Source of the DNA: Candidatus Sacchlamyda saccharinae
Lineage (GTDB): Bacteria > Chlamydiota > Chlamydiia > Chlamydiales > Rhabdochlamydiaceae
Assembly (NCBI GenBank): GCA_030408505.1
Contig: JAUHQI010000002.1
Span: 34,674 to 98,673 of the forward strand
Length of the DNA: 64,000 nucleotides
Reading direction: 5' to 3'
Shown in pieces: positions 1 through 64,000 of the stretch. The position numbers were made by a program, and so were the translations under genes. The notes beneath the pieces are model-generated. The model was not told where the DNA came from. It made no database searches and saw only the letters and a list, made by a program, of their open reading frames with translations. Numbering within the stretch: the first letter of the stretch is position 1; the number at the start of each line of letters is the position of its first letter.

Positions 1-10334: not shown

Positions 10335-11062
10335 CCTGGAAAATAAAACTTCTCATTTTTTGGAATGTGCTTGGCATCATTCTATTTACGAGCCTCTTCG
10401 CTTCTCCCATTTGGAACCACATCGATCCCACCTTGTTCCGCTTTTTCAACCACCCCTTGAGAGATTCTCAGGCCCTTCGACTTTTTTGGGCACTAGCTAA
10501 CCATAGACTTGCCGACTGGTTTGAGGATTTGTGCATTCTGGGATTTTATATTGTCGCTTACTACAAAGCCGCAAAGGGCTTCAGGGAAAAACGGGCAGCG
10601 CAGCTCATTTTCTGCATCCTTTTTACTGCCTTTACGATTTTACTCATCAATAGGTTCGTTTGTCGCGACATTCTAAAGCTTAGACGATCCAGCCCTACAT
10701 TGGTTTTACACGACTCTGTCTATCTCTCGGATTTTCTCTCTTGGATTCGAGTGAAAGTTGATTCGACAAAAAGCTTTCCCGGAGACCATGCTACGACGGC
10801 ACTAATGTTTGCTTGCAGTTATGCCTACTTCGTAAGGGGGAAGCTTGCTCTCTTAGCGCTTCTCTATGGAGCCTTCTTGTGCTTGCCACGCCTCATCGTA
10901 GGCGCTCACTGGCCGTCCGATTTGTTTGTCGGCAGCGGCTGCATCGTGATCTTTTCGCTAAGCTGGGCCTTTTGCACGCCCCTCGCAACAAAATGCGTAG
11001 AGGCGATTGAGAACATACTTTCTAAAAAGAAAAAGAAAAATCAAAGCGTGGCTCACCAATAG
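10331..11062 (+). CDS. PAP2-superfamily membrane phosphatase
   Basis: 243 aa, polytopic. It carries PAP2 signature blocks SFPGDH and GAHWPSD. 4-nt overlap with lptG. Confidence 0.7.
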   Translation: MTWKIKLLIFWNVLGIILFTSLFASPIWNHIDPTLFRFFNHPLRDSQALRLFWALANHRLADWFEDLCILGFYIVAYYKAAKGFREKRAAQLIFCILFTAFTILLINRFVCRDILKLRRSSPTLVLHDSVYLSDFLSWIRVKVDSTKSFPGDHATTALMFACSYAYFVRGKLALLALLYGAFLCLPRLIVGAHWPSDLFVGSGCIVIFSLSWAFCTPLATKCVEAIENILSKKKKKNQSVAHQ

Positions 11063-11960
11063 CAGCTGACTGGGCTATTGAAGAACTCAGAAAGATCGCA
11101 AAATCATACCAAGCGTGGACCGCTACACTCTCTTGTAGAGACTGATTTTTATAAGTCAGCCATCCAAAATAGGCACCAGCTGCAGAGAGATAGGGAACTA
11201 TGAAGGTATAGTAGCGCCTTTGCTCATCTGGAGCTAGCTCACTCGCGTTTGGAATATGCATCAATCCAAATGCAACCGAGGAAAGAGCAATCCCAACCGC
11301 GGGGCTTGTGGTCTCAGAGATCGCAGACTGCAAAAACCCTCTGAATAGAGTCTCCTCCCCAATACTTACGGGAAAAGCATAAGCGGGATGTAGGTTTTGT
11401 GGAGCCATATGGATATGCTCTTCTATTCCATTTGGGAAAGCCAATTGTGACAATACAGATCCAACGACCAAAGAACCGAGTATCCCACCCCAAACCTCGG
11501 GCTTCTTCAACACTGCCCATCGAAAAGGGGCCCAAGCAAGATCACCAAAACTATCTTGCGGCATCTTATAGGAATAATTTTCTCTACCATTGAAATTTCT
11601 AGCATCTCTATAGGCCGAGTAAATTCCATAGGAACTCACTGCACTTAAAGCTAAAAGGTCTCCTGCGAGATAGGGCTCAAAAAAGGAAAACTGCGAAAGT
11701 CCAATCCCCACGCCTGTGCTTCCCATCAGAGCTCCAGCCATCCCATACTCCCCAAGATACGTATGTCCAAGCCCCGGCAAGATAGCAGAAAGAGTAACAG
11801 CGATCGCGGGACTTTTTGTCTGAGGGACAAACTCAACAATAGGAAGATCTACATCAAAAGAAGATGAGGTCGATTGTGATAAAAATTCTTGCTCCAGCTC
11901 TTCTCCATAAATGAGGGTACTTGATAGAGCAAAAAGAGAAAACGCATAGGATAATTTCAT
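11022..11960 (-). CDS. CPBP-family (CAAX/Abi) intramembrane glutamic protease
   Basis: Motifs GEETLFRGF (EExxxR), FGLMH (FxxxH) and HAWYD. N-terminal signal sequence. Confidence 0.75.
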   Translation of the reverse strand: MKLSYAFSLFALSSTLIYGEELEQEFLSQSTSSSFDVDLPIVEFVPQTKSPAIAVTLSAILPGLGHTYLGEYGMAGALMGSTGVGIGLSQFSFFEPYLAGDLLALSAVSSYGIYSAYRDARNFNGRENYSYKMPQDSFGDLAWAPFRWAVLKKPEVWGGILGSLVVGSVLSQLAFPNGIEEHIHMAPQNLHPAYAFPVSIGEETLFRGFLQSAISETTSPAVGIALSSVAFGLMHIPNASELAPDEQRRYYTFIVPYLSAAGAYFGWLTYKNQSLQESVAVHAWYDFAIFLSSSIAQSAAIGEPRFDFSFSF

Positions 11961-11963
11961 AGT

Positions 11964-12326
11964 TTATGCCTGCCTGGTTAAATAAGTGACTTTGATTTGC
12001 TTAGGAGAAAAATACTTTGTTACTACTTCCTTCACCGTTTCTATCGAATATTCTTTGCATGAGAAAATATCTAAGTATACATCTCCGTTCTCATCCACAA
12101 AGTGGCCAGAAATCGCGCTCGTCTCAATCAACTGCACAAGAGAGTAGCCCCCTTTTGCAGGATCATGTGTGGCAAAATGCTCAATGATGGGCGCGCCATA
12201 AGCTTTCATGTCGATGGCTTCAACAAGATACTTTACAAACGCAGCAATGTTTTCGCCGCTCGTTATCTTCTCTTTGTTGCAGGCTTTGCAATCAAGGATC
12301 AAGTGATAACCCCAATAACTCGACAT
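11964..12326 (-). CDS. S-adenosylmethionine decarboxylase-related (SpeH/AdoMetDC family) small protein
   Basis: 120 aa. GYHLILDC, LIETSAISGHFVDE and YLDIFSC align by eye with the SpeH blocks (ISESHLTIHTWPE, AIDLFTCG). The processing site reads Thr-Ser instead of Glu-Ser. Confidence 0.55.
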   Translation of the reverse strand: MSSYWGYHLILDCKACNKEKITSGENIAAFVKYLVEAIDMKAYGAPIIEHFATHDPAKGGYSLVQLIETSAISGHFVDENGDVYLDIFSCKEYSIETVKEVVTKYFSPKQIKVTYLTRQA

Positions 12327-12359
12327 TTTCCCTCCAAAAAATTACACTAGGATTCAAGT

Positions 12360-13886
12360 ATGACACATTCTGAAAAAAACGCCTATCAAAAGCTCTGCGC
12401 CCTTTCCAAAAAGGGGGCGCTGCTTACAACAATTTCGCACATTCTTGGCTGGGACCAGGAAACAAAGATGCCCCATGATGCGATCGAGCTCCGCTCTGAG
12501 CAAAATGAGCTCGTTGCAAGCCTCATCCACAAAGAAAAAACCGACCCAGAATTTGCCAAAACCCTCAGCTCCCTAATCGATTTAGAAACGGGCGAGTACC
12601 TCAATAACGATCTTTCAGACAAACAAAAAGCAGCAGTGCGAGAGTGGAGACGAGACTATCTGCAAGCCGTCAAACTCCCAAATAGCTTTGTCGAAGAGTA
12701 TGCCAAAGCAACCTCAGCGTCCATCCACGCTTGGCAAAGAGCAAGACCAGAAAACGACTTCAAAACTTTTCAACCACATCTTGACAAGATCGTCGACCTA
12801 AATCTGCAAAAAGCCGAGTACCTAGGTTATAAAAACCACCCCTACGACGCCCTAACCGACTATTTCGAGCCAGAAATGACGACGGCTACCCTTACGAGTG
12901 TTTTCGAGAAACTCAAAATTCCTCTGACTAATCTTCTAAAAAAAATTCAAACAAAAGAAGACCCAGATGCGTCCTTCTTACGTATAGATTTTCCCCATGA
13001 CAAACAAATGGCTTTTTCCCGGCAGCTCATCTCCGATATGGGCTTTCATAAGGGGATTAGTCGACTAGATGAATCGGCCCACCCGATGTGCGTTCCCATT
13101 CATCCAAAAGACATGCGGATGACAACCAGAGTATCCGTTTCCGACATCATCAGCAACCTTCTCTCCTGCGCGCATGAAGGAGGTCACGGCCTCTACCACA
13201 TTCAAGTTCCGGAGGAGGAATTCGGCACTCCCCTTTGCGATGCCGCATCCCTTGCCATCGATGAGAGCCAATCCAGAACATGGGAAACCTTCATCGGCCG
13301 ATCACTCCCTTTTTGGACCCACTATTTCCCCCTTCTACAAAAAAGCTTCCCTGAGCAACTCGGTGGCGTAACCCTAGAAGCCTTCTACAAAGCAATCAAC
13401 GTTGTAGAACCCTCGATGATACGGACCGAGAGTGATGAAGTTTGCTACAACCTCCACGTCCTCCTCCGCTTTGAGCTCGAAAAAGACCTACTCGAGAAAA
13501 AAATCAAAACCAGTGACATTCCTGAAAGCTGGAACGAAAAGATGCGCGGCTATCTAAGCATCACCCCCAAAGCCCTCTCCGAAGGCTGTATGCAAGATAT
13601 CCACTGGGCTATGGGAGCCTTTGGCTACTTTCCCACTTACACACTCGGCAACCTCTATGCAGGGCAATTCTTCGAAACCTTTGCAAACGACCATCCCAAT
13701 TGGGACAAGCAGCTCGCCAAAGGAGATCTCGCCTTCATCCGTCAGTGGCAAAAAGAAAACATCCACCAATTTGGCAGACAATACCTACCCGAAGACCTCT
13801 GCAAAAAAGTCACCGGAAGTACCCTCAACGAAAAGCCCTACATCGATTACCTCACCAAAAAATACACCGCTATTTACCATCTATGA
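12360..13886 (+). CDS. Carboxypeptidase, M32 (Taq) family
   Basis: 508 aa with zinc motif HEGGHGLYH and the conserved DIHWAMGAFGYFPTYTLGN block. Confidence 0.9.
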   Translation: MTHSEKNAYQKLCALSKKGALLTTISHILGWDQETKMPHDAIELRSEQNELVASLIHKEKTDPEFAKTLSSLIDLETGEYLNNDLSDKQKAAVREWRRDYLQAVKLPNSFVEEYAKATSASIHAWQRARPENDFKTFQPHLDKIVDLNLQKAEYLGYKNHPYDALTDYFEPEMTTATLTSVFEKLKIPLTNLLKKIQTKEDPDASFLRIDFPHDKQMAFSRQLISDMGFHKGISRLDESAHPMCVPIHPKDMRMTTRVSVSDIISNLLSCAHEGGHGLYHIQVPEEEFGTPLCDAASLAIDESQSRTWETFIGRSLPFWTHYFPLLQKSFPEQLGGVTLEAFYKAINVVEPSMIRTESDEVCYNLHVLLRFELEKDLLEKKIKTSDIPESWNEKMRGYLSITPKALSEGCMQDIHWAMGAFGYFPTYTLGNLYAGQFFETFANDHPNWDKQLAKGDLAFIRQWQKENIHQFGRQYLPEDLCKKVTGSTLNEKPYIDYLTKKYTAIYHL

Positions 13887-14599
13887 AAAAATGGCTTCTT
13901 CTCCCCCTCGTTCTCATCACCCTCTACTTTACCTCAAAAGAAAACCTCGATCTATTTAGCGAAATCCCTAGAGGCTCAGAAGAGACCGCTTCGATCGCTA
14001 CACTCCTAGAGCAAAAGTTCACCTACCTAGGTCAAGGATCGCAAATAATTGCCTTTGCTTCCACCGATGGTGACCACGTCCTAAAAGTCTTTAAAGCTCG
14101 CCACGAAAAACCCTTTAAATTTTCCCGTTATCTCCGGTCACTCTGTACAAAAGATAAAGAGCAAAGCACTCAGAAATGGACCTACAAATTCCAAGACACC
14201 ATTCGTCGCTATAAAATGGCATTTGTCTATCTTAAAGAAGAGACTGGCCTGATCTACCTCCACTTCCAAAAGACCCCTATCCCCTTGCCCATCACTTTAA
14301 AGGGAAAAAAGCTCGACCTCTCCCAATACCCTTTCATCATCCAAAAAAGAGCCATGCTCGCTCCCGAGTACATCAAAGACCACCCCGAAGGGGTTCTGCA
14401 GTTGAAAAAGTTCTTCAAAACACGTTTAGAAAAGGGCTTTAGCGATCCAAGGCAAACCCTTTCTACCAATTACGGATTTATCGGCAATAAGCCCATCCAA
14501 ATTGATCCGGGAAAACTCGAGCCTTTTGAAGGAGACCCAAAAGAAGAGATCCAAAAGATCCATGATCGAGTTGATCAGTGGTCCTTGAATCTTTTTTGA
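13883..14599 (+). CDS. Hypothetical secreted/membrane-anchored protein
   Basis: The start is taken at MKKWLLLPLVLITLYF (ATGA overlap with the M32 stop). It has an N-terminal signal/anchor. No motif recognised. Confidence 0.45.
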   Translation: MKKWLLLPLVLITLYFTSKENLDLFSEIPRGSEETASIATLLEQKFTYLGQGSQIIAFASTDGDHVLKVFKARHEKPFKFSRYLRSLCTKDKEQSTQKWTYKFQDTIRRYKMAFVYLKEETGLIYLHFQKTPIPLPITLKGKKLDLSQYPFIIQKRAMLAPEYIKDHPEGVLQLKKFFKTRLEKGFSDPRQTLSTNYGFIGNKPIQIDPGKLEPFEGDPKEEIQKIHDRVDQWSLNLF

Positions 14600-15045
14600 C
14601 GTCGCACCTCTGCTTCTGCAAAACGTCGCTTTTGCTCATCCGTTTCAGGAATCACAGCAGGAATTCTTGTTGGCTTGCGATTTTCATCAAGTGCTACAAA
14701 GGTGAAATAGGCCGAGAAGATGTGTATCCGAGTTTTCGTCTTATAATCTTCTGCTAATACCTTGAGACCAACTTCCATAGAGGAGTTCCATGCCCGGTTG
14801 ACTGCAGCCTTTAATACTAAAATATCGCCGCTTGTTGCAGAGGCCAGAAAGCGGACCGAGTCGAGGCCAAGGGTTACTGATACCTTGCCCGAGTGGCGTT
14901 TGGCAACGATGCAGCAGAGCCAATCTCCAAGCTCAAGAACCCGACCACCGAAGAGCGTTCCGTAGGTATTGAGATCATTGGGAAAGACCAGAGCTGTCTG
15001 GTCGTCAATAGCAGAATCATTAACTGGCTTGGGTTCTTGTGTCAT
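14575..15045 (-). CDS. Acyl-CoA thioesterase (hotdog fold)
   Basis: 156 aa. FPNDLNTYGTLFGGRVLELGD is typical of the acyl-CoA hydrolase/YciA-like hotdog family. Confidence 0.8.
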   Translation of the reverse strand: MTQEPKPVNDSAIDDQTALVFPNDLNTYGTLFGGRVLELGDWLCCIVAKRHSGKVSVTLGLDSVRFLASATSGDILVLKAAVNRAWNSSMEVGLKVLAEDYKTKTRIHIFSAYFTFVALDENRKPTRIPAVIPETDEQKRRFAEAEVRRQKRFKDH

Positions 15046-15127
15046 ATTTCCTGTATACTAAAAGAGTCCTCTTCTTGCCAATAGGCAAAAAGAGGACCCT
15101 CTGCAAACAAGGACTTGTAAAATAAGC

Positions 15128-15517
15128 TTAACGCTTTGAGAATTGGAAGCGCTTACGAGCTCCAGCCAAGCCATACTTCTTACGCTCGCGCTTGCGAGAA
15201 TCACGAGTAAGGTAGCCGAGTTCTTTGAGATCTGATCTTTTTGTTTCGTCTTGCTCAACGAGTGCTCGGGAAATTCCAAGCCGAGTCGCGATGACCTGAC
15301 CCTGAATACCGCCGCCCTTAACGCGGATAACGAGATCATAGCTACCGCTCAAATCAAATTTAGCAAGAGGCGCTAGAATTGCGCTTCTCTGCAGCTCGAG
15401 GGTAAAATAATCTTCGAAACTTCTTCCATTAATCAGGATCTTTCCTGAGCCTTCTGGTCGAAGCCTAACTGATGATACGGATGTCTTACGTCTTCCAGTT
15501 CCAATAAATTCTTTCAT
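15128..15517 (-). CDS. rpsI: 30S ribosomal protein S9
   Basis: [14 protein letters not shown] ... GGGIQGQ ... C-terminal KRFQFSKR. Confidence 0.95.
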
Positions 15518-15521
15518 ATTC

Positions 15522-15974
15522 TTATACCGTTACGGGGATGGGTTTCTGCGCCTCTTGGTCATGCTCTGAACCTGCAAAAATGCGCAATTTTTTCATTTGC
15601 TGTTTACCAAGACGGCTATTAGGCATCATTCCCTTTACAGCCTGACGGATGATGAAGTCGGGCTTTCGGGCCTTCATTACACTAAATGGGGTCTCACGAA
15701 GACCACCCATTGCACCAGTGTAATGGCGATAAATTTTTTGAGCCTCTTTTGCCCCGGTCACAACGATTTTTTCTGCATTGATGATGACAACGCCATCACC
15801 ACAGTCGACGTGAGGGGTAAAAGTGGGCTTATGCTTGCCACGTAAAATTTTTGCTATCTCTGCAGCAAAGCGGCCAAGTGTTTTTCCTGATGCATCAAAA
15901 AGGAGCCAGTTGCGCTGGGCAATCGCCTCTTCTTTGGTCAATAATGTTGAATTTTGTTGCTTAGATTTAGTCAT
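15522..15974 (-). CDS. rplM: 50S ribosomal protein L13
   Basis: [38 protein letters not shown] block. The start is taken at MTKSKQQ; the ORF is open to 16034. It lies immediately upstream of rpsI, as in the conserved L13-S9 operon. Confidence 0.92.
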
Positions 15975-16101
15975 TTCATAGCTCTTCGTAATGTAATAGT
16001 CCCAAGAATACGCGATTTCAGTTTTTTTTGCCAATACATTTGTAGAACTTGAAAAAAGAAACCCTCAGAGGGTAAGCTTGGAGGTCAAATTGGAGTTTAC
16101 C

Positions 16102-17436
16102 ATGCGCAAATTAAAGACTTTTTTTGTCCGAACTTATGGCTGCCAAATGAATGAGCTCGACTCTGAAATCATGGTTGGTGCCCTTGAACAGAGAGGTCTA
16201 AAGCGATCTTATGAAGAGGACGACGCCGATCTCCTCCTTTATAATACTTGCTCAATTCGAGACCTTGCTGAAAGAAAAGTCATGGGGAAAATTGGCCAAT
16301 TGGCCCGTAGGCCAAAGCGGAGCTCTATTATAGGGGTAACCGGTTGTATGGCCAATGCCAAAAAAGACCGGATTTTCAAAAAACTCCCAAATGTCGACTT
16401 TGTTCTAGGAACCAACAATATCACAGACCTCAATACTGTTCTTGATGAGGTTTTGGAAACGGGCAAGCCCCAACTGCGCACGGATGATAAATTTGAGGAA
16501 AATATTAACTACTTAGATGCCGTGCGCGACGACAAGGTAAAAGCCCATGTCTCGATCATTCGCGGCTGTGATAAATATTGTACCTACTGCGTTGTCCCCT
16601 ATACAAGGGGTAAAGAGGTGTCACGCCCGCCAGAAGATATCGAAGCGGAAGTGCGCCAGCTTGCGGCAAAAGGCTATAAAGAGATCACCCTCCTTGGGCA
16701 AAACGTAAACAGCTACGGCCTAGACACCCCAGAATGGAACGAGCTCTTTCATGACCTCCTCTATCGACTCGACAAAATCGATGGAATCGAGCGGATTCGA
16801 TTTATGACCTCGCATCCGTGTGACATCACAAAGAACCTCATGGAAGCCATCCGCGACCTCCCCTCTCTATGTGAATTTGTCCACTTCCCGATCCAAGCTG
16901 GCTCGAGCCGCATCTTGCGCAAAATGAACCGGCGCTACACCCTCGAGTCCTATCTCGAAAAAGTAAATATGCTTCGCGAGATCGTCCCCAATGCAGCTCT
17001 TGGAACGGACATCATTGTCGGCTTCCCAACAGAAACTGAAGAAGAGTTTCAGATGACCTACGACATCTTCAAGCAGGTCCGCTATAGCGTCGCATTTCTC
17101 TTTTCCTATAGCGCGCGCAAAGGGACGCCGGCTTATCGATGGAAGGATGATGTCCCTGAAGAGGTGAAAAGTGAAAGACTCCAGCGTTTAATGGATCTGC
17201 ACAATACAATCAACGGGGAGCTAATGAAAGAGTGCATTGGCACTGAGATGGAAGTCCTTGTGGAGAGCCTAGCCAAGACAGGCCAGCTCAAGTGCCGCAC
17301 TCGTTGCTGGAAGAGAGTAGTTTTAACGGGAAGGCCCGAACTAGTCGGCACTCTCCAAAAAGCCAAAATCACCGGCTGCAACCATCAGACGTTATTAGGA
17401 GAAATATTAGCTCCACAATCTCTTAAACTAGCCTAA
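16102..17436 (+). CDS. miaB: tRNA-2-methylthio-N6-dimethylallyladenosine synthase
   Basis: N-terminal UPF0004 block (FFVRTYGCQMN), radical-SAM CDKYCTYCVVPY, and a C-terminal TRAM-like region. GGAG lies 6 nt upstream of the ATG at 16102. Confidence 0.9.
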   Translation: MRKLKTFFVRTYGCQMNELDSEIMVGALEQRGLKRSYEEDDADLLLYNTCSIRDLAERKVMGKIGQLARRPKRSSIIGVTGCMANAKKDRIFKKLPNVDFVLGTNNITDLNTVLDEVLETGKPQLRTDDKFEENINYLDAVRDDKVKAHVSIIRGCDKYCTYCVVPYTRGKEVSRPPEDIEAEVRQLAAKGYKEITLLGQNVNSYGLDTPEWNELFHDLLYRLDKIDGIERIRFMTSHPCDITKNLMEAIRDLPSLCEFVHFPIQAGSSRILRKMNRRYTLESYLEKVNMLREIVPNAALGTDIIVGFPTETEEEFQMTYDIFKQVRYSVAFLFSYSARKGTPAYRWKDDVPEEVKSERLQRLMDLHNTINGELMKECIGTEMEVLVESLAKTGQLKCRTRCWKRVVLTGRPELVGTLQKAKITGCNHQTLLGEILAPQSLKLA

Positions 17437-17470
17437 GAAGAAGATTTTTTAGGAATTTAAAATGTAATCA

Positions 17471-17603
17471 AGGGCCACTTAGGTTTTTTGCATGGCGATC
17501 CTTTAGTCGCCATGTCCAGCAACTCCATCGTCTTGAGCTATTCTGGTAATGAGAAAGCGGAGCGACCCGTAGGATCGCCCCGCAGAAAACCTATAGAGGC
17601 CCT
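17471..17603 (+). ncRNA. Mini copy of an unclassified structured intergenic element (family shared with 35166-35561)
   Basis: It shares termini (AGGGCC...GGCCCT), the loop ATCCTTTRGTC, GTCCAGC, CGTCTTGAGCTATT, AAGCGGAGC and GCAGAAAACCTAT with the 35.2-kb element. It has a 12-bp basal stem (17480-17491 / 17582-17593) with one G.U. It lies between convergent genes. Strand is inferred from G.U wobble counts. Confidence 0.4.
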
Positions 17604-17621
17604 GACATTAGGTCTCTTGAT

Positions 17622-18152
17622 TTAATTCTTGATTAGTTTGGCAATGACGAGGCCGCCGAGGAACCAACCGACCACAAGGTCAAATATTTCGAGGATAGCC
17701 CAGCCGGTTGGGAAGTGCCACCAGTTCCAAGCAGGCAGTGTTCCAAGAATTGCTACCAGTACACCTGCAAGGGTCACAAACCAAACACGTCCCCAGTACT
17801 TCATAGCTTTGGCACGAAGGAGTAGGTAGGTGATGATACCTGCACCGATGATTTGGGTAATAACACCACAAATCATGTTGCGTGTCATGTTGGTAAAATC
17901 AACTCCTCTTTGTACATTTACAAAGATGAATGGTGAAGTGGATTTTTCGGCACTCTCGACAGTATCCCAAGACGGAATGACATAGATGCCGTCTTCTGGG
18001 GCATATTTAGTGATGCATGAGGTCACTTCAGAGTCATCTGCAAAATGATGGATGCTTGCTTTGTGCATAGGCAGCAACATCCAAGAGATCATTACCCATA
18101 AAAAGACGATGAGTCCTCCTACAATCGAGCAACGAATGAGCGGTTTCCACAT
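17622..18152 (-). CDS. Hypothetical polytopic membrane protein
   Basis: 176-aa ORF with an N-terminal TM segment, a soluble segment, then three hydrophobic helices. No motif recognised. Confidence 0.5.
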   Translation of the reverse strand: MWKPLIRCSIVGGLIVFLWVMISWMLLPMHKASIHHFADDSEVTSCITKYAPEDGIYVIPSWDTVESAEKSTSPFIFVNVQRGVDFTNMTRNMICGVITQIIGAGIITYLLLRAKAMKYWGRVWFVTLAGVLVAILGTLPAWNWWHFPTGWAILEIFDLVVGWFLGGLVIAKLIKN

Positions 18153-18209
18153 AAATTTTCTCCTTTGTTCAAAATGAAAAGAGTTCCTATATAGCGAATG
18201 AGACAGATT

Positions 18210-22173
<3,964 letters not shown>

Positions 22174-22209
22174 CACTACCTCAATGCCTGTATACTCATT
22201 CAAATTGTT

Positions 22210-23610
22210 ATGAATCAAGCAAAACCCAAACGAGTCCTTTCTGTTTTCCTGCTAACCATGATCAATGTGGCGACCATCGGCAGTGTGAAAAACTGGCCCG
22301 TGACGGCTGAATATGGTCTTGCCTCCATATTCTTTATTATCCTCTCAACTCTGATCTTTTTTATTCCGACCTCCCTTGTCTCGGCTGAGCTTGCGACTGG
22401 CTGGCCTAAAACTGGGGGCGTTTTTGCATGGGTCAAGGAAGCATTTGGGCACAAAACTGGCTTCTTGGCTGCCTGGCTCCTTTGGATGCAAAACATCGTC
22501 TGGTACCCAACAGCTCTCTCATTTATCGCCGCTACCATCGCCTACATTTTCAATCCAGAGCTTGCTAAGAACAACATCTACACTTTTTTTACGATCCTCG
22601 TTGTATTTTGGGTTACGACCATTGTCAATTTTCGAGGGATGCGCACCTCGGGCTGGATTTCAAGTTTAGGGATGATTCTGGGTACTTTTTTACCCGGTAT
22701 CGTTATCATTATGCTCGGCTGCTTCTGGTTCTTTGGTGGACAGCCTACACAAATTGCTTTCACATGGGACAACCTCATCCCCGACATGAGTAGCATCGGC
22801 CAGCTCGTCCTCTTTACGGGAGTGCTCATTAGCCTCGCTGGAATGGAGATGTCGGCTGTACATGCGCGCGATGTTGAAAACCCCAAACGCGACTACCCCA
22901 AAGCGATCCTTTATTCAGCCCTTATCATATTAGGCCTTTCGATCCCTGGAGTTCTCGCCATTTCGATTGTGGTCCCCCAAAAAGAGATCAGCTTGATGGC
23001 AGGCTCGCTCCAGGCCATTGCAGTTTTCTTCGATAAATATAATCTGCGCGCCTTTGTTCCGCTGATGGCCTTTTTAATCACGCTCGGAACGGTAGCGTCT
23101 GTCAGTACCTGGACCGTTGGCCCTATTAAAGGCCTCTTAGCCGCAGCACAAACAGGTGACCTCCCCCCCCTTTTCCGCAAGCTCAATAAAAACTCGATGC
23201 CCGTTCCCCTGCTCATTCTGCAAGCAGTTGTCGTAAGCTTTTTGTCTATGATCTTTATTTTCTTACCTAACTTAAACGAAGCCTTTTGGATGCTAGTGGC
23301 GATGGTATCTGAGCTCTATCTCCTTATGTATCTACTCATGTTTGCCGCCGCTATTCGCTTGCGTTACAAACACCCAAAAGTAGAGCGCCCTTACAAGATC
23401 CCTGGTGGTAATCTAGGGATGTGGTGTATTGCAGGTCTCGGCCTAATTAGCTCAGCCTTCACGATGATCATTGGCATATTGCCTCCCGATCACATCACCG
23501 TCACGAACAGATCGACCTACGTCTTTATTATGTTGGGAGGCATCATCCTATTTTCGCTCGGCCCCTCAATCATCCTTCTGTTCCAGAAAAAAAGCTGGAA
23601 AGAAACCTAA
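22210..23610 (+). CDS. APC-superfamily amino acid permease (GadC/antiporter-like)
   Basis: About 12 TM segments. The N-terminal block SAELATGWPKTGGVFAWVKEAFG resembles glutamate:GABA-type antiporters. The start is taken at MNQAKPK. Confidence 0.8.
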   Translation: MNQAKPKRVLSVFLLTMINVATIGSVKNWPVTAEYGLASIFFIILSTLIFFIPTSLVSAELATGWPKTGGVFAWVKEAFGHKTGFLAAWLLWMQNIVWYPTALSFIAATIAYIFNPELAKNNIYTFFTILVVFWVTTIVNFRGMRTSGWISSLGMILGTFLPGIVIIMLGCFWFFGGQPTQIAFTWDNLIPDMSSIGQLVLFTGVLISLAGMEMSAVHARDVENPKRDYPKAILYSALIILGLSIPGVLAISIVVPQKEISLMAGSLQAIAVFFDKYNLRAFVPLMAFLITLGTVASVSTWTVGPIKGLLAAAQTGDLPPLFRKLNKNSMPVPLLILQAVVVSFLSMIFIFLPNLNEAFWMLVAMVSELYLLMYLLMFAAAIRLRYKHPKVERPYKIPGGNLGMWCIAGLGLISSAFTMIIGILPPDHITVTNRSTYVFIMLGGIILFSLGPSIILLFQKKSWKET

Positions 23611-23621
23611 AGGAGATTTGT

Positions 23622-24839
23622 ATGCCACTAAAAAAATTGGCTTGCTCCCTACTCTTTTCCTTCCCTTTATGGGCAGGACTTGGAAATGCCTACATCGCAA
23701 ATAATGGATCGAATGATGTGAGTGTTGTAGATACTTCAACAAATACAGTCTTAGGAACTATTTCAGTTGGGTCAGGCCCCTCAGGTATTGCAATCACTCC
23801 TGACGGCGCCAAAGCTTATGTGCCTAATTTTGACGATGATACTGTCAGTGTGATCAATACGAGCACTAATTTTGGGATAGCAACCATAAGTGTTGGAAGT
23901 GAACCCAATGGTTTAGCCATAACTCCAGATGGAAAACAAGTATACATAGCCAACAGTAGTTCTCAAACAATCAGTATCATTGATACCTCTTCAGATACGG
24001 TTGTTGGGACCATTACAGTATCCCCTGTAGGAGAGGGGCCCCAAACTGTAGCCTTTACCCCTGATGGGACAAAAGCCTACGTCCCGAATTTTGTCACTGA
24101 CAACGTCAGTATTATTGACACGAGCAGCGCATCTGTTGTTGGCGTGATCGATGTTGGGACAGACCCTGAAGGCGCTGCTGTCACTCCTGACGGAACAAAA
24201 GTTTATATCGCAGCTACCGATATTTTTGTCATTGATACGAAAAGTGATACCATCCTCACAACCATTGATGTTGGGACAAGACCTCAGGGCATCGCCTTCA
24301 CACTTGATGGAAGAAAAGCTTACATTACAAATTCCAACTCGAATGATGTCAGCATCATCGATACGTCTACAAATACAGTTATTGGGACAGTAATGGTAGA
24401 TTTAGAGCCCATTGGGATAGCCCTTTCCCCAGATGGAAAAGAGGTATATGTAACGAATTCAACCTCAAATACCTTTACAGTGATCAACACACAGACCGAT
24501 ACCGTAATCGATACTGGCAGCTCGCCTACCAATCCCATCGCTATAGCCTTTGGCTTTGCACAAATTTCTACAAATGCCCAGGCCAAAGAAGATATTTTTT
24601 TAACACAGACAGAACTCTTCAATCTTATCTCTTGGTCTCCAACCCCTGTTCTCCCTGCATCATATGACATATTTCGCGGCAAGAACGCTAATGAGTTTAT
24701 TGGTAGCGTCCCTGGAACTGTGACCGAATTCATCGATCACAACCGGAAAAAAAATGAGGCAAACATTTACTTTGTTTTTGGGAAAGGTACTGATGGCGCT
24801 ATTCTCTCGCGAGGAGTAACTGGCGTCAAGACCGAGTGA
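23622..24839 (+). CDS. Secreted YVTN-family beta-propeller repeat protein
   Basis: Signal peptide, then about seven ~40-aa repeats of the type AYVxNxxSNDVSVIDTSTNTVxGTIxVGxxPxGIAxTPDG, and a C-terminal ~90-aa extra domain. Confidence 0.85.
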   Translation: MPLKKLACSLLFSFPLWAGLGNAYIANNGSNDVSVVDTSTNTVLGTISVGSGPSGIAITPDGAKAYVPNFDDDTVSVINTSTNFGIATISVGSEPNGLAITPDGKQVYIANSSSQTISIIDTSSDTVVGTITVSPVGEGPQTVAFTPDGTKAYVPNFVTDNVSIIDTSSASVVGVIDVGTDPEGAAVTPDGTKVYIAATDIFVIDTKSDTILTTIDVGTRPQGIAFTLDGRKAYITNSNSNDVSIIDTSTNTVIGTVMVDLEPIGIALSPDGKEVYVTNSTSNTFTVINTQTDTVIDTGSSPTNPIAIAFGFAQISTNAQAKEDIFLTQTELFNLISWSPTPVLPASYDIFRGKNANEFIGSVPGTVTEFIDHNRKKNEANIYFVFGKGTDGAILSRGVTGVKTE

Positions 24840-25710
24840 ATCGGTCCAGGTATAAAGTTTGTCCGGCTTTTAAGGAAACAGCTCCTTTTGCCAACTCACC
24901 ACTTTGACGTAGACTTTTGCGAATACGAAACGTTTTCAACCCCTTCTTCAAAGACAGCTTAATTTCTCTCGAAGTGATTGGACGGATGATCACTTTCTTA
25001 AGCTGCTTCTTCGACCACTCAATATCGAGCTCATCGCCCTCTAGAGTTTCCAAATGGATAAAACGCCCAGCATGAAATTCTTTAGGAAGAGCTGGTAGAA
25101 AATGCCACGTATTTTTATCTGCAAAGAAAAAGAGCTCTTCAATCTGTCTTGCCCCCTCATGTAGGAGACCTAAGGGGCATAGATTATTGGGAGGATCAAA
25201 ATCGGGAATCAAACCCAGATAATTTTCATCTTTAAGCCTTGGGCAAAACAGCCCTTGGAAGCCCGCTTGGAAAAAATCCTCGAGCCTCCCCTCCTCAAGC
25301 AATTGCATCGTCCCTATTGGTTTGCTTGGCAATGCAACCTCGGGAATGAGCTGAGAAAGTTTTAGCCACAAAGGGAACACTTCGGCCATATCAGAGCGTC
25401 TTTTAATCATCTCAAAATCTTGCTTTTTATGAACCCCCATATAAAGCCGCTTCTTTGAAGGAAAAAGAGACTGTTTTTCTAAAGAAAGCTCCTTACCACA
25501 AACGAGGAGCCTCCCCTTTTCTAAGTCGAGCATCACAGTGAATTTGGTGGAGGGGGCAATAGTAAGCTCTTTAGTTTTTCCATTCTTGAGATCACGCAAA
25601 AAAACCTTCGTGGGAAAGACTTGCGCCTCCCAAGTGGTGTACGGAATGAGACTCCGGATGCCGGGTCGATGAGAAAAGGGTCGAAATTTCGTTGTTATTT
25701 GGATACGCAT
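24826..25710 (-). CDS. Hypothetical protein
   Basis: 294-aa ORF packed between the YVTN gene and mtaB with short overlaps on both sides. No motif recognised. Confidence 0.45.
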   Translation of the reverse strand: MRIQITTKFRPFSHRPGIRSLIPYTTWEAQVFPTKVFLRDLKNGKTKELTIAPSTKFTVMLDLEKGRLLVCGKELSLEKQSLFPSKKRLYMGVHKKQDFEMIKRRSDMAEVFPLWLKLSQLIPEVALPSKPIGTMQLLEEGRLEDFFQAGFQGLFCPRLKDENYLGLIPDFDPPNNLCPLGLLHEGARQIEELFFFADKNTWHFLPALPKEFHAGRFIHLETLEGDELDIEWSKKQLKKVIIRPITSREIKLSLKKGLKTFRIRKSLRQSGELAKGAVSLKAGQTLYLDRFTRS

Positions 25711-26933
25711 CCGATGAGTCCCTCTGGTGTATTTTCCAATAGTTTTACCTGCACAATCTCATTGGCTTTCAAGCCCTCTTCTTGTAGCTTTACCTGCAAA
25801 AAATTCTCAGTATGGCCTGTATCGCCATTTTCTAAGAGCACAGGCATTGTCCGTCCTACATAGCCCTCTCTTAAAGAGTAGGCGATATGCTCTGAGAGGC
25901 GCAGCACCTTTTGCTTCCGCTCAGCTTTGACCGCATCCGATATCTGATTTGGATACAGCGCTGCCCTTGTCCTATCTCTAGGACTATAGGGAAACATATG
26001 GACTTTAGCAAACTCTACCTGGCCCATTAGATCTAGCGTATCGGCAAAATCCGCATCAGTCTCGCCTGGGAAGCCCACAATCACATCCGTTGTAAAAGTA
26101 AAATCTTTTGAAGCGCCCTTACACTTCTCAATTGCTTCGACAAACATCTGGCGAGTGTACTTACGATTCATCTTCTTCAAAATGGCATTAGATCCCGACT
26201 GCAAGACAATATGCATGCTATGACAGGTTGTTTTTCCATGGATAACCGCATCTAACAAAGCCTCATCGATTTCATCGGGGTCGATAGAAGAGATCCGCAA
26301 ACGCTCTAATCCTTTTACTTGGTCAATGGCTCGCACAAGCTCCGCAAGCGTTTTGCCACCCCCATCAAAATCTCCTACATTGACGCCCGTGATCACCACT
26401 TCCTTGTAACCATTCTCCACAAGAGTTTCGCACTCCCTTATAATGGAATCAAAATCCCGAGAACGTGAGCGCCCCCTAACGTATGGGATAATACAATAGG
26501 TGCAAAAAGAATTGCATCCATCCTGGACCTTTACAAAAGCCCTGGTATGCCCACCAAACTGATCAATAGCAAATTCGGGCCACTCTTCTTCTGGCATCAC
26601 TTGGCGCAAAAGATTTTCTTTAGATTTATTCGCCACCACCTCATCCACCTCTTCCATAGAAGCAAGTTCCTGGGGAAGACGATCGGCTAAACATCCGGTC
26701 ACCACAACTTTGGCCCCTGGATGCTGGCGAGAGAGTTGGCGGATCTGGTGACGAGATGATTTATCTGCCCCATCTGTCACAGTGCACGTATTGATGATAC
26801 AAAGATCGGCCACTTCGCCTTTTTTTGCTTCCTTATAACCCATGCCACGCAATTGTTTTTCGTATGCTGCCGACTCATATTGATTGGTCCGACAACCGAG
26901 CGTTGAAAGCTTATATTTTTTTCCTTTTTCCAT
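25695..26933 (-). CDS. mtaB: MtaB-type tRNA methylthiotransferase (radical SAM)
   Basis: N-terminal LSTLGCRTNQYES, radical-SAM CNSFCTYCIIPYVRG, and a C-terminal TRAM-like region. The start is taken at MEKGKKY. Confidence 0.85.
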   Translation of the reverse strand: MEKGKKYKLSTLGCRTNQYESAAYEKQLRGMGYKEAKKGEVADLCIINTCTVTDGADKSSRHQIRQLSRQHPGAKVVVTGCLADRLPQELASMEEVDEVVANKSKENLLRQVMPEEEWPEFAIDQFGGHTRAFVKVQDGCNSFCTYCIIPYVRGRSRSRDFDSIIRECETLVENGYKEVVITGVNVGDFDGGGKTLAELVRAIDQVKGLERLRISSIDPDEIDEALLDAVIHGKTTCHSMHIVLQSGSNAILKKMNRKYTRQMFVEAIEKCKGASKDFTFTTDVIVGFPGETDADFADTLDLMGQVEFAKVHMFPYSPRDRTRAALYPNQISDAVKAERKQKVLRLSEHIAYSLREGYVGRTMPVLLENGDTGHTENFLQVKLQEEGLKANEIVQVKLLENTPEGLIGCVSK

Positions 26934-27093
26934 AGGAGAAATGGTATCACAATACCCTCTGATTTTCAAGAGAAGCTCACAGCAAATAAGCAATATTTTT
27001 GCCTAATCACAAGAGAATCTTAAAAAATCGATTGGCGTAAATTCACAAACTCCGCTACAATGACAGTCATTCTGAAACCCACTGGAGGTAACA

Positions 27094-27471
27094 ATGCAAG
27101 TTTCAACTGTAAGTGCTGGTAATGAGACAGCAAATGCTGCAGCAGCAAAACCAAGTACAGAAGAGTTCAAAGGCCACTATGTTGTAAAAGGCCAAGTACA
27201 AAGAACATGGGGAGAAGCTCTGACTCGTTCTGATATTAGCTCTCTTCAAACTGAGTACGAAGAAGCTAACGCCCCTAAATCAGCAAAGGACGAAGGATAC
27301 TCTCTAATGACTCCTTTCAACTTTGTTGGTGGAATCATTTCTAGCGTATTTGGATTCCTAGGAACAATGGTTAGCTCAATCCTCGGTGTCTGCGGATACG
27401 GCGGAGAAGGTGCAGCCGAAGCTGAAGGAACAGCAAAAGCTGAAGACAAGGCAGAAGCTAAAAAAGCGTAA
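27094..27471 (+). CDS. Hypothetical small protein with one long hydrophobic segment and a charged Ala/Glu/Lys tail
   Basis: 125-aa ORF with GGAGG 6-7 nt upstream of the ATG and a strong terminator downstream. Hydrophobic stretch FNFVGGIISSVFGFLGTMVSSILGVCGY. Confidence 0.5.
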   Translation: MQVSTVSAGNETANAAAAKPSTEEFKGHYVVKGQVQRTWGEALTRSDISSLQTEYEEANAPKSAKDEGYSLMTPFNFVGGIISSVFGFLGTMVSSILGVCGYGGEGAAEAEGTAKAEDKAEAKKA

Positions 27472-27500
27472 GCACGCTTTTTATCTTGTTAACTTGATAA

Positions 27501-27531
27501 CGCTCCTCGTTTATGCGAGGGGCGTTTTTTT
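27501..27531 (+). terminator. Rho-independent terminator
   Basis: cgctcctcg / cgaggggcg stem (27501-27524) followed by the T-run 27525-27531. Confidence 0.7.
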
Positions 27532-28210
27532 ATTTCAAAAATTCAGAGTTTTTTAATGAAATATGGCGGTCTTTGCCAATGATGAGGTGGTCGGCAATCG
27601 AGATGCCCATGATCTTAGCACTTTTTAGCAGCTGATGTGTCAATGTGATATCCGCTTTTGAAGGGGTCGGATCCCCACTAGGATGATTGTGGCAAAGAAC
27701 TAGGCTGTGGGCATTGTGGTGGATCGCAAGCTGAAAAACTTCTCGCGGGTGTACTAGAACTTCAGAAAGTGTTCCGATACTGACAATCTCATGATGAATG
27801 TGGCGACATTTGATGTCGCGCAAAATGACGAGAAGAGCCTCCTTTTTAAAGTGCCCGATTTCAGGTACAGCAATAGACAGAGCATCTTGGACGGTCATCA
27901 CCATCCGTTGCGGGGCCAACTTCTCTTTAGAAGCTCGCAAGGCAATACCAAAGGCCGCTTTGAGCAAGATTGCTTTGGCTTTGCCGACTCCCTTGACTTT
28001 AGTCAGTTCTTCAATCGACGCACTTAAAAGACCTTGAATGCCACCAAATTGGAGGAGGAGCTCTTGCGCTAAAATGAGCACGGTCTTGCCTTGCGTTCCC
28101 GTACCGAGGAGGATGGCCACAAGTTCTTGCAAGGAGAGGGCATCAATCCCATCGCGTACGAGACGCTCTCTAGGCAGTTCAGAAGCTGGCATTTGTTTGG
28201 CTAAGCTCAT
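27530..28210 (-). CDS. radC: RadC-family JAMM-domain protein
   Basis: HhH-like N-terminus and the JAMM motif HNHPSGDPTPSKAD. Confidence 0.9.
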   Translation of the reverse strand: MSLAKQMPASELPRERLVRDGIDALSLQELVAILLGTGTQGKTVLILAQELLLQFGGIQGLLSASIEELTKVKGVGKAKAILLKAAFGIALRASKEKLAPQRMVMTVQDALSIAVPEIGHFKKEALLVILRDIKCRHIHHEIVSIGTLSEVLVHPREVFQLAIHHNAHSLVLCHNHPSGDPTPSKADITLTHQLLKSAKIMGISIADHLIIGKDRHISLKNSEFLK

Positions 28211-29457
28211 TTGACAAAACGCTCCACGAGTTTCTGCATACGGGTGGGGATTTCCACCTCCATCACGACATCATTGTCTTCATACTCAATACTAATTACC
28301 CTCCCCTCTTTCATAAGCTGTGAGACTAGGGCGTAGTGGCTTTGAGGAATAACTAGATGAACAACTTTGGAAAGCGCTTGAATCGCCTCTTCCATCTTCT
28401 GCATCAAAGCATCAAATCCTGTTTTCTCAAGAGCAGAAATCTGGACAGTATGAGGGTGAGCGATGCGGAGTTTTTGGAGCAATGCTTTGTCCTGGCACTG
28501 GTCGATTTTGTTGAGCACTGTGATCATCGGCAAATCGGTTGCCCCAAGCTCTTTGAGCACTTCTAAGGTCGCCTCACCTTGCTCTAGAGCAAAAGAGCTA
28601 CTGGCGTCGATGAGATGCAAAAGGACATCTGTGTGAATCGCCTCCTCCAATGTGCTCTTAAAGGCTGCAATGAGCGTGTGGGGAATTTTGCGAATAAATC
28701 CCACTGTATCAATGAGAAGAATTTCCTGGTTGTTGGGAAGGGTATATTTTCTTGTCGTTGTATCGAGTGTAGCAAAGAGCTTATCTTCAACAAGTACTTC
28801 TGCTTTTGTCAGTGCTTTTAAAAGGGTTGATTTCCCAGCATTGGTGTAGCCTACAATGGCGAAGGTGGGCACTCCCCTCCTCTGTCTTTGAGCGCGCTGG
28901 GTTGAGCGGGTGGCCCGCACCTGCTCAATCTCCTTTTGCAATCTTGCAGATCTGTGGCGCAGCATCCTTCGATCGAGCTCGATCTGCTTTTCTCCCGCGC
29001 CACGCAGTGCGCCCCCTGCGCCCCCAACTTGTCGAGAGAGGTGGGTCCATAAGCGCTTGAGCCGAGGCAGCTGATAGCGGATTTTAGCAAGCTCTATTTG
29101 GAGCATCGCTTCTCTTGTCTGGGCTCTTTGGGCAAAGACCTCCAAAATGAGTTCAGTCCGGTCCAAAACAGGGCGCTTAAACACCTCTTCGAGATTTTTT
29201 TGCTGCTGGGGCGAGATCTCTTCATCAAAGATCACAACATCAGCTTTGTATTCTTCAGCAACAGCAAAAAGCTCTTGGAGTTTGCCCTTACCGATGATGG
29301 TGCTGGAGGTGATTTGTCTCAAAGCAACGGGGACCTTGGCAACCGTTTCTAAGCCATAGGTCTTAGCTAGACTTTCGAGTTCATCAATCGAATCTTCACT
29401 AAAGTTTTTTTCGTCTGCCTTAAGGTAAAAAGCAATGAGTAGTGCGGTTTTCGTCAT
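28207..29457 (-). CDS. hflX: GTPase HflX
   Basis: HflX N-terminal domain. G1 GYTNAGKST, G3 DTVGF, G4 NKID. Confidence 0.92.
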   Translation of the reverse strand: MTKTALLIAFYLKADEKNFSEDSIDELESLAKTYGLETVAKVPVALRQITSSTIIGKGKLQELFAVAEEYKADVVIFDEEISPQQQKNLEEVFKRPVLDRTELILEVFAQRAQTREAMLQIELAKIRYQLPRLKRLWTHLSRQVGGAGGALRGAGEKQIELDRRMLRHRSARLQKEIEQVRATRSTQRAQRQRRGVPTFAIVGYTNAGKSTLLKALTKAEVLVEDKLFATLDTTTRKYTLPNNQEILLIDTVGFIRKIPHTLIAAFKSTLEEAIHTDVLLHLIDASSSFALEQGEATLEVLKELGATDLPMITVLNKIDQCQDKALLQKLRIAHPHTVQISALEKTGFDALMQKMEEAIQALSKVVHLVIPQSHYALVSQLMKEGRVISIEYEDNDVVMEVEIPTRMQKLVERFVK

Positions 29458-30236
29458 AAAATAAATGGTATTTCCAAACCGTCATGGGCCAAACACATGT
29501 CAGCTGGTAATTTTTGATTTGTCTCTTCATGGTCCAGATCGTGGGCAATGTGGGTGAAGAAAGTCCTCTTTGCCCCCACCTTCCTTGCAAAGGCTATGGC
29601 CTCTTCGATACTAAAATGCACTTCCGAGGGGGTGTAACGTAGCGCGCTTAAAACTAACGTATCAACCCCTTTTATCTCCTCCACTACCCGGTCACTGTAC
29701 TCTCGTATGTCTGAGATATAGGCCAGACCGCCCCACCTATACCCTGTCACCTTCATATTGGCTTGGGTATAACTCACATAAGTTACAGGCACCCCACCAA
29801 ATTTTGTTTTTCCAAAATCTTCTTCTAAAATTTGGAAGTCGAGTTGAGCCTGCAATGAGCCATCTGATTGCTTGGTATTGAAGAGATAATGAAAGCGATG
29901 ACGCAGCTCGTTATAACTATCGATAGAGGCGAGTGTTGGCAGGCGCAATTTATGTTTTAGGTAAAAAATGCGGAGCTCATCAATCCCCCCAATATGGTCA
30001 TAGTGAGTGTGGGTCAGATAAACCCCGTCCAGAAAATCAATGTTGTAATGAAGAGCTTGGTCTCTGAAATCGGGCCCAACGTCAATGAGAAAGTTCTTTT
30101 TTCCAATGGTTAAGAGAGCAGAAGGCCTGTAGCGCTTATTAAATGGCGAGGAAGAAGTGCAAACCTTGCACTTGCATGTAATAATGGGAACGCCTGCTGA
30201 GCCACCTGTCCCAAGAAAGAGGAGTTTTGCTTGCAT
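29454..30236 (-). CDS. MBL-fold metallo-hydrolase (PhnP-like)
   Basis: HTHYDHIGG metal-binding motif and an N-terminal Cys cluster (CKCKVC). Confidence 0.8.
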   Translation of the reverse strand: MQAKLLFLGTGGSAGVPIITCKCKVCTSSSPFNKRYRPSALLTIGKKNFLIDVGPDFRDQALHYNIDFLDGVYLTHTHYDHIGGIDELRIFYLKHKLRLPTLASIDSYNELRHRFHYLFNTKQSDGSLQAQLDFQILEEDFGKTKFGGVPVTYVSYTQANMKVTGYRWGGLAYISDIREYSDRVVEEIKGVDTLVLSALRYTPSEVHFSIEEAIAFARKVGAKRTFFTHIAHDLDHEETNQKLPADMCLAHDGLEIPFIL

Positions 30237-30245
30237 ACAGACATA

Positions 30246-31175
30246 TTACGATTTTTGAAGAATTTGTGCAGCAAGCATTCGACCATAAAGGCCATGATAA
30301 AGAAGGCCTCTCGAACCGAGTCCAGTAAAGACTGTAGCCTTTTCCCCTACTTTTTCAATAATGGGCGCGTAGTGCCCTATCGGGCAAACGCGAACACCAG
30401 AGCGACACGCAACGATGTTTGATCCCGTGCATAGATCCAACTTATCTTGTAACAACTTTTTTGCAGTCTCTAGATCTGGCTCAATACTTGAAAATTCTTT
30501 CTCATAGGTCGAGCCAATTTCAAAGCGCGCAGAGGAACCAACGTGAGCAATATACCCTCTAGAAATAAAACTCTTTTCATGAGGCGGCTCCCCTTCCATT
30601 GAAAGAGCTTGCCCTTTGAGAAATTTGACTTTGATATTTTTGCACTCATCAAAATTTCTAACCCCGTGCCCAGAAGCGATGACGATATGATCAAAGTTTT
30701 CTAGCTCGTTTAGGGATTGTACATTTTGGATGACAAACAGCGCGCCCATATTACTGAGCGCAGAACTCAAGCCCTGAAGATAGTTTTCAGAGACTACGGT
30801 AGACCCCGAATGGATCAAAAACAGGTCCTCTTGTTTATGCTCTACATCGCCATATTCTAAGGCGTGAGAATGCAGCCGGGCATGCTGCTCCTCTCCCATA
30901 CTCTTTCGGAAAATCCCAGACTCTGTGGCCACCATTTTGGATGTATGCTTTTCCGCTACTCTGATCAGTTGCCTTGTGACCATCAAAGCCTCACTGGCTT
31001 TGACACTTCTGCGCGCAGAGAGCCCTGGATAAGGGTGGAGAAGACCGCTGGCAACACCTGAGGCTCCAGCGCCCACACGCTCCTTTTCAAAAATGGTCAC
31101 CGCAGCGCCCGCTTCCAAGAAAAAATAGGCGGCGCCAAGACCTGCAAACCCCGCTCCAATGATTGCAATCTTCAT
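30246..31175 (-). CDS. FAD-dependent oxidoreductase (DAO-like)
   Basis: N-terminal dinucleotide-binding MKIAIIGAGFAGLGAAYF. Confidence 0.7.
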   Translation of the reverse strand: MKIAIIGAGFAGLGAAYFFLEAGAAVTIFEKERVGAGASGVASGLLHPYPGLSARRSVKASEALMVTRQLIRVAEKHTSKMVATESGIFRKSMGEEQHARLHSHALEYGDVEHKQEDLFLIHSGSTVVSENYLQGLSSALSNMGALFVIQNVQSLNELENFDHIVIASGHGVRNFDECKNIKVKFLKGQALSMEGEPPHEKSFISRGYIAHVGSSARFEIGSTYEKEFSSIEPDLETAKKLLQDKLDLCTGSNIVACRSGVRVCPIGHYAPIIEKVGEKATVFTGLGSRGLLYHGLYGRMLAAQILQKS

Positions 31176-31993
31176 GACTTTGAGAGGGCCTTTTGCATGA
31201 GAGCGTAGCTCTCAGCAGAGAAATTAAAAAAGAAAATGACAGAGGGGGTAAGAAGCGCACAGAACGGGAGCATCATAAAAAACCACTTAAAGAGCATAGA
31301 GAGCCCCCCAGCGGCATCGATGTAGAGAATGTGGGTCAAAGCAGCGGCAGAAGATAAAACACCAGCTGCAAGGAGCAATGGTAAAAGAGCAATCAGCGGA
31401 AGGACAAAACTCAAAAAGGGATTGATTTTGAGATCCTTCAGCACGGCTTCAGCAAGATCAGCCTTTAGCTCTGACTTAAATGAAGCGGCCGGAGTCACAT
31501 AAAACAGAATCAGCAAACTCAAAACACCGAGAGCAAGAGAGCCTAATACAAGTAAGAAAGGCCCAAAAGCCAACATTGAACTGATGAAGGCCCCCGCGTG
31601 AGGAATCGCGCGTAAAAGATAAAATACACCCAAAATCATCCAGAGGATCAGGTAGGCAAAAATCAGAGGTACGGCCAGATAGGGTATCCCCATAAAGAGA
31701 TCTTTTGCACCCTTGATCACCTTAAAATATTGGTATTTGATCCCCTTCACTTCATCGTGATAGATCCGGATCAAAACGATACCAACGGCTAGAAGAAGCC
31801 CCGCACACAAAAAGACCGGCAGAAAAGCAGTACTCATGACCATCCACTGCGAGACTCCCTGAGAGATCACTCTACAAATCACAGCCAAAAACCCGCATAG
31901 AGCCAAAACAGGAAAGACAAGAAAAAATTTTCTCTTAGAAAACGTATGCCTCAATGCACGATTAAAAATTTTCTCTAGATGGTCCCAACTCAT
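31172..31993 (-). CDS. Hypothetical polytopic membrane protein
   Basis: 273 aa with about 6-7 TM helices. 4-nt overlap with the downstream oxidoreductase gene. Confidence 0.5.
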   Translation of the reverse strand: MSWDHLEKIFNRALRHTFSKRKFFLVFPVLALCGFLAVICRVISQGVSQWMVMSTAFLPVFLCAGLLLAVGIVLIRIYHDEVKGIKYQYFKVIKGAKDLFMGIPYLAVPLIFAYLILWMILGVFYLLRAIPHAGAFISSMLAFGPFLLVLGSLALGVLSLLILFYVTPAASFKSELKADLAEAVLKDLKINPFLSFVLPLIALLPLLLAAGVLSSAAALTHILYIDAAGGLSMLFKWFFMMLPFCALLTPSVIFFFNFSAESYALMQKALSKS

Positions 31994-31998
31994 AATTT

Positions 31999-33159
31999 CT
32001 AGAGTATACGGGATGAGGGCATTTTCTGCAGATATTTCGGCCGGATAATCGGAGTCCCTTTTCCCTCTCTAGCCTCTAGCCTCTCATAGACAATTTGGAT
32101 CGCAACCCCAACGCAACGGGCCATGCCAAAAAGCAGAGTAAAATACTCTGGATAACCTAACCCAGCAGCGGTCAGCATCGTGCCAGAGATCGCATCGACG
32201 TTGGGATAGGGGTCGGCAACCTTTGGATTTTCTTTGAGGACCTTAGGCCCTGCTTCTTTAAGAAGCAGGGCAATTCTAGCTAAGGGGTGATCCGAGTAGT
32301 ACTTCTGAACAAAGTCGTATAAAATGCTTGCACGGGGATCTTCAGTCCGCAAAACGGCATGGCCAAAGCCAAAAATGAGCTTCCCCCTCTTTAGCCGATC
32401 CTGCAGCCAATCTTCCACCATTTCTAAGGAGGCATCATCTCCTAAAGCTTGGTGAAGCTCTTTGACAAATTCTAAAGTCACTTGGTTGGCACTGCCATGT
32501 CTTGGCCCTGAGAGTGCGCACATCGCAGAAGAGAGTGATCCGTATAGCCCCTCGAGCCCAGATGCAACCGCTTTGCCCACAAAGACAGAGAGGTTCCCAC
32601 CACCATGATCGTAGTGCAAAACGTTGAATAAGCTTAAAGCTTTTTCTAGCCCCAGATTTTTACCTGGGACATTCAGCATGTCTGCAAAACTCCCCATATA
32701 GGATCCACTTGGATCTTTAGTCTCGCCCCACCCCGCATGGTGATTGATCACAGAAGCTACGAGGTGGGGAAGTTGTGCAATCACATTGAGACAATCTTTT
32801 CGATAGTCACCTGTTTTTTCAAAGACATCGAGAAAGAGTAGAGCAATAGAAAAGAGCTTCATCGGATGCGCCTCTCTTGGCAACTGTTTAATCTGCCAAG
32901 CCACCTTCTTCGACAAATATCTTTGAGTGTTTATCTCTGAGAAAAAAGATTCTACATCCCCTACGCTCCCCTCTTTACGATGATAGAGCAAGTAGATCAC
33001 TTCCTCGGGCGACTTCAATGCCATCTCCCGAATAGAGCGACCACAATAAAACAGCCCTTGATCTGGATCCACATGAGACGTATCGCAATAGCCTATGGGA
33101 TAACCTCGCATCCCCGTGTCGAGATTCTCCTCCGTGATAGTAAAGAGAGGTTTTGTCAT
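31999..33159 (-). CDS. gltA: Citrate synthase
   Basis: [14 protein letters not shown] catalytic block and the overall citrate synthase pattern. Confidence 0.9.
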
Positions 33160-34109
33160 AAACTATCCCGCTCTTCAATCAGCTCTTTTTCGGTAGCCGC
33201 AATCTTCTCTTTTATAAAAGGATCTATGGCAAGATCTTTGATGATTTCTATCTGGCCACCACCTAGGGATCTACAGGGAAAAGAAAACACTAGCCCGTCT
33301 GCAATCCCGTAAGGATTGCCATCCGACAAGAGTGCCACGGAAAACCACTCCGTTTCTTGCAAAAGAGATTGGATTGTCTCAATGACCGCATTTGCTGCAG
33401 AGGCAGCAGAAGATTTCCCCCGAGCTGCTATCACTGCAGCTCCCCTTTTTTGTACAATCTCAAAAAAAGTCGTCTCAAGCCACTTCCGATCTTCTATCCC
33501 CTTGCCGGCAATGGTGGCATGCGTAAAGTCTGGCACTTGAGTCGTTGAATGGTTCCCCCAAATGGCAACATTCTTCACATCTCCCACAAGCACACCGGCT
33601 TTGTTTGCGAGTTGGGCCCGTGCCCGGTTTTCATCCAGCCTCGTCATGGCAAAAATTTTACTCAGCTTCGGGGCATTTCGATGAAGAATAAGCGCATTCG
33701 TATTGCAAGGATTTCCCACAACTAAGACAGTGGCATTTGGATCTGCTACATCATTGAGCGCTTTTCCCTGCTCTACAAATATTTTAGCATTTTCACGCAA
33801 AAGATCCTTACGCTCCATCCCCGGTCCACGCGGCTTGGCGCCAATTAAAAGAGCAATCTCAACCCCTTCAAAAACCTTTCGAGGATCATCACCAATTTGT
33901 ACATCCGTTAATAAAGGAAAGGCACAGTCCTCAAGCTCCATCACAACCCCTTTAAGGGCATCTAGAGCCTCTGGAACCTCGAGAATCCGCAGAGAAATAG
34001 GCTGATCTCCGCCTAACATCTCCCCGTTTGCAATGCGAAAAAGTGCGCTGTAGGCAATTTGGCCAGAGCCTCCTGTAACTGCCACAACTTTAGGTGTTTT
34101 TTGTACCAT
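33156..34109 (-). CDS. mdh: Malate dehydrogenase (LDH-like, cytosolic-type)
   Basis: [25 protein letters not shown] and [12 protein letters not shown] blocks. Confidence 0.92.
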
Positions 34110-34183
34110 AATAAAATTTTTATATATCTCTTCCGATGCTCTACTGTCAATTCAAATTGCTCTTTACAATCCTCTTGAGTATA

Positions 34184-35131
34184 ATGGTGAGAATGACTTG
34201 GCTTGTTGCTCTTCTCTATGCTACGTGGTCCAGCGTTTTTGCCTTTGGCAAAGGGATGCTGGAGATCTCTACCCCGATGTTTTTGACCGGGTCGCGCATG
34301 CTGCTGGCCGGAGCCCTGATGGTAGGGTACCTTCTTATCCGCAAGCGCTCCTCTTTTCGCTTAGACAAAAAGCAGTGGCTCTCGATTGGGTTTTTAGCCC
34401 TCTTCAGTATATTTCTCACCAACATATTAGAGTTCTGGGGACTGCAATACCTCTCCGCTGCCAAGACCTGCTTTATCTATAGCCTCTCTCCCTTTTTCTC
34501 CGCCCTCTTTTCTTATATCCACTTCAAAGAGAAAATGACTCGCGGCAAATGGATTGGGATGTTGATCGGATTTCTCGGGATGATTCCCGTATTCATGACA
34601 CAGACGGGATCCGAAGACCTGCTCAATGCTTTTAGCTTCTTTTCCTGGCCTACCCTCGCGATCATGGGAGCAGCCCTATTCTCCGTCTATGGTTGGGTGA
34701 TCCTGCGTCTTGTGGTCAAAGACAACGATGTCTCACCCGTAACGGCCAACGGAAGCAGCATGTTAGTTGGTGGCGCCATGGCCTTAGTTAGCTCCTTTTT
34801 CTTCGACACTTGGAACCCAATACCTGTTGCGGCTGGCAAGATGATGCCTTTTGCTATGGGGACACTTGGCATGACCCTCCTCTACAACGTCTTTTGCTAC
34901 AACCTCTACGGGATGATGCTCAAGCGCTACACAGCGACCTTCCTCTCCTTCATGGGACTACTGAGCCCCATCTTCGCCTCACTCACTGGTTGGCTCTTCT
35001 TAGGCGAGACCCTCTCATGGCAAATTTTCCTCTCAACAGCCATCGTCTCGATCGGCTTATTCATCGTCTACCGATCCGAGCTCAAACAGGGCTACATCAA
35101 AACCAACTCCCCCACCCCAATAAAAGAATAA
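34184..35131 (+). CDS. EamA/DMT-family transporter
   Basis: Ten predicted TM helices in two EamA-like halves. The start is taken at MVRMTW; the ORF is open from 34136. Confidence 0.8.
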   Translation: MVRMTWLVALLYATWSSVFAFGKGMLEISTPMFLTGSRMLLAGALMVGYLLIRKRSSFRLDKKQWLSIGFLALFSIFLTNILEFWGLQYLSAAKTCFIYSLSPFFSALFSYIHFKEKMTRGKWIGMLIGFLGMIPVFMTQTGSEDLLNAFSFFSWPTLAIMGAALFSVYGWVILRLVVKDNDVSPVTANGSSMLVGGAMALVSSFFFDTWNPIPVAAGKMMPFAMGTLGMTLLYNVFCYNLYGMMLKRYTATFLSFMGLLSPIFASLTGWLFLGETLSWQIFLSTAIVSIGLFIVYRSELKQGYIKTNSPTPIKE

Positions 35132-35165
35132 GAAAATATTTGGGAATGTTTTCAAGATGTTATGC

Positions 35166-35561
35166 TAGGGCCGCTATCCTTTCTTTTGCGAGATAATCCT
35201 TTGGTCATCTCGTCCAGCGCTAACGCGTCTTGAGCTATTTAGACTTCGGCTGCAAAAGCATTAAGGCGGGACTACGCCCACCTTCATGCCCTTTTGCAGG
35301 GCCAGATAAAAACAAGTAAGCGCTTATTTGCATTTGAACTGGCCCTGCGAGCGACTTGAAAGGGGGCGGAGTTCCCCTTGAAAGCTCGAGCAGCCGATGG
35401 CTATTATGGCAATGGAAAATTGCCCCGTTCGATCGGGCCATCAGTGTTTTACACGGGGCCCGGAGTAAGGGGTGATTTGCCGAAGTCAGAATAGCTCAAG
35501 TAAGCGGAGCTACCGGACGCAGCAACTGAAATTGCTGCGCAGAAAACCTATTGAGGCCCTA
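35166..35561 (+). ncRNA. Large unclassified structured intergenic element (candidate ncRNA or non-autonomous mobile element)
   Basis: GC-rich relative to its flanks. Terminal complementarity TAGGGCC/GGCCCTA. 22-nt long-range stem 35229-35250 / 35479-35500. Three-way junction at 35396-35442. 8-bp hairpin at 35518-35539. It shares 5' and 3' modules with 17471-17603. It lies between convergent genes and has no credible ORF. Confidence 0.45.
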
Positions 35562-35600
35562 CCAAAACAATCCGACTGGTCTTCACTCCTTCCCCCTACC

Positions 35601-36122
35601 CTAATGAATCATTTGGATTTGGTGGGGGAGGTTGTTGAAGATGGCTGTCCAGTGGGCTAGCTCGTTTTCATAGAGAGGTTTTGGGAGGTAAACAAAACAA
35701 CAAAAACCCTCAGACCCTCTTCCAAAATAGAGCTGAAAGTAGTAGCTGTCTAGGTTCTCCCACCTCTGCAAGAGCATCGGCGTGCGCCCATCTGCACCAG
35801 CATAGACAGTTGTTCTGTCGTGTTCGAGATAAAAAGGGGCATCAGCCTGAGTGAACCAATCGGCGTAATCTTCTAAATAGAAGGGATGATTGAACGTATC
35901 GCGGATAAAGACGAATTCCGCTTCAGGAAAAAGCCTGCTGCGATAGCGCAAACACGGACTCCCCTTATCAGTTTTCGATCCATCGAAAACAAAATCGGGA
36001 AGTAGGATCAAAAGCCCTTCTTCCAAACCTCCGATAATTTCAGAACCCCCAATAGATGCGCGGGGATAGTAGCCAAAAACTTGCGTAGCAAGGAGCAAGA
36101 ATAGTGCGACAAATTTTCTCAT
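35601..36122 (-). CDS. Hypothetical secreted protein (third gene of a three-gene array)
   Basis: 173 aa with signal peptide MRKFVALFLLLATQVFG. ATGA overlap with the upstream gene. Confidence 0.5.
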   Translation of the reverse strand: MRKFVALFLLLATQVFGYYPRASIGGSEIIGGLEEGLLILLPDFVFDGSKTDKGSPCLRYRSRLFPEAEFVFIRDTFNHPFYLEDYADWFTQADAPFYLEHDRTTVYAGADGRTPMLLQRWENLDSYYFQLYFGRGSEGFCCFVYLPKPLYENELAHWTAIFNNLPHQIQMIH

Positions 36123-36646
36123 TGTCCCTCCTCTTCGATAATGGAGACAGAACTCAACACACCAAAGGTGAGTTTATCAAGCGCACTTTCCGAACCATCA
36201 TAGGTAACAATATGGATCGAGTTGGTACCTATAAGGAAAGAATGGAGATCCATACAGACATCCTCATCTTCATCTTTGATGCGGATACGCATTCGTGAAG
36301 CTGCATATTCTTCAGGCGCAAGTGAAGGGAGAACCTCTATAGAAAAAACACTCTCTTCACCGCAAAACATCTCCTGTAATTCTTCAAAAACAAAAGGGTA
36401 GCTTCCTTCTGCACCCTCACCTAAAACATCCGTCAAGGGAAGTTTTCCAAAAGCGATGAAGGATTCTTCTTCATTTTGAAAAACGATCAATTCTATCCCA
36501 TTCTCGCAGTGAGAAAGGTTCCACGTTCGCTTTGCCTCGGCTGGAATTTGCATAACAAATCCCGTATCTTCATCTCGAAAAAGAGTATCTGATCCAAAGA
36601 GAGTGATTCCAAAACAAGTTAGTAGCAAAGTCAGTAGCGTTTTCAT
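36119..36646 (-). CDS. Hypothetical secreted acidic protein (second gene of the array)
   Basis: 175 aa with signal peptide MKTLLTLLLTCFGITLFG. Confidence 0.5.
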   Translation of the reverse strand: MKTLLTLLLTCFGITLFGSDTLFRDEDTGFVMQIPAEAKRTWNLSHCENGIELIVFQNEEESFIAFGKLPLTDVLGEGAEGSYPFVFEELQEMFCGEESVFSIEVLPSLAPEEYAASRMRIRIKDEDEDVCMDLHSFLIGTNSIHIVTYDGSESALDKLTFGVLSSVSIIEEEGQ

Positions 36647-36660
36647 AGAGATCTCCCGGT

Positions 36661-37131
36661 TTAGGGGTTAAAAGAAATCGATTCTAGCATAGGCAGCAAA
36701 CCGTCTTCTTTACCATCATCTACTTTTGTGAGGCTAATGGTAAAACTGTAGTGGTCTTTCACAAAAAGATAATCGCAGAAGTATAGAGGGTGGCGGTACA
36801 TCTCGGCAATAGCAAGAATTCTCAATTGACACTTGGAGATTTCTAAAGGCCCCACACAAAAGCATTCGAATTTAAGACCTGTGCAGGTCATCTCCTCTTT
36901 TTCATCAGCCCCATTGATCAGAGCTTGATGGAAGTGCTCAGCGTGCGTTTTTTTGCAATCGTTCTCTTCAATTTCGATTGAGAGTTCATTCCCCTCTCCA
37001 TCTTCGTAAGAGTACCAACAATGGTCATCATATACACACTCGGCCATAGGCTCAAAGCGATCGGGTACTTCGAGCTGAAGGCCGCTACAGGGATCAAAAA
37101 AGGAAAAAAGAAAAAAGAGGAAACTTGTCAT
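36661..37131 (-). CDS. Hypothetical secreted Cys-rich protein (first gene of the array)
   Basis: The start is taken at MTSFLFFLFSFF (ATG at 37131), 9 nt from the tRNA-Ile 3' end. The longer ORF to 37176 would run into the tRNA. Confidence 0.45.
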   Translation of the reverse strand: MTSFLFFLFSFFDPCSGLQLEVPDRFEPMAECVYDDHCWYSYEDGEGNELSIEIEENDCKKTHAEHFHQALINGADEKEEMTCTGLKFECFCVGPLEISKCQLRILAIAEMYRHPLYFCDYLFVKDHYSFTISLTKVDDGKEDGLLPMLESISFNP

Positions 37132-37140
37132 ATAAGGAAA

Positions 37141-37214
37141 TGCGGTTACCAAGATTTGAACTTGGGACCTCAACATTATCAGTGTTGCGCTCTAACCAAC
37201 TGAGCTATAACCGC
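37141..37214 (-). tRNA. tRNA-Ile (anticodon GAU)
   Basis: The reverse complement reads GCGGTTATAGCTCAGTTGGTTAGAGCGCAACACTGATAATGTTGAGGTCCCAAGTTCAAATCTTGGTAACCGCA. It folds as a cloverleaf with anticodon loop CTGATAA. No encoded CCA. Confidence 0.93.
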
Positions 37215-37284
37215 GAGGAATGTGTAATTAAAAACAAAGGTCCCGTCGTAGGCACGAAAGATCGTACCTACACCGGGCTAGTCA

Positions 37285-37357
37285 TGGAGGCTAGGAGAGT
37301 CGAACTCCTGACCTTCTGAATGCAAATCAGACGCTCTACCAACTAAGCTAAGCCCCC
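37285..37357 (-). tRNA. tRNA-Ala (anticodon UGC)
   Basis: The reverse complement reads GGGGGCTTAGCTTAGTTGGTAGAGCGTCTGATTTGCATTCAGAAGGTCAGGAGTTCGACTCTCCTAGCCTCCA. The G3:U70 identity pair is present and the anticodon loop is TTTGCAT. Confidence 0.93.
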
Positions 37358-37449
37358 ACAAACCATGCAGCATATCGCTGCACCATTCCTTCCATGAGAA
37401 GGAAGAGAACAAGATACTAAATTTTGCTGTTTTCTGCAATCGGTTCTGA

Positions 37450-38484
37450 TCAAATTTCATGTTTCTCTATCCATTTTTGTGGATTTTCCTTCAATGCAGA
37501 AACAAATTTTGGCAAGCAATTTTTTAAATTAAATGCCGGCTCCCAACCGAGAACCTCTTTGCTCTTTCCGATGTCCAAATCGTAGTGGTCATCAGCAAGG
37601 TCTATCATCCATGGTTGGATAAAAGATTTTCTTCCAATATGCAAGCTTTTCTTTAACGCCGCCCCCATTTTGGCAAACCATTTGGGCACGCGCAGGGTCC
37701 ACCAAGCCTTGCCATGAATGAGCTCTCCTAGAATCTTTTGCAGCTGGCCAAATGCGATCACATCAGGCTCTCCCAATACAAAAATCTCATGTGACCCCAA
37801 TTCTTTCTTTTTGACTACAACAGCCTTGAGTGCTGCGACAAGATCATCCATATGCAAAAAACTCGCCCCGTGCTTCAAATTACCCGGGAAAAGATGACTC
37901 TCTAGCTCTTTTCGATAAATGCGCAGAATTTGTTGTGACAGCGGAATAGAGTTGCAGTCATCATCATATATCCCCGCAATGCGTAAGATGACACTAGGAC
38001 TATCAGATAGATCCTCTATAATTTTTTCTGTTTTCATCTTAGAAATGGGATAATCCCATTTTGGATCCACCTTTGAGCTTTCCGAAATCTTTTCACCCAG
38101 CTTGCATGGAGCATGGACGAGCATTGTGCTAGAAAAGACAAATTGCTCGAGCTGAAAATTCTTTAGCGCCAAAAGAAGATTTCTTGTCCCCTCAATGGTG
38201 ATTTTCTCATACTTTTCCCACTCGCCCCCCGTAAAATTGTAATAAGCGGCCAGGTGGATAAACGATGCGATATTGTCCCCATGTTTTTCCTTCACTTGAT
38301 GAAAAGCAGTCTCCACACTTTCCATTGAACTAATATCCACAAGGAGATACTCGACCTCAGCGAGAGGATTTTTAGGTGCCACTACATCAAAGCCCACCAC
38401 GTGGAAATCTTTGGCAAATACTTCAGCTGCGGCACTTCCAATCCGCCCACACACTCCGGTGATGATTAAAACGGGTTTATCCAT
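37450..38484 (-). CDS. NAD-dependent epimerase/dehydratase (extended SDR)
   Basis: N-terminal Rossmann motif ITGVCGRIGSAAAE. 344 aa. Confidence 0.75.
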   Translation of the reverse strand: MDKPVLIITGVCGRIGSAAAEVFAKDFHVVGFDVVAPKNPLAEVEYLLVDISSMESVETAFHQVKEKHGDNIASFIHLAAYYNFTGGEWEKYEKITIEGTRNLLLALKNFQLEQFVFSSTMLVHAPCKLGEKISESSKVDPKWDYPISKMKTEKIIEDLSDSPSVILRIAGIYDDDCNSIPLSQQILRIYRKELESHLFPGNLKHGASFLHMDDLVAALKAVVVKKKELGSHEIFVLGEPDVIAFGQLQKILGELIHGKAWWTLRVPKWFAKMGAALKKSLHIGRKSFIQPWMIDLADDHYDLDIGKSKEVLGWEPAFNLKNCLPKFVSALKENPQKWIEKHEI

Positions 38485-38842
38485 ACTACTCCATATGAAC
38501 CTATCTGGATAAAATTTCTAGAGAAATTCAAAGGAAGTATTCATTGAATTTATGAGTCCTTCCCAAGGGAAGGGCTGCCAAAACCCCACCTCTAACAAGC
38601 TAAGCCTTAGAAACATCCAACGTAATTACATTGCATTAAAAAACACCTTTACAATAAATATGGCTACAATAGCAATTGGGGCTGCGCTAGCAGCATCAGC
38701 TATCAAAATACTAGCTCCCCCTTGGGAGCTACGCAACTAACAACTAAACACTTACTTTTGAATAAAAAATCTTTACAAAAAACTAACATTCAATTATAAT
38801 TAGTAGTATAATTTTTAATACCACTAAAAAAAGGAATTCATT

Positions 38843-39742
38843 ATGGCTTTACAAGCACTAGGAACAGCAGCTGCCGTAGCAGTCGGCATCTTTTACTGCG
38901 CAGGCAATGGACAAAGGCGCATTGCCGCTAGGCCAGCGGCCCCAGGCCTTGCACAAAGGGCCCAAGACGCAGCCCTACGAATCTGCAATGGCGCAGGCGT
39001 CGTCTATAACGCTTGCATGGTAGCCCTAAGAGGCAGAGCAACACCCCCAAGAGGCAGAGCTACTGCTCCCGCAGGGGCAACATCTTCTTCAAAAGTAGCG
39101 ATTCAATTTTTAGACAATAAACCTATTACTAACTCTCTAATCAATGTACTTACAAACCTACCAAAAGCTAAGGCTACCGATCTTCTTCAAGCACTAAAAG
39201 GAATTAATGACAAAAGAGGATACCAATACTTTAGAAAGTCTGTGCTAGCGAAATTCCAAGGAGCAGCAGCTGCTACACCTGCAGGAACCTCAAAAGATCT
39301 GTTAGCTAGCCATACAAAAGAAGGAGGAACAATCAACTTTATCCTCCAAAAGTTCTCAACAGAAGAGGCTCAAACTTTTCTAGCAGCTCTAAAGAAGATC
39401 AACCCCGCTCCCTACCTCTATTTTAAAAGAGGCACTCTTCAGCAATTCGAGCAAGCAGCGCAACATAATCCAATACATGCCGGAGCAGGAGCACCTCCCG
39501 CATCGGCAGCAGCAGCTGCTGCAGCTGGCACCGCAAGCCATCAAGCTAAAGATCTGTTGGCCCAGATAAAAGCAGGACAACTATATTCTCATGTTATACC
39601 AGCTCTCTCACAACTCTCAGCTTCAGAGGCTGCAGGTATTTTTGGCGATATGACTCGAATAGATGCTGCCTCTGGAGCCTCGGTACTCAACACTTCAATC
39701 AACAAGAAATTATTCGCCGCTGCATATGCCAATCCTCAGTAA
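38843..39742 (+). CDS. Hypothetical Ala-rich protein with three ~65-aa internal repeats
   Basis: 299 aa with an N-terminal hydrophobic segment, an RGRATPP/RGRATAP mini-repeat, then three repeats sharing the pattern DLL...L..L....A...L.ALK.IN....Y.YF+..L..F..AA. An AT-rich leader lies upstream. Confidence 0.55.
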   Translation: MALQALGTAAAVAVGIFYCAGNGQRRIAARPAAPGLAQRAQDAALRICNGAGVVYNACMVALRGRATPPRGRATAPAGATSSSKVAIQFLDNKPITNSLINVLTNLPKAKATDLLQALKGINDKRGYQYFRKSVLAKFQGAAAATPAGTSKDLLASHTKEGGTINFILQKFSTEEAQTFLAALKKINPAPYLYFKRGTLQQFEQAAQHNPIHAGAGAPPASAAAAAAAGTASHQAKDLLAQIKAGQLYSHVIPALSQLSASEAAGIFGDMTRIDAASGASVLNTSINKKLFAAAYANPQ

Positions 39743-39753
39743 CAACTGAGGGT

Positions 39754-40467
39754 TTATTCTTTTTTGGGGACTTGGGCTTGGGCCTTGGCTCTTCGGGCAT
39801 AGACAGAGACCATGCGGGCAACGAGGATCGCGAGGTAGAATTGGCCGACGAGGCCTTCTGAGACGGCAAACATTTGGCCGATGTCTCCTGCGGGGGTGAT
39901 GTCCCCGTATCCGATGGCTAGCAGGGTGATGAAGCTAAAGTAGACCATCTCGGAGTGGTAGTGCCCGTGGGGAAATGCGGCGACTTTGTTGGCAAGACCA
40001 TTGAAAGAGGTGGGATGGGTGAGCTCCATTAGGGTATAGATGATGGCAAAAGCAAAGCCGATCATAAAGTAGACGCAGATGGTGCCGCGCAGCACGTCTG
40101 AGGTCACTTTTCCAAGTAGTACTCGATACAGCAAAGAAAAGATCGAGAAGATCAAAAACACAAGCGAGGCGGCCAGCCCTGCGATAAAGAGCCATTCTGT
40201 CGTTTCAAATAGACTCCACCAGTTAAGGATGAAGGTTGGTATCCCGAGCACGAGAGCAAAAACTTTTACAGCTGGTGTATGGTGACAATTGAAGATGGCT
40301 GCAAGCAGCACGCCTGTAAAAAAGATATGCCATATGGTGATGTAGTGGACGCCGATGTTGTACGGGCGAAAAACGAAAAGGAGGACTAAGAATATGAGGA
40401 GTTGCTTAAAATCGCCAACGAGAAAGCGATTGCTCCACTTAGTAAATTTCGATAAAAACTTCTCCAT
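39754..40467 (-). CDS. Potassium channel-like protein (pore-loop ion channel)
   Basis: Selectivity-filter signature TLLAIGYGDITP, preceded by several TM helices. 237 aa. Confidence 0.8.
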   Translation of the reverse strand: MEKFLSKFTKWSNRFLVGDFKQLLIFLVLLFVFRPYNIGVHYITIWHIFFTGVLLAAIFNCHHTPAVKVFALVLGIPTFILNWWSLFETTEWLFIAGLAASLVFLIFSIFSLLYRVLLGKVTSDVLRGTICVYFMIGFAFAIIYTLMELTHPTSFNGLANKVAAFPHGHYHSEMVYFSFITLLAIGYGDITPAGDIGQMFAVSEGLVGQFYLAILVARMVSVYARRAKAQAQVPKKE

Positions 40468-40493
40468 CTCCTCTAATTAACAAAAGAAAGAGT

Positions 40494-41033
40494 TTATGAC
40501 AAGATTGCTCTTTTTTCATCTACTTGATAGTAATTACAGACAACTTCTGTGCCGGGATAGATGCCTTCTCTGAGAGGAACCATGCCTATCTTTTTGAGAA
40601 CGTTTTGCGAGGCTTTGTTTTCTTTGCGGACTGCGCCAATAATTGATGGCAGTTCTAGTTCTTCAAGGCCCCATCTGAGAAGTTCTTGAGCTACTTCTGT
40701 CGCATAGCCTTTTCCCCAAAATTTTTCGTAGAGCAGGTACCCTAGTTCTACTTCTGGGTTATCGTGTTGCATCGCAAGATGAATAAGTCCGCACCTGCCC
40801 ATAAACTCGCCTGTTTCTTTATCGAAAATGGTCAAAAAACCATGACCAAAGGCATCCCAGTGATTTTGGTGTTTTTTTAGAGATTCTCGCACTTGATCAG
40901 GAGCAGACGTGCTTCCATCTCTTATGTACCGCATTACACTTGGATCTGCGAAAAAGGGGAAGAGAAGCTCTTCCTCATTTTGGATCTTTTTGAGGAGTTT
41001 GAGGCGAGGAGTTGTCAGGATTTTTTGGCTCAT
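40494..41033 (-). CDS. GNAT-family N-acetyltransferase (RimJ/RimL-like)
   Basis: N-terminal LTTPRLKL and the acetyl-CoA block FWGKGYATEVAQELLRWG. Confidence 0.8.
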   Translation of the reverse strand: MSQKILTTPRLKLLKKIQNEEELLFPFFADPSVMRYIRDGSTSAPDQVRESLKKHQNHWDAFGHGFLTIFDKETGEFMGRCGLIHLAMQHDNPEVELGYLLYEKFWGKGYATEVAQELLRWGLEELELPSIIGAVRKENKASQNVLKKIGMVPLREGIYPGTEVVCNYYQVDEKRAILS

Positions 41034-41613
41034 TTTTCTGGTTGTTTTTTCCAGAGATCATACCAGCTGTGACAATATAGCGCATCCCATGTTCGACGGT
41101 CATGTCGATTAGTTTAACCTTAGATCTAGGCAATGTGAGGGTGACTCCCCCAATCTGGTAACTTAATGGGACGTAGACCGCTACTTCATCCTCTCCTGCA
41201 AAACCTTCCGGCAGATCGGAGAAATCCTCACGTGTGATGATTCCTAAAAAGCTCATTCCGTCGTGCTCAACGATGACCATTTTTCCTGCCTTTTCCTGAT
41301 CTTTAGGTTGGAAATAGCTCATCATATCGCCAATGGAGTTGTAGATGGTTTTGAAAAGGGGAATACGGGTAAAAATCCGATCCATGAGGCCTGTCATTTT
41401 CTGGATGATGAAGTTATTAACAATGATTCCAAAGAAAAAGATAAAAATGAATGCTACGAGAAGCCCCATCCCTGGGAAATAATGATCTCCTACTAGCCAT
41501 TCAAGTGGCACACGAAAAATACTTTCCAGTGTATCGAGTAGCCAAATTACGATCGCTAAACTGATCGCAACGGGTGCTAAGGCAATGAGTCCTCGTTTAA
41601 AAATTTTTCCCAT
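40975..41613 (-). CDS. DUF502-family membrane protein
   Basis: MGKIFKRGLIALAPVAISLAIVIWLL plus a second TM segment and a soluble C-terminal domain, the typical DUF502 layout. Its 3' end overlaps the GNAT start by 59 nt. Confidence 0.7.
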   Translation of the reverse strand: MGKIFKRGLIALAPVAISLAIVIWLLDTLESIFRVPLEWLVGDHYFPGMGLLVAFIFIFFFGIIVNNFIIQKMTGLMDRIFTRIPLFKTIYNSIGDMMSYFQPKDQEKAGKMVIVEHDGMSFLGIITREDFSDLPEGFAGEDEVAVYVPLSYQIGGVTLTLPRSKVKLIDMTVEHGMRYIVTAGMISGKNNQKNEPKNPDNSSPQTPQKDPK

Positions 41614-41674
41614 TAATCTTTAATATGGGTATACAATGGAAATATTGCAACCATTTCACAAACGGAGGAAGCAT

Positions 41675-41857
41675 ATGAGTGACACGCTTGTTGTCGTCAG
41701 TAAGGTAAAAACCTATGTCAAAAATAAATCGCAGATGAACACTTCTGCATCGGCCATGCCAGCGCTTACAAAAATTGTCGAAGAGGCATGTGAAAAGGCG
41801 ATTGAAAACGCGCGCAGAGATGGGCGCAAAACCATCATGGATAGAGACTTCGAGTGA
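41675..41857 (+). CDS. Small histone-fold (bacterial histone-like) protein
   Basis: 60 aa from the ATG at 41675, with GGAGGA 5 nt upstream. MSDTLVVVSKVKTYVKNKSQMNTSASAMPALTKIVEEACEKAIENARRDGRKTIMDRDFE has a helix-strand-helix pattern with the histone-fold RKT(I/V)xxxD signature. Confidence 0.65.
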   Translation: MSDTLVVVSKVKTYVKNKSQMNTSASAMPALTKIVEEACEKAIENARRDGRKTIMDRDFE

Positions 41858-43137
41858 AGACAACTTTCCACCCGATGAAGTGGGCCATCTGGGCTCTAGC
41901 TGCATTTTTCTACTTTTACGAGTATTTCTTGCGGGTAGCGCCCAGTGTAATGGTCCCAGAACTCATGAGCGCTTTTTCAGTCAATGCCACAGCCATTGGC
42001 GCTCTTTCCGCTTTTTATTTTTATATCTATGCCCCAATGCAACTCCCTGTTGGCGTATTGACAGACAAATATGGAGCGAGAAAACTTCTTGCTTTTGCCT
42101 CTGCAAGCGCAGGGCTTGGAGCGGTTTTGTTTGCTATTGCGACAAATTTCTGGGTGGCAGCGCTTGGCCGCATCTTGATGGGTGGCGCATCGGCATTTGG
42201 GTTCATTGGTCTTGTCTATATCTGCTCACACTGGTTTCCAGAAAATAAGAGAGGAATTCTAATAGGTCTTGGAAGCTCAATCGGAATGGTTGGCGCCGTC
42301 ATGGGCGAGGGTCCACTTCGCAAGCTAATCGATATTTTTGGATGGCGCTCTGCGAATCTCCAACTGGGAATTTTAGGACTGGTGATCGGAGCGATCATTT
42401 ATATTGTCGTGCGTAATGATCCACCAGAGATGGTGAAATATGACGAGAAGATGAAAAAAACTCCGCCTGCGCACATTCTCGAGAATTTGGGGATTGTTTG
42501 TAAGAATGGATACTCTTGGGTCATCGCTCTCTTGAGTCTTTTCATTATGCTTGCCACTCCTGGATTTGCTGGGCTTTGGGGCATCCCTTTTATCCATGCA
42601 ACATATGGGATCTCAATAGAACTTGCGGGCTACGCTGTTTCGATGATCTTTATCGGATGGGCAGTTGGTGGCCCTGTAATTGGGAAACTTTCTGACCACT
42701 TAGAACAAAAAAAACCTCTTTTGATTTTCTCATCTCTCCTGGGCGCGCTTTTGATGGCAGCTATTGTCTATGTCCCCAACTTGCCCCTTTTTGGATTATT
42801 TATCCTCTTCTTCTTTTTGGGTTTTGTCTCTGGTGCCCAACTTCTCACCTATAGCTACGCCATCGACATCAACCCAGAAAAAGTCAAAGCAACCGCTGCT
42901 GCGTTTACCAACTTCATCACTTATGTGGGCGGGGCACTTGTCCAACCTTTTGTCGGGTTTTTGCTCGACGCCAACTGGACAGGTAAGATGGAAAATGGGA
43001 TCCGAATCTATTCCCCAGATGCCTATAAAATTGCCCTGACCTGCTTTCCAGCCGCATTTCTTATCTCTGCGATTTTAGGAATATTCTTAAAAAAATCCCC
43101 GCATCCCAAAACAATTTGGCAGAAGTATTTTTCATGA
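41854..43137 (+). CDS. MFS transporter
   Basis: 427 aa with about 12 TM helices and an MFS loop motif (LTDKYGARK). GTG start overlaps the upstream stop. Confidence 0.8.
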   Translation: MKTTFHPMKWAIWALAAFFYFYEYFLRVAPSVMVPELMSAFSVNATAIGALSAFYFYIYAPMQLPVGVLTDKYGARKLLAFASASAGLGAVLFAIATNFWVAALGRILMGGASAFGFIGLVYICSHWFPENKRGILIGLGSSIGMVGAVMGEGPLRKLIDIFGWRSANLQLGILGLVIGAIIYIVVRNDPPEMVKYDEKMKKTPPAHILENLGIVCKNGYSWVIALLSLFIMLATPGFAGLWGIPFIHATYGISIELAGYAVSMIFIGWAVGGPVIGKLSDHLEQKKPLLIFSSLLGALLMAAIVYVPNLPLFGLFILFFFLGFVSGAQLLTYSYAIDINPEKVKATAAAFTNFITYVGGALVQPFVGFLLDANWTGKMENGIRIYSPDAYKIALTCFPAAFLISAILGIFLKKSPHPKTIWQKYFS

Positions 43138-44090
43138 GAGCGATGGTTCTAGAAGAGGCAAATAAGCCTCTAACAATGCAAGATCTTCTCCTCCCTTCCC
43201 CTGGAGAAGGTGAAGTGCTCATCAAGGTCAAAGCTTGTAGTGTTTGCCGCACAGATCTACATATTTATGCTGGCGAGCTAAAAGAGCCCAAACTTCCGCT
43301 GATCATGGGTCATCAGATTGTTGGAACTATAGAGGGAGAAGATTCACTTGTGGGTGTACCTTGGCTTGGGAAAACTTGTGGAGTTTGCCCTTACTGCAAA
43401 AGAGACGAAGAAAACTTATGTGATGACCCCACATTTACCGGATATACGATCAACGGCGGCTTTGCTGAGTACGTAGTGGCAAACAAAGCGTTTGTCTTCC
43501 CCATTCCAGATGGCTACTCAGAGATCCAAGCAGCTCCCCTTCTCTGTGCTGGGATGATTGGGTACCGCTCACTCAAGATGGTAGAGACGGCAGAAAAAAT
43601 CGGCTTCTATGGTTTTGGGGCCGCAGCGCATCTTTTGATCCAAGTAGCAAAATACCAGGGTAAACAGGTCTATGCCTTCACGCGCAAGGGCGATACTAAA
43701 ACACAGGAAAAAGCCTTAGAGCTCGGAGCTGTATGGGCGGGCGATTCTGAGACCAAGGCTCCCGATGAGCTCGATGCAGCCATTCTCTTTGCACCAGTGG
43801 GCTCTCTTGTGCCAACAGCTCTAAGAGCGGTCCGCAAAGGGGGCATTGTCGTCTCAGCTGGAATTCATATGAGCGATATCCCTAGCTTCCCCTACTCGAT
43901 TCTCTGGGGAGAGCGCGTTCTTCGTTCTGTGGCTAATCTCACTAGAAAAGATGGGGAGGAATTTTTAGCCTTAGCCCCTAAAATCCCCATTCAAACAGAG
44001 GTCACGACCTACCCTTTAGAAAAGGCCAATGAGGCACTTCGTGATCTAAAAGAAGGAAACATTTCTGGCTCTGCAGTGATTATTCCTTAG
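43134..44090 (+). CDS. Zinc-binding alcohol dehydrogenase family protein
   Basis: GHQIVGT catalytic-zinc region, structural-zinc Cys cluster CGVCPYCKRDEENLC, and Rossmann GFGAAAH. ATGA overlap with the MFS gene. Confidence 0.85.
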   Translation: MRAMVLEEANKPLTMQDLLLPSPGEGEVLIKVKACSVCRTDLHIYAGELKEPKLPLIMGHQIVGTIEGEDSLVGVPWLGKTCGVCPYCKRDEENLCDDPTFTGYTINGGFAEYVVANKAFVFPIPDGYSEIQAAPLLCAGMIGYRSLKMVETAEKIGFYGFGAAAHLLIQVAKYQGKQVYAFTRKGDTKTQEKALELGAVWAGDSETKAPDELDAAILFAPVGSLVPTALRAVRKGGIVVSAGIHMSDIPSFPYSILWGERVLRSVANLTRKDGEEFLALAPKIPIQTEVTTYPLEKANEALRDLKEGNISGSAVIIP

Positions 44091-45861
44091 AGAAATTCCC
44101 CGTCTTTGCATCGACGAGTTTGAGAAGGTCTTCTGATTTCATGGCGATCTGCTCTTGTGAGAGTCCACAATTGAAAACGACATTGGGATGCTCAAGCACT
44201 TTTTCATCGAAATAGGTTTCGAGATTCAAGAGATTCCCAAAGGGGGGTACCCCTCCGATGATCAGACCAAACCGCTCTTTGATAACAGCAGGGTCTTCAA
44301 ATTCGCATTTCTCTCCGACTGCCGCCGCAATGGCTTTCATATCCATTTTTAAGTGGACAGGGAGGTTGAACTGGTAATTTTTCTTCGTCTTTTTCCCTTT
44401 TAAAATGAGCGCTTTGATGCCACCTTCAGATGACTCCTCTCCATCCACGATATGCTCAAATTCCATGTCGTGTTGGTTTAGAAGGCGGATAATTTCATTG
44501 CGGATGTTCTCACCGCCGAAGACGATATTGGCTTTGATCCGATTGCCCGCAATGCGTTTGGGGTCAGAGGGGAAAAGAGATGCTTCGCGGATATTCTTTA
44601 AGCCGAGCATCGTCATGGTCAGACGTTCGAGCCCCATCCCGAAACCGCCATGGGGAGGCATGCCGTATTTAAATACGGTCAAATAATCCTGAAAATTCTC
44701 AGGATCCATCCCCTTAGACTCAATGCCAGCGACCATATCCTCATAGGTATGGCACCTCTGTCCGCCGGAGGTGATTTCCACCCCATTACAAAGTAGATCG
44801 AACGTGTTTGTAAGTTCTGGATTCTTCTCATTCACAAATGAGTAGAAGGGGCGCTTTTCTTTTTTCCAGTCAGTGATAAAAATGAGATCTGTGCCGTGCT
44901 CTTCTTTTGCATATTTACAAAGCTCCCGCTCAGCAGATGGGCTTAGGTCGGGCTCATTTCGCTCGTCTACGCCTGTTCGCTTGAAATAGAGCTCTTGTGC
45001 TTCTTCAAAGGTGACTCTAGGAATCGAAACGTCTTTTGGGCATTGAATCCAATTGGATCCTAAAGTTTCTAGTTCTTGTTTGCAGTGGGTTTGCACATGA
45101 TCTGTAATGGCCTTGATGCACCCTTCTTGAACATCGAGAACATCGTGCCAATGGTCAAAAAAGCCCATCTCAAACTCAAACTGCTTGCCTTCTGACAAAT
45201 GCCGGGGCGTATGGGAGGGTTCCGCTCGGAAAAAGGGCATCAGAGCAAAGACCCGCTCGTTGACCCCTACCATGATCTGTTTGTAAAGTTGAGAGCTCTG
45301 CGCAAGCGTTGCCGTGTAACCAAAATAGTCGACATTGAAAAATTCAGCGCCCCCTTCAGATGAGGCTCCCAGAATGTTGGGAGCAAAATACTCTTTAGCC
45401 TCCACAACATCGTGCATGTATAGACGGAAAGCATGGACCATCTCTGCCTGAACATTAAACACTGCCTGGATCTTTTGATTGCGAAGAGCAATAGAGCGGT
45501 GATCAAGGATAAATTCTAAATCGGAAGGGATTTCGGGCTTGTAGTACTCAATTGGAGGTGGCTCACTCACTGCCACCTCAACTTCAATCTTTGGCTCTAA
45601 TACTTCTACGCCAAGCCCCGCTTGCTCAGATTTGACCGGCTTGCCCTCGACAGAGAGAACACTCCCTGGAAACAGTCCGGCCAGTTTTTTAGCGTCTTCT
45701 TTATCTTCAACAATGACCTGAGCAAACCCTGTCCGATCACGGAGAATCAAAAAATTGAGTTTACCAAGCGAGCGGAAGGAAACGAGCCAACCTCGAAGCA
45801 AAACGCGGTTGTTTTCATGGGAGAGAAGTTGTGAAGAAAGGATCCGATTCATAGAGGCCAA
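44080..45861 (-). CDS. aspS: Archaeal/eukaryal-type aspartate--tRNA ligase fused to a C-terminal YbaK/ProX-like deacylase domain
   Basis: OB-fold N-terminus, class II motif 2 FRAEPSHTPRHLSE, SGGQRCH, and motif 3 GMPPHGGFGMGLERL. About 150 extra C-terminal residues follow, containing GLIIGGVPPFGN (a YbaK-family GG(V/I)(S/P)P(F/L)G-type motif). Confidence 0.8.
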   Translation of the reverse strand: MASMNRILSSQLLSHENNRVLLRGWLVSFRSLGKLNFLILRDRTGFAQVIVEDKEDAKKLAGLFPGSVLSVEGKPVKSEQAGLGVEVLEPKIEVEVAVSEPPPIEYYKPEIPSDLEFILDHRSIALRNQKIQAVFNVQAEMVHAFRLYMHDVVEAKEYFAPNILGASSEGGAEFFNVDYFGYTATLAQSSQLYKQIMVGVNERVFALMPFFRAEPSHTPRHLSEGKQFEFEMGFFDHWHDVLDVQEGCIKAITDHVQTHCKQELETLGSNWIQCPKDVSIPRVTFEEAQELYFKRTGVDERNEPDLSPSAERELCKYAKEEHGTDLIFITDWKKEKRPFYSFVNEKNPELTNTFDLLCNGVEITSGGQRCHTYEDMVAGIESKGMDPENFQDYLTVFKYGMPPHGGFGMGLERLTMTMLGLKNIREASLFPSDPKRIAGNRIKANIVFGGENIRNEIIRLLNQHDMEFEHIVDGEESSEGGIKALILKGKKTKKNYQFNLPVHLKMDMKAIAAAVGEKCEFEDPAVIKERFGLIIGGVPPFGNLLNLETYFDEKVLEHPNVVFNCGLSQEQIAMKSEDLLKLVDAKTGNFSKE

Positions 45862-45881
45862 TGATAGGGCAAATTCGTTTT

Positions 45882-46427
45882 CTATTCAATCTTGATTCCA
45901 AGACCATTTAATAGAGATAGCGCTTCTGGACTCGAAAACCTCGCTCCTTTCAAAGAATTATTTAATGGGTCAATCGCATAGCGGATGGCGCCAATAAAAT
46001 TGGCTTTGTCTAATTTCGTGTTATGAAAAAGACTCCCCTCCAAATCCGATTTTTCAAAATTCCCCTGCTCCAGATTCGATTGGACAAAATGGCACTCTCT
46101 TAGGTTGCATTCGATGAATTTCGCCGCCTTGAGCCTAAGCTCTGTGAAATTACATCCACGTAGCAAACATTTTTGAAAACCAATCTCAAAAAATCGAGAG
46201 TCGCAGAGGGTAAAATCAATCCCCATCAATTTTGACTCGCTAAAAAAAACATCTTGAAAACGGGTCCCATCGAGTATTGTCGCGACGAAATTGCACTTTT
46301 CAAATCGACAATCCTGAAAAACTTTGCCCCTAAAATCTGCTTCTGAAAAATCACATGAGATGAAGCTGCAATCAATATAGCTCTCATCTTCTAACTTCTG
46401 GATTTTTTCAAACTCTTCTGATTCCAT
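45882..46427 (-). CDS. Pentapeptide-repeat protein
   Basis: 181 aa of A(D/N)LXX-type tandem pentapeptides (CDFSEADFRGKVFQDCRFEKCNF...). Confidence 0.85.
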   Translation of the reverse strand: MESEEFEKIQKLEDESYIDCSFISCDFSEADFRGKVFQDCRFEKCNFVATILDGTRFQDVFFSESKLMGIDFTLCDSRFFEIGFQKCLLRGCNFTELRLKAAKFIECNLRECHFVQSNLEQGNFEKSDLEGSLFHNTKLDKANFIGAIRYAIDPLNNSLKGARFSSPEALSLLNGLGIKIE

Positions 46428-46456
46428 TATTCTCCTTTTTCCAGTACTGTAAAATT

Positions 46457-47302
46457 ATGATTTACCCAGACGAAAATCAGACCTCTGAGGCGCTCGCAGA
46501 GCACTATAACAGCCTCGATAAATATTATCGAAAACTCTGGGGCGAGCATCTCCACCACGGATACTTTCAAAAGGGTACTGAGACAGTTGAGCAAGCCACA
46601 GAAGCCCTCATCAATCTCGTAGTACAAGCTGGGGAAATCAAAGACAGCTCCAAAGTACTTGATGTAGGATGCGGCTACGGGGCTACGGCCCGCTTTTTGG
46701 CCCATGGAGTGGGCGCTATCGTCACAGCTCTTACGATCTCTAAATCTCAGTGGCAGTATGCACGATCCCACGATCCCGAATCCACCAACCCTCGATATAT
46801 TTTAGGAGACTTTCTCCACCACACCATCCCAGAACAATTCTTTGATGTGATCATCTCTATCGAGACCTCTGAACACATGGTAGAAAAGGAAAAATACTTC
46901 GCAGAAGTCGCTCGCCTACTTAAACCAGGAGGGCGCTTTGTCACTTGCGCTTGCCTTGCAAAGGAGGACCCCACCTCCTGGCAAGTCAAACATCTACTAG
47001 AGCCGATCTGCAGAGAGGGGCGCATTCCCAGCCTAGGCTCCGAGACCGAATACCGGACCATGATCGAAGAAGCGGGCTTAAAAGATGTAGAATTTCATGA
47101 TCTCTCAAAAAATGTAAAAAAAACTTGGTCTATCTGCGCCATGCGCACAAGCAGAGCCTTCCTCTTCGACAAACACGTCCGTAAAATGCTCCTTGATAAA
47201 GGTTTTTCTGAAAGAATTTTTGCTAAAACCCTCTTCCGCATTCTTACCGCCTACAACACAAAAGCCATGCGCTATGGGCTTTTCTCCGCAACAAAGCAGT
47301 AG
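46457..47302 (+). CDS. Class I SAM-dependent methyltransferase
   Basis: Motif I VLDVGCGYGATARFLA and post-I/II blocks (LKPGGRFV). 281 aa. Confidence 0.8.
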   Translation: MIYPDENQTSEALAEHYNSLDKYYRKLWGEHLHHGYFQKGTETVEQATEALINLVVQAGEIKDSSKVLDVGCGYGATARFLAHGVGAIVTALTISKSQWQYARSHDPESTNPRYILGDFLHHTIPEQFFDVIISIETSEHMVEKEKYFAEVARLLKPGGRFVTCACLAKEDPTSWQVKHLLEPICREGRIPSLGSETEYRTMIEEAGLKDVEFHDLSKNVKKTWSICAMRTSRAFLFDKHVRKMLLDKGFSERIFAKTLFRILTAYNTKAMRYGLFSATKQ

Positions 47303-47306
47303 GAAA

Positions 47307-47888
47307 TTAAGATTTAACGGCCTTTAAAAAATCTTGGAATCCAGACATTGCACCTTGATTTGCAGCCCATTTTTTTACATCTGAAAGGAGGACTTTCTCC
47401 TTATTATTCTTGTAAACGAGGATAGCTTGTTCGAGGGCTTGCATATCATTCCAATGGAAATAGCTTGCAAGACGGTCTTTAATACAGTCTTGTGGCGAAA
47501 GAATTTGGACCTTTCCAAGAGCTGTGTCGATCGTATTTATATGTCTTACAGGCTCATTCCCTATAGCTATGGGCGGAGAGACAAATTCAACAAAAAATTG
47601 ACATTTTGGATGAACAAAATATTTTCCCTTTTTCTTGAACCCCAACCCAGCAAGAATTTTTCCAACAAGGTTGGTATCTTCATAAATGACAAAATCTAAA
47701 TCATAGGAAAGATATTGATTTTTAGAGTAAATGCTGACACATGCACCGCCGACTAATGTACAGTAGATCCCCTCTTGCCTTAAAGCAGATGAAATCAACC
47801 CAGACAATTCTGGTATAGATATTTTCGAAAAATCGACCTTAGATGGGTTTTCCTTTTCGCCGAGGTCGCTTACGGATTTTCTTTTCAT
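47307..47888 (-). CDS. Nucleotidyltransferase-fold protein, AbiEii-like (putative toxin)
   Basis: TLVGGACVSIYSKNQYLSYDLDFVI matches the GG..(A/C)...Y......S.D(L/I)DF NTase pattern of AbiEii/DUF1814-type proteins. The start is taken at MKRKSV; the ORF is open to 47930. It overlaps the upstream wHTH gene. Confidence 0.55.
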   Translation of the reverse strand: MKRKSVSDLGEKENPSKVDFSKISIPELSGLISSALRQEGIYCTLVGGACVSIYSKNQYLSYDLDFVIYEDTNLVGKILAGLGFKKKGKYFVHPKCQFFVEFVSPPIAIGNEPVRHINTIDTALGKVQILSPQDCIKDRLASYFHWNDMQALEQAILVYKNNKEKVLLSDVKKWAANQGAMSGFQDFLKAVKS

Positions 47889-48180
47889 AGAACTTTTCTT
47901 TTGTTGGCAAAGGCAGATATTCGTAAGCACGGAAAAGCAAATTTTTCAATTCCTCAAGGAAAGGGTATCTTGGATTGAATTGATAAATTCTTGTCTTTCC
48001 CTGCAAGAAGCTAACTAATACACCTGCGTACTCTAATTTATCTAAGGTATTCTGGAAACCCGATAACGCCGAATCAAAGTTGTTCGACAATCTAGTAGCA
48101 TAACAAGATTCATTATTCAACAGGTAAAACAAAATCTTCTCAATATTCTTATTCCCGAAGAGCCGCTCGAGCATATCCAC
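47839..48180 (-). CDS. Winged-helix DNA-binding protein (putative antitoxin/autoregulator)
   Basis: 113 aa. KILFYLLNNESCYATRLSNNFDSALSGFQNTLDKLEYAGVLVSFLQGKTRIY fits an ArsR/MarR-like wHTH, and the tail is basic. It lies directly upstream of, and overlaps, the NTase gene. Confidence 0.6.
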   Translation of the reverse strand: MDMLERLFGNKNIEKILFYLLNNESCYATRLSNNFDSALSGFQNTLDKLEYAGVLVSFLQGKTRIYQFNPRYPFLEELKNLLFRAYEYLPLPTKEKFYEKKIRKRPRRKGKPI

Positions 48181-48182
48181 CC

Positions 48183-48276
48183 TAATTTATGGTTATATAA
48201 CCACATTATATGGTTAATACTAATTTCACGTCAACCACCATAATTTATGGTTGCATAACCACAAATCATGGTGGTT
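48183..48276. promoter_or_regulatory. Repeat/palindrome operator region in the divergent promoter upstream of the wHTH-NTase pair
   Basis: Two 23-nt direct repeats: TAATTTATGGTTATATAACCACA (48183-48205) and TAATTTATGGTTGCATAACCACA (48241-48263). Each contains a TGGTTnnnnAACCA palindrome. A 9-bp inverted repeat AACCACCAT/ATGGTGGTT (48233-48241 / 48268-48276) brackets the second one. Confidence 0.6.
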
Positions 48277-48313
48277 TTTGCAAAGAAACCAACTATTTTG
48301 TATATAGTGAGTT

Positions 48314-48823
48314 ATGAGCCGAATCTCCCCCAAACCCCTAGATCAGTACCCCTGGACCTTAAGACTTCTTTACTGGTACCAGAGAAGAAAATATGGGGAG
48401 CCCCTTTTGCCCTCTCTTCTTTGGGGCAGGATGCCAAAGCTCCTTATGCTGTTTTTTGGGTTTATCCGCTTTTTTGAGCGGAAAAAATCTCCATTAGATC
48501 CTGTATTGCGAAGCAGGGTCATGTTGCGCGTATCGGAAACCAACAAGTGCCCCTTTTGCATCGACATCAACTCTTCTGCGCTGCAACAAAAAAATGCCGG
48601 CGACCCCAGCGCACGCGAAGAATGCGCTCTCTTCTTTGCAGAAGCAGTGACCGATACCACAAAACAAGTAGATGATGCTTTGTTTGCCTCATTGAATGAA
48701 CACTTTTCTGAGGAAGAAATTGCAGAGCTCGCCGCTCTCATAGCTTTTCAAAACATGTCGAGCAAATTCAACTCTGCTCTGAACGTAGAGCCCCATGGGT
48801 TTTGCAAAATAAATAGGCAATAG
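48314..48823 (+). CDS. Carboxymuconolactone decarboxylase/AhpD-like family protein
   Basis: 169 aa. The CPFC (CxxC) motif sits in an SETNKCPFCIDINS context typical of the AhpD-like core domain. Confidence 0.65.
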   Translation: MSRISPKPLDQYPWTLRLLYWYQRRKYGEPLLPSLLWGRMPKLLMLFFGFIRFFERKKSPLDPVLRSRVMLRVSETNKCPFCIDINSSALQQKNAGDPSAREECALFFAEAVTDTTKQVDDALFASLNEHFSEEEIAELAALIAFQNMSSKFNSALNVEPHGFCKINRQ

Positions 48824-48837
48824 TTAAGGTCACGTTT

Positions 48838-49209
48838 ATGGAATGGATTGAACATTTTTTTCTTATCCCAGACGAGGCCACCTCTCTTGAAATCATCCTC
48901 TTACTTATCCGAAAAATTGTGGCATTGATCGGAGTGATCATCATTTTATGGGGCGCAATCGTAGGGATTTTTCAGTTTCTTTTTCAGCGCAAAAATCACT
49001 CTAAGCATTTTGATTCGATCGATGTAATCCGCCTAAAATTTGGCAGGACTATTATTTTGGGGCTAGAGTTCATTGTCGCAGCCGATGTGATTGCTACTAC
49101 AACAGCCCCCGACTACTACAGTGTTGGGATCTTAGCATCTCTTGTCGGCATCCGAACGCTTTTGACCTATTTCATGAATAAGGAAATGCTTGCCCTTTCA
49201 AAAAAGTGA
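48838..49209 (+). CDS. DUF1622-like small membrane protein
   Basis: 123 aa. The GRTIILGLEFIVAADVIATT block is as remembered for DUF1622. Confidence 0.55.
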   Translation: MEWIEHFFLIPDEATSLEIILLLIRKIVALIGVIIILWGAIVGIFQFLFQRKNHSKHFDSIDVIRLKFGRTIILGLEFIVAADVIATTTAPDYYSVGILASLVGIRTLLTYFMNKEMLALSKK

Positions 49210-49218
49210 GAATTTTTC

Positions 49219-50004
49219 ATGATTGATGGCGTACTGCTCCTTTGGTTTTTGCTCACTTTTGGATCTCTACTCTTTGTCCTTTGGGATCAGTTCACAAACA
49301 CCCCCTCTTTGCGCATCATGACGCTTGCGTGGGCGCTGGTAATTCTCTACACGGGGCCCCTCGGTCTATTTTTTTATTTCCTTACCTGTCGCCAGCCAAT
49401 GCCCGATACCCATGACCAATTCATTGATCCGCATTGGAAACAGACGGTCGGCTCTTTGATCCATTGCGTTGCAGGCGATGCCACAGCGATCATTATCATG
49501 GCTGCGTTGCTCCACTACGTTGATATCCCAAACGGAATCGAGGTGATCATCGAATATGTGGCGGCTTATCTATTTGGTCTCTTCATTTTCCAAGCTCTAT
49601 TCATGCGCTCGATGTTTAGCTCCTATTTTGAAGCGGTGAAGAAAACAATTTTTGCAGAAACAGTATCGATGAATATGGTAATGACAGGGATGTTTCCGAT
49701 CATCGTTTTCATCAAGTATCACTACCCGGCTGCCTCTGACCCTTTTGGCCCCTATTTTTGGGGAATGATGTCTTTAGCCACTATTGTGGGCTCTTTTGTT
49801 GCCTATCCCATCAATTCTTGGATGGTAAAAAAGGGAGTGAAACATGGGATGATGTCTAAGGGGATGCAAATGCACCATGCACCTGTCACGCTTCCAAGTG
49901 GGCAAATGTGGGGCTGGGTGATCGGCACTTATCTCATCTTTTTTGCCGTGATGGCCATTGTGGGAGTCTTCGCTCCTATTCGCTTTGCATTAGGTAATGC
50001 TTAA
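49219..50004 (+). CDS. Polytopic membrane protein (DUF4396-like)
   Basis: 261 aa with about 6 TM helices and an HCVAGD block. The family assignment is from memory only. Confidence 0.45.
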   Translation: MIDGVLLLWFLLTFGSLLFVLWDQFTNTPSLRIMTLAWALVILYTGPLGLFFYFLTCRQPMPDTHDQFIDPHWKQTVGSLIHCVAGDATAIIIMAALLHYVDIPNGIEVIIEYVAAYLFGLFIFQALFMRSMFSSYFEAVKKTIFAETVSMNMVMTGMFPIIVFIKYHYPAASDPFGPYFWGMMSLATIVGSFVAYPINSWMVKKGVKHGMMSKGMQMHHAPVTLPSGQMWGWVIGTYLIFFAVMAIVGVFAPIRFALGNA

Positions 50005-51139
50005 TCCCTTCGAAATAGGCTTCTGCTACCTGCTTAATTCTTGATGAGCACTTTTGGCCACCAATAACGAAATCCGTTTTAGATAGATTTACACACTCAT
50101 CAATGTTGTTTTGGACAAGCGTCTCACCGTAGCAGATGGGACTATGGACAAGGCGTGTGAGGGCGAGATTCCGCGCATACACACCCTTAGCGGCCTCTAT
50201 GCACACCGTCTCGAGGTAACGAGCATTATCTGCTTTGGTCACAAGAGGAACGCGCAAATGCTTGCTGAATTGACCAACGATGCACCTGCTCAGGTGAAGC
50301 GAGTTTTTTAAGTCTTCAGTAACTAGGAGGCGCATAAATTCGTAGCGATTTTCAAACTCGGCCAGCTCTCCTCTACAGAAAGCTCCTGGAATAAAAGCCA
50401 TATTAAAATTGCCAGAGCATGGAGTATGGTTAGACGAAGACTCGTCATCTGCATGATGAGAATTGTAATGGATCATAATACTGAGATCTGGAGCAAAAGC
50501 ATTGATTTTGTCTGCTCTGGCACGAAGGTCCAGGGGATTGAAATACTTGCGAAAGAGTCCGTAAAGCGATTGCTGTCTACCCCAGAAGCTAGGGTTTTTC
50601 TTGAGCCAAGCAAAAAAATCATCTTCGTAGACTCCCTTCCCTACCTCCTCGCGAGTCAACAAGACGATTGCTCCTTCTTTTTCTAGAAGAATTTTCAAGT
50701 ACTTTGCAGTCAGAAGACTTAACGTCCCTTCATCAAACTGGATGCAGTCTTCCCTTTCGAGAGAAGGAGGGATATCGATGTATCTCTCTTCGAGTTTTGC
50801 GTAAGGGCCTCCAAAATGCCCCGGATCAATAGCAATTTTTACGCCGACAAAGTTTTTTCGTCTTTGTTTTGGCTCGAATTTCGTTTTCGAGTGGGCAAAT
50901 TTGAGGGTATATTCTATCTCGCGGTCTTTCTGAGTATCGGGCAAGTTGTATAAGACTAGCTGATCCTGATCGATCGAGAAGTAGCTAGCGACCCTCCCCT
51001 CTTTTTGCAAAAAAAGCCCCAGACGCTCTTCGACCTCTCCCCGTGTCCATTTCCCTTGATAGCCATCAAAATCAGAATATTGAGTCGACCCAAAAAGGGC
51101 CAGTTGAGACAATACAAGAATCCAAATAAATTTAATCAT
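49976..51139 (-). CDS. N-acetylmuramoyl-L-alanine amidase-like (Amidase_3) protein
   Basis: Signal peptide MIKFIWILVLSQLALFG and amidase_3-type blocks KIAIDPGHFGG and LSIMIHYNSH. The start is taken at 51139; the ORF is open to 51337. Confidence 0.65.
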   Translation of the reverse strand: MIKFIWILVLSQLALFGSTQYSDFDGYQGKWTRGEVEERLGLFLQKEGRVASYFSIDQDQLVLYNLPDTQKDREIEYTLKFAHSKTKFEPKQRRKNFVGVKIAIDPGHFGGPYAKLEERYIDIPPSLEREDCIQFDEGTLSLLTAKYLKILLEKEGAIVLLTREEVGKGVYEDDFFAWLKKNPSFWGRQQSLYGLFRKYFNPLDLRARADKINAFAPDLSIMIHYNSHHADDESSSNHTPCSGNFNMAFIPGAFCRGELAEFENRYEFMRLLVTEDLKNSLHLSRCIVGQFSKHLRVPLVTKADNARYLETVCIEAAKGVYARNLALTRLVHSPICYGETLVQNNIDECVNLSKTDFVIGGQKCSSRIKQVAEAYFEGIKHYLMQSE

Positions 51140-51155
51140 GAGGCGAGCATAACAA

Positions 51156-51596
51156 ATGGGGCCAAAAGTCGGAATAGGAATTCTTGTCATAAGAGATGGG
51201 AAAATACTCATGGGGAAAAGGAAAAATGCCCATGGCGATGGCAACTGGGGCTTCCCAGGGGGACACCTAGAATTTTTTGAAACAGTAGAAGACTGTACAA
51301 AACGGGAACTTTTAGAAGAAACAGGACTCACGGCCAATTCCGTTGTATTGGGGCCCTGGAAAGAAATTTTTTTCCAAAAAGAGAAGAAGCACTACCTCAA
51401 CCTGTATAGCTTTGTCACCGATTTTTCAGGAGCGGTCGAAAATAGAGAACCTGAGAAAAATGAATGCTGGCAGTGGCACCCTATTGAAACTCTACCTAAG
51501 CCGCTCTTCACTCCCATTGAGAAGATTGCTATCGATAATTCCCTCTCCGATTTTTTGGATACACACCTAGAGAAAATATCCCCGACTTCGGTATAA
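51156..51596 (+). CDS. NUDIX hydrolase
   Basis: Nudix box GGHLEFFETVEDCTKRELLEETGL. Confidence 0.9.
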   Translation: MGPKVGIGILVIRDGKILMGKRKNAHGDGNWGFPGGHLEFFETVEDCTKRELLEETGLTANSVVLGPWKEIFFQKEKKHYLNLYSFVTDFSGAVENREPEKNECWQWHPIETLPKPLFTPIEKIAIDNSLSDFLDTHLEKISPTSV

Positions 51597-51599
51597 TTA

Positions 51600-52301
51600 G
51601 TGGCAATGATCAAAATTTTTCTAACCCTACTTTTTTTTATGGCAAATCTTCAGGCAACGCAAACCCAGGTCGTTATTCTTCTAGGCCCTCCCGGCGCTGG
51701 AAAGGGCTCTCAAGCAACGTATATCAAAGAAAAAATGGAACTAGCCCATATTTCCACGGGAGATCTTCTCCGTGAGAATATCAAAGCGGGAACCGACCTT
51801 GGGAAAAAGGCAAAATCCTTTATGGATGATGGGAAGCTCGTTCCCGACAATCTCATTTTCGATATGCTCTTTGCCCGAGTTGAAAAGGCCGATTGCAAAA
51901 AAGGCTATATTCTTGACGGATTCCCTCGCAATATCGCCCAAGCGGAAGAGCTCCAAAAAAGACTAAGTGATAACGACGTAATGGCACTAAATCTCGCTAC
52001 CAGCGATTCTGCTATCGTAGAGCGGATCACCAAGAGAGAAATCTGCAAGTCATGCCAGACCCCCTATCATCAAGAGTTCTCTCCCTCCAAAGTTCAGGGC
52101 AAGTGCGATCAATGTGATGGAGAGCTCTATCAGCGTAGCGATGACACCAAAGAAGTCGTCGAGAATCGTCTGAAAATCTACCATGAGCAAACAGCCCCCC
52201 TCGTCGACTTCTATAATAAACAAAAAGTCCTCAAAACAATTGATTCCAATAAATCGAAAGAAGAAGTTACGGCCCAAATATTAAAAGCCCTAGACAACTA
52301 A
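51600..52301 (+). CDS. adk: Adenylate kinase (Zn-lid type), possibly with an N-terminal hydrophobic extension
   Basis: P-loop GPPGAGKGS and Cys4 lid CKSC...CDQC. The start is ambiguous: GTG 51600, ATG 51606 or ATG 51639. Confidence 0.9.
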   Translation: MAMIKIFLTLLFFMANLQATQTQVVILLGPPGAGKGSQATYIKEKMELAHISTGDLLRENIKAGTDLGKKAKSFMDDGKLVPDNLIFDMLFARVEKADCKKGYILDGFPRNIAQAEELQKRLSDNDVMALNLATSDSAIVERITKREICKSCQTPYHQEFSPSKVQGKCDQCDGELYQRSDDTKEVVENRLKIYHEQTAPLVDFYNKQKVLKTIDSNKSKEEVTAQILKALDN

Positions 52302-52352
52302 AATAAATTCACTCATATATAAGGAAAGACTAAAAAAATTTGGAGTTTCCTG

Positions 52353-53690
52353 ATGAGAAAAGAATTACTAGCGCTTAGCTTAGTAGCACCTTCACTTTTA
52401 CTAGCGCAAAATGGGTATGAAGCCATCCCCAAATTGCATCCTTCACCCTCGCATGAAGAAACTCCCATGTCCCGAGAAGATACAGATGACTGCTGCTATG
52501 ATGAGTGCAGCTGTGAATGCTATACCCCATGCTGCTGCGAGCCCTGCTGCGTCCCCGAGCCAAAAAAGTGTATCGATTGTGAATGCTATACCCCGCAGTA
52601 TTATGACCTTCAATGTGATTGGGGAGCATTTTTTAACGTGGACTTCCTATATTGGTACGCACGAGAATCCAATTTAGCTTACGCATCTAAAGTGCAGAGT
52701 CTTACTACAACCACATCAGCTCTTGTAGATGAATCTCAAATCTTTGTACCGAAAACTTACGAGCATTTAGATACTGCTTGGGATCCCGGTGTACGAATTG
52801 GGCTGGGATGGAATTCATCCTGTGATGGTTGGGATCTGTACCTCAATTGGACCTATTTTCAAAATAAAGAAAAAGATTCTATAAGCGTGCCCAATTATGG
52901 AGAGGATCGATTGTCTCCAGAAACCAGGATTTTCATCCCTGCTAATGGTGAATGCGCTCTAATCAACCCTTGGCTCAACGCGAGTCTTCATGGGCCAGAA
53001 GAAGTGCAGTCCTTCGATGCAATGGCTGCAAAGTGGCGACTAAGATACAACAACATTGATTTGGAACTAGGCAGAAAATATTGGCTAAGCAAATGCTTTA
53101 CCCTTCGCCCCTATACAGGATTGCGCGGGGCATGGACGAATACGAAATTTCAGGTGGAGGCCTTCCGCAATCCAAGTGTCGACCTCTCTCAATCATTCGA
53201 AAACCAGTTCACGAACAAGTATTGGGGAGTAGGCTTTGTTGGGGGAATCCAACCAAACTGGTATTTCTGCAGAAACTTTATTCTCTTTGCCAATTTCGAA
53301 GGATCCCTAATTTGGGGAAAATCCGAAATGGACAACCAAGAAGGACAAGTCGAGTTTGAAAGCCTTTCTCAAGGAGAGGCTCCTCAACTCGTCATTGAGT
53401 ACTCTAACACCTCTACGAATAATTTCTTCAAGATGCAAGGCATCCTAGATCTAGCTATTGGTTTGAGATGGGAAGAAACATGGTGCTGCGACAGATATAG
53501 AACCACGCTAGATCTAGGATGGGAACATCACATGTGGTTTAACCATAACACCCGAACCGTCACACTAGATTATTTCCAAAACCTGGTTACCGATCCTACA
53601 TTCATTGCAAACGGATATCGTACATTTGCAGAGAACACAACAGACACCATGTTTGGCGGATTTGTTTTGCGTGCTAGATTTGATTTCTAG
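52353..53690 (+). CDS. Cysteine-rich beta-barrel outer membrane protein (MOMP/Legionella-OMP-like), paralogue 1
   Basis: Signal peptide and an N-terminal Cys cluster (CCYDECSCECYTPCCCEPCCVPEPKKCIDCECYTP). It has alternating amphipathic strands and a C-terminal RARFDF aromatic terminus. GGAG lies upstream of the ATG. Confidence 0.8.
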   Translation: MRKELLALSLVAPSLLLAQNGYEAIPKLHPSPSHEETPMSREDTDDCCYDECSCECYTPCCCEPCCVPEPKKCIDCECYTPQYYDLQCDWGAFFNVDFLYWYARESNLAYASKVQSLTTTTSALVDESQIFVPKTYEHLDTAWDPGVRIGLGWNSSCDGWDLYLNWTYFQNKEKDSISVPNYGEDRLSPETRIFIPANGECALINPWLNASLHGPEEVQSFDAMAAKWRLRYNNIDLELGRKYWLSKCFTLRPYTGLRGAWTNTKFQVEAFRNPSVDLSQSFENQFTNKYWGVGFVGGIQPNWYFCRNFILFANFEGSLIWGKSEMDNQEGQVEFESLSQGEAPQLVIEYSNTSTNNFFKMQGILDLAIGLRWEETWCCDRYRTTLDLGWEHHMWFNHNTRTVTLDYFQNLVTDPTFIANGYRTFAENTTDTMFGGFVLRARFDF

Positions 53691-54055
53691 GTGGATGACA
53701 GACAGAATGTATTCCCATCGAGGTCTTGGAAAAGAGCGTAGGTCCCCCAAGACTCGTCTTTTACATCTTCTGTAAATTCAACCCCGCGCGCCTTTAGATC
53801 TTCGTAGGTTTTGCGGATGTCTTCCGATGTAAAGATGATGTTAGAAAAAGTTCCTATACGCTCTTCATGCCCTTCAGGGGTGAAGAGGACGACCATGGTA
53901 TCCGCTCCAGGGATTTTGAGCTCAATCCAGCGCTGCTCTCCTGGAACAAATTCAGCATCTACAGCCACTTCAAAACCGAGTTTTTCCGTATAAAATTTAA
54001 GCGATTTATCCTGATCCTTAACTGGGATACTGACGTGTTTGACACTAGTGATCAT
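53687..54055 (-). CDS. VOC/glyoxalase-bleomycin resistance family protein
   Basis: 122 aa. VKHVSIPVKDQDKSLKFYTEKLGFEV is a typical VOC beta-alpha-beta-beta-beta start. Confidence 0.8.
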   Translation of the reverse strand: MITSVKHVSIPVKDQDKSLKFYTEKLGFEVAVDAEFVPGEQRWIELKIPGADTMVVLFTPEGHEERIGTFSNIIFTSEDIRKTYEDLKARGVEFTEDVKDESWGTYALFQDLDGNTFCLSST

Positions 54056-54809
54056 GATTTCTCCTATACATTACGAGATTTGTCCCCTCTATGTGCACAA
54101 GAGGGAGTTTTTGAGATAGTTCAGTTAAGAACTGAAATACCCCTCCAAAATGGGGGGTAAAGTCGTGCCATAAAATACACCCGTCTTTTGCGAGAGATTT
54201 AAGAGCATTCTCCGTATCACTTTGAACACAGGGGTAGCTATGTCCCCCATCCACGAAAATAAAATCGAGCGACCCCTCTTTGGTAAACTTCGAAAAATCG
54301 TAGTTTGTAGAATCGCCAAAATGTTGGTGGACTTTATGAGCTACTAGAGTCCCTTGAAACTTACGAATCTGTTTTTTCTCATCTGCTATAAACTGCAGAT
54401 CACTGTCGAGGACGGGGGCCCTCGTTTCAAGTTCCCCTTCTGGCAAATCGATCGTATGAATAAGAGCATCATCAGCACTGTTTAAAGCCATCTGCAAGGT
54501 AGTATTGCCATCAAACGTACCAATCTCTAAAAGACGCTTCGGATTCCTTTTTGCAATCAGCGAAGTAATGGCAATTACCTCGTATGGTGAGAGATTTCCA
54601 TTGCGGGAGAAAAAGTTTTCCAGAGTTAATTTTACCGGTCCAGTAAGTTCCTCAACATTCCTTTTCGAAATCGGAGACCGGTGCATAACCTGCTCATAGA
54701 AAAATTCGCTCTGACAGAATTTTTTGCGAAAACTCTTTTTGCGTAAAAGTTTAAGAAGAACCTTCCTCTTCCATTTTTTGTGGTCAAAGATCTCGTGTTT
54801 TATATGCAT
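54045..54809 (-). CDS. Class I SAM-dependent methyltransferase (Methyltransf_24-like)
   Basis: LLEIGTFDGNTTLQMA (motif I) and DFIFVDGGHSY. Confidence 0.75.
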   Translation of the reverse strand: MHIKHEIFDHKKWKRKVLLKLLRKKSFRKKFCQSEFFYEQVMHRSPISKRNVEELTGPVKLTLENFFSRNGNLSPYEVIAITSLIAKRNPKRLLEIGTFDGNTTLQMALNSADDALIHTIDLPEGELETRAPVLDSDLQFIADEKKQIRKFQGTLVAHKVHQHFGDSTNYDFSKFTKEGSLDFIFVDGGHSYPCVQSDTENALKSLAKDGCILWHDFTPHFGGVFQFLTELSQKLPLVHIEGTNLVMYRRNHDH

Positions 54810-54947
54810 ACGACCAGTCTAAACAGGTCACCCTTTCCTCTTCAAGAACAGAATTTTTCGGCATTCGCAAGATTTAGGTTTGATTTTTAATTACGACCTA
54901 TTATAAATTTAACTTTTCCTTCATACACCACCTAAATGAGGTCATTC

Positions 54948-56234
54948 ATGAATAAGAAACTCCTAGCACTTAGCCTCGTAGCTGCGCCTGGTTTGATGGC
55001 GCAAGAGGCTTCTGAATCAACTAACGCACATGAGCAGACTGGTTACTGCAATACATGTTGCTGCAGCCCGTGCTGCTGCAAGCCATGCTGTGTGCCTAAA
55101 CCAAAAAAATGCATCGATTGCGAATGCTACACACCTGCTTTCTATGACTTGCAGTGTGACTGTGGTTTCTTCTTCGACGTAGAATTCCTATACTGGTACG
55201 CAGGGGAGACAGATCTCTCGTATGCCCTTAAGGCACAATCAACGCCAAGAACTGATCAGCCAGTTATTCCTTCTACTCTAGTTTTTGCTCCGCAAAACTA
55301 CAAGTCGATCAACACAAAATGGGATCCTGGATTCCGCATTGGCATCGGCTGGAATAGCGAGTGTGACGGTTGGGATTACTACCTAAACTGGACCTACTAC
55401 TGCAACAAGAGCAGCAACTCAACTTCTGTTCCTGATACCTATAACCAAAACGGTGATTTTGGATTGGCAGCAGAAGGACAAGAATTCCTTCTTAACCCAT
55501 GGATCAACCAATCTTTCCATGGTATCAATCCAAATTCAGACATTCTTACATTTGATAAGATCAGTGCAAAGTGGAGACTCACTTTCAACCAAGTGGATCT
55601 AGAACTTGGCCGTAAATACTGGTTAAGCCGCTGCTTCAACTTGCGTCCATACACTGGACTTCGTGGAGCTTGGACTCGCACAAACTTCAGAACCAAGTCT
55701 TTCCGCGACTTCTCTGATGGTCTAACCACTTACGATATTGACTTCAGCGATAAGTTTAAGTCTCGTACATGGGGTGTAGGTTTCCTCGGTGGTATCCAGC
55801 CAACTTGGTACTTCTGTGATAACTTCGCTCTCTACAGTAACATGGATGTTGCTCTTCTATGGGGTGACTTCGAAGTTAAGAAAAGCGAAAGCTACGTTTG
55901 TGTAACGGATCAGGCAGGTACTGTCACAATCGATCCTAACTACAGCAACAGCTCTACTAACAAGTTCTCTCAGATGCATGCGCTACTAGACGTTGCAATC
56001 GGTCTTCGTTGGGAAGAATACTGGTGCTGTGATCAATATCGCTCAAACCTTGATTTGGGTTGGGAACACCACATCTGGCTAAATCACAACCACAGAAACA
56101 AAACTTATGATTACTTTGCATCCCCTGGAGCAACTACATTAGATCCTAGTGTAGATGGTTTCCGTCAATATGACGAAGCAACTGGTGATCTAGGTCTTGG
56201 TGGTCTTGTGATCCGCCTACGTTTCGACTGGTAA
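54948..56234 (+). CDS. Cysteine-rich beta-barrel outer membrane protein, paralogue 2
   Basis: Same architecture as 52353-53690 (CNTCCCSPCCCKPCCVPKPKKCIDCECYTP, FLYWYA, GLRWEE.WCCD.YR, C-terminal RLRFDW). GAGG lies 6 nt upstream of the ATG at 54948; the ORF is open from 54936. Confidence 0.8.
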   Translation: MNKKLLALSLVAAPGLMAQEASESTNAHEQTGYCNTCCCSPCCCKPCCVPKPKKCIDCECYTPAFYDLQCDCGFFFDVEFLYWYAGETDLSYALKAQSTPRTDQPVIPSTLVFAPQNYKSINTKWDPGFRIGIGWNSECDGWDYYLNWTYYCNKSSNSTSVPDTYNQNGDFGLAAEGQEFLLNPWINQSFHGINPNSDILTFDKISAKWRLTFNQVDLELGRKYWLSRCFNLRPYTGLRGAWTRTNFRTKSFRDFSDGLTTYDIDFSDKFKSRTWGVGFLGGIQPTWYFCDNFALYSNMDVALLWGDFEVKKSESYVCVTDQAGTVTIDPNYSNSSTNKFSQMHALLDVAIGLRWEEYWCCDQYRSNLDLGWEHHIWLNHNHRNKTYDYFASPGATTLDPSVDGFRQYDEATGDLGLGGLVIRLRFDW

Positions 56235-56254
56235 GTCGAATCGCTAGAGATTCT

Positions 56255-56291
56255 ACAAAAAAGCGCTCAGAGCTTCTGAGCGCTTTTTTTT
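56255..56291. terminator. Bidirectional Rho-independent terminator
   Basis: A-run, 9-bp stem gcgctcaga/tctgagcgc (56263-56283), then T-run 56284-56291. It lies between convergent genes. Confidence 0.8.
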
Positions 56292-56298
56292 ATGCCTT

Positions 56299-56763
56299 TT
56301 ATCTTCTAGCTTCTCTTTGCCAGTAGACGAGACCAATGATGATGGGAATAAAGATATCAGCCCAGAAATAAACTCCAGCATTGCCAGAAGCAAAGTTGCC
56401 CGTTTCGGTCATATTGCGAATATGCCCAATAGCATCGCCCCAAAGCCAGATCGTATTTCCCAATAGGGCAGCAAAAAGAAAACTTCCTCTTAGCCAAAAG
56501 CTCAAGATGGCTAAAATACCAAAGCTAAGATTTGCAATCCCCACCTCAAATTGAAAAGGGCTACCAGGAGCCCACCCGATGAGGGCCGCTACACGGTCTG
56601 CGTAGAAAACATGCCCTATAAAATTGCCAATCCCGGTCAACCCAAGAGCAAACAACATCAGATAGCCGAGCAGGAGCTCAAGCGTTTTTTTGGGATATTT
56701 CTTTTGAAAGCCCCAGTGAAGGAAAAAAATTACCAGAGCCAAAACAAGAAAAACGACAGGCAT
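56299..56763 (-). CDS. Hypothetical small polytopic membrane protein
   Basis: 154 aa with four hydrophobic helices. No motif recognised. Confidence 0.5.
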   Translation of the reverse strand: MPVVFLVLALVIFFLHWGFQKKYPKKTLELLLGYLMLFALGLTGIGNFIGHVFYADRVAALIGWAPGSPFQFEVGIANLSFGILAILSFWLRGSFLFAALLGNTIWLWGDAIGHIRNMTETGNFASGNAGVYFWADIFIPIIIGLVYWQREARR

Positions 56764-56771
56764 ACAACCTC

Positions 56772-57377
56772 CTATAGGTCTTTGAAGGAATCCTCATCCC
56801 AATAGCTATCTCCATAGCTATAGAGCAATTGTGCTCCCTTCTTGATCCCCCGGTGACAAGCAGTAAAGATAATACGCGGCCCCCACTCAGAATAGTGTTC
56901 CCAAGCCACCACATTCGTCTTCTTATCCCCTTCCGAGCTGTGGTTCATAAAGCGACACCAATTTCCTGCCCTGACCCCATCAATCGAAAACTTTGGAAAT
57001 TCAGTGAACATAAACGTGCTGTCATTGTTTGGATCAACAAGTTTATCGGGCATCAGAATGCCCCCATACGAGTTTAAAACACTATAGGGGGGAATGTATT
57101 CCTTCGCAAAAACCCCATGTCCTATCTCTTTGCTAATATGGCGAATAGCCACCCGTTTAGTAAATGGGAGATCATCCCCGAGCTTGTGAATTTTTCTTAA
57201 AAGCGAGTCAAAGCGCTTTCTTCGAGAGACCGAGCCAACCTGCTCCATTTCATCTTGAAATTTCTTCCAGGCCCTCTCATATTCTTTTTTGTACTTAGGG
57301 TCGACAACAGCATCAGGCACATACTTAATCGGGGTGCTGATGCCAAAACGCTTTTTAAATGTGGGGTCTTCTTTCAT
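56772..57377 (-). CDS. SET-domain protein-lysine methyltransferase
   Basis: RFMNHSSEG (NHS motif), LLYSYGDSYW (post-SET Tyr region) and GHGVFA. The size and layout are like the chlamydial SET proteins (NUE/cpnSET class). Confidence 0.8.
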   Translation of the reverse strand: MKEDPTFKKRFGISTPIKYVPDAVVDPKYKKEYERAWKKFQDEMEQVGSVSRRKRFDSLLRKIHKLGDDLPFTKRVAIRHISKEIGHGVFAKEYIPPYSVLNSYGGILMPDKLVDPNNDSTFMFTEFPKFSIDGVRAGNWCRFMNHSSEGDKKTNVVAWEHYSEWGPRIIFTACHRGIKKGAQLLYSYGDSYWDEDSFKDL

Positions 57378-57444
57378 AAGTCAACCTATACCCTAACACA
57401 GAAGTAGTTTCAAGAAATTCTTAAATACGTTAAAAATATAAGAT

Positions 57445-58860
57445 ATGAGAGTTCTCCTAACTGGTGCAAATGGCTACATTGGCACCCGCCTACTTCCCCT
57501 TTTAATCGAACAAGGGCATGAAGTCATTGCTCTTGTACGCAATAAAGAGCGGATGAAAAACACCGATGTAGAGATCATTGAGAGAAATCTTCTCGAGCCG
57601 CTCACTCTACCTGAGGATATTGACGCAGCTTACTACCTCGTCCATGCTATGAGCGATGATCCCGAACTTTTCGCTGTCCGCGATAGAGTCTCTGCTCTTA
57701 ACTTTACAGCAGCACTAAAAAAAACACGCTGCAGACAAATAATCTACTTAAGCGGCCTTGCCAGCTCACCTCACCTATCAAAACACCTTTCTTCTCGCCT
57801 TGAGGTAGAAGAAATCCTTAAGACAAGCGGCATCCCCTCCACGTCTCTTAGAGCCAGCATCATAATCGGCTCAGGCAGCGCCTCTTTTGAGATGATCCGT
57901 GATCTCGTGGAAAAACTTCCCTTTATGGTTGCCCCACGATGGGTGCTAAATAAATGCCAGCCGATCGCAGTGCGTGACGTTTTAGATTATTTAATAGGAG
58001 TGTTGGGGAAAGAAGAGTGTAGGAACAAAATTTTCGAGCTAGGAGGCCCAGAAGCAATCACCTATAAAGACATGCTCCTGCGGTACGCAAAAGTCCGTGG
58101 TTTAAAAAGAATACTTATCCCCATTCCACTCCTCACTCCAAAACTCTCCTCTTACTGGCTTATATTCATCACAAGCACAAACTACTATTTGGCCAGATCT
58201 CTCATCGACAGTCTAAAAAATGATTCGGTGCAAACCGATTTCTCCATCAATGAACTGATTCCTAAAGAATGCCTTACCTACGAAGAGTCGATCGAACGAG
58301 CCCTGCAAAAAATCCAGCAGAATGCCGTCCTCTCCAGTTGGCGAGATTCTTGGGTCGCAAGTGATCTGCCCAGTAGCTATGCAAAATTTGTTGAAGTCCC
58401 GAAATTTGGGTGCGTCTCTCAAACCACTCCATTTCGCTTCAAAGGAGACCCCGATAAAGTGATGGAAGCCGTCTTTTCTCTTGGGGGGAAAGAGGGCTAT
58501 TATATGAATTGGGCCTGGAAACTTCGCGGGCTTATTGACAAGACATTTGGGGGTGTCGGACTTAGACGGGGAAAGACAGCCCGCAAACACTTGAGGCCGG
58601 GTGATGCACTCGACTTTTGGAGAGTACTACTTGCTGATAAAGAAAATCAGAGATTACTGCTCTTTGCCGAGATGCGCGTTCCAGGAGAAGCCTGGCTAGA
58701 ATTTCGGATAGAAAACTCGACTCTATATCAAACAGCGACATTCAGACCCAAAGGGCTGCTCGGAAGACTCTACTGGTATATCCTCTACCCTATCCATTCC
58801 CTCATTTTTAAAGGACTTGGGAAAAAAATGATTAAAGCATCTGGAGCAATAGTATTATGA
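57445..58860 (+). CDS. NAD(P)-binding SDR-family protein with C-terminal DUF2867-like domain
   Basis: MRVLLTGANGYIGTRLL Rossmann start. 471 aa with an extra ~170-aa C-terminal domain. Confidence 0.7.
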   Translation: MRVLLTGANGYIGTRLLPLLIEQGHEVIALVRNKERMKNTDVEIIERNLLEPLTLPEDIDAAYYLVHAMSDDPELFAVRDRVSALNFTAALKKTRCRQIIYLSGLASSPHLSKHLSSRLEVEEILKTSGIPSTSLRASIIIGSGSASFEMIRDLVEKLPFMVAPRWVLNKCQPIAVRDVLDYLIGVLGKEECRNKIFELGGPEAITYKDMLLRYAKVRGLKRILIPIPLLTPKLSSYWLIFITSTNYYLARSLIDSLKNDSVQTDFSINELIPKECLTYEESIERALQKIQQNAVLSSWRDSWVASDLPSSYAKFVEVPKFGCVSQTTPFRFKGDPDKVMEAVFSLGGKEGYYMNWAWKLRGLIDKTFGGVGLRRGKTARKHLRPGDALDFWRVLLADKENQRLLLFAEMRVPGEAWLEFRIENSTLYQTATFRPKGLLGRLYWYILYPIHSLIFKGLGKKMIKASGAIVL

Positions 58861-60209
58861 GCGTGGGCGTTGTTTGGCACCAAACTGATCTTCGGACAGA
58901 GTGGAATCCAGCTCTTTCCGAAGCGATAAAAGAAAACGACTTCATCGTTCCCCTTTTTATTTTAGATGAGGGCTTTGGAGCCGCAAGCCTCTGGTGGCTT
59001 AAAAAAAGCTTAGAGTCGTTGGCAAGAACATACAAGAACTACGAAAACACCCTTGTCTTTCGAAAGGGAGATACCCTTTCCATACTAGAAGAGGTTTTTC
59101 GATCGACCAGCGCAAGCAAGATCTATTTTAACATCCGATATACACCAACCTCCCTTTCGATACAGAAAAAAGCGTTCGATCAATTTCCGTGCGCTTTATA
59201 TCTTGGAAACCATCTAGTCAATCCAAAAGAGATTCTCACTAAAGAGGGGAAACCATATTCCGTGTTTACCCCCTTTTATAAAGCGTGCCTCAAGGAGATT
59301 CAAATCCCAAGAAAACCAACGCTTCCCAAAAAAATTCCAGGGATAAAAGATTTAAAAAGTGACCTTTTTCCCAAAGAACAACAATGGATGAAAAAGTTTG
59401 AAAAACACTGGACCCCTGGTAGAGAAGGGGGATTGATAAGTTTAAAATCTTTTGTAAAATCACCATTAAAAAAGTATGCAATCGACAGAGACTTCCCAGC
59501 TGTACAGGGAACATCACGCCTCTCCCCCCACCTCCATTTTGGTGAGCTATCTCCTCCTGAAATTTGGCTTGCGGCACAAAGCAATGACTCTTTTACTCGC
59601 CAACTTATCTGGCGAGAATTTGGCACCTATTTCCTTTATCACAACCCAGATGCTGAAAAAAATAACTGGAATCAAAAATTTAATGAGTTTCAATGGGAGA
59701 ATAACGTAAAAATTTTTGAAAAGTGGGCTCATGGAAAAACTGGATACCCCATTGTCGATGCTGCTATGCGACAGCTTTGGGAAACAGGTTGGATGCACAA
59801 CAGACTTAGAATGATCGTAGCCTCTTTCCTTGTTAAAGACCTCTTGATAGATTGGAAAATGGGAGAACGGTGGTTTTGGGACACTCTTGTTGACGCCGAT
59901 CTAGGCAATAATATCCTTGGCTGGCAATGGACAGCTGGCTGCGGTCCCGATGCAGCCCCCTACTTTCGAGTTTTCAACCCTGTCTTGCAAGGGCAAAAAT
60001 TTGACCCCGACGGAAAGTTTGTCCGTCAGTATGTCCCAGAACTTTCAAACCTTCCTACAAAATGGATTCATTGTCCTTGGGAAGCATCTAATGAGGTACT
60101 GCAAGAGGCAAATATCGAACTTGGGAAAACCTATCCTAAGCCTCTTGTAGACCATCAAATCGCAAGAAAAGAAGCCCTCAAACGATTTGAAAAAATTAAA
60201 GGTAGATAA
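58857..60209 (+). CDS. phr: Deoxyribodipyrimidine photolyase/cryptochrome family protein
   Basis: FAD-binding blocks TSRLSPHLHFGELS, WREF, TGYPIVDAAMRQL, GWMHNRLRM, WQWTAG and FRVFNP. Confidence 0.9.
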   Translation: MSVGVVWHQTDLRTEWNPALSEAIKENDFIVPLFILDEGFGAASLWWLKKSLESLARTYKNYENTLVFRKGDTLSILEEVFRSTSASKIYFNIRYTPTSLSIQKKAFDQFPCALYLGNHLVNPKEILTKEGKPYSVFTPFYKACLKEIQIPRKPTLPKKIPGIKDLKSDLFPKEQQWMKKFEKHWTPGREGGLISLKSFVKSPLKKYAIDRDFPAVQGTSRLSPHLHFGELSPPEIWLAAQSNDSFTRQLIWREFGTYFLYHNPDAEKNNWNQKFNEFQWENNVKIFEKWAHGKTGYPIVDAAMRQLWETGWMHNRLRMIVASFLVKDLLIDWKMGERWFWDTLVDADLGNNILGWQWTAGCGPDAAPYFRVFNPVLQGQKFDPDGKFVRQYVPELSNLPTKWIHCPWEASNEVLQEANIELGKTYPKPLVDHQIARKEALKRFEKIKGR

Positions 60210-60240
60210 AAAACAGATAGACCACCTATATTCCATATTC

Positions 60241-60840
60241 ATGAAATATTTAGCCTTTTTTTTATGCGTTCTTTCTTCCCTTTCTGCCTTTGATCGTGAG
60301 ATTGAATCAATCACCTACCGCTCCCAAGCAGGCGCCACCATATCTCTTATCCAACTAAATGATGGCTCTGTCTGGAAATGGAGCCCAGACCTATATAGTG
60401 AAAACCTCCTTCGCCGCTGGGAAGTGGGCGATAGAGTGCTCATCCAAGCAATTAACCATCCTGGTTTTGGACTAAAAAATTTAGATAAACCTCACTACAC
60501 GCCAATCGTATCCCTTAGCTTCAATTCCTACCCCCTCTATCCAACTGTAAAAAAATGTGATAACTCATACGGCGTTCTCGAACTCAGCGATGGCACCAAA
60601 TGGGAAATCCTCTACGACTTTAACATCAGAACACTCCACCATTGGACAACCGGTGATCGGATCATCGCCGTCAAGGGCATTCAAGATAATTTTGAGCTCA
60701 TCAACCTCGACATTCCCCACGAAAACAGGGGGCAAATCGAGCGGTTCATGGAAGTCACTCCAACCCCATCTTCCCTCTGCCAAGAGCCTGTGAAAGAAGA
60801 AATCTTGAGCGCAAACCCCCAATCTGCTATTATTCATTAA
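60241..60840 (+). CDS. Hypothetical secreted protein with two ~75-aa internal repeats
   Basis: Signal peptide MKYLAFFLCVLSSLSAF. Repeat pattern L.DGS.W.......L..W..GDR(V/I).........F.L.NLD occurs twice. Confidence 0.5.
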   Translation: MKYLAFFLCVLSSLSAFDREIESITYRSQAGATISLIQLNDGSVWKWSPDLYSENLLRRWEVGDRVLIQAINHPGFGLKNLDKPHYTPIVSLSFNSYPLYPTVKKCDNSYGVLELSDGTKWEILYDFNIRTLHHWTTGDRIIAVKGIQDNFELINLDIPHENRGQIERFMEVTPTPSSLCQEPVKEEILSANPQSAIIH

Positions 60841-60845
60841 CTCAT

Positions 60846-60918
60846 GCTGGTGTAGCTCAATTGGTAGAGCACCCGACTTGTAATCGGACGGTTGAGGGTT
60901 CAATTCCTTTCGCCAGCA
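60846..60918 (+). tRNA. tRNA-Thr (anticodon UGU)
   Basis: GCTGGTGTAGCTCAATTGGTAGAGCACCCGACTTGTAATCGGACGGTTGAGGGTTCAATTCCTTTCGCCAGCA folds as a cloverleaf with anticodon loop CTTGTAA. Confidence 0.9.
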
Positions 60919-60925
60919 TTCTTCT

Positions 60926-61086
60926 AAACTCAACTTGCCCCTTATCTTTTTCAAGGGCGTAAGCGAGCTGAAGAGATACAAGTTTTGCGAGGAAGGGAAG
61001 GTGTAAAAACACCTTTCCAACGAGGAAACCGCCGTAGATCTTTCGCGCAGATAGCCCATGGAAAAGAGAGGGGGCAAGTTGAGTTT
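60926..61086 (+). other. Long-range stem (16 bp perfect, extendable to ~26 bp) enclosing ~110 nt in the tRNA-Thr/tRNA-Tyr spacer
   Basis: AAACTCAACTTGCCCC (60926-60941) is the exact reverse complement of GGGGCAAGTTGAGTTT (61071-61086). Pairing continues inward (TTATCTTTTT / GAAAAGAGAG) with one mismatch and U.G pairs. There is an internal hairpin GGAAGGTGT-AAAA-ACACCTTTCC. Confidence 0.6.
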
Positions 61087-61089
61087 TTA

Positions 61090-61171
61090 GGGGGTGTCGC
61101 ATAGCGGCAATTGCAAGGGACTGTAAATCCCTCGACTTCGGTCTCCGTTGGTTCGAGTCCAACCGCCCCCA
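61090..61171 (+). tRNA. tRNA-Tyr (anticodon GUA, long variable arm)
   Basis: GGGGGTGTCGCATAGCGGCAATTGCAAGGGACTGTAAATCCCTCGACTTCGGTCTCCGTTGGTTCGAGTCCAACCGCCCCCA. Anticodon loop CTGTAAA and a 14-nt variable arm hairpin. Confidence 0.9.
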
Positions 61172-61177
61172 ATAAAA

Positions 61178-61201
61178 GTCCCGCAAAAGCGGGCTTTTTT
61201 A
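61178..61201 (+). terminator. Rho-independent terminator after tRNA-Tyr
   Basis: cccgc-aaaa-gcggg stem-loop followed by cTTTTTT. Confidence 0.7.
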
Positions 61202-61300
61202 TTGATTTTGGACTCGGATCCCGAGGCCACCCCCTGCTTCACAGGCTATTAGATACTGTTTCTCGGAGGCAGATGCGAACATAAAAAATAAGATCTTCTC

Positions 61301-61792
61301 ATGAAACCAAATAATATAAATGAGGCCGTGCAATCTATTGTTGGTCTTCCTTTAGGAACATATTTTCGGGCCGCCGACATGCGCATGTTTGGCTTTGGAA
61401 AAATTCGTCCTTTTAAGAAAGGACAAGTTTGTGATTACTCTCTGCATATATTATGCTCCTGGAGATTAGTCGGGCCTGAAGGGATTATTACAGGCCATCG
61501 AGATCTTTGGGAGCCCGTTAAAGAAGATGATTCGGATGAAGAATGGAACTATGAAAATGGGAATCTACAAGACAAGAAGTTGGAAGAGCTATTTTCCTCC
61601 GCTACATTCATCGTGCAAAGCGCTACAATCAAGAATTGTGGGGATCTAGAGGTGGTGTTTTCAGGAGAATATAAACTCCAGACTTTTCTCGATTTCTCGA
61701 GAGACGATGCTTGGCTAATCTTCCAACCAGGAAATTTAGACTCTTTTTTTCACATGGACCAAGAATTATCCAAAACTGAAGGGTGGCACTAG
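61301..61792 (+). CDS. Hypothetical protein
   Basis: 163-aa ORF whose stop overlaps the start of the phosphoesterase gene. No motif recognised. Confidence 0.45.
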   Translation: MKPNNINEAVQSIVGLPLGTYFRAADMRMFGFGKIRPFKKGQVCDYSLHILCSWRLVGPEGIITGHRDLWEPVKEDDSDEEWNYENGNLQDKKLEELFSSATFIVQSATIKNCGDLEVVFSGEYKLQTFLDFSRDDAWLIFQPGNLDSFFHMDQELSKTEGWH

Positions 61793-62586
61793 TGAAAACC
61801 CTCGTAATTGCTGACCTACATAATAAGGTTCATTGGGTCGAGGAATGTATTGAAGCCGAAAAGCCTGATTTGGTGGTATTTCTAGGGGACTATTTCGATA
61901 GTTTTGACGAAACACTTGAAAGTACGATCCAGACTGCAGAGTGGTTGAAGCAATCCCTTGATAAGCCAAAACGGGTCCACCTCATGGGCAATCATGACAT
62001 GCCCTACCGGTATCCCTCAAATAGCCACCTTTATTGCCCTGGATTTACTCATGAGAAAAGCCATCTGATTAATGATCTCTTAGATCATCAATCCTCGTGG
62101 GAAAAGCTCAAATCATTCCATTTTATCGATGGGTGGCTGCTCAGTCACGCAGGAATCCATCAAAAGCTTTTGCATCCGATCCTAGGTTTTGATTTAGAGC
62201 AACTGCGTCGGGATGAAGAAGAGGCCTTTCTAAGATGCGCGTCCGGGATAGGAACCCCCATGTTTGGTTGTGGAAGAAGCCGAGGAGGAAGTTACCTTTG
62301 CGGAGGAATCACTTGGCAAGACTTCGACATTGACTTTGTTCCGATGCAGGAGGTCAATCAAATAGTGGGTCATACCCCACATCCTCAAGTTTGCGTTAAA
62401 CTTCTGATAGACGAAGAATTCGTTAAGTGCACTTGGGATGAATTCCTATCCCTGGATCAATACAGAGGAGCGAAAAGCGTAAATTTCGGCCTAGACACCC
62501 ATCGAAAGTACTACGCAGTCATAGAGGATGGCGTAGTCCGGGCCATAAAAAATCAATTCGTCAATAAATTAGACCTTTCTCAATAA
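61783..62586 (+). CDS. Calcineurin-like metallophosphoesterase
   Basis: Motifs IADLH, FLGDYFD and MGNHD, plus later His residues (SHAG, GHTP). The start is either GTG 61783 or GTG 61792. Confidence 0.8.
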   Translation: MALVKTLVIADLHNKVHWVEECIEAEKPDLVVFLGDYFDSFDETLESTIQTAEWLKQSLDKPKRVHLMGNHDMPYRYPSNSHLYCPGFTHEKSHLINDLLDHQSSWEKLKSFHFIDGWLLSHAGIHQKLLHPILGFDLEQLRRDEEEAFLRCASGIGTPMFGCGRSRGGSYLCGGITWQDFDIDFVPMQEVNQIVGHTPHPQVCVKLLIDEEFVKCTWDEFLSLDQYRGAKSVNFGLDTHRKYYAVIEDGVVRAIKNQFVNKLDLSQ

Positions 62587-63033
62587 TGGTGTATGGAATG
62601 AACCCAAATAAAGGTATTCGTTTATTCTTGGATGACGACATTGATTCCCCTATAAGAAAAGAACTTTTCCAAGGGTACGACGTTTGGGTACCAAATGCAC
62701 CAGCGGCAATAAAACTTCTCGAACAAGGGAACGTTGTTCAGGCATCTTTAAGATCACGATCTTGGGCCTGAAGAGGCAGGAACTGGCTATGATGTTGCTA
62801 TACCCAAACCAATTCAAAACTTGGGTTTTAGCAAGGAAGCTCCTCAAGTTTTTTAGGAACGAAGAGCTCCCGTGTTCATGGACACGGCGCGATGAGTTGA
62901 TAGGAAATTTGAGAAAAAGCTGACAAAGTGGCGCATTCATTCTGCAAACCCTGTTGGCGGGAAGCATATGATTGCAGCATTATCTAATGCAGATAGAAAC
63001 TGGGATCTTCATGAAAAGAAAAAGGGACTCTGA
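62586..63033 (+). pseudogene. Frameshifted cyclic-phosphate-processing receiver (cREC)-domain gene
   Basis: Frame a reads MVYGMNPNKGIRLFLDDDIDSP...KLLEQGNVVQASL. After an extra A at ~62749 the conserved continuation DHDLGPEEAGTGYDVA lies in another frame. The C-terminal block IHSANPVGGKHMIAAL lies in a third frame and ends at 63033. Confidence 0.65.
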
Positions 63034-63037
63034 TGAA

Positions 63038-64000
63038 TCAATGAAACTTTTTCTTCCATTTTCCCTTAATAAAAAGTTTCGGAAAAATGAATTTTCTTAT
63101 TTCTTCGAGCACAAAGAGGCCAAGCCCTGGCAATATACAGAGCCCCCAGTCATAAAGTGTTAGTCCCCTTGTGTGAAAGGTCACATTCAAAGAAGGAACG
63201 TAGAGAATAAGCATAAGAAGAATGATTGCAATTCCTAGCGCGATGAGTAGTTTTTTATTTGTGAAAAATCCAAGTTTGAGAAGAGGTTTTTCGTCCGATC
63301 GGATCTGAAAAACCATCAACCACTCAAATAAGATCACAGTCGTAAACACAGCAGAGCGCGCCCTAAAAAGGGTCTCACTGGGATTTTCAACGAGGAAAAC
63401 ACCAAAGGCTCCAAGCCCTAGGCAAAAGGCAAAGGCAGCTACTCGGAAAATGAGTCCTGGATAGATGAGTCCCACAGCTGGATCGAGAGGAGGATATGTG
63501 AGTTCGTCTCCCACTTTTGGCTCAGTGCCAAGGGGAACCGCCAGCAGTGTTCCGGTGATGAGATTGATCCATAAAATCTGTAGGGGTTCTAATGGAGCCA
63601 CCCCTACAGTGAAAAAAGCAAGCAGTATGACAAGAACTTCACCGAAACATGTTGCTAAAAGGAAGGTAGCTGCATGGCGGAGGCGGGCAAAGAGAACACG
63701 CCCCTCTTCAACCGCGTCCACAATCGTTGCGAAGCGATCATCAAGCAAAATCATTTCTGAAGCCTCTTTTGCAACATCTGTCCCCTGCTGTCCCATTGCT
63801 ACTCCGATATCGGCAGCTGCTAAAGCAGGCGAATCGTTGACTCCATCCCCTGTCATAGCCACTATTTGATTGAGACTTTTATAGGCTCTGACGAGTTTGA
63901 GTTTTTGTAATGGCTCAACTCGAGCAAAAATAGTTGTTTCCATCACTTTTTTATTGAGCTCCTCATCTGACATATTATTGAGCTCTTGCCCCGTGATGAT
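63038..64000 (-). CDS. P-type cation-transporting ATPase, C-terminal part (5'-partial at window edge)
   Basis: Hinge motif VAMTGDGVNDSPALAAADIGVAMG followed by C-terminal TM helices. The frame is open to the window end. Confidence 0.9.
   Translation of the reverse strand: MITGQELNNMSDEELNKKVMETTIFARVEPLQKLKLVRAYKSLNQIVAMTGDGVNDSPALAAADIGVAMGQQGTDVAKEASEMILLDDRFATIVDAVEEGRVLFARLRHAATFLLATCFGEVLVILLAFFTVGVAPLEPLQILWINLITGTLLAVPLGTEPKVGDELTYPPLDPAVGLIYPGLIFRVAAFAFCLGLGAFGVFLVENPSETLFRARSAVFTTVILFEWLMVFQIRSDEKPLLKLGFFTNKKLLIALGIAIILLMLILYVPSLNVTFHTRGLTLYDWGLCILPGLGLFVLEEIRKFIFPKLFIKGKWKKKFH

Follow-up and report, generated by a model that had tools for sequence, protein, structure and literature searches.

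ERIC sequences occur in a form of about 127 bp and in longer forms that carry extra internal DNA, elements of the IS200/IS605 type have asymmetric left and right ends and insert beside a fixed tetra- or pentanucleotide, and the palindromic elements of Rickettsia typically lie in-frame inside ORFs and are translated. MITEs are small non-coding palindromes beside genes, whose presence is polymorphic and which are transcribed with their neighbours and fold into hairpins (PMC3733652). By definition they have TIRs of 15-30 bp and short target duplications; REPs measure 20-40 bp and have one end marked by a GTAG or CGTC tag (PMC3733652). The Rickettsia palindromic elements are mentioned in the same source (PMC3733652). 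A literature search on MITEs or palindromic repeats in chlamydiae found nothing relevant.

Here, we describe a 133-nt sequence (the mini element) located between miaB and a convergent membrane-protein gene in the window, that is, the whole 64-kb stretch of DNA that was analysed. Its size and non-coding character agree with the 70-300 bp of MITEs, its ends correspond to TIRs of 15-30 bp (the terminal 33 nt are 85% complementary and the end box is found family-wide), and the presence or absence of such elements differs at orthologous sites of three loci; the short target duplication that also belongs to the definition was not found. We consider it most probable (at roughly 0.55) that the mini element belongs, as a non-coding copy with internal deletions, to a family of palindromic insertion elements found in environmental Chlamydiota, which would be non-autonomous and MITE/REPIN-like.

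The mini element and its large relative

The family is built from a module of ~225 nt, termed U (5'-GGCCCTG...GCAGAAAACCTATAGAGGCCCT-3', all arms aligned in one orientation). Full elements are inverted doublets U'-U with the 3' ends of U outward, and solo U copies also occur. The features of the window (coordinates, strand, description) are as follows.

17437-17621, plus: miaB spacer, 185 nt, from the miaB stop (17436) to the stop (17622) of the 176-aa membrane-protein gene on the minus strand; without a counterpart in relatives
17471-17603, plus: mini element, a 133-nt imperfect palindrome AGGGCC...GGCCCT, terminal 33 nt 85% self-complementary
17471-17552, minus: mini 5' arm; its minus strand equals the 3'-terminal ~80 nt of module U, from the box CCAGAATAGCTCAAGAC..GCTGGAC through hairpin C to the end box
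17491-17514, plus: hairpin 1 (hairpin C of the mini 5' arm), CATGGCGA / TCCTTTAG / TCGCCATG
17548-17603, plus: mini 3' arm, with the AAGCGGAGC box, hairpin C (17557-17583), and the 22-nt end box GCAGAAAACCTATAGAGGCCCT (17582-17603)
35132-35600, plus: permease spacer, 469 nt, from the gene of a SAM/SAH-transporter-like EamA permease to a 173-aa gene; missing from the closest relatives
35167-35561, plus: large element, in which a truncated U' and a full U form an inverted doublet
35167-35304, minus: large-element 5' arm, module U without the ~90-nt P3-P5 domain (nhmmer: 35250-35167 matches U 139-220 and 35304-35244 matches U 2-61)
35340-35561, plus: large-element 3' arm, module U in full with P1/P2, P3-P5, hairpin C, and end box (nhmmer: matches U 2-220 with E=3.4e-55)

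An earlier note, made from the sequence of the window, had listed blocks common to 17471-17603 and 35167-35561 in the same order, and these blocks were indeed found there and nowhere else in the 64 kb. The 22-nt 3' block (GCAGAAAACCTAT[AT]GAGGCCCT) has two matches in the window and none more at up to three mismatches, with a chance expectation of 0 (100 shuffles), and CGTCTTGAGCTATT is present exactly in the mini element and the large copy, its only two occurrences in the window. In pairwise BLAST, the 5' parts of the two elements align with 63/90 identities (E=1e-8) and the 3' ends with 26/30 (E=4e-6). Furthermore, the mini 5' arm aligns with the reverse complement of the large-copy 3' arm (53/76, E=8e-8), from which it follows that the elements are long imperfect palindromes and not a one-way string of blocks.

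The basal stem of the mini element (17480-17491 / 17582-17593) has 12 bp with one T.G (U.G in RNA), just as the earlier note described it. Hairpin 1 is in register with the large-copy hairpin at 35188-35211, and four of its eight pairs are changed on both sides with pairing kept (A-T>G-C, T-A>A-T, G-C>A-T, and C-G>T-A, mini versus large copy); the compensatory changes proposed for this stem are thus real, and they are general across the arms of the family. Two other details of the earlier description did not hold. The supposedly conserved loop of this hairpin is common to the two window copies only, the loops of other members being different at the same position, and the 3' hairpin that was thought to be of unrelated sequence is a homologous hairpin found in every family arm. 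The fold of the mini element has z scores of -6.2 and -6.15 on the two strands, and none of 200 shuffles was as good.

When the window was searched with a module-U profile (nhmmer), the minus strand of the mini element (17552-17471) matched U positions 140-220 with E=1.6e-8, and a profile of the terminal segment gave E=1.1e-14. The mini element covers only U-profile positions ~140-220 in its 5' arm and ~187-220 in its 3' arm. It retains the outer ~65-85 nt per arm, with the 22-nt end box and the adjacent covarying hairpin on both arms, while only the 5' arm has the CTCAAGAC...GGAC box; of the consensus structure of U, hairpin C alone is kept. The 133 nt contain no ORF of at least 60 aa, and a sigma-70 scan found no promoter-like site (a -10-like ATGT[AT]AT before AGGGCC is likewise without a supported promoter). 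As judged from these alignments, the mini element can be described as a non-coding doublet from which both cores (helices P1-P5) have been deleted.

The 3' arm of the large copy, which is a full U, has an MFE of -89.4 kcal/mol (z=-4.6), and the single promoter-like site of the large copy is located inside U. The earlier note had considered a MITE-like element with shared termini and variable cargo. Insertion is borne out by the loci described below; the cargo is not, as the ~250-nt centre of the large copy is the conserved core of the family and the mini element a deletion derivative.

Insertion loci and empty orthologous sites

The miaB and 176-aa membrane-protein genes overlap by 4 nt (a common TTAA) in L002/L003/L004 (MiaB 90% at the amino acid level) and in L005 (81%). 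Likewise, the EamA permease gene overlaps the next convergent gene in L037 (90%) and L039 (84%), where the window has 469 extra nt. At the permease locus of L041 and L043, the spacers are short and of unrelated sequence. A third empty site is provided by the region upstream of rluB, which measures 805 nt in L033 and 58 nt in L052 (PiT 81%). A check for empty sites had been proposed in the earlier note, and at both window loci the orthologous sites of the relatives are empty, which points to insertion or mobility and not to a conserved housekeeping RNA. The flanking genes share 80-83% nucleotide identity with those of the closest relatives, so the insertions are lineage-specific and not necessarily young.

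The DNA that is new relative to the relatives exceeds the palindrome. At the mini element it comprises 185 nt (17437-17621) instead of the 133 nt given in the earlier note, i.e., 34 and 18 nt more on the two sides, and at L033 it exceeds the palindrome by ~150 and 190 nt. AGGGCC and GGCCCT are therefore only the putative ends of the mobile unit. In the flanks of seven copies, no duplicated di- to decanucleotide was found at the AGGGCC/GGCCCT boundaries. A long target duplication, with the spacer as a decayed copy of the 3' end of the opposite gene, was also considered and rejected (shuffle p ~0.19, 0.66, and 0.18, with one of four at ~0.015). Comparison of the left spacers of the mini and large elements gave p ~0.035 for homology extending beyond the elements, which is suggestive only.

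The two elements fill two of the three convergent-gene gaps of more than 150 nt in the window. The third (62587-63037, 451 nt) contains no ORF of at least 110 aa, no copy of the family, and no similarity to U. Pfam scans of 30 window ORFs outside the syntenic block revealed housekeeping families only, with no transposase, recombinase, or RNA-guided nuclease among them. The remaining window is syntenic with relatives whose genes carry annotation, and the window as a whole represents a compact, ordinary chromosomal stretch. Its MiaB protein is identical to one encoded by a Simkaniaceae (Chlamydiota) MAG.

Other palindromic DNA was observed at both junctions. In a Simkaniaceae-like lineage (L040, 11345-11543), the miaB junction holds a 199-nt spacer of unrelated REP-like hairpins (CCCGCCCTAAAGGACGGGG, GGGAGGGGTTTCGTACCCCTCCC, and CCGGCCCTAAAGGGCCAGG), and palindromic DNA seems to have landed repeatedly at the miaB/membrane-protein junction. 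On the same contig, a related, larger element occupies the permease junction (L038, 79%) among other palindromes, flanked by a 55-nt direct repeat. This U-family element is nested in other repeats over 10881-11826, comprising a ~160-nt palindrome (10881-11042) from which the permease gene derives its final codons and its stop, outer inverted repeats of 52 nt (11018-11069 / 11744-11795, 90%), and the 55-nt direct repeat (10882-10936 = 11772-11826, 93%).

Occurrence of the family

A degenerate end-box pattern searched against metagenomes yielded 31 loci, among which five are true relatives (L009, L014, L022, L028, and L033). Two of the five, L009 and L033, could be placed in the Chlamydiota by their flanking proteins. 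Family copies are found in unrelated housekeeping contexts, namely upstream of prmA, rluB (rluB/phoU/pit), and sulP; the statement of the earlier note that such elements lie always in convergent-gene gaps is thus not valid for the family. The forms in which module U was encountered outside the window are listed below.

L033: complete inverted doublet U'-U, 463 nt, end-to-end self-complementary
L022: solo U
L049/L050: intact U with the partner arm reduced to a 46-nt stump
L038: element with one arm broken by ~150 nt

The arms decay via internal deletion and insertion, and the element tips are the best-conserved portion across the family. Moreover, contigs of six independent assemblies end inside U at different positions (L009/L047, L046, L048, L051, L028, and L014). 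Assemblies are expected to break at repeats, which suggests that U is present in multiple copies in those genomes. Directly 3' of the U doublet of L033, another hairpin of ~165 nt was observed (1101-1265, ATCCAACTTGTCCCCTATC ... GATAGAGGGCAAGTTGGAT), which over its first 30 nt is similar to 35568-35598, in the spacer to the right of the large window copy, with p ~0.04, again suggestive only.

No copy was detected in plasmid records, phage records, or viral contigs with two patterns, and a phage or plasmid origin is accordingly unsupported. An exact 19-base pattern searched in 185,579 species-representative genomes likewise gave no family copy; the sole match of CAGAAAACCTATNGAGGCCC in the genome collection lies inside a Cytophagales gene and was discarded as chance. 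The other 25 matches of the 21-nt pattern show no further likeness to the elements (blastn, nhmmer), and L035 was dismissed as a chance coding match. The end-box pattern strikes coding DNA by chance at L001 (4794-4813) and L035 (653-674), in proteins with ...QKTY(R/G)GP...; the latter has a repeated WQKTYGG-type motif, a caveat for pattern searches with the end box. Profile searches of ~456 kb (the window and the fetched loci, including those that bear copies) revealed no further copies, and the copy number is apparently low, as the 64 kb contain two copies and the remaining loci retrieved for relatives contain none. Genes for a transposase, RAYT, TnpB, or recombinase were not found near any copy. 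From these comparisons, the family appears as a set of palindromic insertion elements that is sporadic in environmental chlamydiae (Chlamydiota).

Structure and strand of module U

RNAalifold applied to nine arms gave 41 consensus pairs in nine helices, with 93.9% of cells paired. Compensatory double changes were found in 27 of the 41 pairs, compared with 11.5 +/- 2.4 in column shuffles (none of 500 reached 27) and with 6-12 pairs in controls whose partners were slid by 1-3 columns. The covariation that the earlier note saw in two copies hence did not vanish in a larger alignment; it grew to this 41-pair structure, 27 pairs of which covary. Hairpin C, which adjoins the end box, is present in all 12 arms examined with differing stems and loops. 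Long unpaired stretches are conserved as well, including the 22-nt 3' tail.

When pair sets were chosen without G.U on either strand, the U strand showed 8-12 G.U versus one A.C, and in six of six copies the U strand is more stable than its complement. The strand-specific G.U excess together with this stability implies that the U fold is selected as a single strand (RNA or ssDNA), the strand running from the centre of the doublet to its outer end. Identity between the two arms of an element is 63% in L033 and 68-71% in the window copies, compared with 57-83% between genomes. Because arms of the same element are no more alike than arms of different genomes, the selected fold is the local U fold and not the long hairpin, and rod pairing of the two arms was rejected as the selected structure.

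Several known classes were considered for U and discarded. Coding potential was rejected since the inward ORFs of L033 and L022 lack conservation and indels of 1-2 nt break the frame between copies. Only tRNAs pass the gathering thresholds of Rfam 15 in the whole window, the best sub-threshold hits on the two elements at E<=10 reach 15-17 bits against cut-offs of 61-113, and nothing was found on the elements of the five related loci at E<=5. A 6S-like RNA was dismissed for lack of synteny and of a model match, a riboswitch or leader because the downstream genes are unrelated, and group I/II introns and ribozymes because no model matched.

Proposed origin and alternative explanations

An origin of the mini element from mobile DNA is argued for by the insertion polymorphism at three loci (miaB, permease, and rluB upstream region), and by the dispersed non-syntenic copies, the palindromic build, the conserved tips, the decay by internal deletion, and the absence of coding capacity. 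The ancestral unit would be the folded ~225-nt module U, and the full element two inverted U with their 3' ends outward. The family would spread non-autonomously, moved in trans by a protein that reads the end box and the hairpin, probably as a folded single strand in the manner of REPIN/RAYT or IS200/IS605-type ends; recognition of a single strand is suggested by the 8-12 G.U versus one A.C and by the better fold of the U strand in six of six copies. For the mini element, an end box and adjacent hairpin on both arms would suffice for movement, or else the element would be a dead relic of a full one. In its present place it would be co-transcribed with miaB as well as with the membrane-protein gene, and on either strand it would form a hairpin of about -60 kcal/mol that separates the two converging transcription units. 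This separation is probably a side effect and not a selected function, and the likeliest role of the mini element today is a passive one, that of a hairpin of high stability within the 3' regions of the two transcripts that converge here. The weak points of a mobile origin are the missing target duplication, the uncertain ends, the low apparent copy number, and the lack of a partner enzyme among the loci seen. To our knowledge, known transposases need far less than a 225-nt module with 41 conserved pairs per end. The arms of L033 are only 63% alike and yet both keep the fold, as if U itself were under selection. In its size, covariation, and strand bias, U exceeds the needs of a transposase-binding end, which leaves room for the rival view of U as an RNA with a function of its own; a mobile element and a functional RNA are compatible, not exclusive. 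Of the structured RNA and the MITE-like element between which the earlier note had hesitated, each is partly borne out, the former by the covariation and the latter by the empty orthologous sites.

It is possible, though doubtful, that module U is in the first place a structured ncRNA, transcribed from the centre outward (5'-GGCCCUG...GAGGCCCU-3') and serving in regulation, in protein binding, or as the RNA partner of a mobility enzyme. The doublets would then be by-products and the mini element a pseudogene-like relic, left with just the last hairpin and 3' tail from two copies of U and without an RNA function of its own. The 41 consensus pairs with 27 double changes (0/500 shuffles) would be readily understood in this way, as would the strand-specific G.U excess with a U strand that is always the stabler, the conserved unpaired stretches including the 22-nt tail, and the fact that arms of the same element fold alike while being as diverged as copies of different genomes. 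A solo U (L022) and a U that stays intact where its partner arm is cut to 46 nt (L049/L050) also suit an RNA unit. However, neither a convincing promoter before U nor an intrinsic terminator behind it was revealed by scans and inspection by eye, Rfam gave no matching family even up to E<=10, and U is not syntenic and is missing from close relatives. The unrelated downstream genes argue against a cis-regulator of one pathway, covariation can arise in a propagating selfish element without host-level RNA function, and the location of the mini element in newly inserted DNA is left unexplained. Rather improbable, in our estimate, is the further proposal that U provides the RNA part of a mobility system of Chlamydiota that has so far escaped recognition. 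It may be an outward, end-encoded RNA like the omega or bridge RNAs that is used by a protein encoded elsewhere, or it may be the template of a non-autonomous retroelement, where snap-back second-strand synthesis would yield the inverted U'-U doublets, the centre of the doublet possibly corresponding to the 5' end of the RNA and the outer ends to its 3' end. The mini element would then be a minimal substrate consisting of the recognition end only.

The hairpins of the two spacers might also be bidirectional 3'-end structures (terminator, insulator, or mRNA stabiliser) that evolved or were recruited locally and resemble each other through common function. Both window copies do lie between convergent genes that overlap in relatives, the hairpins are very stable on both strands, the minus strand of the mini element has one terminator-like site (17583-17557, followed by TTTCTCATTA), and the miaB junction of the L040 lineage holds hairpins of unrelated REP-like sequence. 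On the other hand, the terminator scans did not exceed shuffles (one site versus 0.6, and two sites versus 0.9), the main stems lack a following U-tract, and homologous copies precede genes that are arranged divergently or in tandem. The sequences of different genomes are homologous over 220 nt (E down to 1e-56), which means common descent and not convergence; a local origin is very unlikely. Chance likeness, or a local duplication limited to the two window loci, has a probability close to nil: only two copies exist in the 64 kb, but the end box is expected 0 times, BLAST gave E between 1e-8 and 4e-6 although the search space was tiny, and the idea is refuted by homologues on five or more other metagenomic contigs, of which two were placed in the Chlamydiota. 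Neither of the outcomes that the earlier note had named as fatal to its proposal, a restriction to two loci and a loss of the covariation, occurred, the family being found in other chlamydial genomes.

Other repeats in the window

Three further repeats of the window were observed. A 79-nt direct repeat (3229-3307 / 4018-4096, 92% identical, 789 nt apart), one copy of which includes the 3' end of an ftsH-like gene (4018-6756, minus strand), brackets a 184-aa ORF without a Pfam match beside a DUF4143/AAA_14 ATPase gene (1984-3150), and the arrangement resembles what an element would leave behind on integrating and duplicating the 3' end of ftsH. A 33-nt inverted repeat (60926-60958 / 61054-61086, 88% complementary) around 95 nt sits exactly between tRNA-Thr (60845-60919) and tRNA-Tyr (61090-61171) and may serve in processing or represent a further small insert of palindromic DNA. 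Finally, two 38-nt direct repeats (48174-48272, 82%), each with the palindrome TATGGTTATATAACCACAT, lie upstream of a CMD / DUF1622 / DUF4396 group and look like tandem operator sites.

Relation to known systems

The genomes of environmental chlamydiae are compact, with frequent overlaps between convergent genes, and the elements described here wedge spacer DNA and hairpins between such genes while leaving them intact. Module U combines unusually clear covariation with a strand-specific signal and matches no curated RNA family. If it acts as RNA, it would represent a new class of structured RNA tied to mobile DNA; if it acts as folded ssDNA, no bacterial miniature element known would have a structured end nearly as large. 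The mini element is a natural deletion mutant in this respect and shows that ~65-85 nt per end survive the loss of the core. With regard to structured RNAs, module U has a covariation-backed fold and shows no convincing promoter and terminator of its own and no conserved position.

The ends of IS200/IS605 elements, PATEs, and TnpB/IscB omega-RNAs share with the U family a sub-terminal hairpin at a fixed distance of ~22 nt from the boundary and no apparent target duplication. Right-end (omega/re) RNAs are moreover comparable to U as structured, RNA-sized modules that point outward and whose 3' end lies exactly at the element boundary. Unlike in IS200/IS605, the ends of the U family are inverted repeats, so that the asymmetric ends of IS200/IS605 PATEs and omega-RNA systems are lacking. 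Their target motif and neighbouring gene are lacking too, as the left flanks of the copies (ATCA, TGCT, TTAA, and GATT) have no common motif, tnpA, tnpB, and iscB are present in none of the loci, and Rfam models such as HEARO gave no match. We know of no IS whose ends match those of the U family.

The likeness to REPIN/RAYT systems lies in a mobile entity made of two inverted hairpin units, with singlets also occurring, and recognition of a folded single strand, as in REPINs, would account for the strand-specific pairing signal of U. U is ~10 times longer than a REP (unit ~225 nt, or ~65-85 nt in the mini element), ends in ...GAGGCCCT with AGGGCC / GGCCCT at the boundaries in place of GTAG/CGTC, and has a copy number far under that of typical REPIN populations; the 64-kb window contains no RAYT gene. 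With the Rickettsia palindromic elements, the U family has in common the spread of palindromes in a compact, obligate-intracellular genome at or into gene ends that leaves the genes intact, and differs in that its elements are intergenic and not coding.

ERIC/IRU and the MITEs (Correia/NEMIS, RUP, YPAL, and Nezha) resemble the U family as small, non-coding, intergenic, imperfect palindromes with polymorphic occupancy. Unlike MITEs, the U family has a unit of ~225 nt per end with 41 pairs (27 of them covarying), no target duplication seen, and a low apparent copy number. The ~127-bp ERIC form and its longer counterparts, in turn, resemble the mini element and the large copy described here.

Follow-up and report, generated by a model that had tools for sequence, protein, structure and literature searches.

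Non-coding repeats that are dispersed through bacterial genomes and differ in presence or absence between relatives include Rickettsia palindromic elements (RPE), ERIC/IRU, the Correia elements (NEMIS) of Neisseria and the pneumococcal BOX. They are imperfect long palindromes of 100–170 nt, which lie in intergenic DNA near gene ends and form one hairpin when transcribed. Their length varies through internal blocks (ERIC) or through the set of modules present (BOX A/B/C), and Correia elements duplicate a TA target. REPIN/BIME are inverted REP doublets that RAYT transposases mobilise. What replicates is the doublet, in which a short spacer separates the inverted units; singlets are decay products, no target is duplicated, and a hairpin-forming single strand is the likely substrate. 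The REP units themselves measure 20–40 nt and carry a GTAG or CGTC tag. IS200/IS605-derived PATEs and the omega-RNA (HEARO) scaffolds of TnpB/IscB are structured and non-coding, with a subterminal hairpin, a conserved terminal sequence and no target duplication. PATEs have non-inverted ends that bear similar hairpins on one strand, and they insert 3' of a fixed tetra- or pentanucleotide. Class C group II introns are typically located after terminators or other inverted-repeat motifs and target DNA stem-loops (PMC1702495).

Here we describe an element at 35166-35561 of a 64-kb window, by which we mean the whole stretch of 64,000 nucleotides that was analysed. We consider it probable that this element is a decayed copy of a dispersed, non-coding, MITE-like foldback repeat of Simkaniaceae, present in some relatives and absent from others. 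The foldback family is new, being absent from Rfam 15 and from the literature searched, and belongs to a kind that is already known. Its likeness to RPE, ERIC, NEMIS and BOX is architectural and covers all the common features listed above, including modular length variants; with RPE it also shares an obligate intracellular host lineage. The element is not known to resemble any of them in sequence. Unlike these repeats, the intact element is ~480 nt long, each half carries three covarying hairpins, and the copy number appears low; in contrast to Correia elements, it shows no duplication of TA or of any other target. The inverted doublets and the lack of target duplication are reminiscent of REPIN/BIME, whereas the units, at ~220 nt with termini AGGGGCC, bear no GTAG/CGTC tag and no RAYT-like gene lies beside them. 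A structure of 400 nt with a z-score of -9, covarying and negative in Rfam, could easily be taken for a housekeeping RNA; if it is selfish foldback DNA, as seems probable, a false lead is removed and a repeat family is added to the environmental chlamydiae (Simkaniaceae), whose mobile DNA is poorly catalogued.

Architecture of the window element and its family

The ends of 35166-35561 are complementary as read from the sequence (TAGGGCC at 35166-35172, GGCCCTA at 35555-35561), and a long-range stem of 22 nt joins 35229-35250 to 35479-35500, with 20 of its 22 positions complementary. A preliminary description had pointed out these features together with hairpins at ~35250-35299, ~35300-35344 and 35518-35539, and all of them are present. 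The dense structure that it reported is borne out by folding: the minimum free energy of the plus strand is -183.9 kcal/mol, against -129 ± 5.9 for shuffled sequences (z -9.3, 0/100 as good), and that of the minus strand is -177.4 kcal/mol (z -8.7). The label 'GC-rich' is apt insofar as the GC content of 51.8% falls in the top 3% of 396-nt windows, but the excess over the window mean of 45.3% (sd 3.4) is mild. The three-way junction proposed at 35396-35442 can be drawn, but neither the minimum-free-energy structure nor the fold conserved in the family contains it. The homologues have AAAUUGCCCC paired with GGGGUGAUUU and GGCUAUU paired with AGAAUAGCU; the closing stem GATGGC/GCCATC is missing in L008 and L010 (L-numbers denote fetched loci).

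The building block of the family is a unit of ~220 nt with the termini AGGGGCC/GGCCCCT. Hairpin X is followed in it by a core hairpin of 100 nt, then by a linker, a variable hairpin V and the conserved tail GCAGAAAACCTATnGAGGCCC. Two such units, head to head around a short spacer, make up the full-length element of ~480 nt. The copy in L022 has this form, with two full units in 482 nt, termini inverted over >25 nt and a folding energy of -311.9 kcal/mol (z -23). The whole element can form a rod, and each unit can also fold separately; the single unit in L008, which has no partner, still folds well (z -6.1). The intact form is a near-perfect palindrome of 480 nt, which many bacteria would not tolerate, and the family is unusually large and modular.

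Seen against this plan, the 396 nt in the window are not one RNA, as the suggestion of a 'novel ncRNA' would have it, but an inverted unit without its core, followed by a spacer and then a full unit (BLAST, nhmmer and covariance model), and the two arms match one profile on opposite strands (nhmmer). The left arm (35166-35250, minus strand) is an inverted copy of the family 3' arm without core hairpin, as identified by nhmmer, covariance model and alignment. It comprises the tail (35166-35188), hairpin V (35189-35212) and the linker with the CTTGAGCTATT block (35213-35250). The arm profile matches 35249-35166 on the minus strand with an E-value of 8e-16, and covariance model R1 matches 35164-35298 on the same strand (64.8 bits, E 5e-19). 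Within the latter match lies hairpin X of the left inverted unit (35250-35299, minus strand), the reverse complement of which is 79-80% identical over 54-65 nt to the corresponding hairpin in L009 and L008. Sequence and fold place the spacer hairpin H at the centre of symmetry (35300-35344; GGCCAG...CTGGCC, palindromic down to TAAGCGCTTA); the spacers of L009 and L022 are not the same in sequence and length.

The complete right unit on the plus strand (R1 match 35345-35563, 223.6 bits) begins with its own hairpin X (35345-35393). The core, a long hairpin of ~100 nt in the consensus fold (35394-35498), pairs GGCUAUUAUGGC with GCC..AGAAUAGCU and AAAUUGCCCC with GGGGUGAUUU and has the apex GUGU-UUU-ACAC; the proposed three-way junction falls within this hairpin. 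It is followed by the linker AGTAAGCGGAGCTACCGGA, which ends in the CCGGAC conserved in the alignments (35499-35517), by hairpin V with its perfect 8 bp (35518-35539) and by a segment at 35540-35569, which holds the conserved tail CAGAAAACCTATTGAGGCCCTA (to 35561) and a possible outer extension CCAAAACA (35562-35569). The tail pattern matches both window copies at a chance expectation of 0. Judged by a sequence match, the inverted repeat may continue outwards by 8 nt per side (TGTTATGC at 35158-35165, GCAAAACA-like at 35562-35569): TGTTATGCTAGGGCC (35158-35172) is identical at 13/15 positions to the reverse complement of 35555-35569 (TGTTTTGGTAGGGCC), as TGTT..AACA, and TGT starts 5/8 of the copy ends listed across copies. 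The element borders are probably 35158 and 35569.

The shorter homologue that had been noticed at 17471-17603 is real by both nhmmer and fold. This second family copy (17463-17607) consists of two inverted arms, one on the minus strand (17470-17546, E 1e-15) and one on the plus strand (17551-17604, E 5e-9), and has no X or core hairpins; the segment 17465-17610 folds with -60.9 kcal/mol (z -7.1). It sits between a convergent MiaB-like gene and a 176-aa gene. L014 was considered as the orthologous site and rejected, because its radical-SAM gene is 32-42% identical to the neighbour of the short copy and hence a paralogue. The core is missing from 3/4 arms in the window. The two copies in the window are probably decay forms of the foldback, the long one being without its left core and the short one consisting of arms only.

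Pairing of the unit is conserved in the homologues. Within the unit fold, 92.1% of cells are paired compared with 80.8% in shuffles and 31-49% in slid controls, and 24 of the 63 pairs are changed on both sides, compared with 11.7 in shuffles, none of 500 of which reaches that number. Changes on both sides affect half of the pairs in the X helices 2-3 (7/14), 10 pairs in core helices 4-7, which are 91-100% paired, and 7/8 pairs in hairpin V (helix 8; 94% of cells paired). The sequence of hairpin V differs in each copy, with the pairing always kept. The core of the window copy is 85% identical to that of L009, whereas neighbouring blocks are 53-58% identical, and this between genomes with a difference of roughly 28% in their Fmt proteins.

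These observations speak against a MITE-like repeat, since ordinary MITEs conserve terminal repeats only; the strong conservation of the core could reflect selection at the level of sequence, with either an RNA or a protein-binding site as its object. The ~220-nt unit might accordingly be a functional structured RNA (regulatory, protein-binding or catalytic) that is carried on, or was duplicated as, a foldback. The covariation in X, core and V and the identity of the core argue for it, as do the tail, kept even in L022, a copy located independently of the tail pattern, the well-folding lone unit of L008, and the single group II intron found in a copy, which is oriented as its host unit. The same loci are, however, empty in relatives, there is no conserved promoter or terminator, copies are freely truncated, and palindrome pairing can persist through template-switch repair alone. 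Such quasipalindrome correction keeps local palindromes paired without RNA function. We regard a functional RNA as unlikely, and no more readily accept the version in which selection acts on the core hairpin and the tail and the right unit of the window copy is the active part. There is a slim chance that the unit, with its X, core and V hairpins and an invariant tail of 21 nt, represents a new class of mobile structured RNA, with fold and core kept for an RNA-level activity; that this activity would be, for instance, enzyme binding or guiding or self-processing, with the foldback DNA as its mere vehicle in Simkaniaceae, has a similarly slender claim. If the conservation of the core reflects function, the unit is worth testing as RNA.

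Strand preference bears on the same question. In 4/4 units, folding is slightly more stable for the unit strand than for the complementary one (consensus -63.1 vs -56.4), which favours a functional RNA and counts against a MITE-like repeat. The preponderance of G.U pairs, from which a plus-strand RNA had been argued, is not a robust argument: the reverse-complement alignment leads to a structure of its own, in which G.U pairs are just as numerous, and the strand count of G.U vs A.C, 39 to 7, comes from a method that the same control shows to be biased.

Insertion polymorphism and dispersal

We compared the EamA site in 10 loci of 8 close relatives with alike gene order. The window belongs to Ca. 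Sacchlamyda saccharinae (Simkaniaceae), and its EamA protein has the same sequence as MDN3505723.1 from that organism. In six loci (L002, L011-L015), which represent four proteins of the 90% EamA cluster, the EamA gene and a 174-aa gene overlap by 11 nt, and in relatives at 78-80% identity the gap from EamA to the next gene measures 80-97 nt. The window gap of 469 nt, compared with an overlap or 80-97 nt in the relatives, identifies the element as an insertion. The window neighbours, EamA, Mdh and small conserved proteins, are encoded by genes that are also found in element-free relatives. A 'novel ncRNA' in the sense of a free-standing conserved RNA gene finds no support at this site, which is empty in every close relative examined.

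The homologues in metagenomes occupy four gene neighbourhoods besides the window, at least the two that were tested being Simkaniaceae-like. L009, L007, L016 and L017 all represent one locus in the fmt/lpxA neighbourhood, the Fmt of which is closest to Simkaniaceae and Chlamydiae; the others lie by a SulP gene (L008), by a CitMHS gene (L010) and between aminotransferase and transketolase genes (L022). At the fmt site, L009/L016 carry the element and L018-L021 lack it; the relatives with an empty site are at 80% and 72% Fmt identity. Dispersed copies, insertion polymorphism and inverted termini together support the mobile-element reading that the preliminary description had offered as one option, a non-autonomous mobile element. 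Where strains are almost identical, the copies are useful for tracing recent changes in their genomes, and they are a likely cause of assembly breaks in MAGs.

About 5-6 independent loci are known, two of them in the 64-kb window. Searches with nhmmer and the covariance model over the window and ~190 kb of DNA from relatives found no further copy and no further ends, so the copy number may be low for a MITE. Neither an autonomous parent nor a transposase came to light in these sequences, which also counts against a MITE-like repeat. A scan of the genome collection with the 3'-tail pattern returned only a chance match inside a Cytophagales coding region, and scans of viral contigs with four patterns gave no match.

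A further point against a MITE-like repeat comes from the four copies that have both ends, none of which shows a target-site duplication. The long and the short copy of the window and L016 lack flanking direct repeats of 2 nt or more, all of these copies being old enough for decay to be possible, and L022 is flanked by AT only, inside a longer inverted match. Duplication of TA as in IS630 or Correia-like elements was considered as a rule and dismissed, because TA occurs at the window long copy only.

Comparison with known RNA, gene and element classes

At gathering score, Rfam 15 identified four tRNAs in the whole window and nothing else. At E-values up to 10, the best match in 35050-35700 was a snoRNA model with E 0.69, and ARAGORN found no tmRNA. 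RNase P, SRP, 6S, HEARO, IS605-orfB and ribozyme families gave no Rfam match for the element, in agreement with the earlier impression that it fits no known RNA class, which comparison with Rfam at gathering and permissive thresholds now extends to all its families. Resemblances to tmRNA, RNase P or a T-loop (GGCCCTACCA, GTTCGAT) are borne out by no model.

Several features expected of a free-standing sRNA gene are lacking: promoter, terminator and position are not conserved. We found no conserved sigma-70-like site upstream of the window copies or L008, and no U-tract terminator after the 3' end of the unit in the window copies or the homologues inspected. The AT-rich 5' flank (TTGGGA..TGTTATGCT) was rejected as a promoter, since its spacing differs between copies and it holds no such conserved site. 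Words common to the 5' flanks (TTTTCAAGAT) are not significant after multiple testing.

The only point in favour of a decayed protein-coding gene is the presence of short ORFs of 38-68 aa. None of them matches Pfam, as expected from the earlier statement that the element contains no credible ORF. The translated frame of the L009 unit has no match among 5.8 billion proteins, and a window frame compared with 1.84 billion representatives yielded two genuine matches only, P0246 and P0247, which are spurious ORFs across other copies; P0247 led to the copy in L022. P0244 and P0245 from the same search are unrelated repeat proteins and were set aside. A chance palindrome is excluded by the z-scores, which range from -9 to -23, and by the compensatory changes that the homologues show. 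A decayed gene or chance palindrome is thus effectively refuted.

Among mobile elements, the features of MITEs and palindromic repeats are found here (a short non-coding sequence at several unrelated loci, presence/absence polymorphism and terminal inverted repeats), with the exception of a target-site duplication. PATEs and omega-RNA resemble the element in the traits listed at the outset, but its ends are inverted, there is no variable guide-like segment at a constant border, and the left flanks contain no fixed short word at a fixed distance. No tnpA, tnpB or iscB gene lies nearby. The notion of an orphan guide-RNA relic is not supported, with no TnpB, IscB or RT gene among the annotated neighbours and no match to HEARO or IS605-orfB. 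Nor is there support for an ORF-less intron fragment, as had also been suggested: group II domains (RF00029, group-II-D1D4) have no match in the window element, and an intron occurs only as a guest elsewhere. Integron attC sites and terminators, the stem-loop targets of class C introns, are comparable in that one copy hosts an intron behind a hairpin. They differ in other respects, as the element has neither R/L boxes (RYYYAAC...GTTRRRY) nor a cassette array nor a U-tract, ends in AGGGGCC/GGCCCCT, lies as single copies between housekeeping genes, and hosts the intron at one locus only.

Possible modes of movement and guest elements

Our inference is a non-autonomous element whose movement, at present or in the past, takes place at the level of DNA. 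Its conserved inverted termini (TGT..AGGGGCC..TATAGGTTTTCTGC) would be the recognition site of an enzyme provided in trans, and it would land in intergenic DNA, mostly at gene 3' ends, where it would be co-transcribed into 3' UTRs as a highly stable hairpin. Decay would proceed via deletions and conversions between the many internal inverted repeats. A class-C-like group II intron might be drawn to the stem-loops, as might other small repeats.

Alternatively, the element could be a single-strand-DNA hairpin element, of the REPIN/BIME type or an IS200/IS605-derived PATE, moved by a HUH (Y1) transposase. Transposition of this kind would explain the absence of target-site duplications at all complete copies, and doublets of inverted units resemble REPINs. 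Between conserved GGAC and GCAGAAAACC sits a subterminal hairpin, 21-22 nt away from the end, and the attraction of a class-C-like intron would also fit, given the DNA stem-loops that such introns target (PMC1702495). The ends are, however, true inverted repeats, unlike the same-strand, non-inverted ends of IS200/IS605, and neither a GTAG/CGTC tag nor an annotated RAYT or TnpA gene is found near any copy. We hold this alternative to be rather doubtful. The same doubt attaches to its specific form, in which the transposase recognises the folded subterminal hairpin V and the adjacent tail on one strand, as the sequence of hairpin V is wholly different among the four arms of one genome, which is hard to reconcile with sequence-specific recognition.

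An RNA-mediated (retro-)element, mobilised for instance via the reverse transcriptase of a group II intron, would account for a fixed 3' end combined with a variable 5' extent (just the arms, an arm with X, or the full unit), and the same genomes contain a group II intron. Several flanks past the 3' end are A-rich, but inconsistently so (L022 left, L008), and the flank similarity is not significant after multiple testing. Since the left arms carry the same terminus inverted at every complete copy, terminal inverted repeats fit better, and no RT gene is adjacent to any copy. Such an origin appears quite improbable, as does the scheme in which snap-back second-strand synthesis makes the inverted dimers and the constant 3' tail serves as the priming site.

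For the foldback DNA repeat that we favour, the fmt locus shows how copies become landing pads. Two of the loci there have 97% identical Fmt proteins. In one of them a group II intron (RF00029, 45.8 bits; 5' end GTGCGAC) interrupts the core; in the other, the intron is absent, most of that unit is gone, and a foreign inverted-repeat element of 164 nt lies inside the other arm. Differences of this kind are the behaviour of selfish DNA and count against a free-standing conserved RNA gene. The guest intron is class-C-like, with a CGC triad in domain V, and is inserted 7 nt after a small core hairpin. The group II models named above detect it in L007 and L009, which is the sole Rfam result at the homologous loci. 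Two independent insertions were considered and rejected, because synteny with L016 and L018 makes L007 and L009 two sides of one locus. The contigs of L007, L009 and L010 end inside a copy or its guest intron, and that of L017 ends ~125 nt beyond fmt, where the element lies.

An insertion between convergent genes

The structured stretch at 35166–35561 is flanked on both sides by the 3′ ends of convergently oriented genes, an EamA-family gene (34136–35131, plus strand; Pfam EamA, E 2.5e-39) and a 173-aa gene (35601–36122, minus strand). The complementary ends TAGGGCC/GGCCCTA, the 22-nt long-range stem (complementary at 20 of 22 positions) and every hairpin listed in the preliminary description are present in the sequence. 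The minimum free energy of folding was −183.9 kcal/mol for the plus strand against −129.2 ± 5.9 for dinucleotide shuffles (z −9.3), and −177.4 kcal/mol for the minus strand (z −8.7). The label "GC-rich" holds in direction, with 51.8% G+C against a window mean of 45.3%, but the enrichment is merely mild. The stretch matches no known RNA family, as had been supposed: 35050–35700 gave no Rfam 15 match better than E 0.69, only four tRNAs reached the gathering score in the entire window, ARAGORN found no tmRNA, and ORFs inside the element had no match in Pfam. Given the confirmed ends, stem and hairpins, the fold z-scores and these negative searches, the structured element is real and far from chance.

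The EamA protein of the window matches MDN3505723.1 (annotation: Candidatus Sacchlamyda saccharinae/Simkaniaceae MAG) at 100% identity, and its homologues carry the NCBI name chlamydial SAM/SAH transporters. We compared ten syntenic loci from eight relatives, all ten of which share the order Mdh, EamA, three genes convergent with EamA (174, 188 and 167 aa) and an epimerase. The EamA and 174-aa genes overlap by 11 nt in the six loci with 90%-identity-cluster proteins (L002, L011–L015) and are separated by 80 nt in L003/L004 and 97 nt in L005/L006, whereas the gap in the window is 469 nt; the 396 nt thus represent an insertion specific to this lineage. The C-terminus ..QIQMIH* of the 173-aa protein is still recognisable beside it.

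Dispersed copies built from a 220-nt unit

The shorter homologue at 17471–17603, already noticed in the preliminary description, shares with the long copy the 3′ tail, the block CGTCTTGAGCTATT and AAGCGGAGC, and likewise lies between convergent genes. Scanning with the tail pattern yielded four real homologues in metagenomes (L007–L010) and a chance match only in genomes. When a translated frame of the window served as query in an exhaustive search of proteins, two spurious ORFs predicted across other copies came up, and one of these led to the copy in locus L022. Neither the rest of the window nor some 190 kb of sequence from relatives contained any additional copy. The neighbouring genes are fmt/lpxA/fabZ/lpxC (L009, L016, L017), small genes upstream of rplC (L007), SulP (L008), CitMHS (L010), and convergent aminotransferase and transketolase genes (L022). 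L007 and L009 are two sides of one locus, covered entirely by L016 (Fmt 97% identical). The nearest proteins to the L009 Fmt are from Simkaniaceae and Chlamydiae, and in relatives with Fmt 80% and 72% identical the fmt site is empty, with a gap of 68–75 nt. Copies at unrelated loci, together with empty EamA and fmt sites in relatives, support the earlier suggestion of a non-autonomous mobile element.

BLAST, MAFFT, nhmmer and a covariance model of the unit (R1) concordantly resolved a unit of about 220 nt, composed of hairpin X (~50 nt), a core hairpin (~100 nt), a linker terminating in CCGGAC, hairpin V, which has a different sequence in each copy, and the tail GCA(G/A)AAAACCTATnGAGGCCC. An intact element consists of two such units head to head with a spacer between them. 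L022 has both (R1 200 and 145 bits), and the predicted structure of its 482-nt element is a nearly perfect rod (−311.9 kcal/mol, z −23). The long window copy comprises an inverted unit without core (35166–35299, minus strand, 64.8 bits), a spacer hairpin (35300–35344) and a complete unit (35345–35561, plus strand, 223.6 bits); the short copy has two arms and nothing more, and the L008 copy is one unit alone. Judging from the sequence, the inverted termini probably extend 8 nt beyond 35166–35561 (TGTTATGC..CCAAAACA, 13 of 15 matching), and TGT starts five of the eight listed element ends. The AT-rich left flanks (35139–35165, 17447–17469 and L008 249–282) have the words TTTrGGAAT and TTTTCAAGAT/TTTAAAAT in common, at variable distance to AGGGCC (shuffle p ~0.02 per pair, not significant after multiple testing).

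The predicted fold of the unit is conserved across seven near-complete units. Standard pairs occupy 92.1% of the pair cells in their alignment versus 80.8 ± 1.1 in shuffles, and both sides changed at 24 of 63 pairs versus 11.7 (0/500 shuffles as high in either case); fitting to the covariance model biases this alignment toward structure, and nevertheless controls with partner columns slid by 1–3 (only 31–49% paired) and plain sequence reading agree. Ten hits, partial ones included, agreed with this. The conserved fold joins AAAUUGCCCC to GGGGUGAUUU, the equivalent in a second core type being AAAUCGGUCC with GGAUCCGAUUU, and GGCUAUU to AGAAUAGCU; hairpin V has double changes in seven of its eight pairs. 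The three-way junction proposed previously is not conserved, since its closing stem GATGGC/GCCATC and arm GGCAAT/ATTGCC are not preserved in L008 or L010.

Possible modes of movement

Insertion, dispersal, foldback architecture, a conserved unit fold and rapid structural decay characterize the family. We infer that the element is non-autonomous and is mobilised at the DNA level, by an enzyme that recognises its conserved inverted termini, after which it would be co-transcribed with the flanking genes. Three points count against a simple MITE: none of the four complete copies has a target-site duplication, we know of no parent element, and conservation along the unit is uneven. Between the window and L009 units, identity is 58% in X, 85% in the core, 53% in the linker, 73% in V and 95% in the tail, the last value being partly owed to the discovery of L009 via the tail pattern; the tail is also kept in the independently found L022. 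Because of these points, three other readings still carry some weight.

The first, that the unit is a functional RNA, would suit the conserved fold, and the predicted energies only mildly prefer the unit strand over its complement (consensus −63.1 vs −56.4; single units −84.0/−74.5, −90.8/−88.5, −97.7/−95.0 and −47.4/−42.6). The previous argument for a plus-strand RNA from G.U pairs is not robust: the unit strand has 39 G.U versus 7 A.C, but the reverse-complement alignment folds to a different consensus structure with 19 versus 4, indicating that the test is biased by prediction. No conserved promoter or U-tract terminator was found flanking the units, and the ten loci of relatives that lack the element at the EamA site speak against a novel ncRNA in the sense of a conserved gene. 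We consider this reading unlikely. Within the short copy, a 12-bp GC-rich hairpin followed by TTTCTCATTA (17557–17583, minus strand) could be a candidate terminator of the 176-aa gene at 17622–18152; one site of this kind was found versus 0.6 expected, which is not evidence by itself.

The nearest known systems are the bacterial palindromic repeats RPE, ERIC, Correia and BOX and the REPINs. The family works like them but is larger, with three covarying hairpins per half, and lacks target duplication and a known partner enzyme. That the family itself belongs with single-strand hairpin elements such as REPINs and PATEs seems quite improbable. It is a new repeat family of an already known type, missing from Rfam 15, and we found no prior description in the literature on chlamydial or Simkaniaceae repeats, MITEs or intron targets.

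RNA-mediated movement, the third reading, is highly doubtful. At the fmt locus, a group II intron interrupts the core hairpin of one unit (L009 1–112, L007 4536–4654, both minus strand). The intron starts with GTGCGAC, preceded by ..GCACGGGTTGC, and both contigs terminate within it. Its domains V–VI match RF00029 (45.8 bits; gathering score 40), and its domain V triad is CGC, which we take to mark a class-C-like intron. The insertion site is uninterrupted in L010. Class C introns typically lie after terminator-like or other inverted repeats (PMC1702495), and on that account the intron is a guest that gives no clue to the element's nature.

L016 has no intron, and most of the intron-bearing unit is gone (CCAATGGCTGTTATGGCAA|CTGAAG..). 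Nested in its other arm is an unrelated 164-nt inverted-repeat element (7953–8116; termini GAGGCTGTGAAAAAATA/TATTTTTTCACAGCCTC), absent from the otherwise near-identical L009. Such differences among L009, L007 and L016 are behaviour typical of selfish repeats. Past the element end, L007 carries 84 extra nt (4353–4436, minus strand) absent from L016, with a direct repeat of GAGGCCCC on both sides and ends TAAGAG/CTCTTA; these nucleotides could represent one more small insertion, accompanied by an 8-bp duplication.

Other features of the window

A 79-nt direct repeat occurs at 3229–3307 and 4018–4096 (92% identical, 789 nt apart), its second copy overlapping the 3′ end of a 912-aa ORF (4018–6756, minus strand). 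At 48174–48272, intergenic and upstream of an ORF at 48314–48823, two AT-rich 38-nt repeats 58 nt apart overlap a 27-nt palindrome (TTATATAACCACA...); the arrangement looks like an operator or origin. A 33-nt inverted repeat (60926–60958/61054–61086, 88% complementary) occupies most of the spacer between tRNA-Thr (60845–60919) and tRNA-Tyr (61090–61171). The genes for tRNA-Ile(GAT) (37141–37214) and tRNA-Ala(TGC) (37284–37358), a pair usually housed in the 16S–23S spacer, are adjacent on the minus strand in a window without an rRNA gene. The start of a mechanically listed 171-aa ORF (36661–37176) is probably miscalled because it overlaps tRNA-Ile.

Follow-up and report, generated by a model that had tools for sequence, protein, structure and literature searches.

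An unannotated histone-fold gene of HBb/Bd0055 type in the environmental chlamydia Candidatus Sacchlamyda saccharinae

Introduction

HBb, also named Bd0055, is a 64-residue histone of the predator Bdellovibrio bacteriovorus for which structures with and without DNA exist (PDB 8FVX, 8FW7, 8CMP, 9EZZ and 9F0E). It is the "bacterial singlet" of Hocher 2023 and the "bacterial dimer" alpha3 histone of Schwab 2024, where the bacterial dimer is the only histone category defined by sequence clustering. The same study defines alpha3-truncated histones by an alpha3 of 3–4 residues together with a shortened alpha2. How does HBb act on DNA? According to Hu 2024, it bends DNA by ~84 degrees over 36 bp, compacts it about as much as HU does, binds non-specifically across the genome and forms no nucleosome-like particles, whereas Hocher 2023, from a crystal structure, placed HBb in straight end-on filaments. 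Thus, the DNA-binding mode of HBb is disputed.

Other prokaryotic histones share the truncated fold. The face-to-face (FtF) tetrameric histones HLp of Leptospira (9QT0) and HTkC of Thermococcus (9F2C) have the same short alpha3 and the same RxTxxxxD motif; 9QT0 carries the PDB label "DUF1931 domain-containing protein" and is cited as the HLp crystal structure in a 2025 paper on the Leptospira histone.

Chlamydiota are among the phyla in which bacterial dimer histones have been reported (Schwab 2024, Hu 2024). The table of Hocher 2023 lists Waddlia chondrophila ADI38622.1 (UniProt D6YWW1) as a bacterial singlet histone, together with Simkania negevensis CCB88880.1 (F8L7X8), a protein from a Waddliaceae MAG and proteins from several MAGs named "Chlamydiae bacterium"; the signature RKTVMDRDF is common to all of them. 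Hocher 2023 also counts Waddlia among the distantly related bacteria in which histone-fold proteins are highly expressed, and an alignment in the 2025 Leptospira histone paper sets the proteins of Waddlia and Simkania beside HBb. Here, we describe a member of this family in Candidatus Sacchlamyda saccharinae, identified in a 64-kb stretch of its genome that we call the window.

Results

The window contains, on the forward strand, an open reading frame at 41675–41857 (start ATG at 41675, stop TGA at 41855–41857), the translation of which matches exactly the 60 residues quoted in an earlier sequence-only reading of this DNA. As that reading had pointed out, the frame is preceded by a strong Shine-Dalgarno sequence, GGAGGA, which we located at 41664–41669, 5 nt from the ATG. 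Two relatives, loci L081 and L006, carry GGAGGA or AGGAG at the equivalent position. The protein has 183 homologues at E≤1e-3, and comparison with the gene of its closest relative (93% protein identity, 86% nucleotide identity) revealed 20 codons with only synonymous differences and 4 with non-synonymous ones, which clearly marks the frame as being under purifying selection. Thus, given its homologues, its strong Shine-Dalgarno sequence and the selection acting on it, 41675–41857 is a real and presumably expressed gene and not a chance open reading frame.

Could translation start further upstream? Starting at another ATG of the same frame, at 41636, would yield a 73-residue product with a 13-residue extension, and the sequence-only reading had considered that this longer frame might be the real gene and belong to another family. 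The 73-residue form has a weak match to Utp25_C (E=0.0084), far below the cut-off. When we aligned the protein with 39 homologues, however, the great majority of the 40 sequences started at the Met of an MSDT or MSET motif, and the N-terminal extensions of the few longer gene calls were unrelated and unconserved. The extension being unconserved and the Shine-Dalgarno sequence being placed for the ATG at 41675, the 60-residue start is the correct one, and the NCBI gene call likewise has 60 residues. Because the protein is also strongly conserved, with mostly synonymous divergence and an unambiguous family assignment, the chance that the real gene is the 73-residue frame, or that the frame is spurious or of another family, is negligible.

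The 60-residue protein is identical to MDN3505733.1, deposited as "hypothetical protein P0S96_00700"; the MAG behind this record bears the label Simkaniaceae bacterium / Candidatus Sacchlamyda saccharinae. An aspartyl-tRNA synthetase (AspRS) encoded three genes downstream is 100% identical to MDN3505736.1, which lies with MDN3505733.1 on one contig of 412,933 bp. In NCBI taxonomy the organism belongs to Ca. Rhabdochlamydiaceae (Chlamydiota, Parachlamydiales). For the histone, the AspRS and a SET-domain protein discussed below, the nearest relatives that carry a name are nearly all chlamydial MAGs, so the attribution to a chlamydial genome, made from the letters alone, was correct; the source is an environmental chlamydia and not a Chlamydia species. 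Among the matches listed in a scan of genome contigs, the best was 77% identical.

To which protein family does the gene belong? A phmmer search of the PDB returned the Bdellovibrio histone HBb/Bd0055 (8FVX and 8CMP) as the top match, with E=1.3e-15, 51–54% identity and a gapless alignment over residues 1–59. With a family profile built from the 40-sequence alignment, the HBb match improved to 2.8e-24. The next matches were other prokaryotic alpha3 histones, and in the profile search the only proteins besides HBb at E≤0.01 were HTkC (9F2C), HLp (9QT0) and HmvA (8BDK). HTkC and HLp, found at 1.2e-4 and 1.3e-4 when the single sequence was the query, reached 5.6e-9 and 4e-7 with the profile. The sequence-only reading had likened the protein to the Bd0055 singlet type, in agreement with these searches.

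Similarity to nucleosomal histones was marginal. The archaeal histone HMfA was matched in the PDB at E=0.054, and in a Pfam/NCBIfam scan of the 60-residue protein histone profiles were the sole matches, each below its curated cut-off: CBFD_NFYB_HMF (PF00808) scored 16.3 bits against 21.4, Histone (PF00125) 15.1 bits against 26.4 (E=0.029) and archaea_histone 28.2 bits against 50. A Pfam search had been proposed in the sequence-only reading as a check on the histone fold; the DUF1931 family, also proposed there, was absent at E≤10. As this DUF1931 result and the single 60-residue fold indicate, the protein is not a DUF1931 doublet, and its match to the DUF1931-labelled entry 9QT0 is the HLp match given above. 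The sub-threshold scores of the family also explain why the deposited record reads "hypothetical protein".

We then modelled the monomer with AF2 from the alignment. The model, of moderate confidence (mean pLDDT 69.7, pTM 0.41), predicts helices at residues 2–19, 27–49 (alpha2, 23 residues) and 54–56 (alpha3, 3 residues). This alpha1-L1-alpha2-L2-short alpha3 layout agrees with the alpha3-truncated histones, and the predicted 3-residue alpha3 sets the protein apart from nucleosomal histones, in which alpha3 has its full length of ~10 residues. A Foldseek search of the model against the PDB gave four matches, all of them HBb entries (probability 0.95–0.96, TM ~0.53). Their E-values were weak (0.045) because the query is a tiny protein, the 60-residue monomer of an obligate dimer. 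Database matches, motifs, predicted layout and fold comparison therefore all agree on a histone fold, the opposite outcome, a failure of profile searches and structure prediction to find one, having been named in the sequence-only reading as grounds for rejection.

Consistent with this assignment, loop 2 contains the RKTxxxD / RxTxxxxD motif as R51-K52-T53-I54-M55-D56-R57-D58. The sequence-only reading had singled out an RKTIxxxD histone motif, and its R, K, T and D residues proved invariant in the family: across the 40 sequences, S9, K10, K12, K16, R51, K52, T53, D56, R57 and D58 do not vary. S9-K10 is the bacteria-specific motif of Hocher 2023. Schwab 2024 describes conserved alpha1 lysines at logo positions 11, 13 and 17, which we equate with K10, K12 and K16 by our own mapping, with an offset of one. 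The window protein and HBb have in common S9-K10, K12, K16, N22-T23-S24, R51-K52-T53 and R57-D58, a short alpha2, an alpha3 of 3–4 residues and the same length class (60 and 64 residues). In the molecular dynamics of Hu 2024, the ten top DNA-contact residues of HBb are N22, R57, S9, T53, T8, S24, K10, K12, K52 and K16; nine of these ten are identical at the same positions in the window protein, the exception being T8, replaced by V8. The window protein also ends at F59-E60, without the last few residues of HBb.

An alternative within the same alpha3-truncated superfamily is that the protein is an FtF tetrameric histone like HLp or HTkC, with ~50–60 bp of DNA wrapped around the tetramer, and both of these proteins are indeed detectable relatives. 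With the family profile, however, HBb is matched at 2.8e-24 and the best of the other categories at 5.6e-9, and the HBb match exceeds the FtF matches by more than ten orders of magnitude. The residues that mediate dimer-dimer contacts in FtF histones, R48 and N52 of the logo, precede the RxT arginine by 6 and 2 residues; the equivalent positions are N45 and D49 in the window protein and S45 and D49 in HBb, so that neither protein has the FtF tetramer residues. Since R48/N52 are replaced and the FtF matches are much weaker, a dimer is expected and not a DNA-wrapping tetramer, and we regard the FtF reading as highly improbable. Thus, its HBb-like residues and N45/D49 at the FtF positions place the protein among the bacterial dimer histones.

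It has also been documented that chlamydiae deliver chromatin-directed proteins to the host nucleus (NUE and the SWIB protein Wcw_0377). Because the organism lives inside eukaryotic cells, the protein might be such a secreted effector, a histone mimic acting on host chromatin. Several observations speak against this: (i) among the matches listed, the closest relatives outside Chlamydiota come from Bdellovibrionota, Planctomycetota, Myxococcota and others that are not intracellular in eukaryotes, at 55–68% identity; (ii) the DNA-contact residues of HBb, a nucleoid protein, are conserved; (iii) the N-terminus is a conserved, structured alpha1 DNA-binding helix and not a variable, disordered secretion signal; and (iv) similarity to eukaryotic core histones is as marginal as the Pfam Histone score. 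We give the effector reading a very slim chance.

A single histone fold occupies the protein, no other domain was matched, and most homologues have 60–64 residues. In a profile search of 1.84 billion representative sequences, clustered at 50% identity, 938 clusters scored E≤1e-3 and 472 reached E≤1e-10; the HBb-type family is not rare. The strongest profile matches in this library, which lies outside the window, were natural tandem HBb-like doublets of 126–149 residues, and in one 274-residue protein of the library two HBb-like folds come after an N-terminal region rich in Cys. Thus, fused pseudo-dimers of the HBb family exist. Within the 64-kb window, searches with the family profile and with a Lys-rich Simkania paralogue (CCB88888.1, see below) found neither a second histone paralogue nor a counterpart of that protein.

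Is the histone gene tied to its neighbours? Upstream, it diverges from a DUF502 membrane-protein gene (40975–41613, reverse strand), itself followed by a gene for a GNAT acetyltransferase of the Acetyltransf_3, RimJ/RimL-like type (40494–41033, reverse strand). These two genes overlap by ~59 nt, and an overlap of ~44 nt is kept in L081 and L082. The divergent intergenic region (41614–41663, forward strand, from the DUF502 start at 41613) is the presumed promoter region. An upstream comparison revealed two blocks in it, AATATGGGTATACA and AAATATTGCAAC, that L081 conserves and L006 retains in a looser form; a sigma-70 consensus scan upstream of the histone gene found no site, so that the promoter is assigned to this region by presumption.

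Downstream lies a major facilitator (MFS) transporter gene (41854–43137, forward strand; PF07690, E=4e-55). This gene, which is context and no part of the histone function, apparently begins with a GTG at 41854 that overlaps the histone stop (GTGA), giving the transporter the N-terminal extension MKTTFHPMKW, 7 residues of which precede an internal Met. The two nucleotide differences that L081 shows in this extension are both synonymous, and L006 has an ATGA overlap and the extension MKKTPHPMKW. No terminator-like site was found on the forward strand between the two genes, such sites occurring on that strand only within the MFS gene. The stop/start overlap and the missing terminator make co-transcription of the two genes with translational coupling likely in the subclade of close relatives, and the sequence suggests that in this subclade alone a nucleoid-protein gene may be coupled to a transporter gene.

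The overlap invites another reading, in which the protein would have a specialised regulatory task at its own locus, such as control of the MFS transporter operon, and would not be a global nucleoid protein, and the DUF502/histone/MFS arrangement is kept in L006 and L081–L083. An overlap with a downstream transporter gene is moreover unusual for a very highly expressed nucleoid-protein gene, which weighs against a nucleoid role. When we compared 83 related loci, however, the gene order DUF502/histone/MFS/ADH/AspRS was common only to those four close relatives; most of the 83 lack the window neighbours beside the histone gene, and MFS homologues in other related loci lie elsewhere. Thus, the histone gene has no broadly conserved operon partner. 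The protein is highly conserved across phyla whatever its context, and HBb binds the whole genome non-specifically. We therefore consider a local regulator improbable. A functional link between the GNAT gene and the histone was also considered and set aside, since the two genes co-occur only in L006 and L081–L083.

The sequence-only reading had drawn attention to a SET-domain lysine methyltransferase encoded 15 kb from the histone gene. The gene is real (56772–57377, reverse strand; 201 residues; PF00856, E=8e-12, above the cut-off), with orthologues in many chlamydial MAGs and, as nearest solved relatives, the eukaryotic EHMT1/2. Its suggested relation to the histone did not find genomic support: in none of the 83 related loci did tblastn detect a SET homologue closer than ~6 kb to the histone gene. 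NUE of C. trachomatis, the one chlamydial SET protein with a studied localisation, is type III secreted and methylates host histones, with no methylation of Hc1 in vitro, although an earlier study reported that a C. pneumoniae SET homologue methylates Hc1. C. trachomatis has this SET protein, but the species is absent among the histone-fold matches listed in the part of the Hocher 2023 table considered here; the genomes thus lend no support to a writer-substrate relation between SET protein and histone. With the two genes 15 kb apart on opposite strands, unlinked in the 83 loci, and with NUE a secreted effector, we set a functional link aside as unsupported. The SET gene is followed after 8 nt by a DUF6790 gene (154 residues, E=8.6e-50), and the pair (56299–57377, reverse strand) is a possible operon; in locus L023 a DUF6790 homologue lies ~1.5 kb from the histone gene.

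Several other features of the window were recorded. The AspRS gene (44080–45861, reverse strand) encodes an aspartyl-tRNA(Asp/Asn) synthetase in which a C-terminal YbaK-type tRNA_edit domain (PF04073) is fused to the class II core; this three-domain architecture recurs in all 120 homologues listed, whose source names, where given, are mostly chlamydial. An FtsH homologue of 912 residues (4018–6756, reverse strand) matches FtsH profiles from residue 287 onward and hence has a long N-terminal extension. At 37141–37358 (reverse strand), tRNA-Ile(GAT) and tRNA-Ala(TGC) genes lie side by side, flanked by protein-coding frames. Such a pair is typical of the 16S-23S spacer; an Rfam scan of the 64-kb window found four tRNAs only and no rRNA.

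Discussion

The gene at 41675–41857 encodes an alpha3-truncated bacterial dimer histone of the HBb/Bd0055 type, and we propose that it would probably act as a general, HU-like DNA-bending nucleoid protein. We place the probability of this reading at roughly 0.8. One property of the protein weighs against a nucleoid role like that of HBb: with a pI of 8.9 and 11 Lys and Arg against 9 Asp and Glu, it is mildly basic.

What would the mechanism be? By analogy with HBb, two 60-residue chains, each made of alpha1, loop 1, a short alpha2, loop 2 and an alpha3 of 3–4 residues, would pair into a histone-fold homodimer, which would bind the DNA backbone and minor groove with no sequence specificity. The predicted contacts are S9, K10, K12 and K16 in the N-terminal part of alpha1, N22, T23 and S24 in loop 1, and K52, T53 and R57 in loop 2 and alpha3, with a pairing of R51 and D58 that may stabilise the loop. 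Similar to HU and to a single archaeal histone dimer, the homodimer would bend DNA and would not wrap it as a nucleosome does. Its most likely role would be that of an abundant general nucleoid-associated protein, acting beside any other chlamydial nucleoid proteins of the genome. The analysis itself establishes the gene, its family, the conserved DNA-contact residues and the lack of the FtF tetramer residues; dimerisation, DNA bending, nucleoid role and abundance are all transferred here from HBb. An abundant nucleoid role draws indirect support from Waddlia, named in Hocher 2023 for its highly expressed histone-fold protein, whose orthologue ADI38622.1 is 62% identical to the window protein over all 60 residues.

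The protein shares with HMfA/HMfB and the eukaryotic core histones a common helix-loop-helix-loop-helix ancestry, the RKT..D motif of loop 2 and the R-D clamp. It differs from them by sub-threshold profile matches, and because alpha2 is shorter and alpha3 truncated, the four-helix-bundle contacts of hypernucleosomes and nucleosomes are not available to it. Like the window protein, Hc1 and Hc2 (HctA/HctB) are small chlamydial DNA-binding proteins and have been proposed as nucleoid organisers, but they are unrelated in sequence and fold, having Lys/Ala-rich H1-like tails in place of a histone fold. In the 64-kb window, we found no credible Hc1-like Lys-rich frame, no Hc2 and no other chlamydial nucleoid protein.

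A more elaborate possibility is that the histone is not a constitutive HU-like bender but a stage-specific chlamydial chromatin protein, for example of the nucleoid of replicating reticulate bodies, where it would oppose condensation by Hc1/Hc2, and that its lysines may be modified by the SET or GNAT enzymes. Contrary to the predator Bdellovibrio, the organism here lives as an obligately intracellular symbiont and passes through a developmental cycle. Given the lack of conserved gene linkage in the 83 loci and the secretion of NUE to the host, we hold a stage-specific, modified histone to be very unlikely; if true, it would constitute a bacterial histone-plus-writer system.

Among the closest described counterparts of the HBb-type protein are the chlamydial orthologues, namely the Waddlia and Simkania proteins together with Waddliaceae MBB64678.1 and Chlamydiae bacterium PIS01704.1. 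All share with it the phylum, the family and the C-terminal signature MDRDF; the copy studied here differs in its lineage (Ca. Sacchlamyda saccharinae, Ca. Rhabdochlamydiaceae) and in being annotated "hypothetical protein". Simkania also has a second paralogue, CCB88888.1, of 77 residues, whose N-terminal tail is rich in Lys and Ala and recalls the tails of eukaryotic histones or H1-like proteins. C. trachomatis, Protochlamydia amoebophila and Parachlamydia acanthamoebae were among the genomes searched in Hocher 2023 and are absent among the matches listed in the part of the table considered. With Waddlia, Simkania and the present lineage positive and those three not among the matches listed, this partial view of the table hints at a patchy distribution in the phylum.

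In the sequence-only reading, chlamydiae were said to be known for Hc1/Hc2 and not for proteins with a histone fold, a view that was out of date, since Hocher 2023, Schwab 2024 and Hu 2024 all report them. Because reports of the HBb family in environmental chlamydiae go back to 2023, the gene adds an unannotated member to a family already known and does not amount to a discovery. For the field this changes little, as the members in Chlamydiota were catalogued in 2023–2024 and crystal structures of the prototype exist with and without DNA. The practical value of the finding lies in annotation: the same mislabelling as "hypothetical protein" probably occurs in many chlamydial MAGs.

Follow-up and report, generated by a model that had tools for sequence, protein, structure and literature searches.

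An archaeal-type aspartyl-tRNA synthetase (AspRS) encoded within the window (i.e., the whole 64,000-nucleotide stretch of DNA analysed here) carries at its C-terminus an apparently active aminoacyl-tRNA deacylase domain of the INS/YbaK superfamily, and the synthetase and its tail together probably, though by no means certainly, constitute an AspRS-dedicated post-transfer editing module. The fusion is genuine and no artefact, because the in-frame joining of the two parts is conserved across relatives; a literature search found no published description of an AspRS-INS fusion, in agreement with an earlier sequence-only reading, which had taken the arrangement to be undescribed. A conserved, apparently catalytic deacylase on AspRS suggests that the decoding of Asp and Asn faces a fidelity problem so far unrecognised, because hundreds of environmental chlamydiae have the arrangement, many of them with no other AspRS, and because it is accompanied by independent fusions to bacterial-type AspRS elsewhere. 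It bears, moreover, on how mistranslation is avoided in organisms that possess both routes to Asn-tRNAAsn, and it provides a functional handle on an uncharacterised, 3OP6-like branch of the INS superfamily.

The synthetase and its C-terminal domain

The interval 44080..45861 is a single uninterrupted open reading frame on the minus strand, while its plus-strand translation contains stop codons. The open reading frame proposed by the sequence-only reading is thus real, but its strand, which had been left unstated, is minus, and its start is moved to the ATG at 45852. Counted from an in-frame TTG further upstream, at 45861, the protein would have 593 residues, and from the ATG 590; the latter is likely the true start because homologues begin with MNRIL or MKRIL and because the database entry (P0002) has 590 residues. 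The coding sequence, termed here aspS-edit, accordingly spans 44080..45852 (minus strand, as are all features below), with its stop codon at 44080-44082. Residue numbering throughout is that of the 593-residue form.

Residues 4-437 are an archaeal-type class IIb AspRS, which matches the NCBIfam aspartate--tRNA(Asn) ligase model NF003483 with 467.1 bits (cut-off 353) over model positions 3-436 of 438. This region consists of an N-terminal OB-fold anticodon-binding domain (residues 20-93; 45583..45804; Pfam tRNA_anti-codon, PF01336, 1.5e-11), which aligns to 1n9w, 3nel and 1b8a, and of a class IIb catalytic core (residues 116-433; 44563..45516; tRNA-synt_2, PF00152, 2.1e-72) without a GAD insertion, a Pfam scan of the window's protein having returned no match to PF02938. 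The canonical AspRS C-terminal motif FPSDPKR (430-436) and a linker, IAGNRIKANIV (437-447), follow at 44521..44574 (alignment A1). All of the motifs named in the sequence-only reading are present, namely, FRAEPSHTPRHLSE (motif 2), SGGQRCH, GMPPHGGFGMGLERL, LFPSDPKR and GLIIGGVPPFGN; motif 3 reads GFGMGLERL, and AQSSQLYKQ (from residue 188) replaces the usual QSPQ. QSSQ is found in the window's AspRS and in all 80 of the chlamydial fusions compared with it; QSPQ is kept in all aligned solved AspRS structures and in the fused AspRS from outside the chlamydiae. As a common mark of editing-requiring AspRS, QSSQ was therefore rejected: it belongs to the chlamydial clade only.

The solved structure closest to the core is that of Thermus thermophilus AspRS2 (1n9w/3kfu; 3.9e-99 over residues 6-437). 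V27 and G82 of the window's enzyme align with W26 and K85 of P. kodakaraensis, which we take to be the residues that make an archaeal-type AspRS discriminating and both of which are replaced here; T. thermophilus AspRS2, a non-discriminating enzyme, has H and P at these positions.

The tail (residues ~448-593; 44083..44520) matches Pfam tRNA_edit (PF04073) over residues 478-582 at 4.7e-18 (65.9 bits; cut-off 25.5). This search had been set beforehand as the test on which the proposal of an archaeal-type AspRS with a C-terminal YbaK-superfamily deacylase would stand or fall, and both halves of that proposal hold. An AF2 model of the tail alone (pLDDT 90, pTM 0.85) is matched by Foldseek with probability 1.00 and TM scores of 0.72-0.79 to 1dbu, 2dxa, 2cx5, 1vki, 3op6 and 1wdv; as modelled, the tail is a complete INS/YbaK-superfamily deacylase fold. 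Its K483, the conserved catalytic lysine (44413..44415, within GIKALIL), and its GXXXP loop, G536-G-V-P-P540 (44242..44256, within GGVPPFG), are invariant across both the 26 full-length proteins of alignment A1 and the 33 tails of alignment A2, as are P539, F541 and G542. A catalytic lysine and a GXXXP loop, both strictly conserved, have been described together with their roles for the INS superfamily (PMC11286415), and their conservation here suggests that the tail is apparently an active deacylase. Both alignments also reveal a basic patch, GKxxKKNYQFN, that is invariant within the chlamydial clade. The AF2 model of the full-length protein is unusable for placing the tail or for tracing a cis path of the CCA end, because its pTM is 0.54 and its pLDDT falls below 50 across the linker region (423-448).

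Distribution of the fusion and affinities of the tail

The tail matches 1092 database proteins, the top 120 of which all have the same three-domain layout, and at least 233 species genomes of environmental Chlamydiota encode a relative, with the best 80 matches each extending over the full length. In a sample of 120 Chlamydiota genomes, all 27 archaeal-type AspRS genes are fused to the tail (the corresponding genomes are termed here the fusion genomes); the arrangement is thus widespread and not peculiar to this gene. When 1.84 billion representatives were searched exhaustively by profile, the tail clade turned up C-terminal to three kinds of AspRS--archaeal-type, bacterial with GAD and bacterial without GAD--in about 20 clusters (50% identity), and was fused to no other synthetase. 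The tail is thus shown to be coupled strictly to AspRS and not to prolyl-tRNA synthetase (ProRS). In a tree of the domain, fused forms are interspersed with free-standing ones, with at least three label changes involving bacterial-type and at least six involving archaeal-type AspRS on well-supported branches; judging from this tree, the tail clade is a mostly free-standing one that was joined to AspRS repeatedly. In five gene contexts examined for free-standing members, aspS, gat and asnS were not adjacent.

The sequence-only reading had called the tail YbaK-like, which holds at the level of the superfamily but not below it: the tail fails the YbaK equivalog models TIGR00011 (47.8 vs 153 bits) and NF007951 (35.2 vs 243 bits), and profile comparisons and trees place it within a clade related to YeaK (ProXp-ST1) and 3OP6 and not within YbaK proper. 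Among characterised members of the superfamily, E. coli YeaK gives the best profile match (hhalign, 2.1e-15, 25% identity over 151 columns), that to YbaK being weaker (1.3e-10). AspRS-fused domains, YeaK and 3OP6 fall into one clade that is split from YbaK and ProXp-x with 98/99 support; within it the branch leading to YeaK has a length of 2.1, which leaves the exact position of YeaK unsure. Chlamydial free-standing homologues match 3OP6 at 1e-35. Other chlamydial proteins, which resemble 2CX5 (5e-34 to 2cx5), form a separate clade outside that of the fused tails (100/98; 98/99); membership of the tail in ProXp-x (TTHA1699, 2CX5) was rejected, inasmuch as the 2CX5-like proteins branch apart in both trees. 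The 3OP6-like branch possibly corresponds to one of ProXp-7, -8 or -9, which were reportedly defined in a 2020 review.

The fused AspRS is the only one in this genome: a second, bacterial-type aspS, which the sequence-only reading had proposed to look for, is absent. It is likewise the sole AspRS in 16 of the 27 fusion genomes; the other 11 also keep a bacterial-type AspRS, a combination of bacterial-type and archaeal-type enzymes that occurs in Thermus and Deinococcus as well (PMC4206432). The earlier premise that chlamydiae make Asn-tRNA by transamidation only, and hence that their AspRS must be non-discriminating, did not survive: this genome, which encodes GatB, also encodes a genuine AsnRS (669 bits vs a cut-off of 414), as do 93 of the 120 Chlamydiota in the sample, among them every one of the 27 fusion genomes and nearly all genomes outside the Chlamydiaceae. 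Transamidation as the only route holds only for the Chlamydia-like family. Presence of the fusion is not associated with that of AsnRS, a comparison that is uninformative since 93 of 120 genomes and all fusion genomes have AsnRS; nor is it associated with the asparagine synthetase AsnB (7/27 vs 26/93).

A proposed editing role and its alternatives

As an AspRS-dedicated editing module, the protein would divide its labour: the AspRS body would select the tRNA, while the tail--a predicted hydrolytically competent INS-superfamily domain joined to the AspRS C-terminus by a linker of about 10 residues--would carry out hydrolysis. The tail would then act post-transfer on aminoacylated tRNAAsp and/or tRNAAsn that its own AspRS has made or holds bound. 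The acceptor ends of the two tRNAs differ: tRNAAsn has U1-A72 and tRNAAsp has G1-C72. About the same likelihood attaches to two candidate substrates: (a) Asp-tRNAAsn that has escaped GatCAB, which would be recognised via U1-A72; and (b) tRNAAsp mischarged with a small non-cognate amino acid, such as Ser or Thr, as analogy with YeaK suggests. Should the enzyme be non-discriminating and supply GatCAB, hydrolysis of Asp-tRNAAsn would amount to a futile cycle. It would also look counterproductive in the 11 genomes with two AspRS.

A more far-reaching proposal, which we regard as rather unlikely, is that the tail clade polices the Asp/Asn boundary through the identity of the tRNA and not of the amino acid, with, for example, Asp-tRNAAsn (U1-A72) that escapes GatCAB being hydrolysed and Asp-tRNAAsp (G1-C72) being spared, so that AspRS would be a proofreading synthetase in these lineages. 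If so, a non-discriminating AspRS could be kept beside AsnRS, and the tail would be the first case of an editing domain in class IIb. We know of no documented need for editing by AspRS, class IIb synthetases being treated, to our knowledge, as requiring no hydrolytic editing.

The tail may instead be a general trans-editing factor for other synthetases (in the manner of YeaK/ProXp-ST1 or of YbaK/ProXp-ala), its tether to AspRS serving co-expression, dimerisation or stability; its substrates might then be, for example, Ala- or Cys-tRNAPro from a type I ProRS without an INS domain or Ser/Thr-mischarged tRNAs. The composition of this genome fits such a role, in that the tail is its only PF04073/INS-family domain and its ProRS is of type I and lacks INS; type I ProRS occurs, moreover, in 25 of the 27 fusion genomes, most of the clade is free-standing, YeaK, the nearest of its characterised members, is broad in tRNA specificity, and domains appended to other INS members raise their dimerisation and tRNA affinity (PMC9425024, PMC11286415). 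Nevertheless, we judge this explanation unlikely. Among the 79 genomes of the phylum sample with an INS-less type I ProRS, 42 lack any INS-family domain, so that such a factor is dispensable there; two fusion genomes (G065 and G109) already have a ProRS with its own INS domain, and several others also encode free ProXp-x-like or 3OP6-like proteins. Nor does random tethering predict that the partner, on three non-orthologous backbones, is always AspRS. A PDB sequence search with the tail yielded no match at E <= 1 to the ProXp-ala structures 5vxb, 1vjf and 1vki, to which the similarity is at the level of the fold only. A narrower version, in which the tail stands in for the missing INS domain of ProRS, was rejected as the leading explanation on the same genome counts together with the fact that the tail follows AspRS type in 27 of 27 cases; more generally, a ProRS-directed role is unlikely because the tail tracks AspRS type and not ProRS type.

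It is quite improbable, but of direct relevance to the window's own copy, that the tail in this lineage is a decaying remnant, inactive or heading for loss, while the editing function of the family persists elsewhere. The copy has suffered an in-frame, lineage-specific deletion of 13 residues between S478 and E479 (44427..44428), as is seen in alignment A1, in tail lengths and by hhalign; among 81 sequences, a deletion of this kind (13-16 residues) is limited to the window's copy and to L012, its nearest relative. What is lost is a helix, TPTSEDSARVRGTxLE, that lies ahead of the catalytic lysine; 79 of the 80 relatives compared possess it, and E. coli YeaK conserves it (...CEAVSEIRGTALGQG...). 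With it go H, S and R positions conserved at >=95%, among them the RGT motif that the family has in common with YeaK, and positions 37-44 of the tail model form a loop where the helix is expected. In L012 the glycine of GXXXP is gone as well, as are the N and C of FNCG, and tail/core divergence is the highest of the 81, which hints at a relaxed need for the tail in the window's lineage. The window's tail, however, evolves at a rate normal for the family (tail/core divergence ratio of 1.22, the mean for the family being 1.24; rank 41 of 81), keeps 46 of the 51 columns conserved at >=95%, retains both K483 and the GXXXP loop in an intact reading frame, and is confidently predicted to adopt a complete YbaK-type fold (pLDDT 90). 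Across the family, mean column identity is 71% in the tail alignment and 78% in the full-length alignment, and these comparisons of sequences show purifying selection on the tail to be comparable to that on the core. Through the loss of the helix, the specificity or activity of the window's tail may differ from that of the canonical family.

Finally, that the tail is non-hydrolytic in vivo--a module for tRNA acceptor-end binding, product retention or assembly that would, for example, hold Asp-tRNAAsn until it passes to GatCAB within a transamidosome-like particle, or shield Asp-tRNA--is likewise quite improbable: although the core is closest to a transamidosome component (T. thermophilus AspRS2), product retention by a non-discriminating AspRS is a known safeguard (PMC3367201), the basic GKxxKKNYQFN patch is invariant in the chlamydial clade, and one bacterial-type fusion (L113) lies near gatC, mere binding would not need an invariant catalytic lysine and GXXXP loop, gatB and aspS are unlinked in this genome (C4 vs C2), and there is no sign of contact with GatCAB.

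Comparison with known systems

The synthetase part most closely resembles T. thermophilus AspRS2 (1n9w; transamidosome 3kfu), which is likewise an archaeal-type AspRS in a bacterium, has no GAD domain, and has neither Trp nor Lys at the discrimination positions. That enzyme, however, lacks a deacylase domain, its 422 residues stopping at the canonical C-terminus; the chlamydial fused enzymes differ from it further in having QSSQ instead of QSPQ, and the window's enzyme in being the sole AspRS of its genome.

Three free-standing relatives of the tail are instructive. YeaK shares with it the motifs HE...(I/V)RGT.L..G.KAL, PPF, FN[AC]G and P.L.NF, but is a single-domain Ser/Thr-tRNA deacylase, not covalently joined to a synthetase as the tail is to AspRS, and possesses the RGT-containing helix that the window's copy is missing. 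YbaK, a Cys-tRNAPro deacylase (1dbu, 2dxa), shares the fold (TM 0.73-0.75) and is the best raw PDB sequence match to the tail (6.5e-9), yet it lies outside the tail clade in the tree (98/99 branch). 3OP6 (Legionella pneumophila lpg1207) belongs to the same large clade and has the motifs PPFGNL...Y.D...V.FNAG...P...D, but is a free-standing, uncharacterised INS-family protein on which a literature search found no published study.

The nearest functional parallels are the INS domain of ProRS and the ProXp-ala-ProRS fusions of Plasmodium and Trypanosoma, in which an INS deacylase within a class II synthetase clears that enzyme's own errors and which have in common with the tail the catalytic lysine and the GXXXP loop (PMC11286415). 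A 2024 review includes no AspRS fusion in its list and describes the INS families other than that of ProRS as single-domain (PMC11295145). The ProRS INS domain is structurally more distant from the tail (Foldseek TM ~0.6) than are the free-standing members (~0.75), and in the ProRS systems the deacylase is inserted into, or N-terminal to, a class IIa enzyme, whereas here it is C-terminal to a class IIb AspRS.

The fused gene and its distribution

The AspRS-deacylase fusion occupies a single open reading frame (ORF) at 44080-45861 of the window, as the sequence-only reading had proposed, but on the minus strand, where it encodes 593 aa when counted from a TTG at 45861; plus-strand translation of the same interval has stops throughout. 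The likely start also moves: because an ATG is present at 45852, homologues open with MNRIL/MKRIL and the database copy has 590 aa, the true CDS is most likely 44080-45852. In the 593-aa numbering, Pfam matches delimit an OB-fold anticodon-binding domain (residues 20-93), a class II D/K/N core (residues 116-433; 2e-72) and a tRNA_edit domain (PF04073, residues 478-582; 4.7e-18), and over residues 4-437 the protein scores 467 (cut-off 353) against the NCBIfam equivalog model of archaeal-type aspartate--tRNA(Asn) ligase. The earlier call of an archaeal-type AspRS with a YbaK-superfamily tail is thus borne out and, because the PF04073 match obtained in the domain search suggested there is well over threshold, the possibility that the extension has no YbaK-family hit falls away.

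An ORF of 324 aa resembling zinc-type alcohol dehydrogenases (window 43116-44090, plus strand) converges on aspS, and the two share 11 nt (44080-44090) at the 3' end of aspS. On the other side, the gene for a 181-aa pentapeptide-repeat protein (window 45882-46427, minus strand; PF13599 5e-24, PF00805 2e-20) is possibly co-transcribed with aspS, as it lies on the same strand and ends 29 nt upstream of the ATG; a weak sigma-70-like site overlaps the gap between the two.

The alternative that two separate genes, or an assembly artefact, underlie this layout is excluded at the family level by comparison of relatives. The tail used as query retrieved 1092 proteins, the best 120 of which all combine OB fold, core and tRNA_edit in ~600 aa; as a stand-alone query it matches essentially only fragments of AspRS fusions. 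Among GTDB contigs (one genome per species) relatives occur at 233 loci, the best 80 of them full-length, nearly all labelled in their records as environmental Chlamydiota--Parachlamydiaceae, Rhabdochlamydiaceae, Simkania and unclassified MAGs--with a few evidently mislabelled. The survey of chlamydial AspRS extensions that had been recommended gave a uniform result: an archaeal-type AspRS is present in 27 of 120 Chlamydiota genomes, in all 27 within a frame of at least 583 aa, and no unfused archaeal-type AspRS was seen among the 120. In one fusion genome (G073; locus L101, G073:C1:140500-146500) tRNA_edit is matched again, more weakly (34 bits), directly downstream of the fused aspS, in a 392-aa frame broken by one TAG, with a 303-aa ORF at that place; this may represent either a decayed copy of the fused domain or another gene.

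The tail within the INS superfamily

The canonical AspRS ending, LFPSDPKR (429-436), is followed by a linker of ~10 residues and then by a helix, FGGENIRNEIIRLL, which is the first element of the YbaK-type fold. In alignments of 26 full-length proteins and of 33 tails, the invariant positions include K483 (in GIKALIL), the GXXXP loop (G536xxxP540) and two family-specific motifs, EKCEFE and FNCG; in the INS superfamily this lysine is the catalytic residue, the role of the GXXXP loop being likewise described (PMC11286415). The predicted model of the tail alone is confident (pLDDT 90, pTM 0.85) and resembles free-standing INS-family structures, every one of which it matched (TM 0.72-0.79), as well as the INS domain of ProRS (TM ~0.6). 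For the full-length protein the prediction is poor (pTM 0.54) and the linker of low confidence, so that inter-domain geometry is not readable from it. By its residues and predicted model, then, the tail has kept its deacylase fold and catalytic residues intact, and its pattern of conservation marks it as under strong constraint. Some tail relatives have tandem INS-type domains, two or three per protein (P0255, 448 aa; P0263, 491 aa; P0343, 303 aa), and the N-terminal part of P0343 is itself INS-like.

The label 'YbaK-like' is valid at the superfamily level only. YbaK equivalogs (NCBIfam) score far under their cut-offs on the fusion protein, and raw PDB sequence matches of the tail are weak (E. 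coli YbaK 6.5e-9; TTHA1699 8.7e-7), ProXp-ala giving none. Free-standing INS proteins in Chlamydiota are of two main kinds, 2CX5-like (5e-34) and 3OP6/lpg1207-like (1e-35), the 2CX5 type being ProXp-x according to a 2024 review (PMC11295145). An exhaustive profile search returned 2583 matches, many of them free-standing ~160-aa proteins with the tail's motifs. In maximum-likelihood trees one clade unites the fused tails with the free ~160-aa proteins, the 3OP6 group and the long-branched E. coli YeaK; this clade stands apart from YbaK, YbaK-like and ProXp-x proteins (support 100/98 and 98/99), and profile comparison likewise favours YeaK (2.1e-15) over YbaK (1.3e-10). On these comparisons YeaK/ProXp-ST1, a deacylase of Ser/Thr-tRNA, is the closest of the characterised enzymes.

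Nearly all fetched relatives of the window's tail share with YeaK a motif segment that the window's copy lacks. Tail length is 167-175 residues in 79 of 80 fetched relatives, 157 in the window and 153 in its nearest relative, L012; a stretch that immediately precedes the catalytic Lys, 'TPTSEDSARVRGTxLE', aligns with …CEAVSEIRGTALGQG of E. coli YeaK and is missing only from the window and L012. In the window's gene the deletion amounts to 39 nt. The window's domain is probably still under selection, since, the deletion aside, its tail looks ordinary: the tail/core divergence ratio is 1.22 (family mean 1.24; 41st of 81), and 46 of 51 highly conserved columns are retained. In specificity or activity it may depart from the canonical family. 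The L012 tail (L012 7306-7764) is the fastest-evolving of the 81; its GXXXP glycine is gone (VMAVPPFG), as are the N and the C of FNCG (FPSG), and editing function in that lineage may be decaying.

An exclusive and recurrent partnership with AspRS

In the exhaustive profile search, every strong tail match bearing an N-terminal extension was an AspRS, no other synthetase being found fused to the tail clade among those strong matches. The backbone may be an archaeal-type AspRS (P0220, P0227, P0331, P0301 and fragments), a bacterial-type AspRS with the GAD insertion domain (P0257, 748 aa; P0279/P0364, 744 aa; P0254, P0264, P0262, P0325, P0293) or a bacterial-type AspRS without it (P0223, P0245); one bacterial-type fusion (L113) comes from a non-chlamydial MAG and lies near gatC. 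Tails fused to the two types interleave with free forms in the domain tree, where well-supported branches force at least three label changes for bacterial-type fusions and at least six for archaeal-type ones. The tail has therefore joined or left AspRS repeatedly, on backbones that are not orthologous. The partnership is both exclusive and recurrent.

All 80 chlamydial fusions (L010-L089) have an active-site-adjacent P-to-S change, QSSQ for QSPQ, within AQSSQLYKQ (window 45298-45324, residues 180-188 region). QSPQ is found in all solved AspRS aligned and in non-chlamydial fused AspRS; because the latter lack the change, it is a lead only.

Genome context, candidate substrates and known systems

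The host genome (1.73 Mb) encodes GatB and four class IIb paralogues: the fusion, AsnRS, LysRS and EpmA. A check for a second, bacterial-type aspS came back empty, the fusion being the only AspRS; AsnB is likewise absent. The argument that chlamydiae lack AsnRS, so that their AspRS is necessarily non-discriminating, fails here: AsnRS is genuine in this genome (669 bits; cut-off 414), and 93 of the 120 Chlamydiota sampled encode one, every one of the 27 fusion genomes among them, which confines the argument to the Chlamydia-like family. Across the 120 genomes, AsnB is about as frequent with the fusion as without it (7/27 vs 26/93), so the two are not associated. The fusion enzyme may be non-discriminating: the closest solved relative of its core is T. 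thermophilus AspRS2, and V27 and G82 align with P. kodakaraensis W26 and K85, which Feng et al. and Charron et al. are said to have found, in 2003, to confer AspRS discrimination. In 16 of the 27 fusion genomes it is the sole AspRS and so must make Asp-tRNAAsp.

The LysRS of this genome (G000:C4, L001 1486-3774, minus strand, outside the window; 762 aa) has an N-terminal extension of ~250 residues with a B3_4 domain (PF03483, 1.4e-25), followed by a complete class II LysRS (NF001756, 610 bits). The PheRS-beta editing domain has the B3/4 fold, as does CtdA, a free-standing deacylase of canavanyl-tRNA, so two class IIb synthetases here carry appended editing-type domains. A term search of the CtdA family paper (PMC12449066) found no mention of LysRS, fusions or chlamydiae. 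Downstream of asnS, a large ORF (C2; L003 2540-4000, minus strand) shows by eye a lanthionine-synthetase/dehydratase-type C-terminal resemblance.

With moderate confidence, we read the tail as an AspRS-dedicated editing domain. It would act on aminoacyl-tRNA made on, or bound by, AspRS, whose body would supply tRNA selection as ProRS does for YbaK, which works with ProRS and tRNA in a ternary complex (PMC11286415). Any particular substrate is proposed with low confidence. One candidate is Asp-tRNAAsn, which would fit the Asp/Asn context, with hydrolysis keyed on U1-A72: GatCAB tells tRNAAsn from tRNAAsp by an acceptor-stem feature and, since the acceptor ends differ here (tRNAAsn U1-A72/G73; tRNAAsp G1-C72/G73), a deacylase could use that cue too; an enzyme that feeds GatCAB would, however, run a futile cycle by such hydrolysis. 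Another is a small non-cognate amino acid on tRNAAsp, as kinship with YeaK would suggest, although to our knowledge no AspRS error of that sort is documented. The host ProRS belongs to type I and lacks INS, and the genome has no PF04073 domain other than the fused tail; that the tail substitutes for the ProRS INS is rejected as the main reading, because among the 79 type I ProRS genomes of the 120 sampled, 25 have the fusion, 12 only a free-standing INS protein and 42 no INS-family domain, while in two fusion genomes (G065, G109) the ProRS is bacterial and itself carries an INS domain, and several others additionally encode ProXp-x-like or 3OP6-like proteins. The tail therefore tracks AspRS type, not ProRS type, and by these counts type I ProRS in Chlamydiota can do without an INS-family editor.

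The fusion is already in databases, named simply aspartate--tRNA(Asn) ligase; a literature search found no paper describing or testing an AspRS-INS architecture. According to the 2024 review (PMC11295145), the INS superfamily outside the ProRS domain consists of single-domain proteins, ProRS fusions and a plant C-terminal domain being the only exceptions it mentions; an AspRS-dedicated tail would place an editing module of INS type on a class of synthetase for which editing is not known. The 11 of 27 fusion genomes, mostly larger, that also keep a bacterial-type AspRS match the Thermus/Deinococcus arrangement of AspRS1 with an archaeal-type ND-AspRS2, a pattern that a 2014 survey placed only in Deinococcus-Thermus (PMC4206432).

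Follow-up and report, generated by a model that had tools for sequence, protein, structure and literature searches.

A mobile gene pair for a winged-helix protein and a minimal nucleotidyltransferase in a chlamydial genome: a candidate toxin-antitoxin-like module

On the minus strand of a 64,000-nt stretch (the window) of the genome of the environmental chlamydia Candidatus Sacchlamyda saccharinae, a gene for a small winged helix-turn-helix (wHTH) protein is followed by one for a nucleotidyltransferase (NTase) that overlaps it, raising the question of whether the pair is a toxin-antitoxin (TA) module and, if so, of which kind. The first-pass annotation, made from the sequence alone, had read it as an AbiE-type, type IV TA or abortive-infection pair. 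The explanation that we favor, with a probability of roughly 60%, is an autonomous, horizontally mobile, self-repressed two-gene TA-like module, in which the NTase would be toxic when free and the wHTH protein would neutralize it. The cassette is an unstudied cousin of the AbiE and MenAT TA systems rather than a novel system type. Few TA and defense modules are as common as those with AbiE/MenAT-type NTase toxins; of these toxins, the DUF1814 proteins of about 290 aa and mycobacterial MenT are the only ones studied so far, and the cassette represents a large, unnamed branch, lacking a Pfam family, with an antitoxin candidate of a different type.

The gene pair and its insertion site

46457-47302: SAM-methyltransferase gene, whose stop borders the cassette
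47303..48313, no strand assigned: whole inserted cassette, 1,011 nt, inferred from the empty site in the congeneric genome G008
47307..47888, minus strand: NTase gene, 193 aa from the ATG at 47888, read as an open reading frame
47839..47888, minus strand: wHTH/NTase overlap, 50 nt, encoding the N-terminal extension of the NTase
47839..48174, minus strand: wHTH gene, putative antitoxin/repressor, 111 aa (113 aa from an alternative GTG start at 48180)
48314-48823: CMD/AhpD-like gene, whose start borders the cassette

Both reported open reading frames exist, with refined sizes. The wHTH frame was first read as 47839-48180, with a GTG start and 113 aa; since nearly all homologues among the 120 matches listed are 111 aa long, the ATG at 48174 is probably the true start. 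For the NTase, the frame stays open back to 47930 (207 aa), with 47888 as the ATG that can serve as a start; at 193 aa, the product is as long as the two NTases nearest to it (67% and 64% identical). The N-terminal extension of the NTase, which has a low pLDDT in the AlphaFold2 model, is specific to a sub-clade and stands in for the usual ATGA start/stop overlap, whose ATG is lost in the window. Of 80 related loci, 58 show an NTGA start/stop junction; in a set of 18 relatives, ATGA or GTGA predominates. The NTase gene directly follows the wHTH gene in 18 of 18 relatives and in 78 of 80 named genomes. A single frameshifted gene, a concern raised with the original annotation, was rejected because 78 of the 80 related loci hold the same two separate genes.

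The insertion site was delimited by comparison within the genus. The methyltransferase and CMD/AhpD-like genes are 4 nt apart in G008, G005 carries a full cassette adjoining the same methyltransferase gene, and G007 has the wHTH gene alone between the same two flanking genes. One site in one genus is thus seen in three states (empty, full cassette and regulator-only), and the gain, retention and decay of the module are documented at a single locus within one chlamydial genus.

The operator and the wHTH protein

48179..48214, no strand assigned: proximal operator unit, four half-sites, spanning the -10 hexamer, the predicted transcription start and the Shine-Dalgarno region
48205..48234, minus strand: sigma-70-type promoter (-35 TTGACG at 48234-48229; 18-nt spacer; -10 TATAAT at 48210-48205)
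48237..48272, no strand assigned: distal operator unit, a second four-half-site copy, abutting the -35 hexamer

Two 23-nt direct repeats with a palindrome in each had been described upstream of the wHTH gene. The repeats are real, and each holds TGGTTnnnnAACCA, which occurs only here, twice, within the 64-kb window; their length is 38 nt each, not 23 (48177-48214 and 48235-48272; 82% identical and 58 nt apart). A 9-bp inverted repeat described with them is also genuine and belongs to a longer one, with arms of 20 nt that are 90% complementary (48233-48252/48257-48276). Both operator units follow the grammar ACC-N9-GGT-N6-ACC-N9-GGT, a 36-nt unit that is present in the window only at 48179-48214 and 48237-48272, against a shuffle expectation of 0.01. 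The promoter, placed between and within these units, matches 11 of 12 sigma-70 consensus positions. Rfam gave only subthreshold hairpin matches to this region, which result from the inverted repeats.

The same architecture recurs elsewhere. The exact 9/6/9 unit was found in 20 of 24 and in 62 of 80 loci (frequency in shuffled sequence, 2e-5), and in most related loci a proximal-type unit ends 0 to 6 nt before the wHTH ATG. At 43 of 74 related loci, a hexamer with five or six of the six TTGACA positions precedes, by 16 to 18 nt, a -10-like hexamer that falls within the central N6. The two-unit layout is shared with a congeneric locus (L004). Flanks of half-sites from one locus match each other (at 2.17 of 3 positions), whereas those from different loci do not (1.11 of 3).

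Mutual information between wHTH alignment columns and half-site class peaked at residues 38, 39, 42, 43, 37 and 36, the N terminus of the recognition helix. Other variable columns reached similar values, and the raw ranking, which is confounded by phylogeny, was therefore set aside in favor of a test that corrects for divergence elsewhere in the wHTH protein. In this divergence-controlled test, the helix/half-site gap was 0.269, compared with a mean of 0.047 for control column sets (standard deviation, 0.038; maximum, 0.118). Together with the exact unit in 62 of 80 loci, this result supports the autoregulatory operator that had been proposed. The prediction that the wHTH protein binds the ACC/GGT arrays and represses its own operon is well supported by these sequence comparisons. 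In the simplest reading, each ACC-N9-GGT inverted repeat would hold a wHTH dimer, and a spacing of 21 bp would put the dimers on the same side of the helix; because the arrays cover the -35 and -10 hexamers, the transcription start and the ribosome-binding site, such binding would shut off the operon. The compact bicistronic layout, the translational coupling and this candidate autoregulatory operator are what would be expected of a TA module. The very regular operator grammar makes the cassette a convenient model, and the covariation of recognition helix and half-site suits studies of how TA modules keep their autoregulation free of cross-talk.

The model of the wHTH protein (pLDDT, 88.4) has an ArsR/MarR-like fold, with the recognition helix at residues 37 to 50 and two extra helices, and its structural matches are SqrR, HlyU, CzrA, AntR and the MarR family (TM about 0.6). 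By sequence, no Pfam family was matched, and similarity to ArsR was subthreshold (NF033788, 15.6 bits against a 55-bit cutoff; ArsR proteins in the PDB, E of 0.16). Searches of NCBIfam gave nothing useful, and neither cassette protein had a significant match among PDB chain sequences. Mean column identity in the wHTH alignment is 72%. The best-conserved part is the disordered, basic C-terminal tail, near-invariant as RKRPRRKGKP(L/I), in which R101, R103, P104, R105 and K109 are invariant.

The nucleotidyltransferase and its relatives

The predicted catalytic residues, as read from the sequence, are encoded as follows.
47750-47745, minus strand: G47-G48
47708-47706, minus strand: S61
47702-47700, minus strand: D63
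47696-47694, minus strand: D65
47585-47583, minus strand: E102
47480-47478, minus strand: K137

The NTase signature noticed initially, GG(47-48)...S61-Y-D63-L-D65-F, is present, and G47, G48, S61, D63 and D65 are invariant in an alignment of 40 NTase homologues (A1), as are E/D102 and, in the C-terminal helices, K137-D138-R139 and D148. The fold is borne out by the AlphaFold2 model of the window NTase (pLDDT, 90.7), for which the best Foldseek matches in the PDB were ANT(2'')-Ia, Pb27, MenT1, MenT3/TglT and JHP933 (entries 5kqj, 5uvd, 8an5, 4xje, 8xhr, 6y5u and 4o8s; E of 1e-4 to 6e-3; TM of 0.4 to 0.54, which is moderate); LnuA was likewise among the matches. Against viral structures, the model matched generic NTase folds only, such as LicD and poly(A) polymerases. 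Homologous clusters numbered 923, and a profile search placed 2,035 representative clusters in the family, which at 50% identity comprises at least 2,000.

Membership in AbiEii/DUF1814, suggested at first from the signature, was rejected at the level of sequence. There was no PF08843 match at E of ≤1 for the window NTase or any of the 40 homologues, and a PF08843 search of the whole genome found two canonical AbiEii genes without picking up the cassette NTase. The hhalign comparison of A1 with 20 chlamydial AbiEii proteins gave a topologically sensible local alignment that was not significant (probability, 1%; E of 0.05), in which K137 pairs with the lysine of the AbiEii "EK" motif; K137-D138-R139 and D148 may thus correspond to the toxin-specific Lys and Asp of the AbiEii motifs III and IV. 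The only recurrent Pfam family was DUF2204 (PF09970), an NTase family that is itself uncharacterized; it matched 38 of 40 homologues weakly (best E of 3.6e-6) and the window NTase below the cutoff (16.7 against 20.3 bits), over the GG...DxD core at residues 33 to 75 only.

Pol-beta motifs I and II of AbiEii, hG[GS]...[DE]h[DE]h with Ser or Thr two residues before the first Asp, are nonetheless found in the cassette NTase. The chlamydial AbiEii proteins share this arrangement in 18 of 20 cases, as GG...[ST/E]-x-D-[IL]-D, and in 17 of these 18 the residue at the position of Ser61 is Ser or Thr. The S/T-x-D spacing is that of T39/D41 in MenT1 and S78/D80 in MenT3, where T39 and S78 are the phospho-acceptors. 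By fold, with moderate TM scores, the NTase matches solved members of the structural "DUF1814 superfamily," in which MenT1-4, AbiEii, ANT(2'')-Ia, Pb27 and JHP933 have been grouped (bioRxiv 10.64898/2026.01.19.700257).

The closest known systems are AbiE (AbiEi-AbiEii of Lactococcus lactis and Streptococcus agalactiae) and its relatives MenAT3/MenAT4, SanaTA, RlegTA and SdenTA. Like AbiE, the cassette has a wHTH regulator followed by a Pol-beta NTase, predicted negative autoregulation through inverted repeats over the promoter, the GG...[S/T]-x-D-x-D active-site layout and a patchy, mobile distribution; AbiEi binds inverted repeats upstream of its transcription start (bioRxiv 10.64898/2026.01.19.700257). 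Unlike AbiE, its NTase has 177 to 193 aa across the family rather than about 290 and falls outside PF08843, in agreement with the original suggestion of a distinct minimal family, and its operator consists of ACC-N9-GGT-N6-ACC-N9-GGT arrays. The partner is not AbiEi/COG5340: it is 111 aa long (AbiEi-type proteins, about 200 aa) with an ArsR/MarR-like fold and a basic disordered tail, lacks the AbiEi/COG5340 C-terminal domain, and matched no Pfam family and no AbiEi model in PADLOC. The two-gene logic is therefore AbiE-like, while the identity of the partner is not. The type IV label is dated, as AbiE is being reclassified as type VII (bioRxiv 10.64898/2026.01.19.700257).

MenT1 of the Mycobacterium tuberculosis MenAT1 system (MenA1/MenT1, Rv0078B/Rv0078A; PDB 8AN4 and 8AN5) is the best toxin match by fold (TM of 0.49 to 0.54). 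This minimal toxin NTase is close to the cassette enzyme in length (184 to 195 residues per chain). Its phospho-acceptor precedes the catalytic Asp by two residues, as Ser61 does in the cassette NTase, and it has an essential Lys among its C-terminal helices; sequence similarity between MenT1 and the cassette NTase was not detectable. Unlike the cassette wHTH protein, MenA1 is a 68-aa MazE-like antitoxin without a DNA-binding domain, and MenAT1 has no transcriptional autoregulation.

ANT(2'')-Ia, Pb27 and JHP933, which are not TA proteins, were the top Foldseek matches (E of 1.4e-4 to 6e-3; TM of 0.46 to 0.53), similar to the cassette NTase in size and two-lobed architecture; they differ in standing alone, without a coupled wHTH gene or operator, and in having substrates that are small molecules or unknown. 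ANT(2'')-Ia, which acts on small molecules, ranked first among the matches and equaled MenT1 in score. The NTase could therefore be a nontoxic enzyme for small molecules, like the aminoglycoside nucleotidyltransferase ANT(2'')-Ia and LnuA, which modify antibiotics, and it would be controlled within an inducible detoxification operon by an ordinary wHTH repressor of the ArsR/MarR type that responds to a ligand. This idea is in line with the wHTH fold matches to sensor repressors (SqrR, CzrA, AntR and the MarR family), and a repressor with an enzyme is a common resistance layout. The widespread start/stop coupling, the operator specificity that diversifies between cassettes, as in selfish modules, and the peak of wHTH conservation in the disordered basic tail instead of a ligand pocket count against a detoxification operon, as do the loss pattern and the genomic contexts described below. 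We regard it as improbable.

Distribution, decay and possible action of the module

In the favored TA-like reading, the toxin gene should be lost before the antitoxin gene. Among 61 genomes, which are related to each other and yield a small tally, an intact 111-aa wHTH protein without an intact NTase was seen seven times (G007, G008, G027, G030, two loci in G036, and G052), and an NTase with an intact active site but no wHTH gene was not seen. G004 has two stop codons in the wHTH gene and a D65N substitution in the NTase; in three further NTases, DxD is replaced by DxN or GxD. The toxin candidate thus decays while the antitoxin candidate persists, as in TA modules; the exception, L058, comes from outside the 61-genome set, and there roughly the first 62 codons of the wHTH gene are missing, along with part of the promoter, while the NTase motif is intact. 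An NTase that is lost or inactivated far more often than its regulator also argues against detoxification, since preferential keeping of an orphan repressor is unexpected for a lost resistance gene.

The same loci bear on a third possibility, in which the enzyme would modify its partner or DNA-bound complexes (nucleotidylylation of the wHTH tail is one example) and would serve regulation, with no toxin role. The near-invariant basic tail, the tight coupling of the two genes and a natural wHTH-NTase fusion would suit such an enzyme; yet the fusion has lost its catalytic residues and has a dead active site, decayed loci retain the wHTH gene without the enzyme, and no precedent was found in the literature searched, so that this option appears very improbable indeed.

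The distribution is patchy and mobile, with plasmid copies and insertion/deletion polymorphism, which again is in keeping with a TA module. At least seven phyla carry the pair (Chlamydiota, Nitrospirota, Omnitrophota, Verrucomicrobiota, Armatimonadota, Actinomycetota and Margulisiibacteriota), and so do four of nine genomes of the same genus. It is carried by 42 plasmids, including those of cultured Leptospira, Sulfurimonas, Sulfurospirillum and Bdellovibrio. The Leptospira plasmid copy, whose NTase homologue has R in place of K137, sits between parB and parA, a position that does not favor detoxification; nor were transporter or other resistance genes found linked to the related loci examined. 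Conserved neighbors or a third component were likewise not found around related loci, and there was no homologue among 50,697 phage records. This absence from phages, the R for K137 in the Leptospira homologue, the housekeeping surroundings of most cassettes, the L058 exception and fold scores that are moderate, with no link to AbiEii or MenT in sequence, weigh against the TA-like reading.

These contexts leave room for a primarily infection-triggered role in abortive infection or defense against mobile elements, as opposed to addiction. AbiE, SanaTA and RlegTA, with related NTase toxins, protect against phages; one cassette shares its island with canonical AbiE, HipA and a group II intron, another lies beside Fic/HTH and DUF4143 ATPase genes, and a Sulfurimonas plasmid copy adjoins a reverse-transcriptase-like gene. 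On the other hand, most cassettes have housekeeping genes as neighbors and lie outside defense islands, and AbiE of S. agalactiae itself gave no protection against 32 coliphages. PADLOC had no model matching the NTase, and for the wHTH protein it gave a single weak N-terminal match to PDC-M05A; membership in PDC-M05 was rejected because that match spans a generic wHTH stretch only and PDC-M05 is an NTase/HEPN system. Defense as the primary role is thus improbable, although it is compatible with our favored explanation, differing in biological role and not in mechanism.

How the TA-like module would act can be outlined from its relatives. The NTase would be a cotranslated minimal Pol-beta-fold enzyme of the structural MenT/AbiEii/ANT(2'') superfamily. 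We infer that the free enzyme harms the cell; the most likely route would be the extension of tRNA 3' ends with nucleotides, the reaction of MenT and AbiEii, tRNA being a speculative target chosen by analogy. Direct neutralization by wHTH binding is similarly speculative. It may run through the basic tail or through helices 4 and 5 of the wHTH protein. The invariant Ser61, which precedes the first catalytic Asp by two residues, may be induced to autophosphorylate in the process; we offer both the role of the tail and the phosphorylation as speculation. In its most specific form, the proposal is that of an independent MenT/AbiEii-like toxin branch whose unrelated ArsR-like antitoxin neutralizes it via the RKRPRRKGKPL tail by inducing Ser61 autophosphorylation. 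We advance this version tentatively and consider it unlikely as a whole. If it were true, induced autophosphorylation (type VII control) would be a property of the toxin fold, independent of antitoxin ancestry, and residues 38, 39, 42 and 43 read against the ACC-flanking bases would provide a simple, readable wHTH recognition code. The invariant Ser bears in any case on whether antitoxin-induced autophosphorylation extends beyond DUF1814.

The first-pass annotation had also called such modules unexpected in obligate intracellular bacteria. The reverse holds: AbiE-type modules are common in chlamydiae. AbiE is enriched in Chlamydiota (PMC12988326), canonical AbiEii was found by the PF08843 search in 79 of 121 genomes of the order, and the present pair occurs in 22 of 61 relatives.

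The gene pair and the placement of the NTase

The overlapping winged-helix (wHTH) and nucleotidyltransferase (NTase) pair proposed in the first-pass annotation is borne out: two overlapping minus-strand ORFs lie between a SAM-methyltransferase gene and a CMD/AhpD-like gene.

46457-47302, plus strand: SAM-methyltransferase gene, flanking the cassette
47839-48180, minus strand: upstream ORF (wHTH), GTG start, 113 aa; ATG at 48174 as alternative
Open from 47930, ATG at 47888, minus strand: downstream ORF (NTase), 193 aa from that ATG
48314-48823, plus strand: CMD/AhpD-like gene, flanking the cassette

The wHTH protein had been described as 113 aa; that ORF is present from its GTG, but its homologues (506 clusters) are almost always 111 aa, and the real start is therefore likely to be the ATG at 48174. 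Homologues of the NTase (923 clusters) are usually about 177 aa, and their similarity to the window protein starts at about residue 17, precisely where the wHTH gene ends. The NTase start and the wHTH stop overlap as ATGA, GTGA or TTGA in 58 of 80 related loci; in the window's sub-clade the overlap-type ATG is absent and an ATG further upstream serves instead, resulting in a 50-nt gene overlap and a 16-residue NTase extension. This extension, disordered in the AlphaFold2 model, is common to the two closest homologues (67% and 64% identical, both 193 aa).

Residues G47, G48, C50, S61, D63, D65, C96, P105-P106, K137-D138-R139, W146 and D148 were invariant in 40 NTase homologues, and position 102 was E or D in all of them; comparison establishes a minimal NTase that, judged by its motifs, is catalytically equipped. 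Pfam gave only weak matches to DUF2204 (38/40), NTP_transf_5 and DUF6036, and none to AbiEii for the NTase or the 40 homologues. A genome-wide PF08843 search found two canonical AbiEii genes (one at positions 332185-332847 of contig C2 of the host genome), the cassette NTase not being among them. With hhalign, the probability against 20 chlamydial AbiEii proteins was 1%, which is not significant; GG...S-x-D-x-D and K137 aligned sensibly. The best fold matches of the NTase model (pLDDT 90.7, pTM 0.83) were ANT(2'')-Ia, Pb27, MenT1 (with and without MenA1), MenT3/TglT, TM1012, JHP933 and LnuA (E, 1e-4 to 6e-3; TM, 0.4-0.54). MenT1-4, AbiEii, Pb27, ANT(2'')-Ia and JHP933 have been grouped by Blower and colleagues as the DUF1814 superfamily; the same authors show for MenT1 (T39), MenT3 (S78) and AbiEii (T65) that the Ser/Thr two residues ahead of the catalytic Asp is autophosphorylated upon antitoxin binding, inactivating the toxin (bioRxiv 10.64898/2026.01.19.700257). 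Ser61 of the cassette NTase occupies the same position. The proposed AbiEii/DUF1814 likeness thus holds for the fold and the active-site layout, on which basis the modelled NTase can be placed in the structural superfamily, but not for membership in the Pfam AbiEii family.

No Pfam family matched the wHTH protein, and its match to an ArsR profile was subthreshold. Its model (pLDDT 88.4) resembles SqrR, HlyU, CzrA, AntR and MarR-family repressors (TM about 0.6). Past the wing there are two helices and then a disordered tail, R-K-R-P-R-R-K-G-K-P-L, which is the best-conserved stretch of the protein (R101, R103, P104, R105 and K109 are invariant) and is still recognizable in distant plasmid homologues. 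The NTase ribosome-binding site is encoded inside the tail and partially constrains it; the invariance of amino acids ten codons upstream of the stop nevertheless argues for a role at the protein level, which may be toxin binding or AT-rich minor-groove contact. The host genome also has a second, 43% identical wHTH domain (C4, 498119-498406; locus L003, 1000-1788, minus strand), this one part of a 262-aa protein whose other domain is DUF6314. Since most genomes of the family have comparable ORFs of 260-300 aa, this protein seems to be a regulator passed on by vertical descent, with a DNA-binding module in common with the cassette.

The operator and its recognition

Two direct repeats had been noted upstream of the pair, and two are present, although each is 38 nt rather than 23 nt long; the copies are 82% identical, and each forms a four-half-site unit, ACC-N9-GGT-N6-ACC-N9-GGT. 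Only these two sites in the 64-kb window have this pattern (expected number, 0.01).

48177-48214: proximal operator unit
48235-48272: distal operator unit
48234-48229 (-35, TTGACG) and 48210-48205 (-10, TATAAT), minus strand: promoter, 18-nt spacer, score 11/12, between and within the units

The Shine-Dalgarno region holds the final GGT of the proximal unit, 4 nt ahead of the ATG. Upstream of the wHTH ATG, 20 of the 24 loci taken from relatives and metagenomes have an exact 9/6/9 unit (frequency in shuffled sequence, 2e-5), as do 62 of the 80 taken from named genomes, which span at least seven phyla; most of the others among these 80 are one base off. In 43 of 74 distinct loci, the central N6 contains a -10-like hexamer, and 16-18 nt upstream of it is a hexamer matching TTGACA at 5-6 of 6 positions. 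The number of half-sites rises to six at some loci and to eight in the window and its congener G005.

The three bases next to ACC/GGT are alike at 2.17 of 3 positions when the four half-sites of one locus are compared with each other and at 1.11 of 3 when different loci are compared, and the start of the modelled recognition helix (residues 37-50) tracks the half-site class.

ACCTA: L-[DS]-P-x-Q-K-[TA]
ACCAA: L-[YF]-[SG]-x-Q-[RK]-A
ACCAT: V-N-[RG]-x-Q-Q-Q; in the window's clade, L-S-G-F-Q-N-T

Mutual information between wHTH columns and half-site class ranked residues 38 and 39 highest, then 42, 43, 37 and 36. Because phylogeny inflates such scores, sequence pairs were compared at equal divergence in the rest of the protein; pairs with unlike half-site classes showed an excess difference of 0.269 at these six positions, whereas random sets of six variable columns gave a mean of 0.047 (sd, 0.038; maximum, 0.118; 60 draws). 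This excess supports a wHTH protein that reads its operator directly, in other words the autorepression suggested in the first-pass annotation, and comparison across loci establishes a putative repressor-operator system over a promoter. The arrangement of wHTH dimers on the half-sites is one that we infer.

Mobility and distribution

Only 4 nt separate the methyltransferase stop from the CMD start in the congener G008; on this comparison the 1,011 nt at 47303-48313 are an insertion. In G005, a full cassette adjoins the same methyltransferase gene (69% nucleotide identity), and in G007 the same two genes enclose the wHTH gene alone (80% identical), the NTase gene being gone and the operator reduced to a single hybrid unit, as though recombination between the two units had taken out the promoter. 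In G005 (L004), the wHTH protein encoded at the orthologous site is 77% identical to that of the window and the NTase only about 49%; either the NTase half evolves much faster or it was exchanged. On the plus strand, just past the distal operator (48271-48313), TTGCAA-17 nt-TATATA stops 7 nt short of the CMD start (48314) and may provide the displaced gene with a new promoter that is nearly leaderless. A terminator-like hairpin and T-run (47385-47402, plus strand), within the 3' end of the opposite-strand NTase gene, could terminate the convergent methyltransferase transcript inside the cassette.

When 1.84 billion representative proteins were searched with an NTase profile, 2,035 matches passed E<=1e-3 and 1,041 passed E<=1e-10. 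Close relatives (43-53% identical) occur in Chlamydiota, Nitrospirota, Omnitrophota, Verrucomicrobiota, Armatimonadota, Actinomycetota and Margulisiibacteriota; the tree needs at least four label changes for Chlamydiota and places Simkaniaceae in at least three clades. Gene neighbours differ at every locus, and comparison of loci establishes, at the level of genome organization, that the cassette is mobile. Such modules had been thought unexpected in chlamydiae; the NTase is found in 22 of 61 relatives (4 of 9 genomes of the same genus) and PF08843 in 79 of 121 genomes of the order, frequently in several copies, which contradicts that view. A small island on a 2-Mb chlamydial contig (L028, 1224-8558) carries a canonical AbiEii with a 205-aa partner, a group II intron reverse transcriptase, HipA/Couple_hipA and the cassette. 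An Omnitrophota cassette adjoins Fic/HTH and DUF4143 genes, and other loci have housekeeping surroundings. Homologues were found on 42 plasmids (37 from Leptospira, the rest from Sulfurimonas, Sulfurospirillum, Bdellovibrio and Nitratidesulfovibrio) and in no phage record. On Leptospira interrogans plasmid pLiSL32 (L143, 8456-9347), parB and parA flank the pair, whose operator differs, having two GTATTGACTAAAAAGTAG direct repeats; a Sulfurimonas paralvinellae plasmid (L144) has the same N6 architecture with AGTT/AACT half-sites. We found no literature on this wHTH-NTase family; on NTase toxins with winged-helix partners in Chlamydiota, only papers about MenT and AbiE came up, and DUF2204 was mentioned in one unrelated paper. 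The cassette represents no new kind of system but an unnamed branch of one already known.

Asymmetric decay and a candidate mechanism

Each of the 61 related genomes was searched with both proteins, and seven loci had an intact 111-aa wHTH protein without an intact NTase.

G007: NTase deleted
G008: 30-residue NTase remnant
G030: no NTase
G036, two loci: no NTase
G027: NTase cut off after SYDLDL
G052: NTase with one frameshift

The converse, an NTase whose active site is intact but that lacks a wHTH protein, was not found in the same genomes. In G004, the wHTH gene has two TAA stops, and the NTase, still open, carries D65N and C50Y; three other NTases, with intact partners, have DxD changed to DxN or GxD, and both genes are degraded at one locus of G026 (C48). 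The metagenomic protein P0261 is a natural in-frame wHTH-NTase fusion of 279 aa in which GG has become GP and S-x-D-x-D has become SPKLHL; with both motifs lost, it is predicted to be catalytically dead and is possibly domesticated. Comparison thus establishes the NTase as the component that undergoes loss or disablement. This is the pattern that a toxin-antitoxin system predicts, although the numbers are small and the genomes related. A counter-example from outside the 61-genome set is L058, a groundwater chlamydial MAG, where a deletion has removed roughly the first 62 wHTH codons together with the neighbouring part of the promoter, while the NTase motif is intact; this NTase may be silent or covered in trans.

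We favour, with a probability of about 0.6, a model in which free NTase would be toxic and the wHTH protein would act as both repressor and antitoxin. Its main rival is a regulated small-molecule nucleotidyltransferase, since ANT(2'')-Ia was the top fold match; such an enzyme would account for the fold but would leave the asymmetric decay, the coupling of the two genes, the diversification of the operator and the plasmid context unexplained. Within the toxin-antitoxin model, it is a speculative and rather doubtful extension, by analogy with the superfamily, that the toxin would target tRNA 3' ends and be neutralized through the basic tail or by induced autophosphorylation of Ser61.

Three distant relatives (P0327, P0383 and P0351; 224-255 aa) have a long, lysine-rich, histone-H1-like N-terminal extension in place of a separate wHTH protein and an altered active site (G-[RKE] and S-x-E-F).
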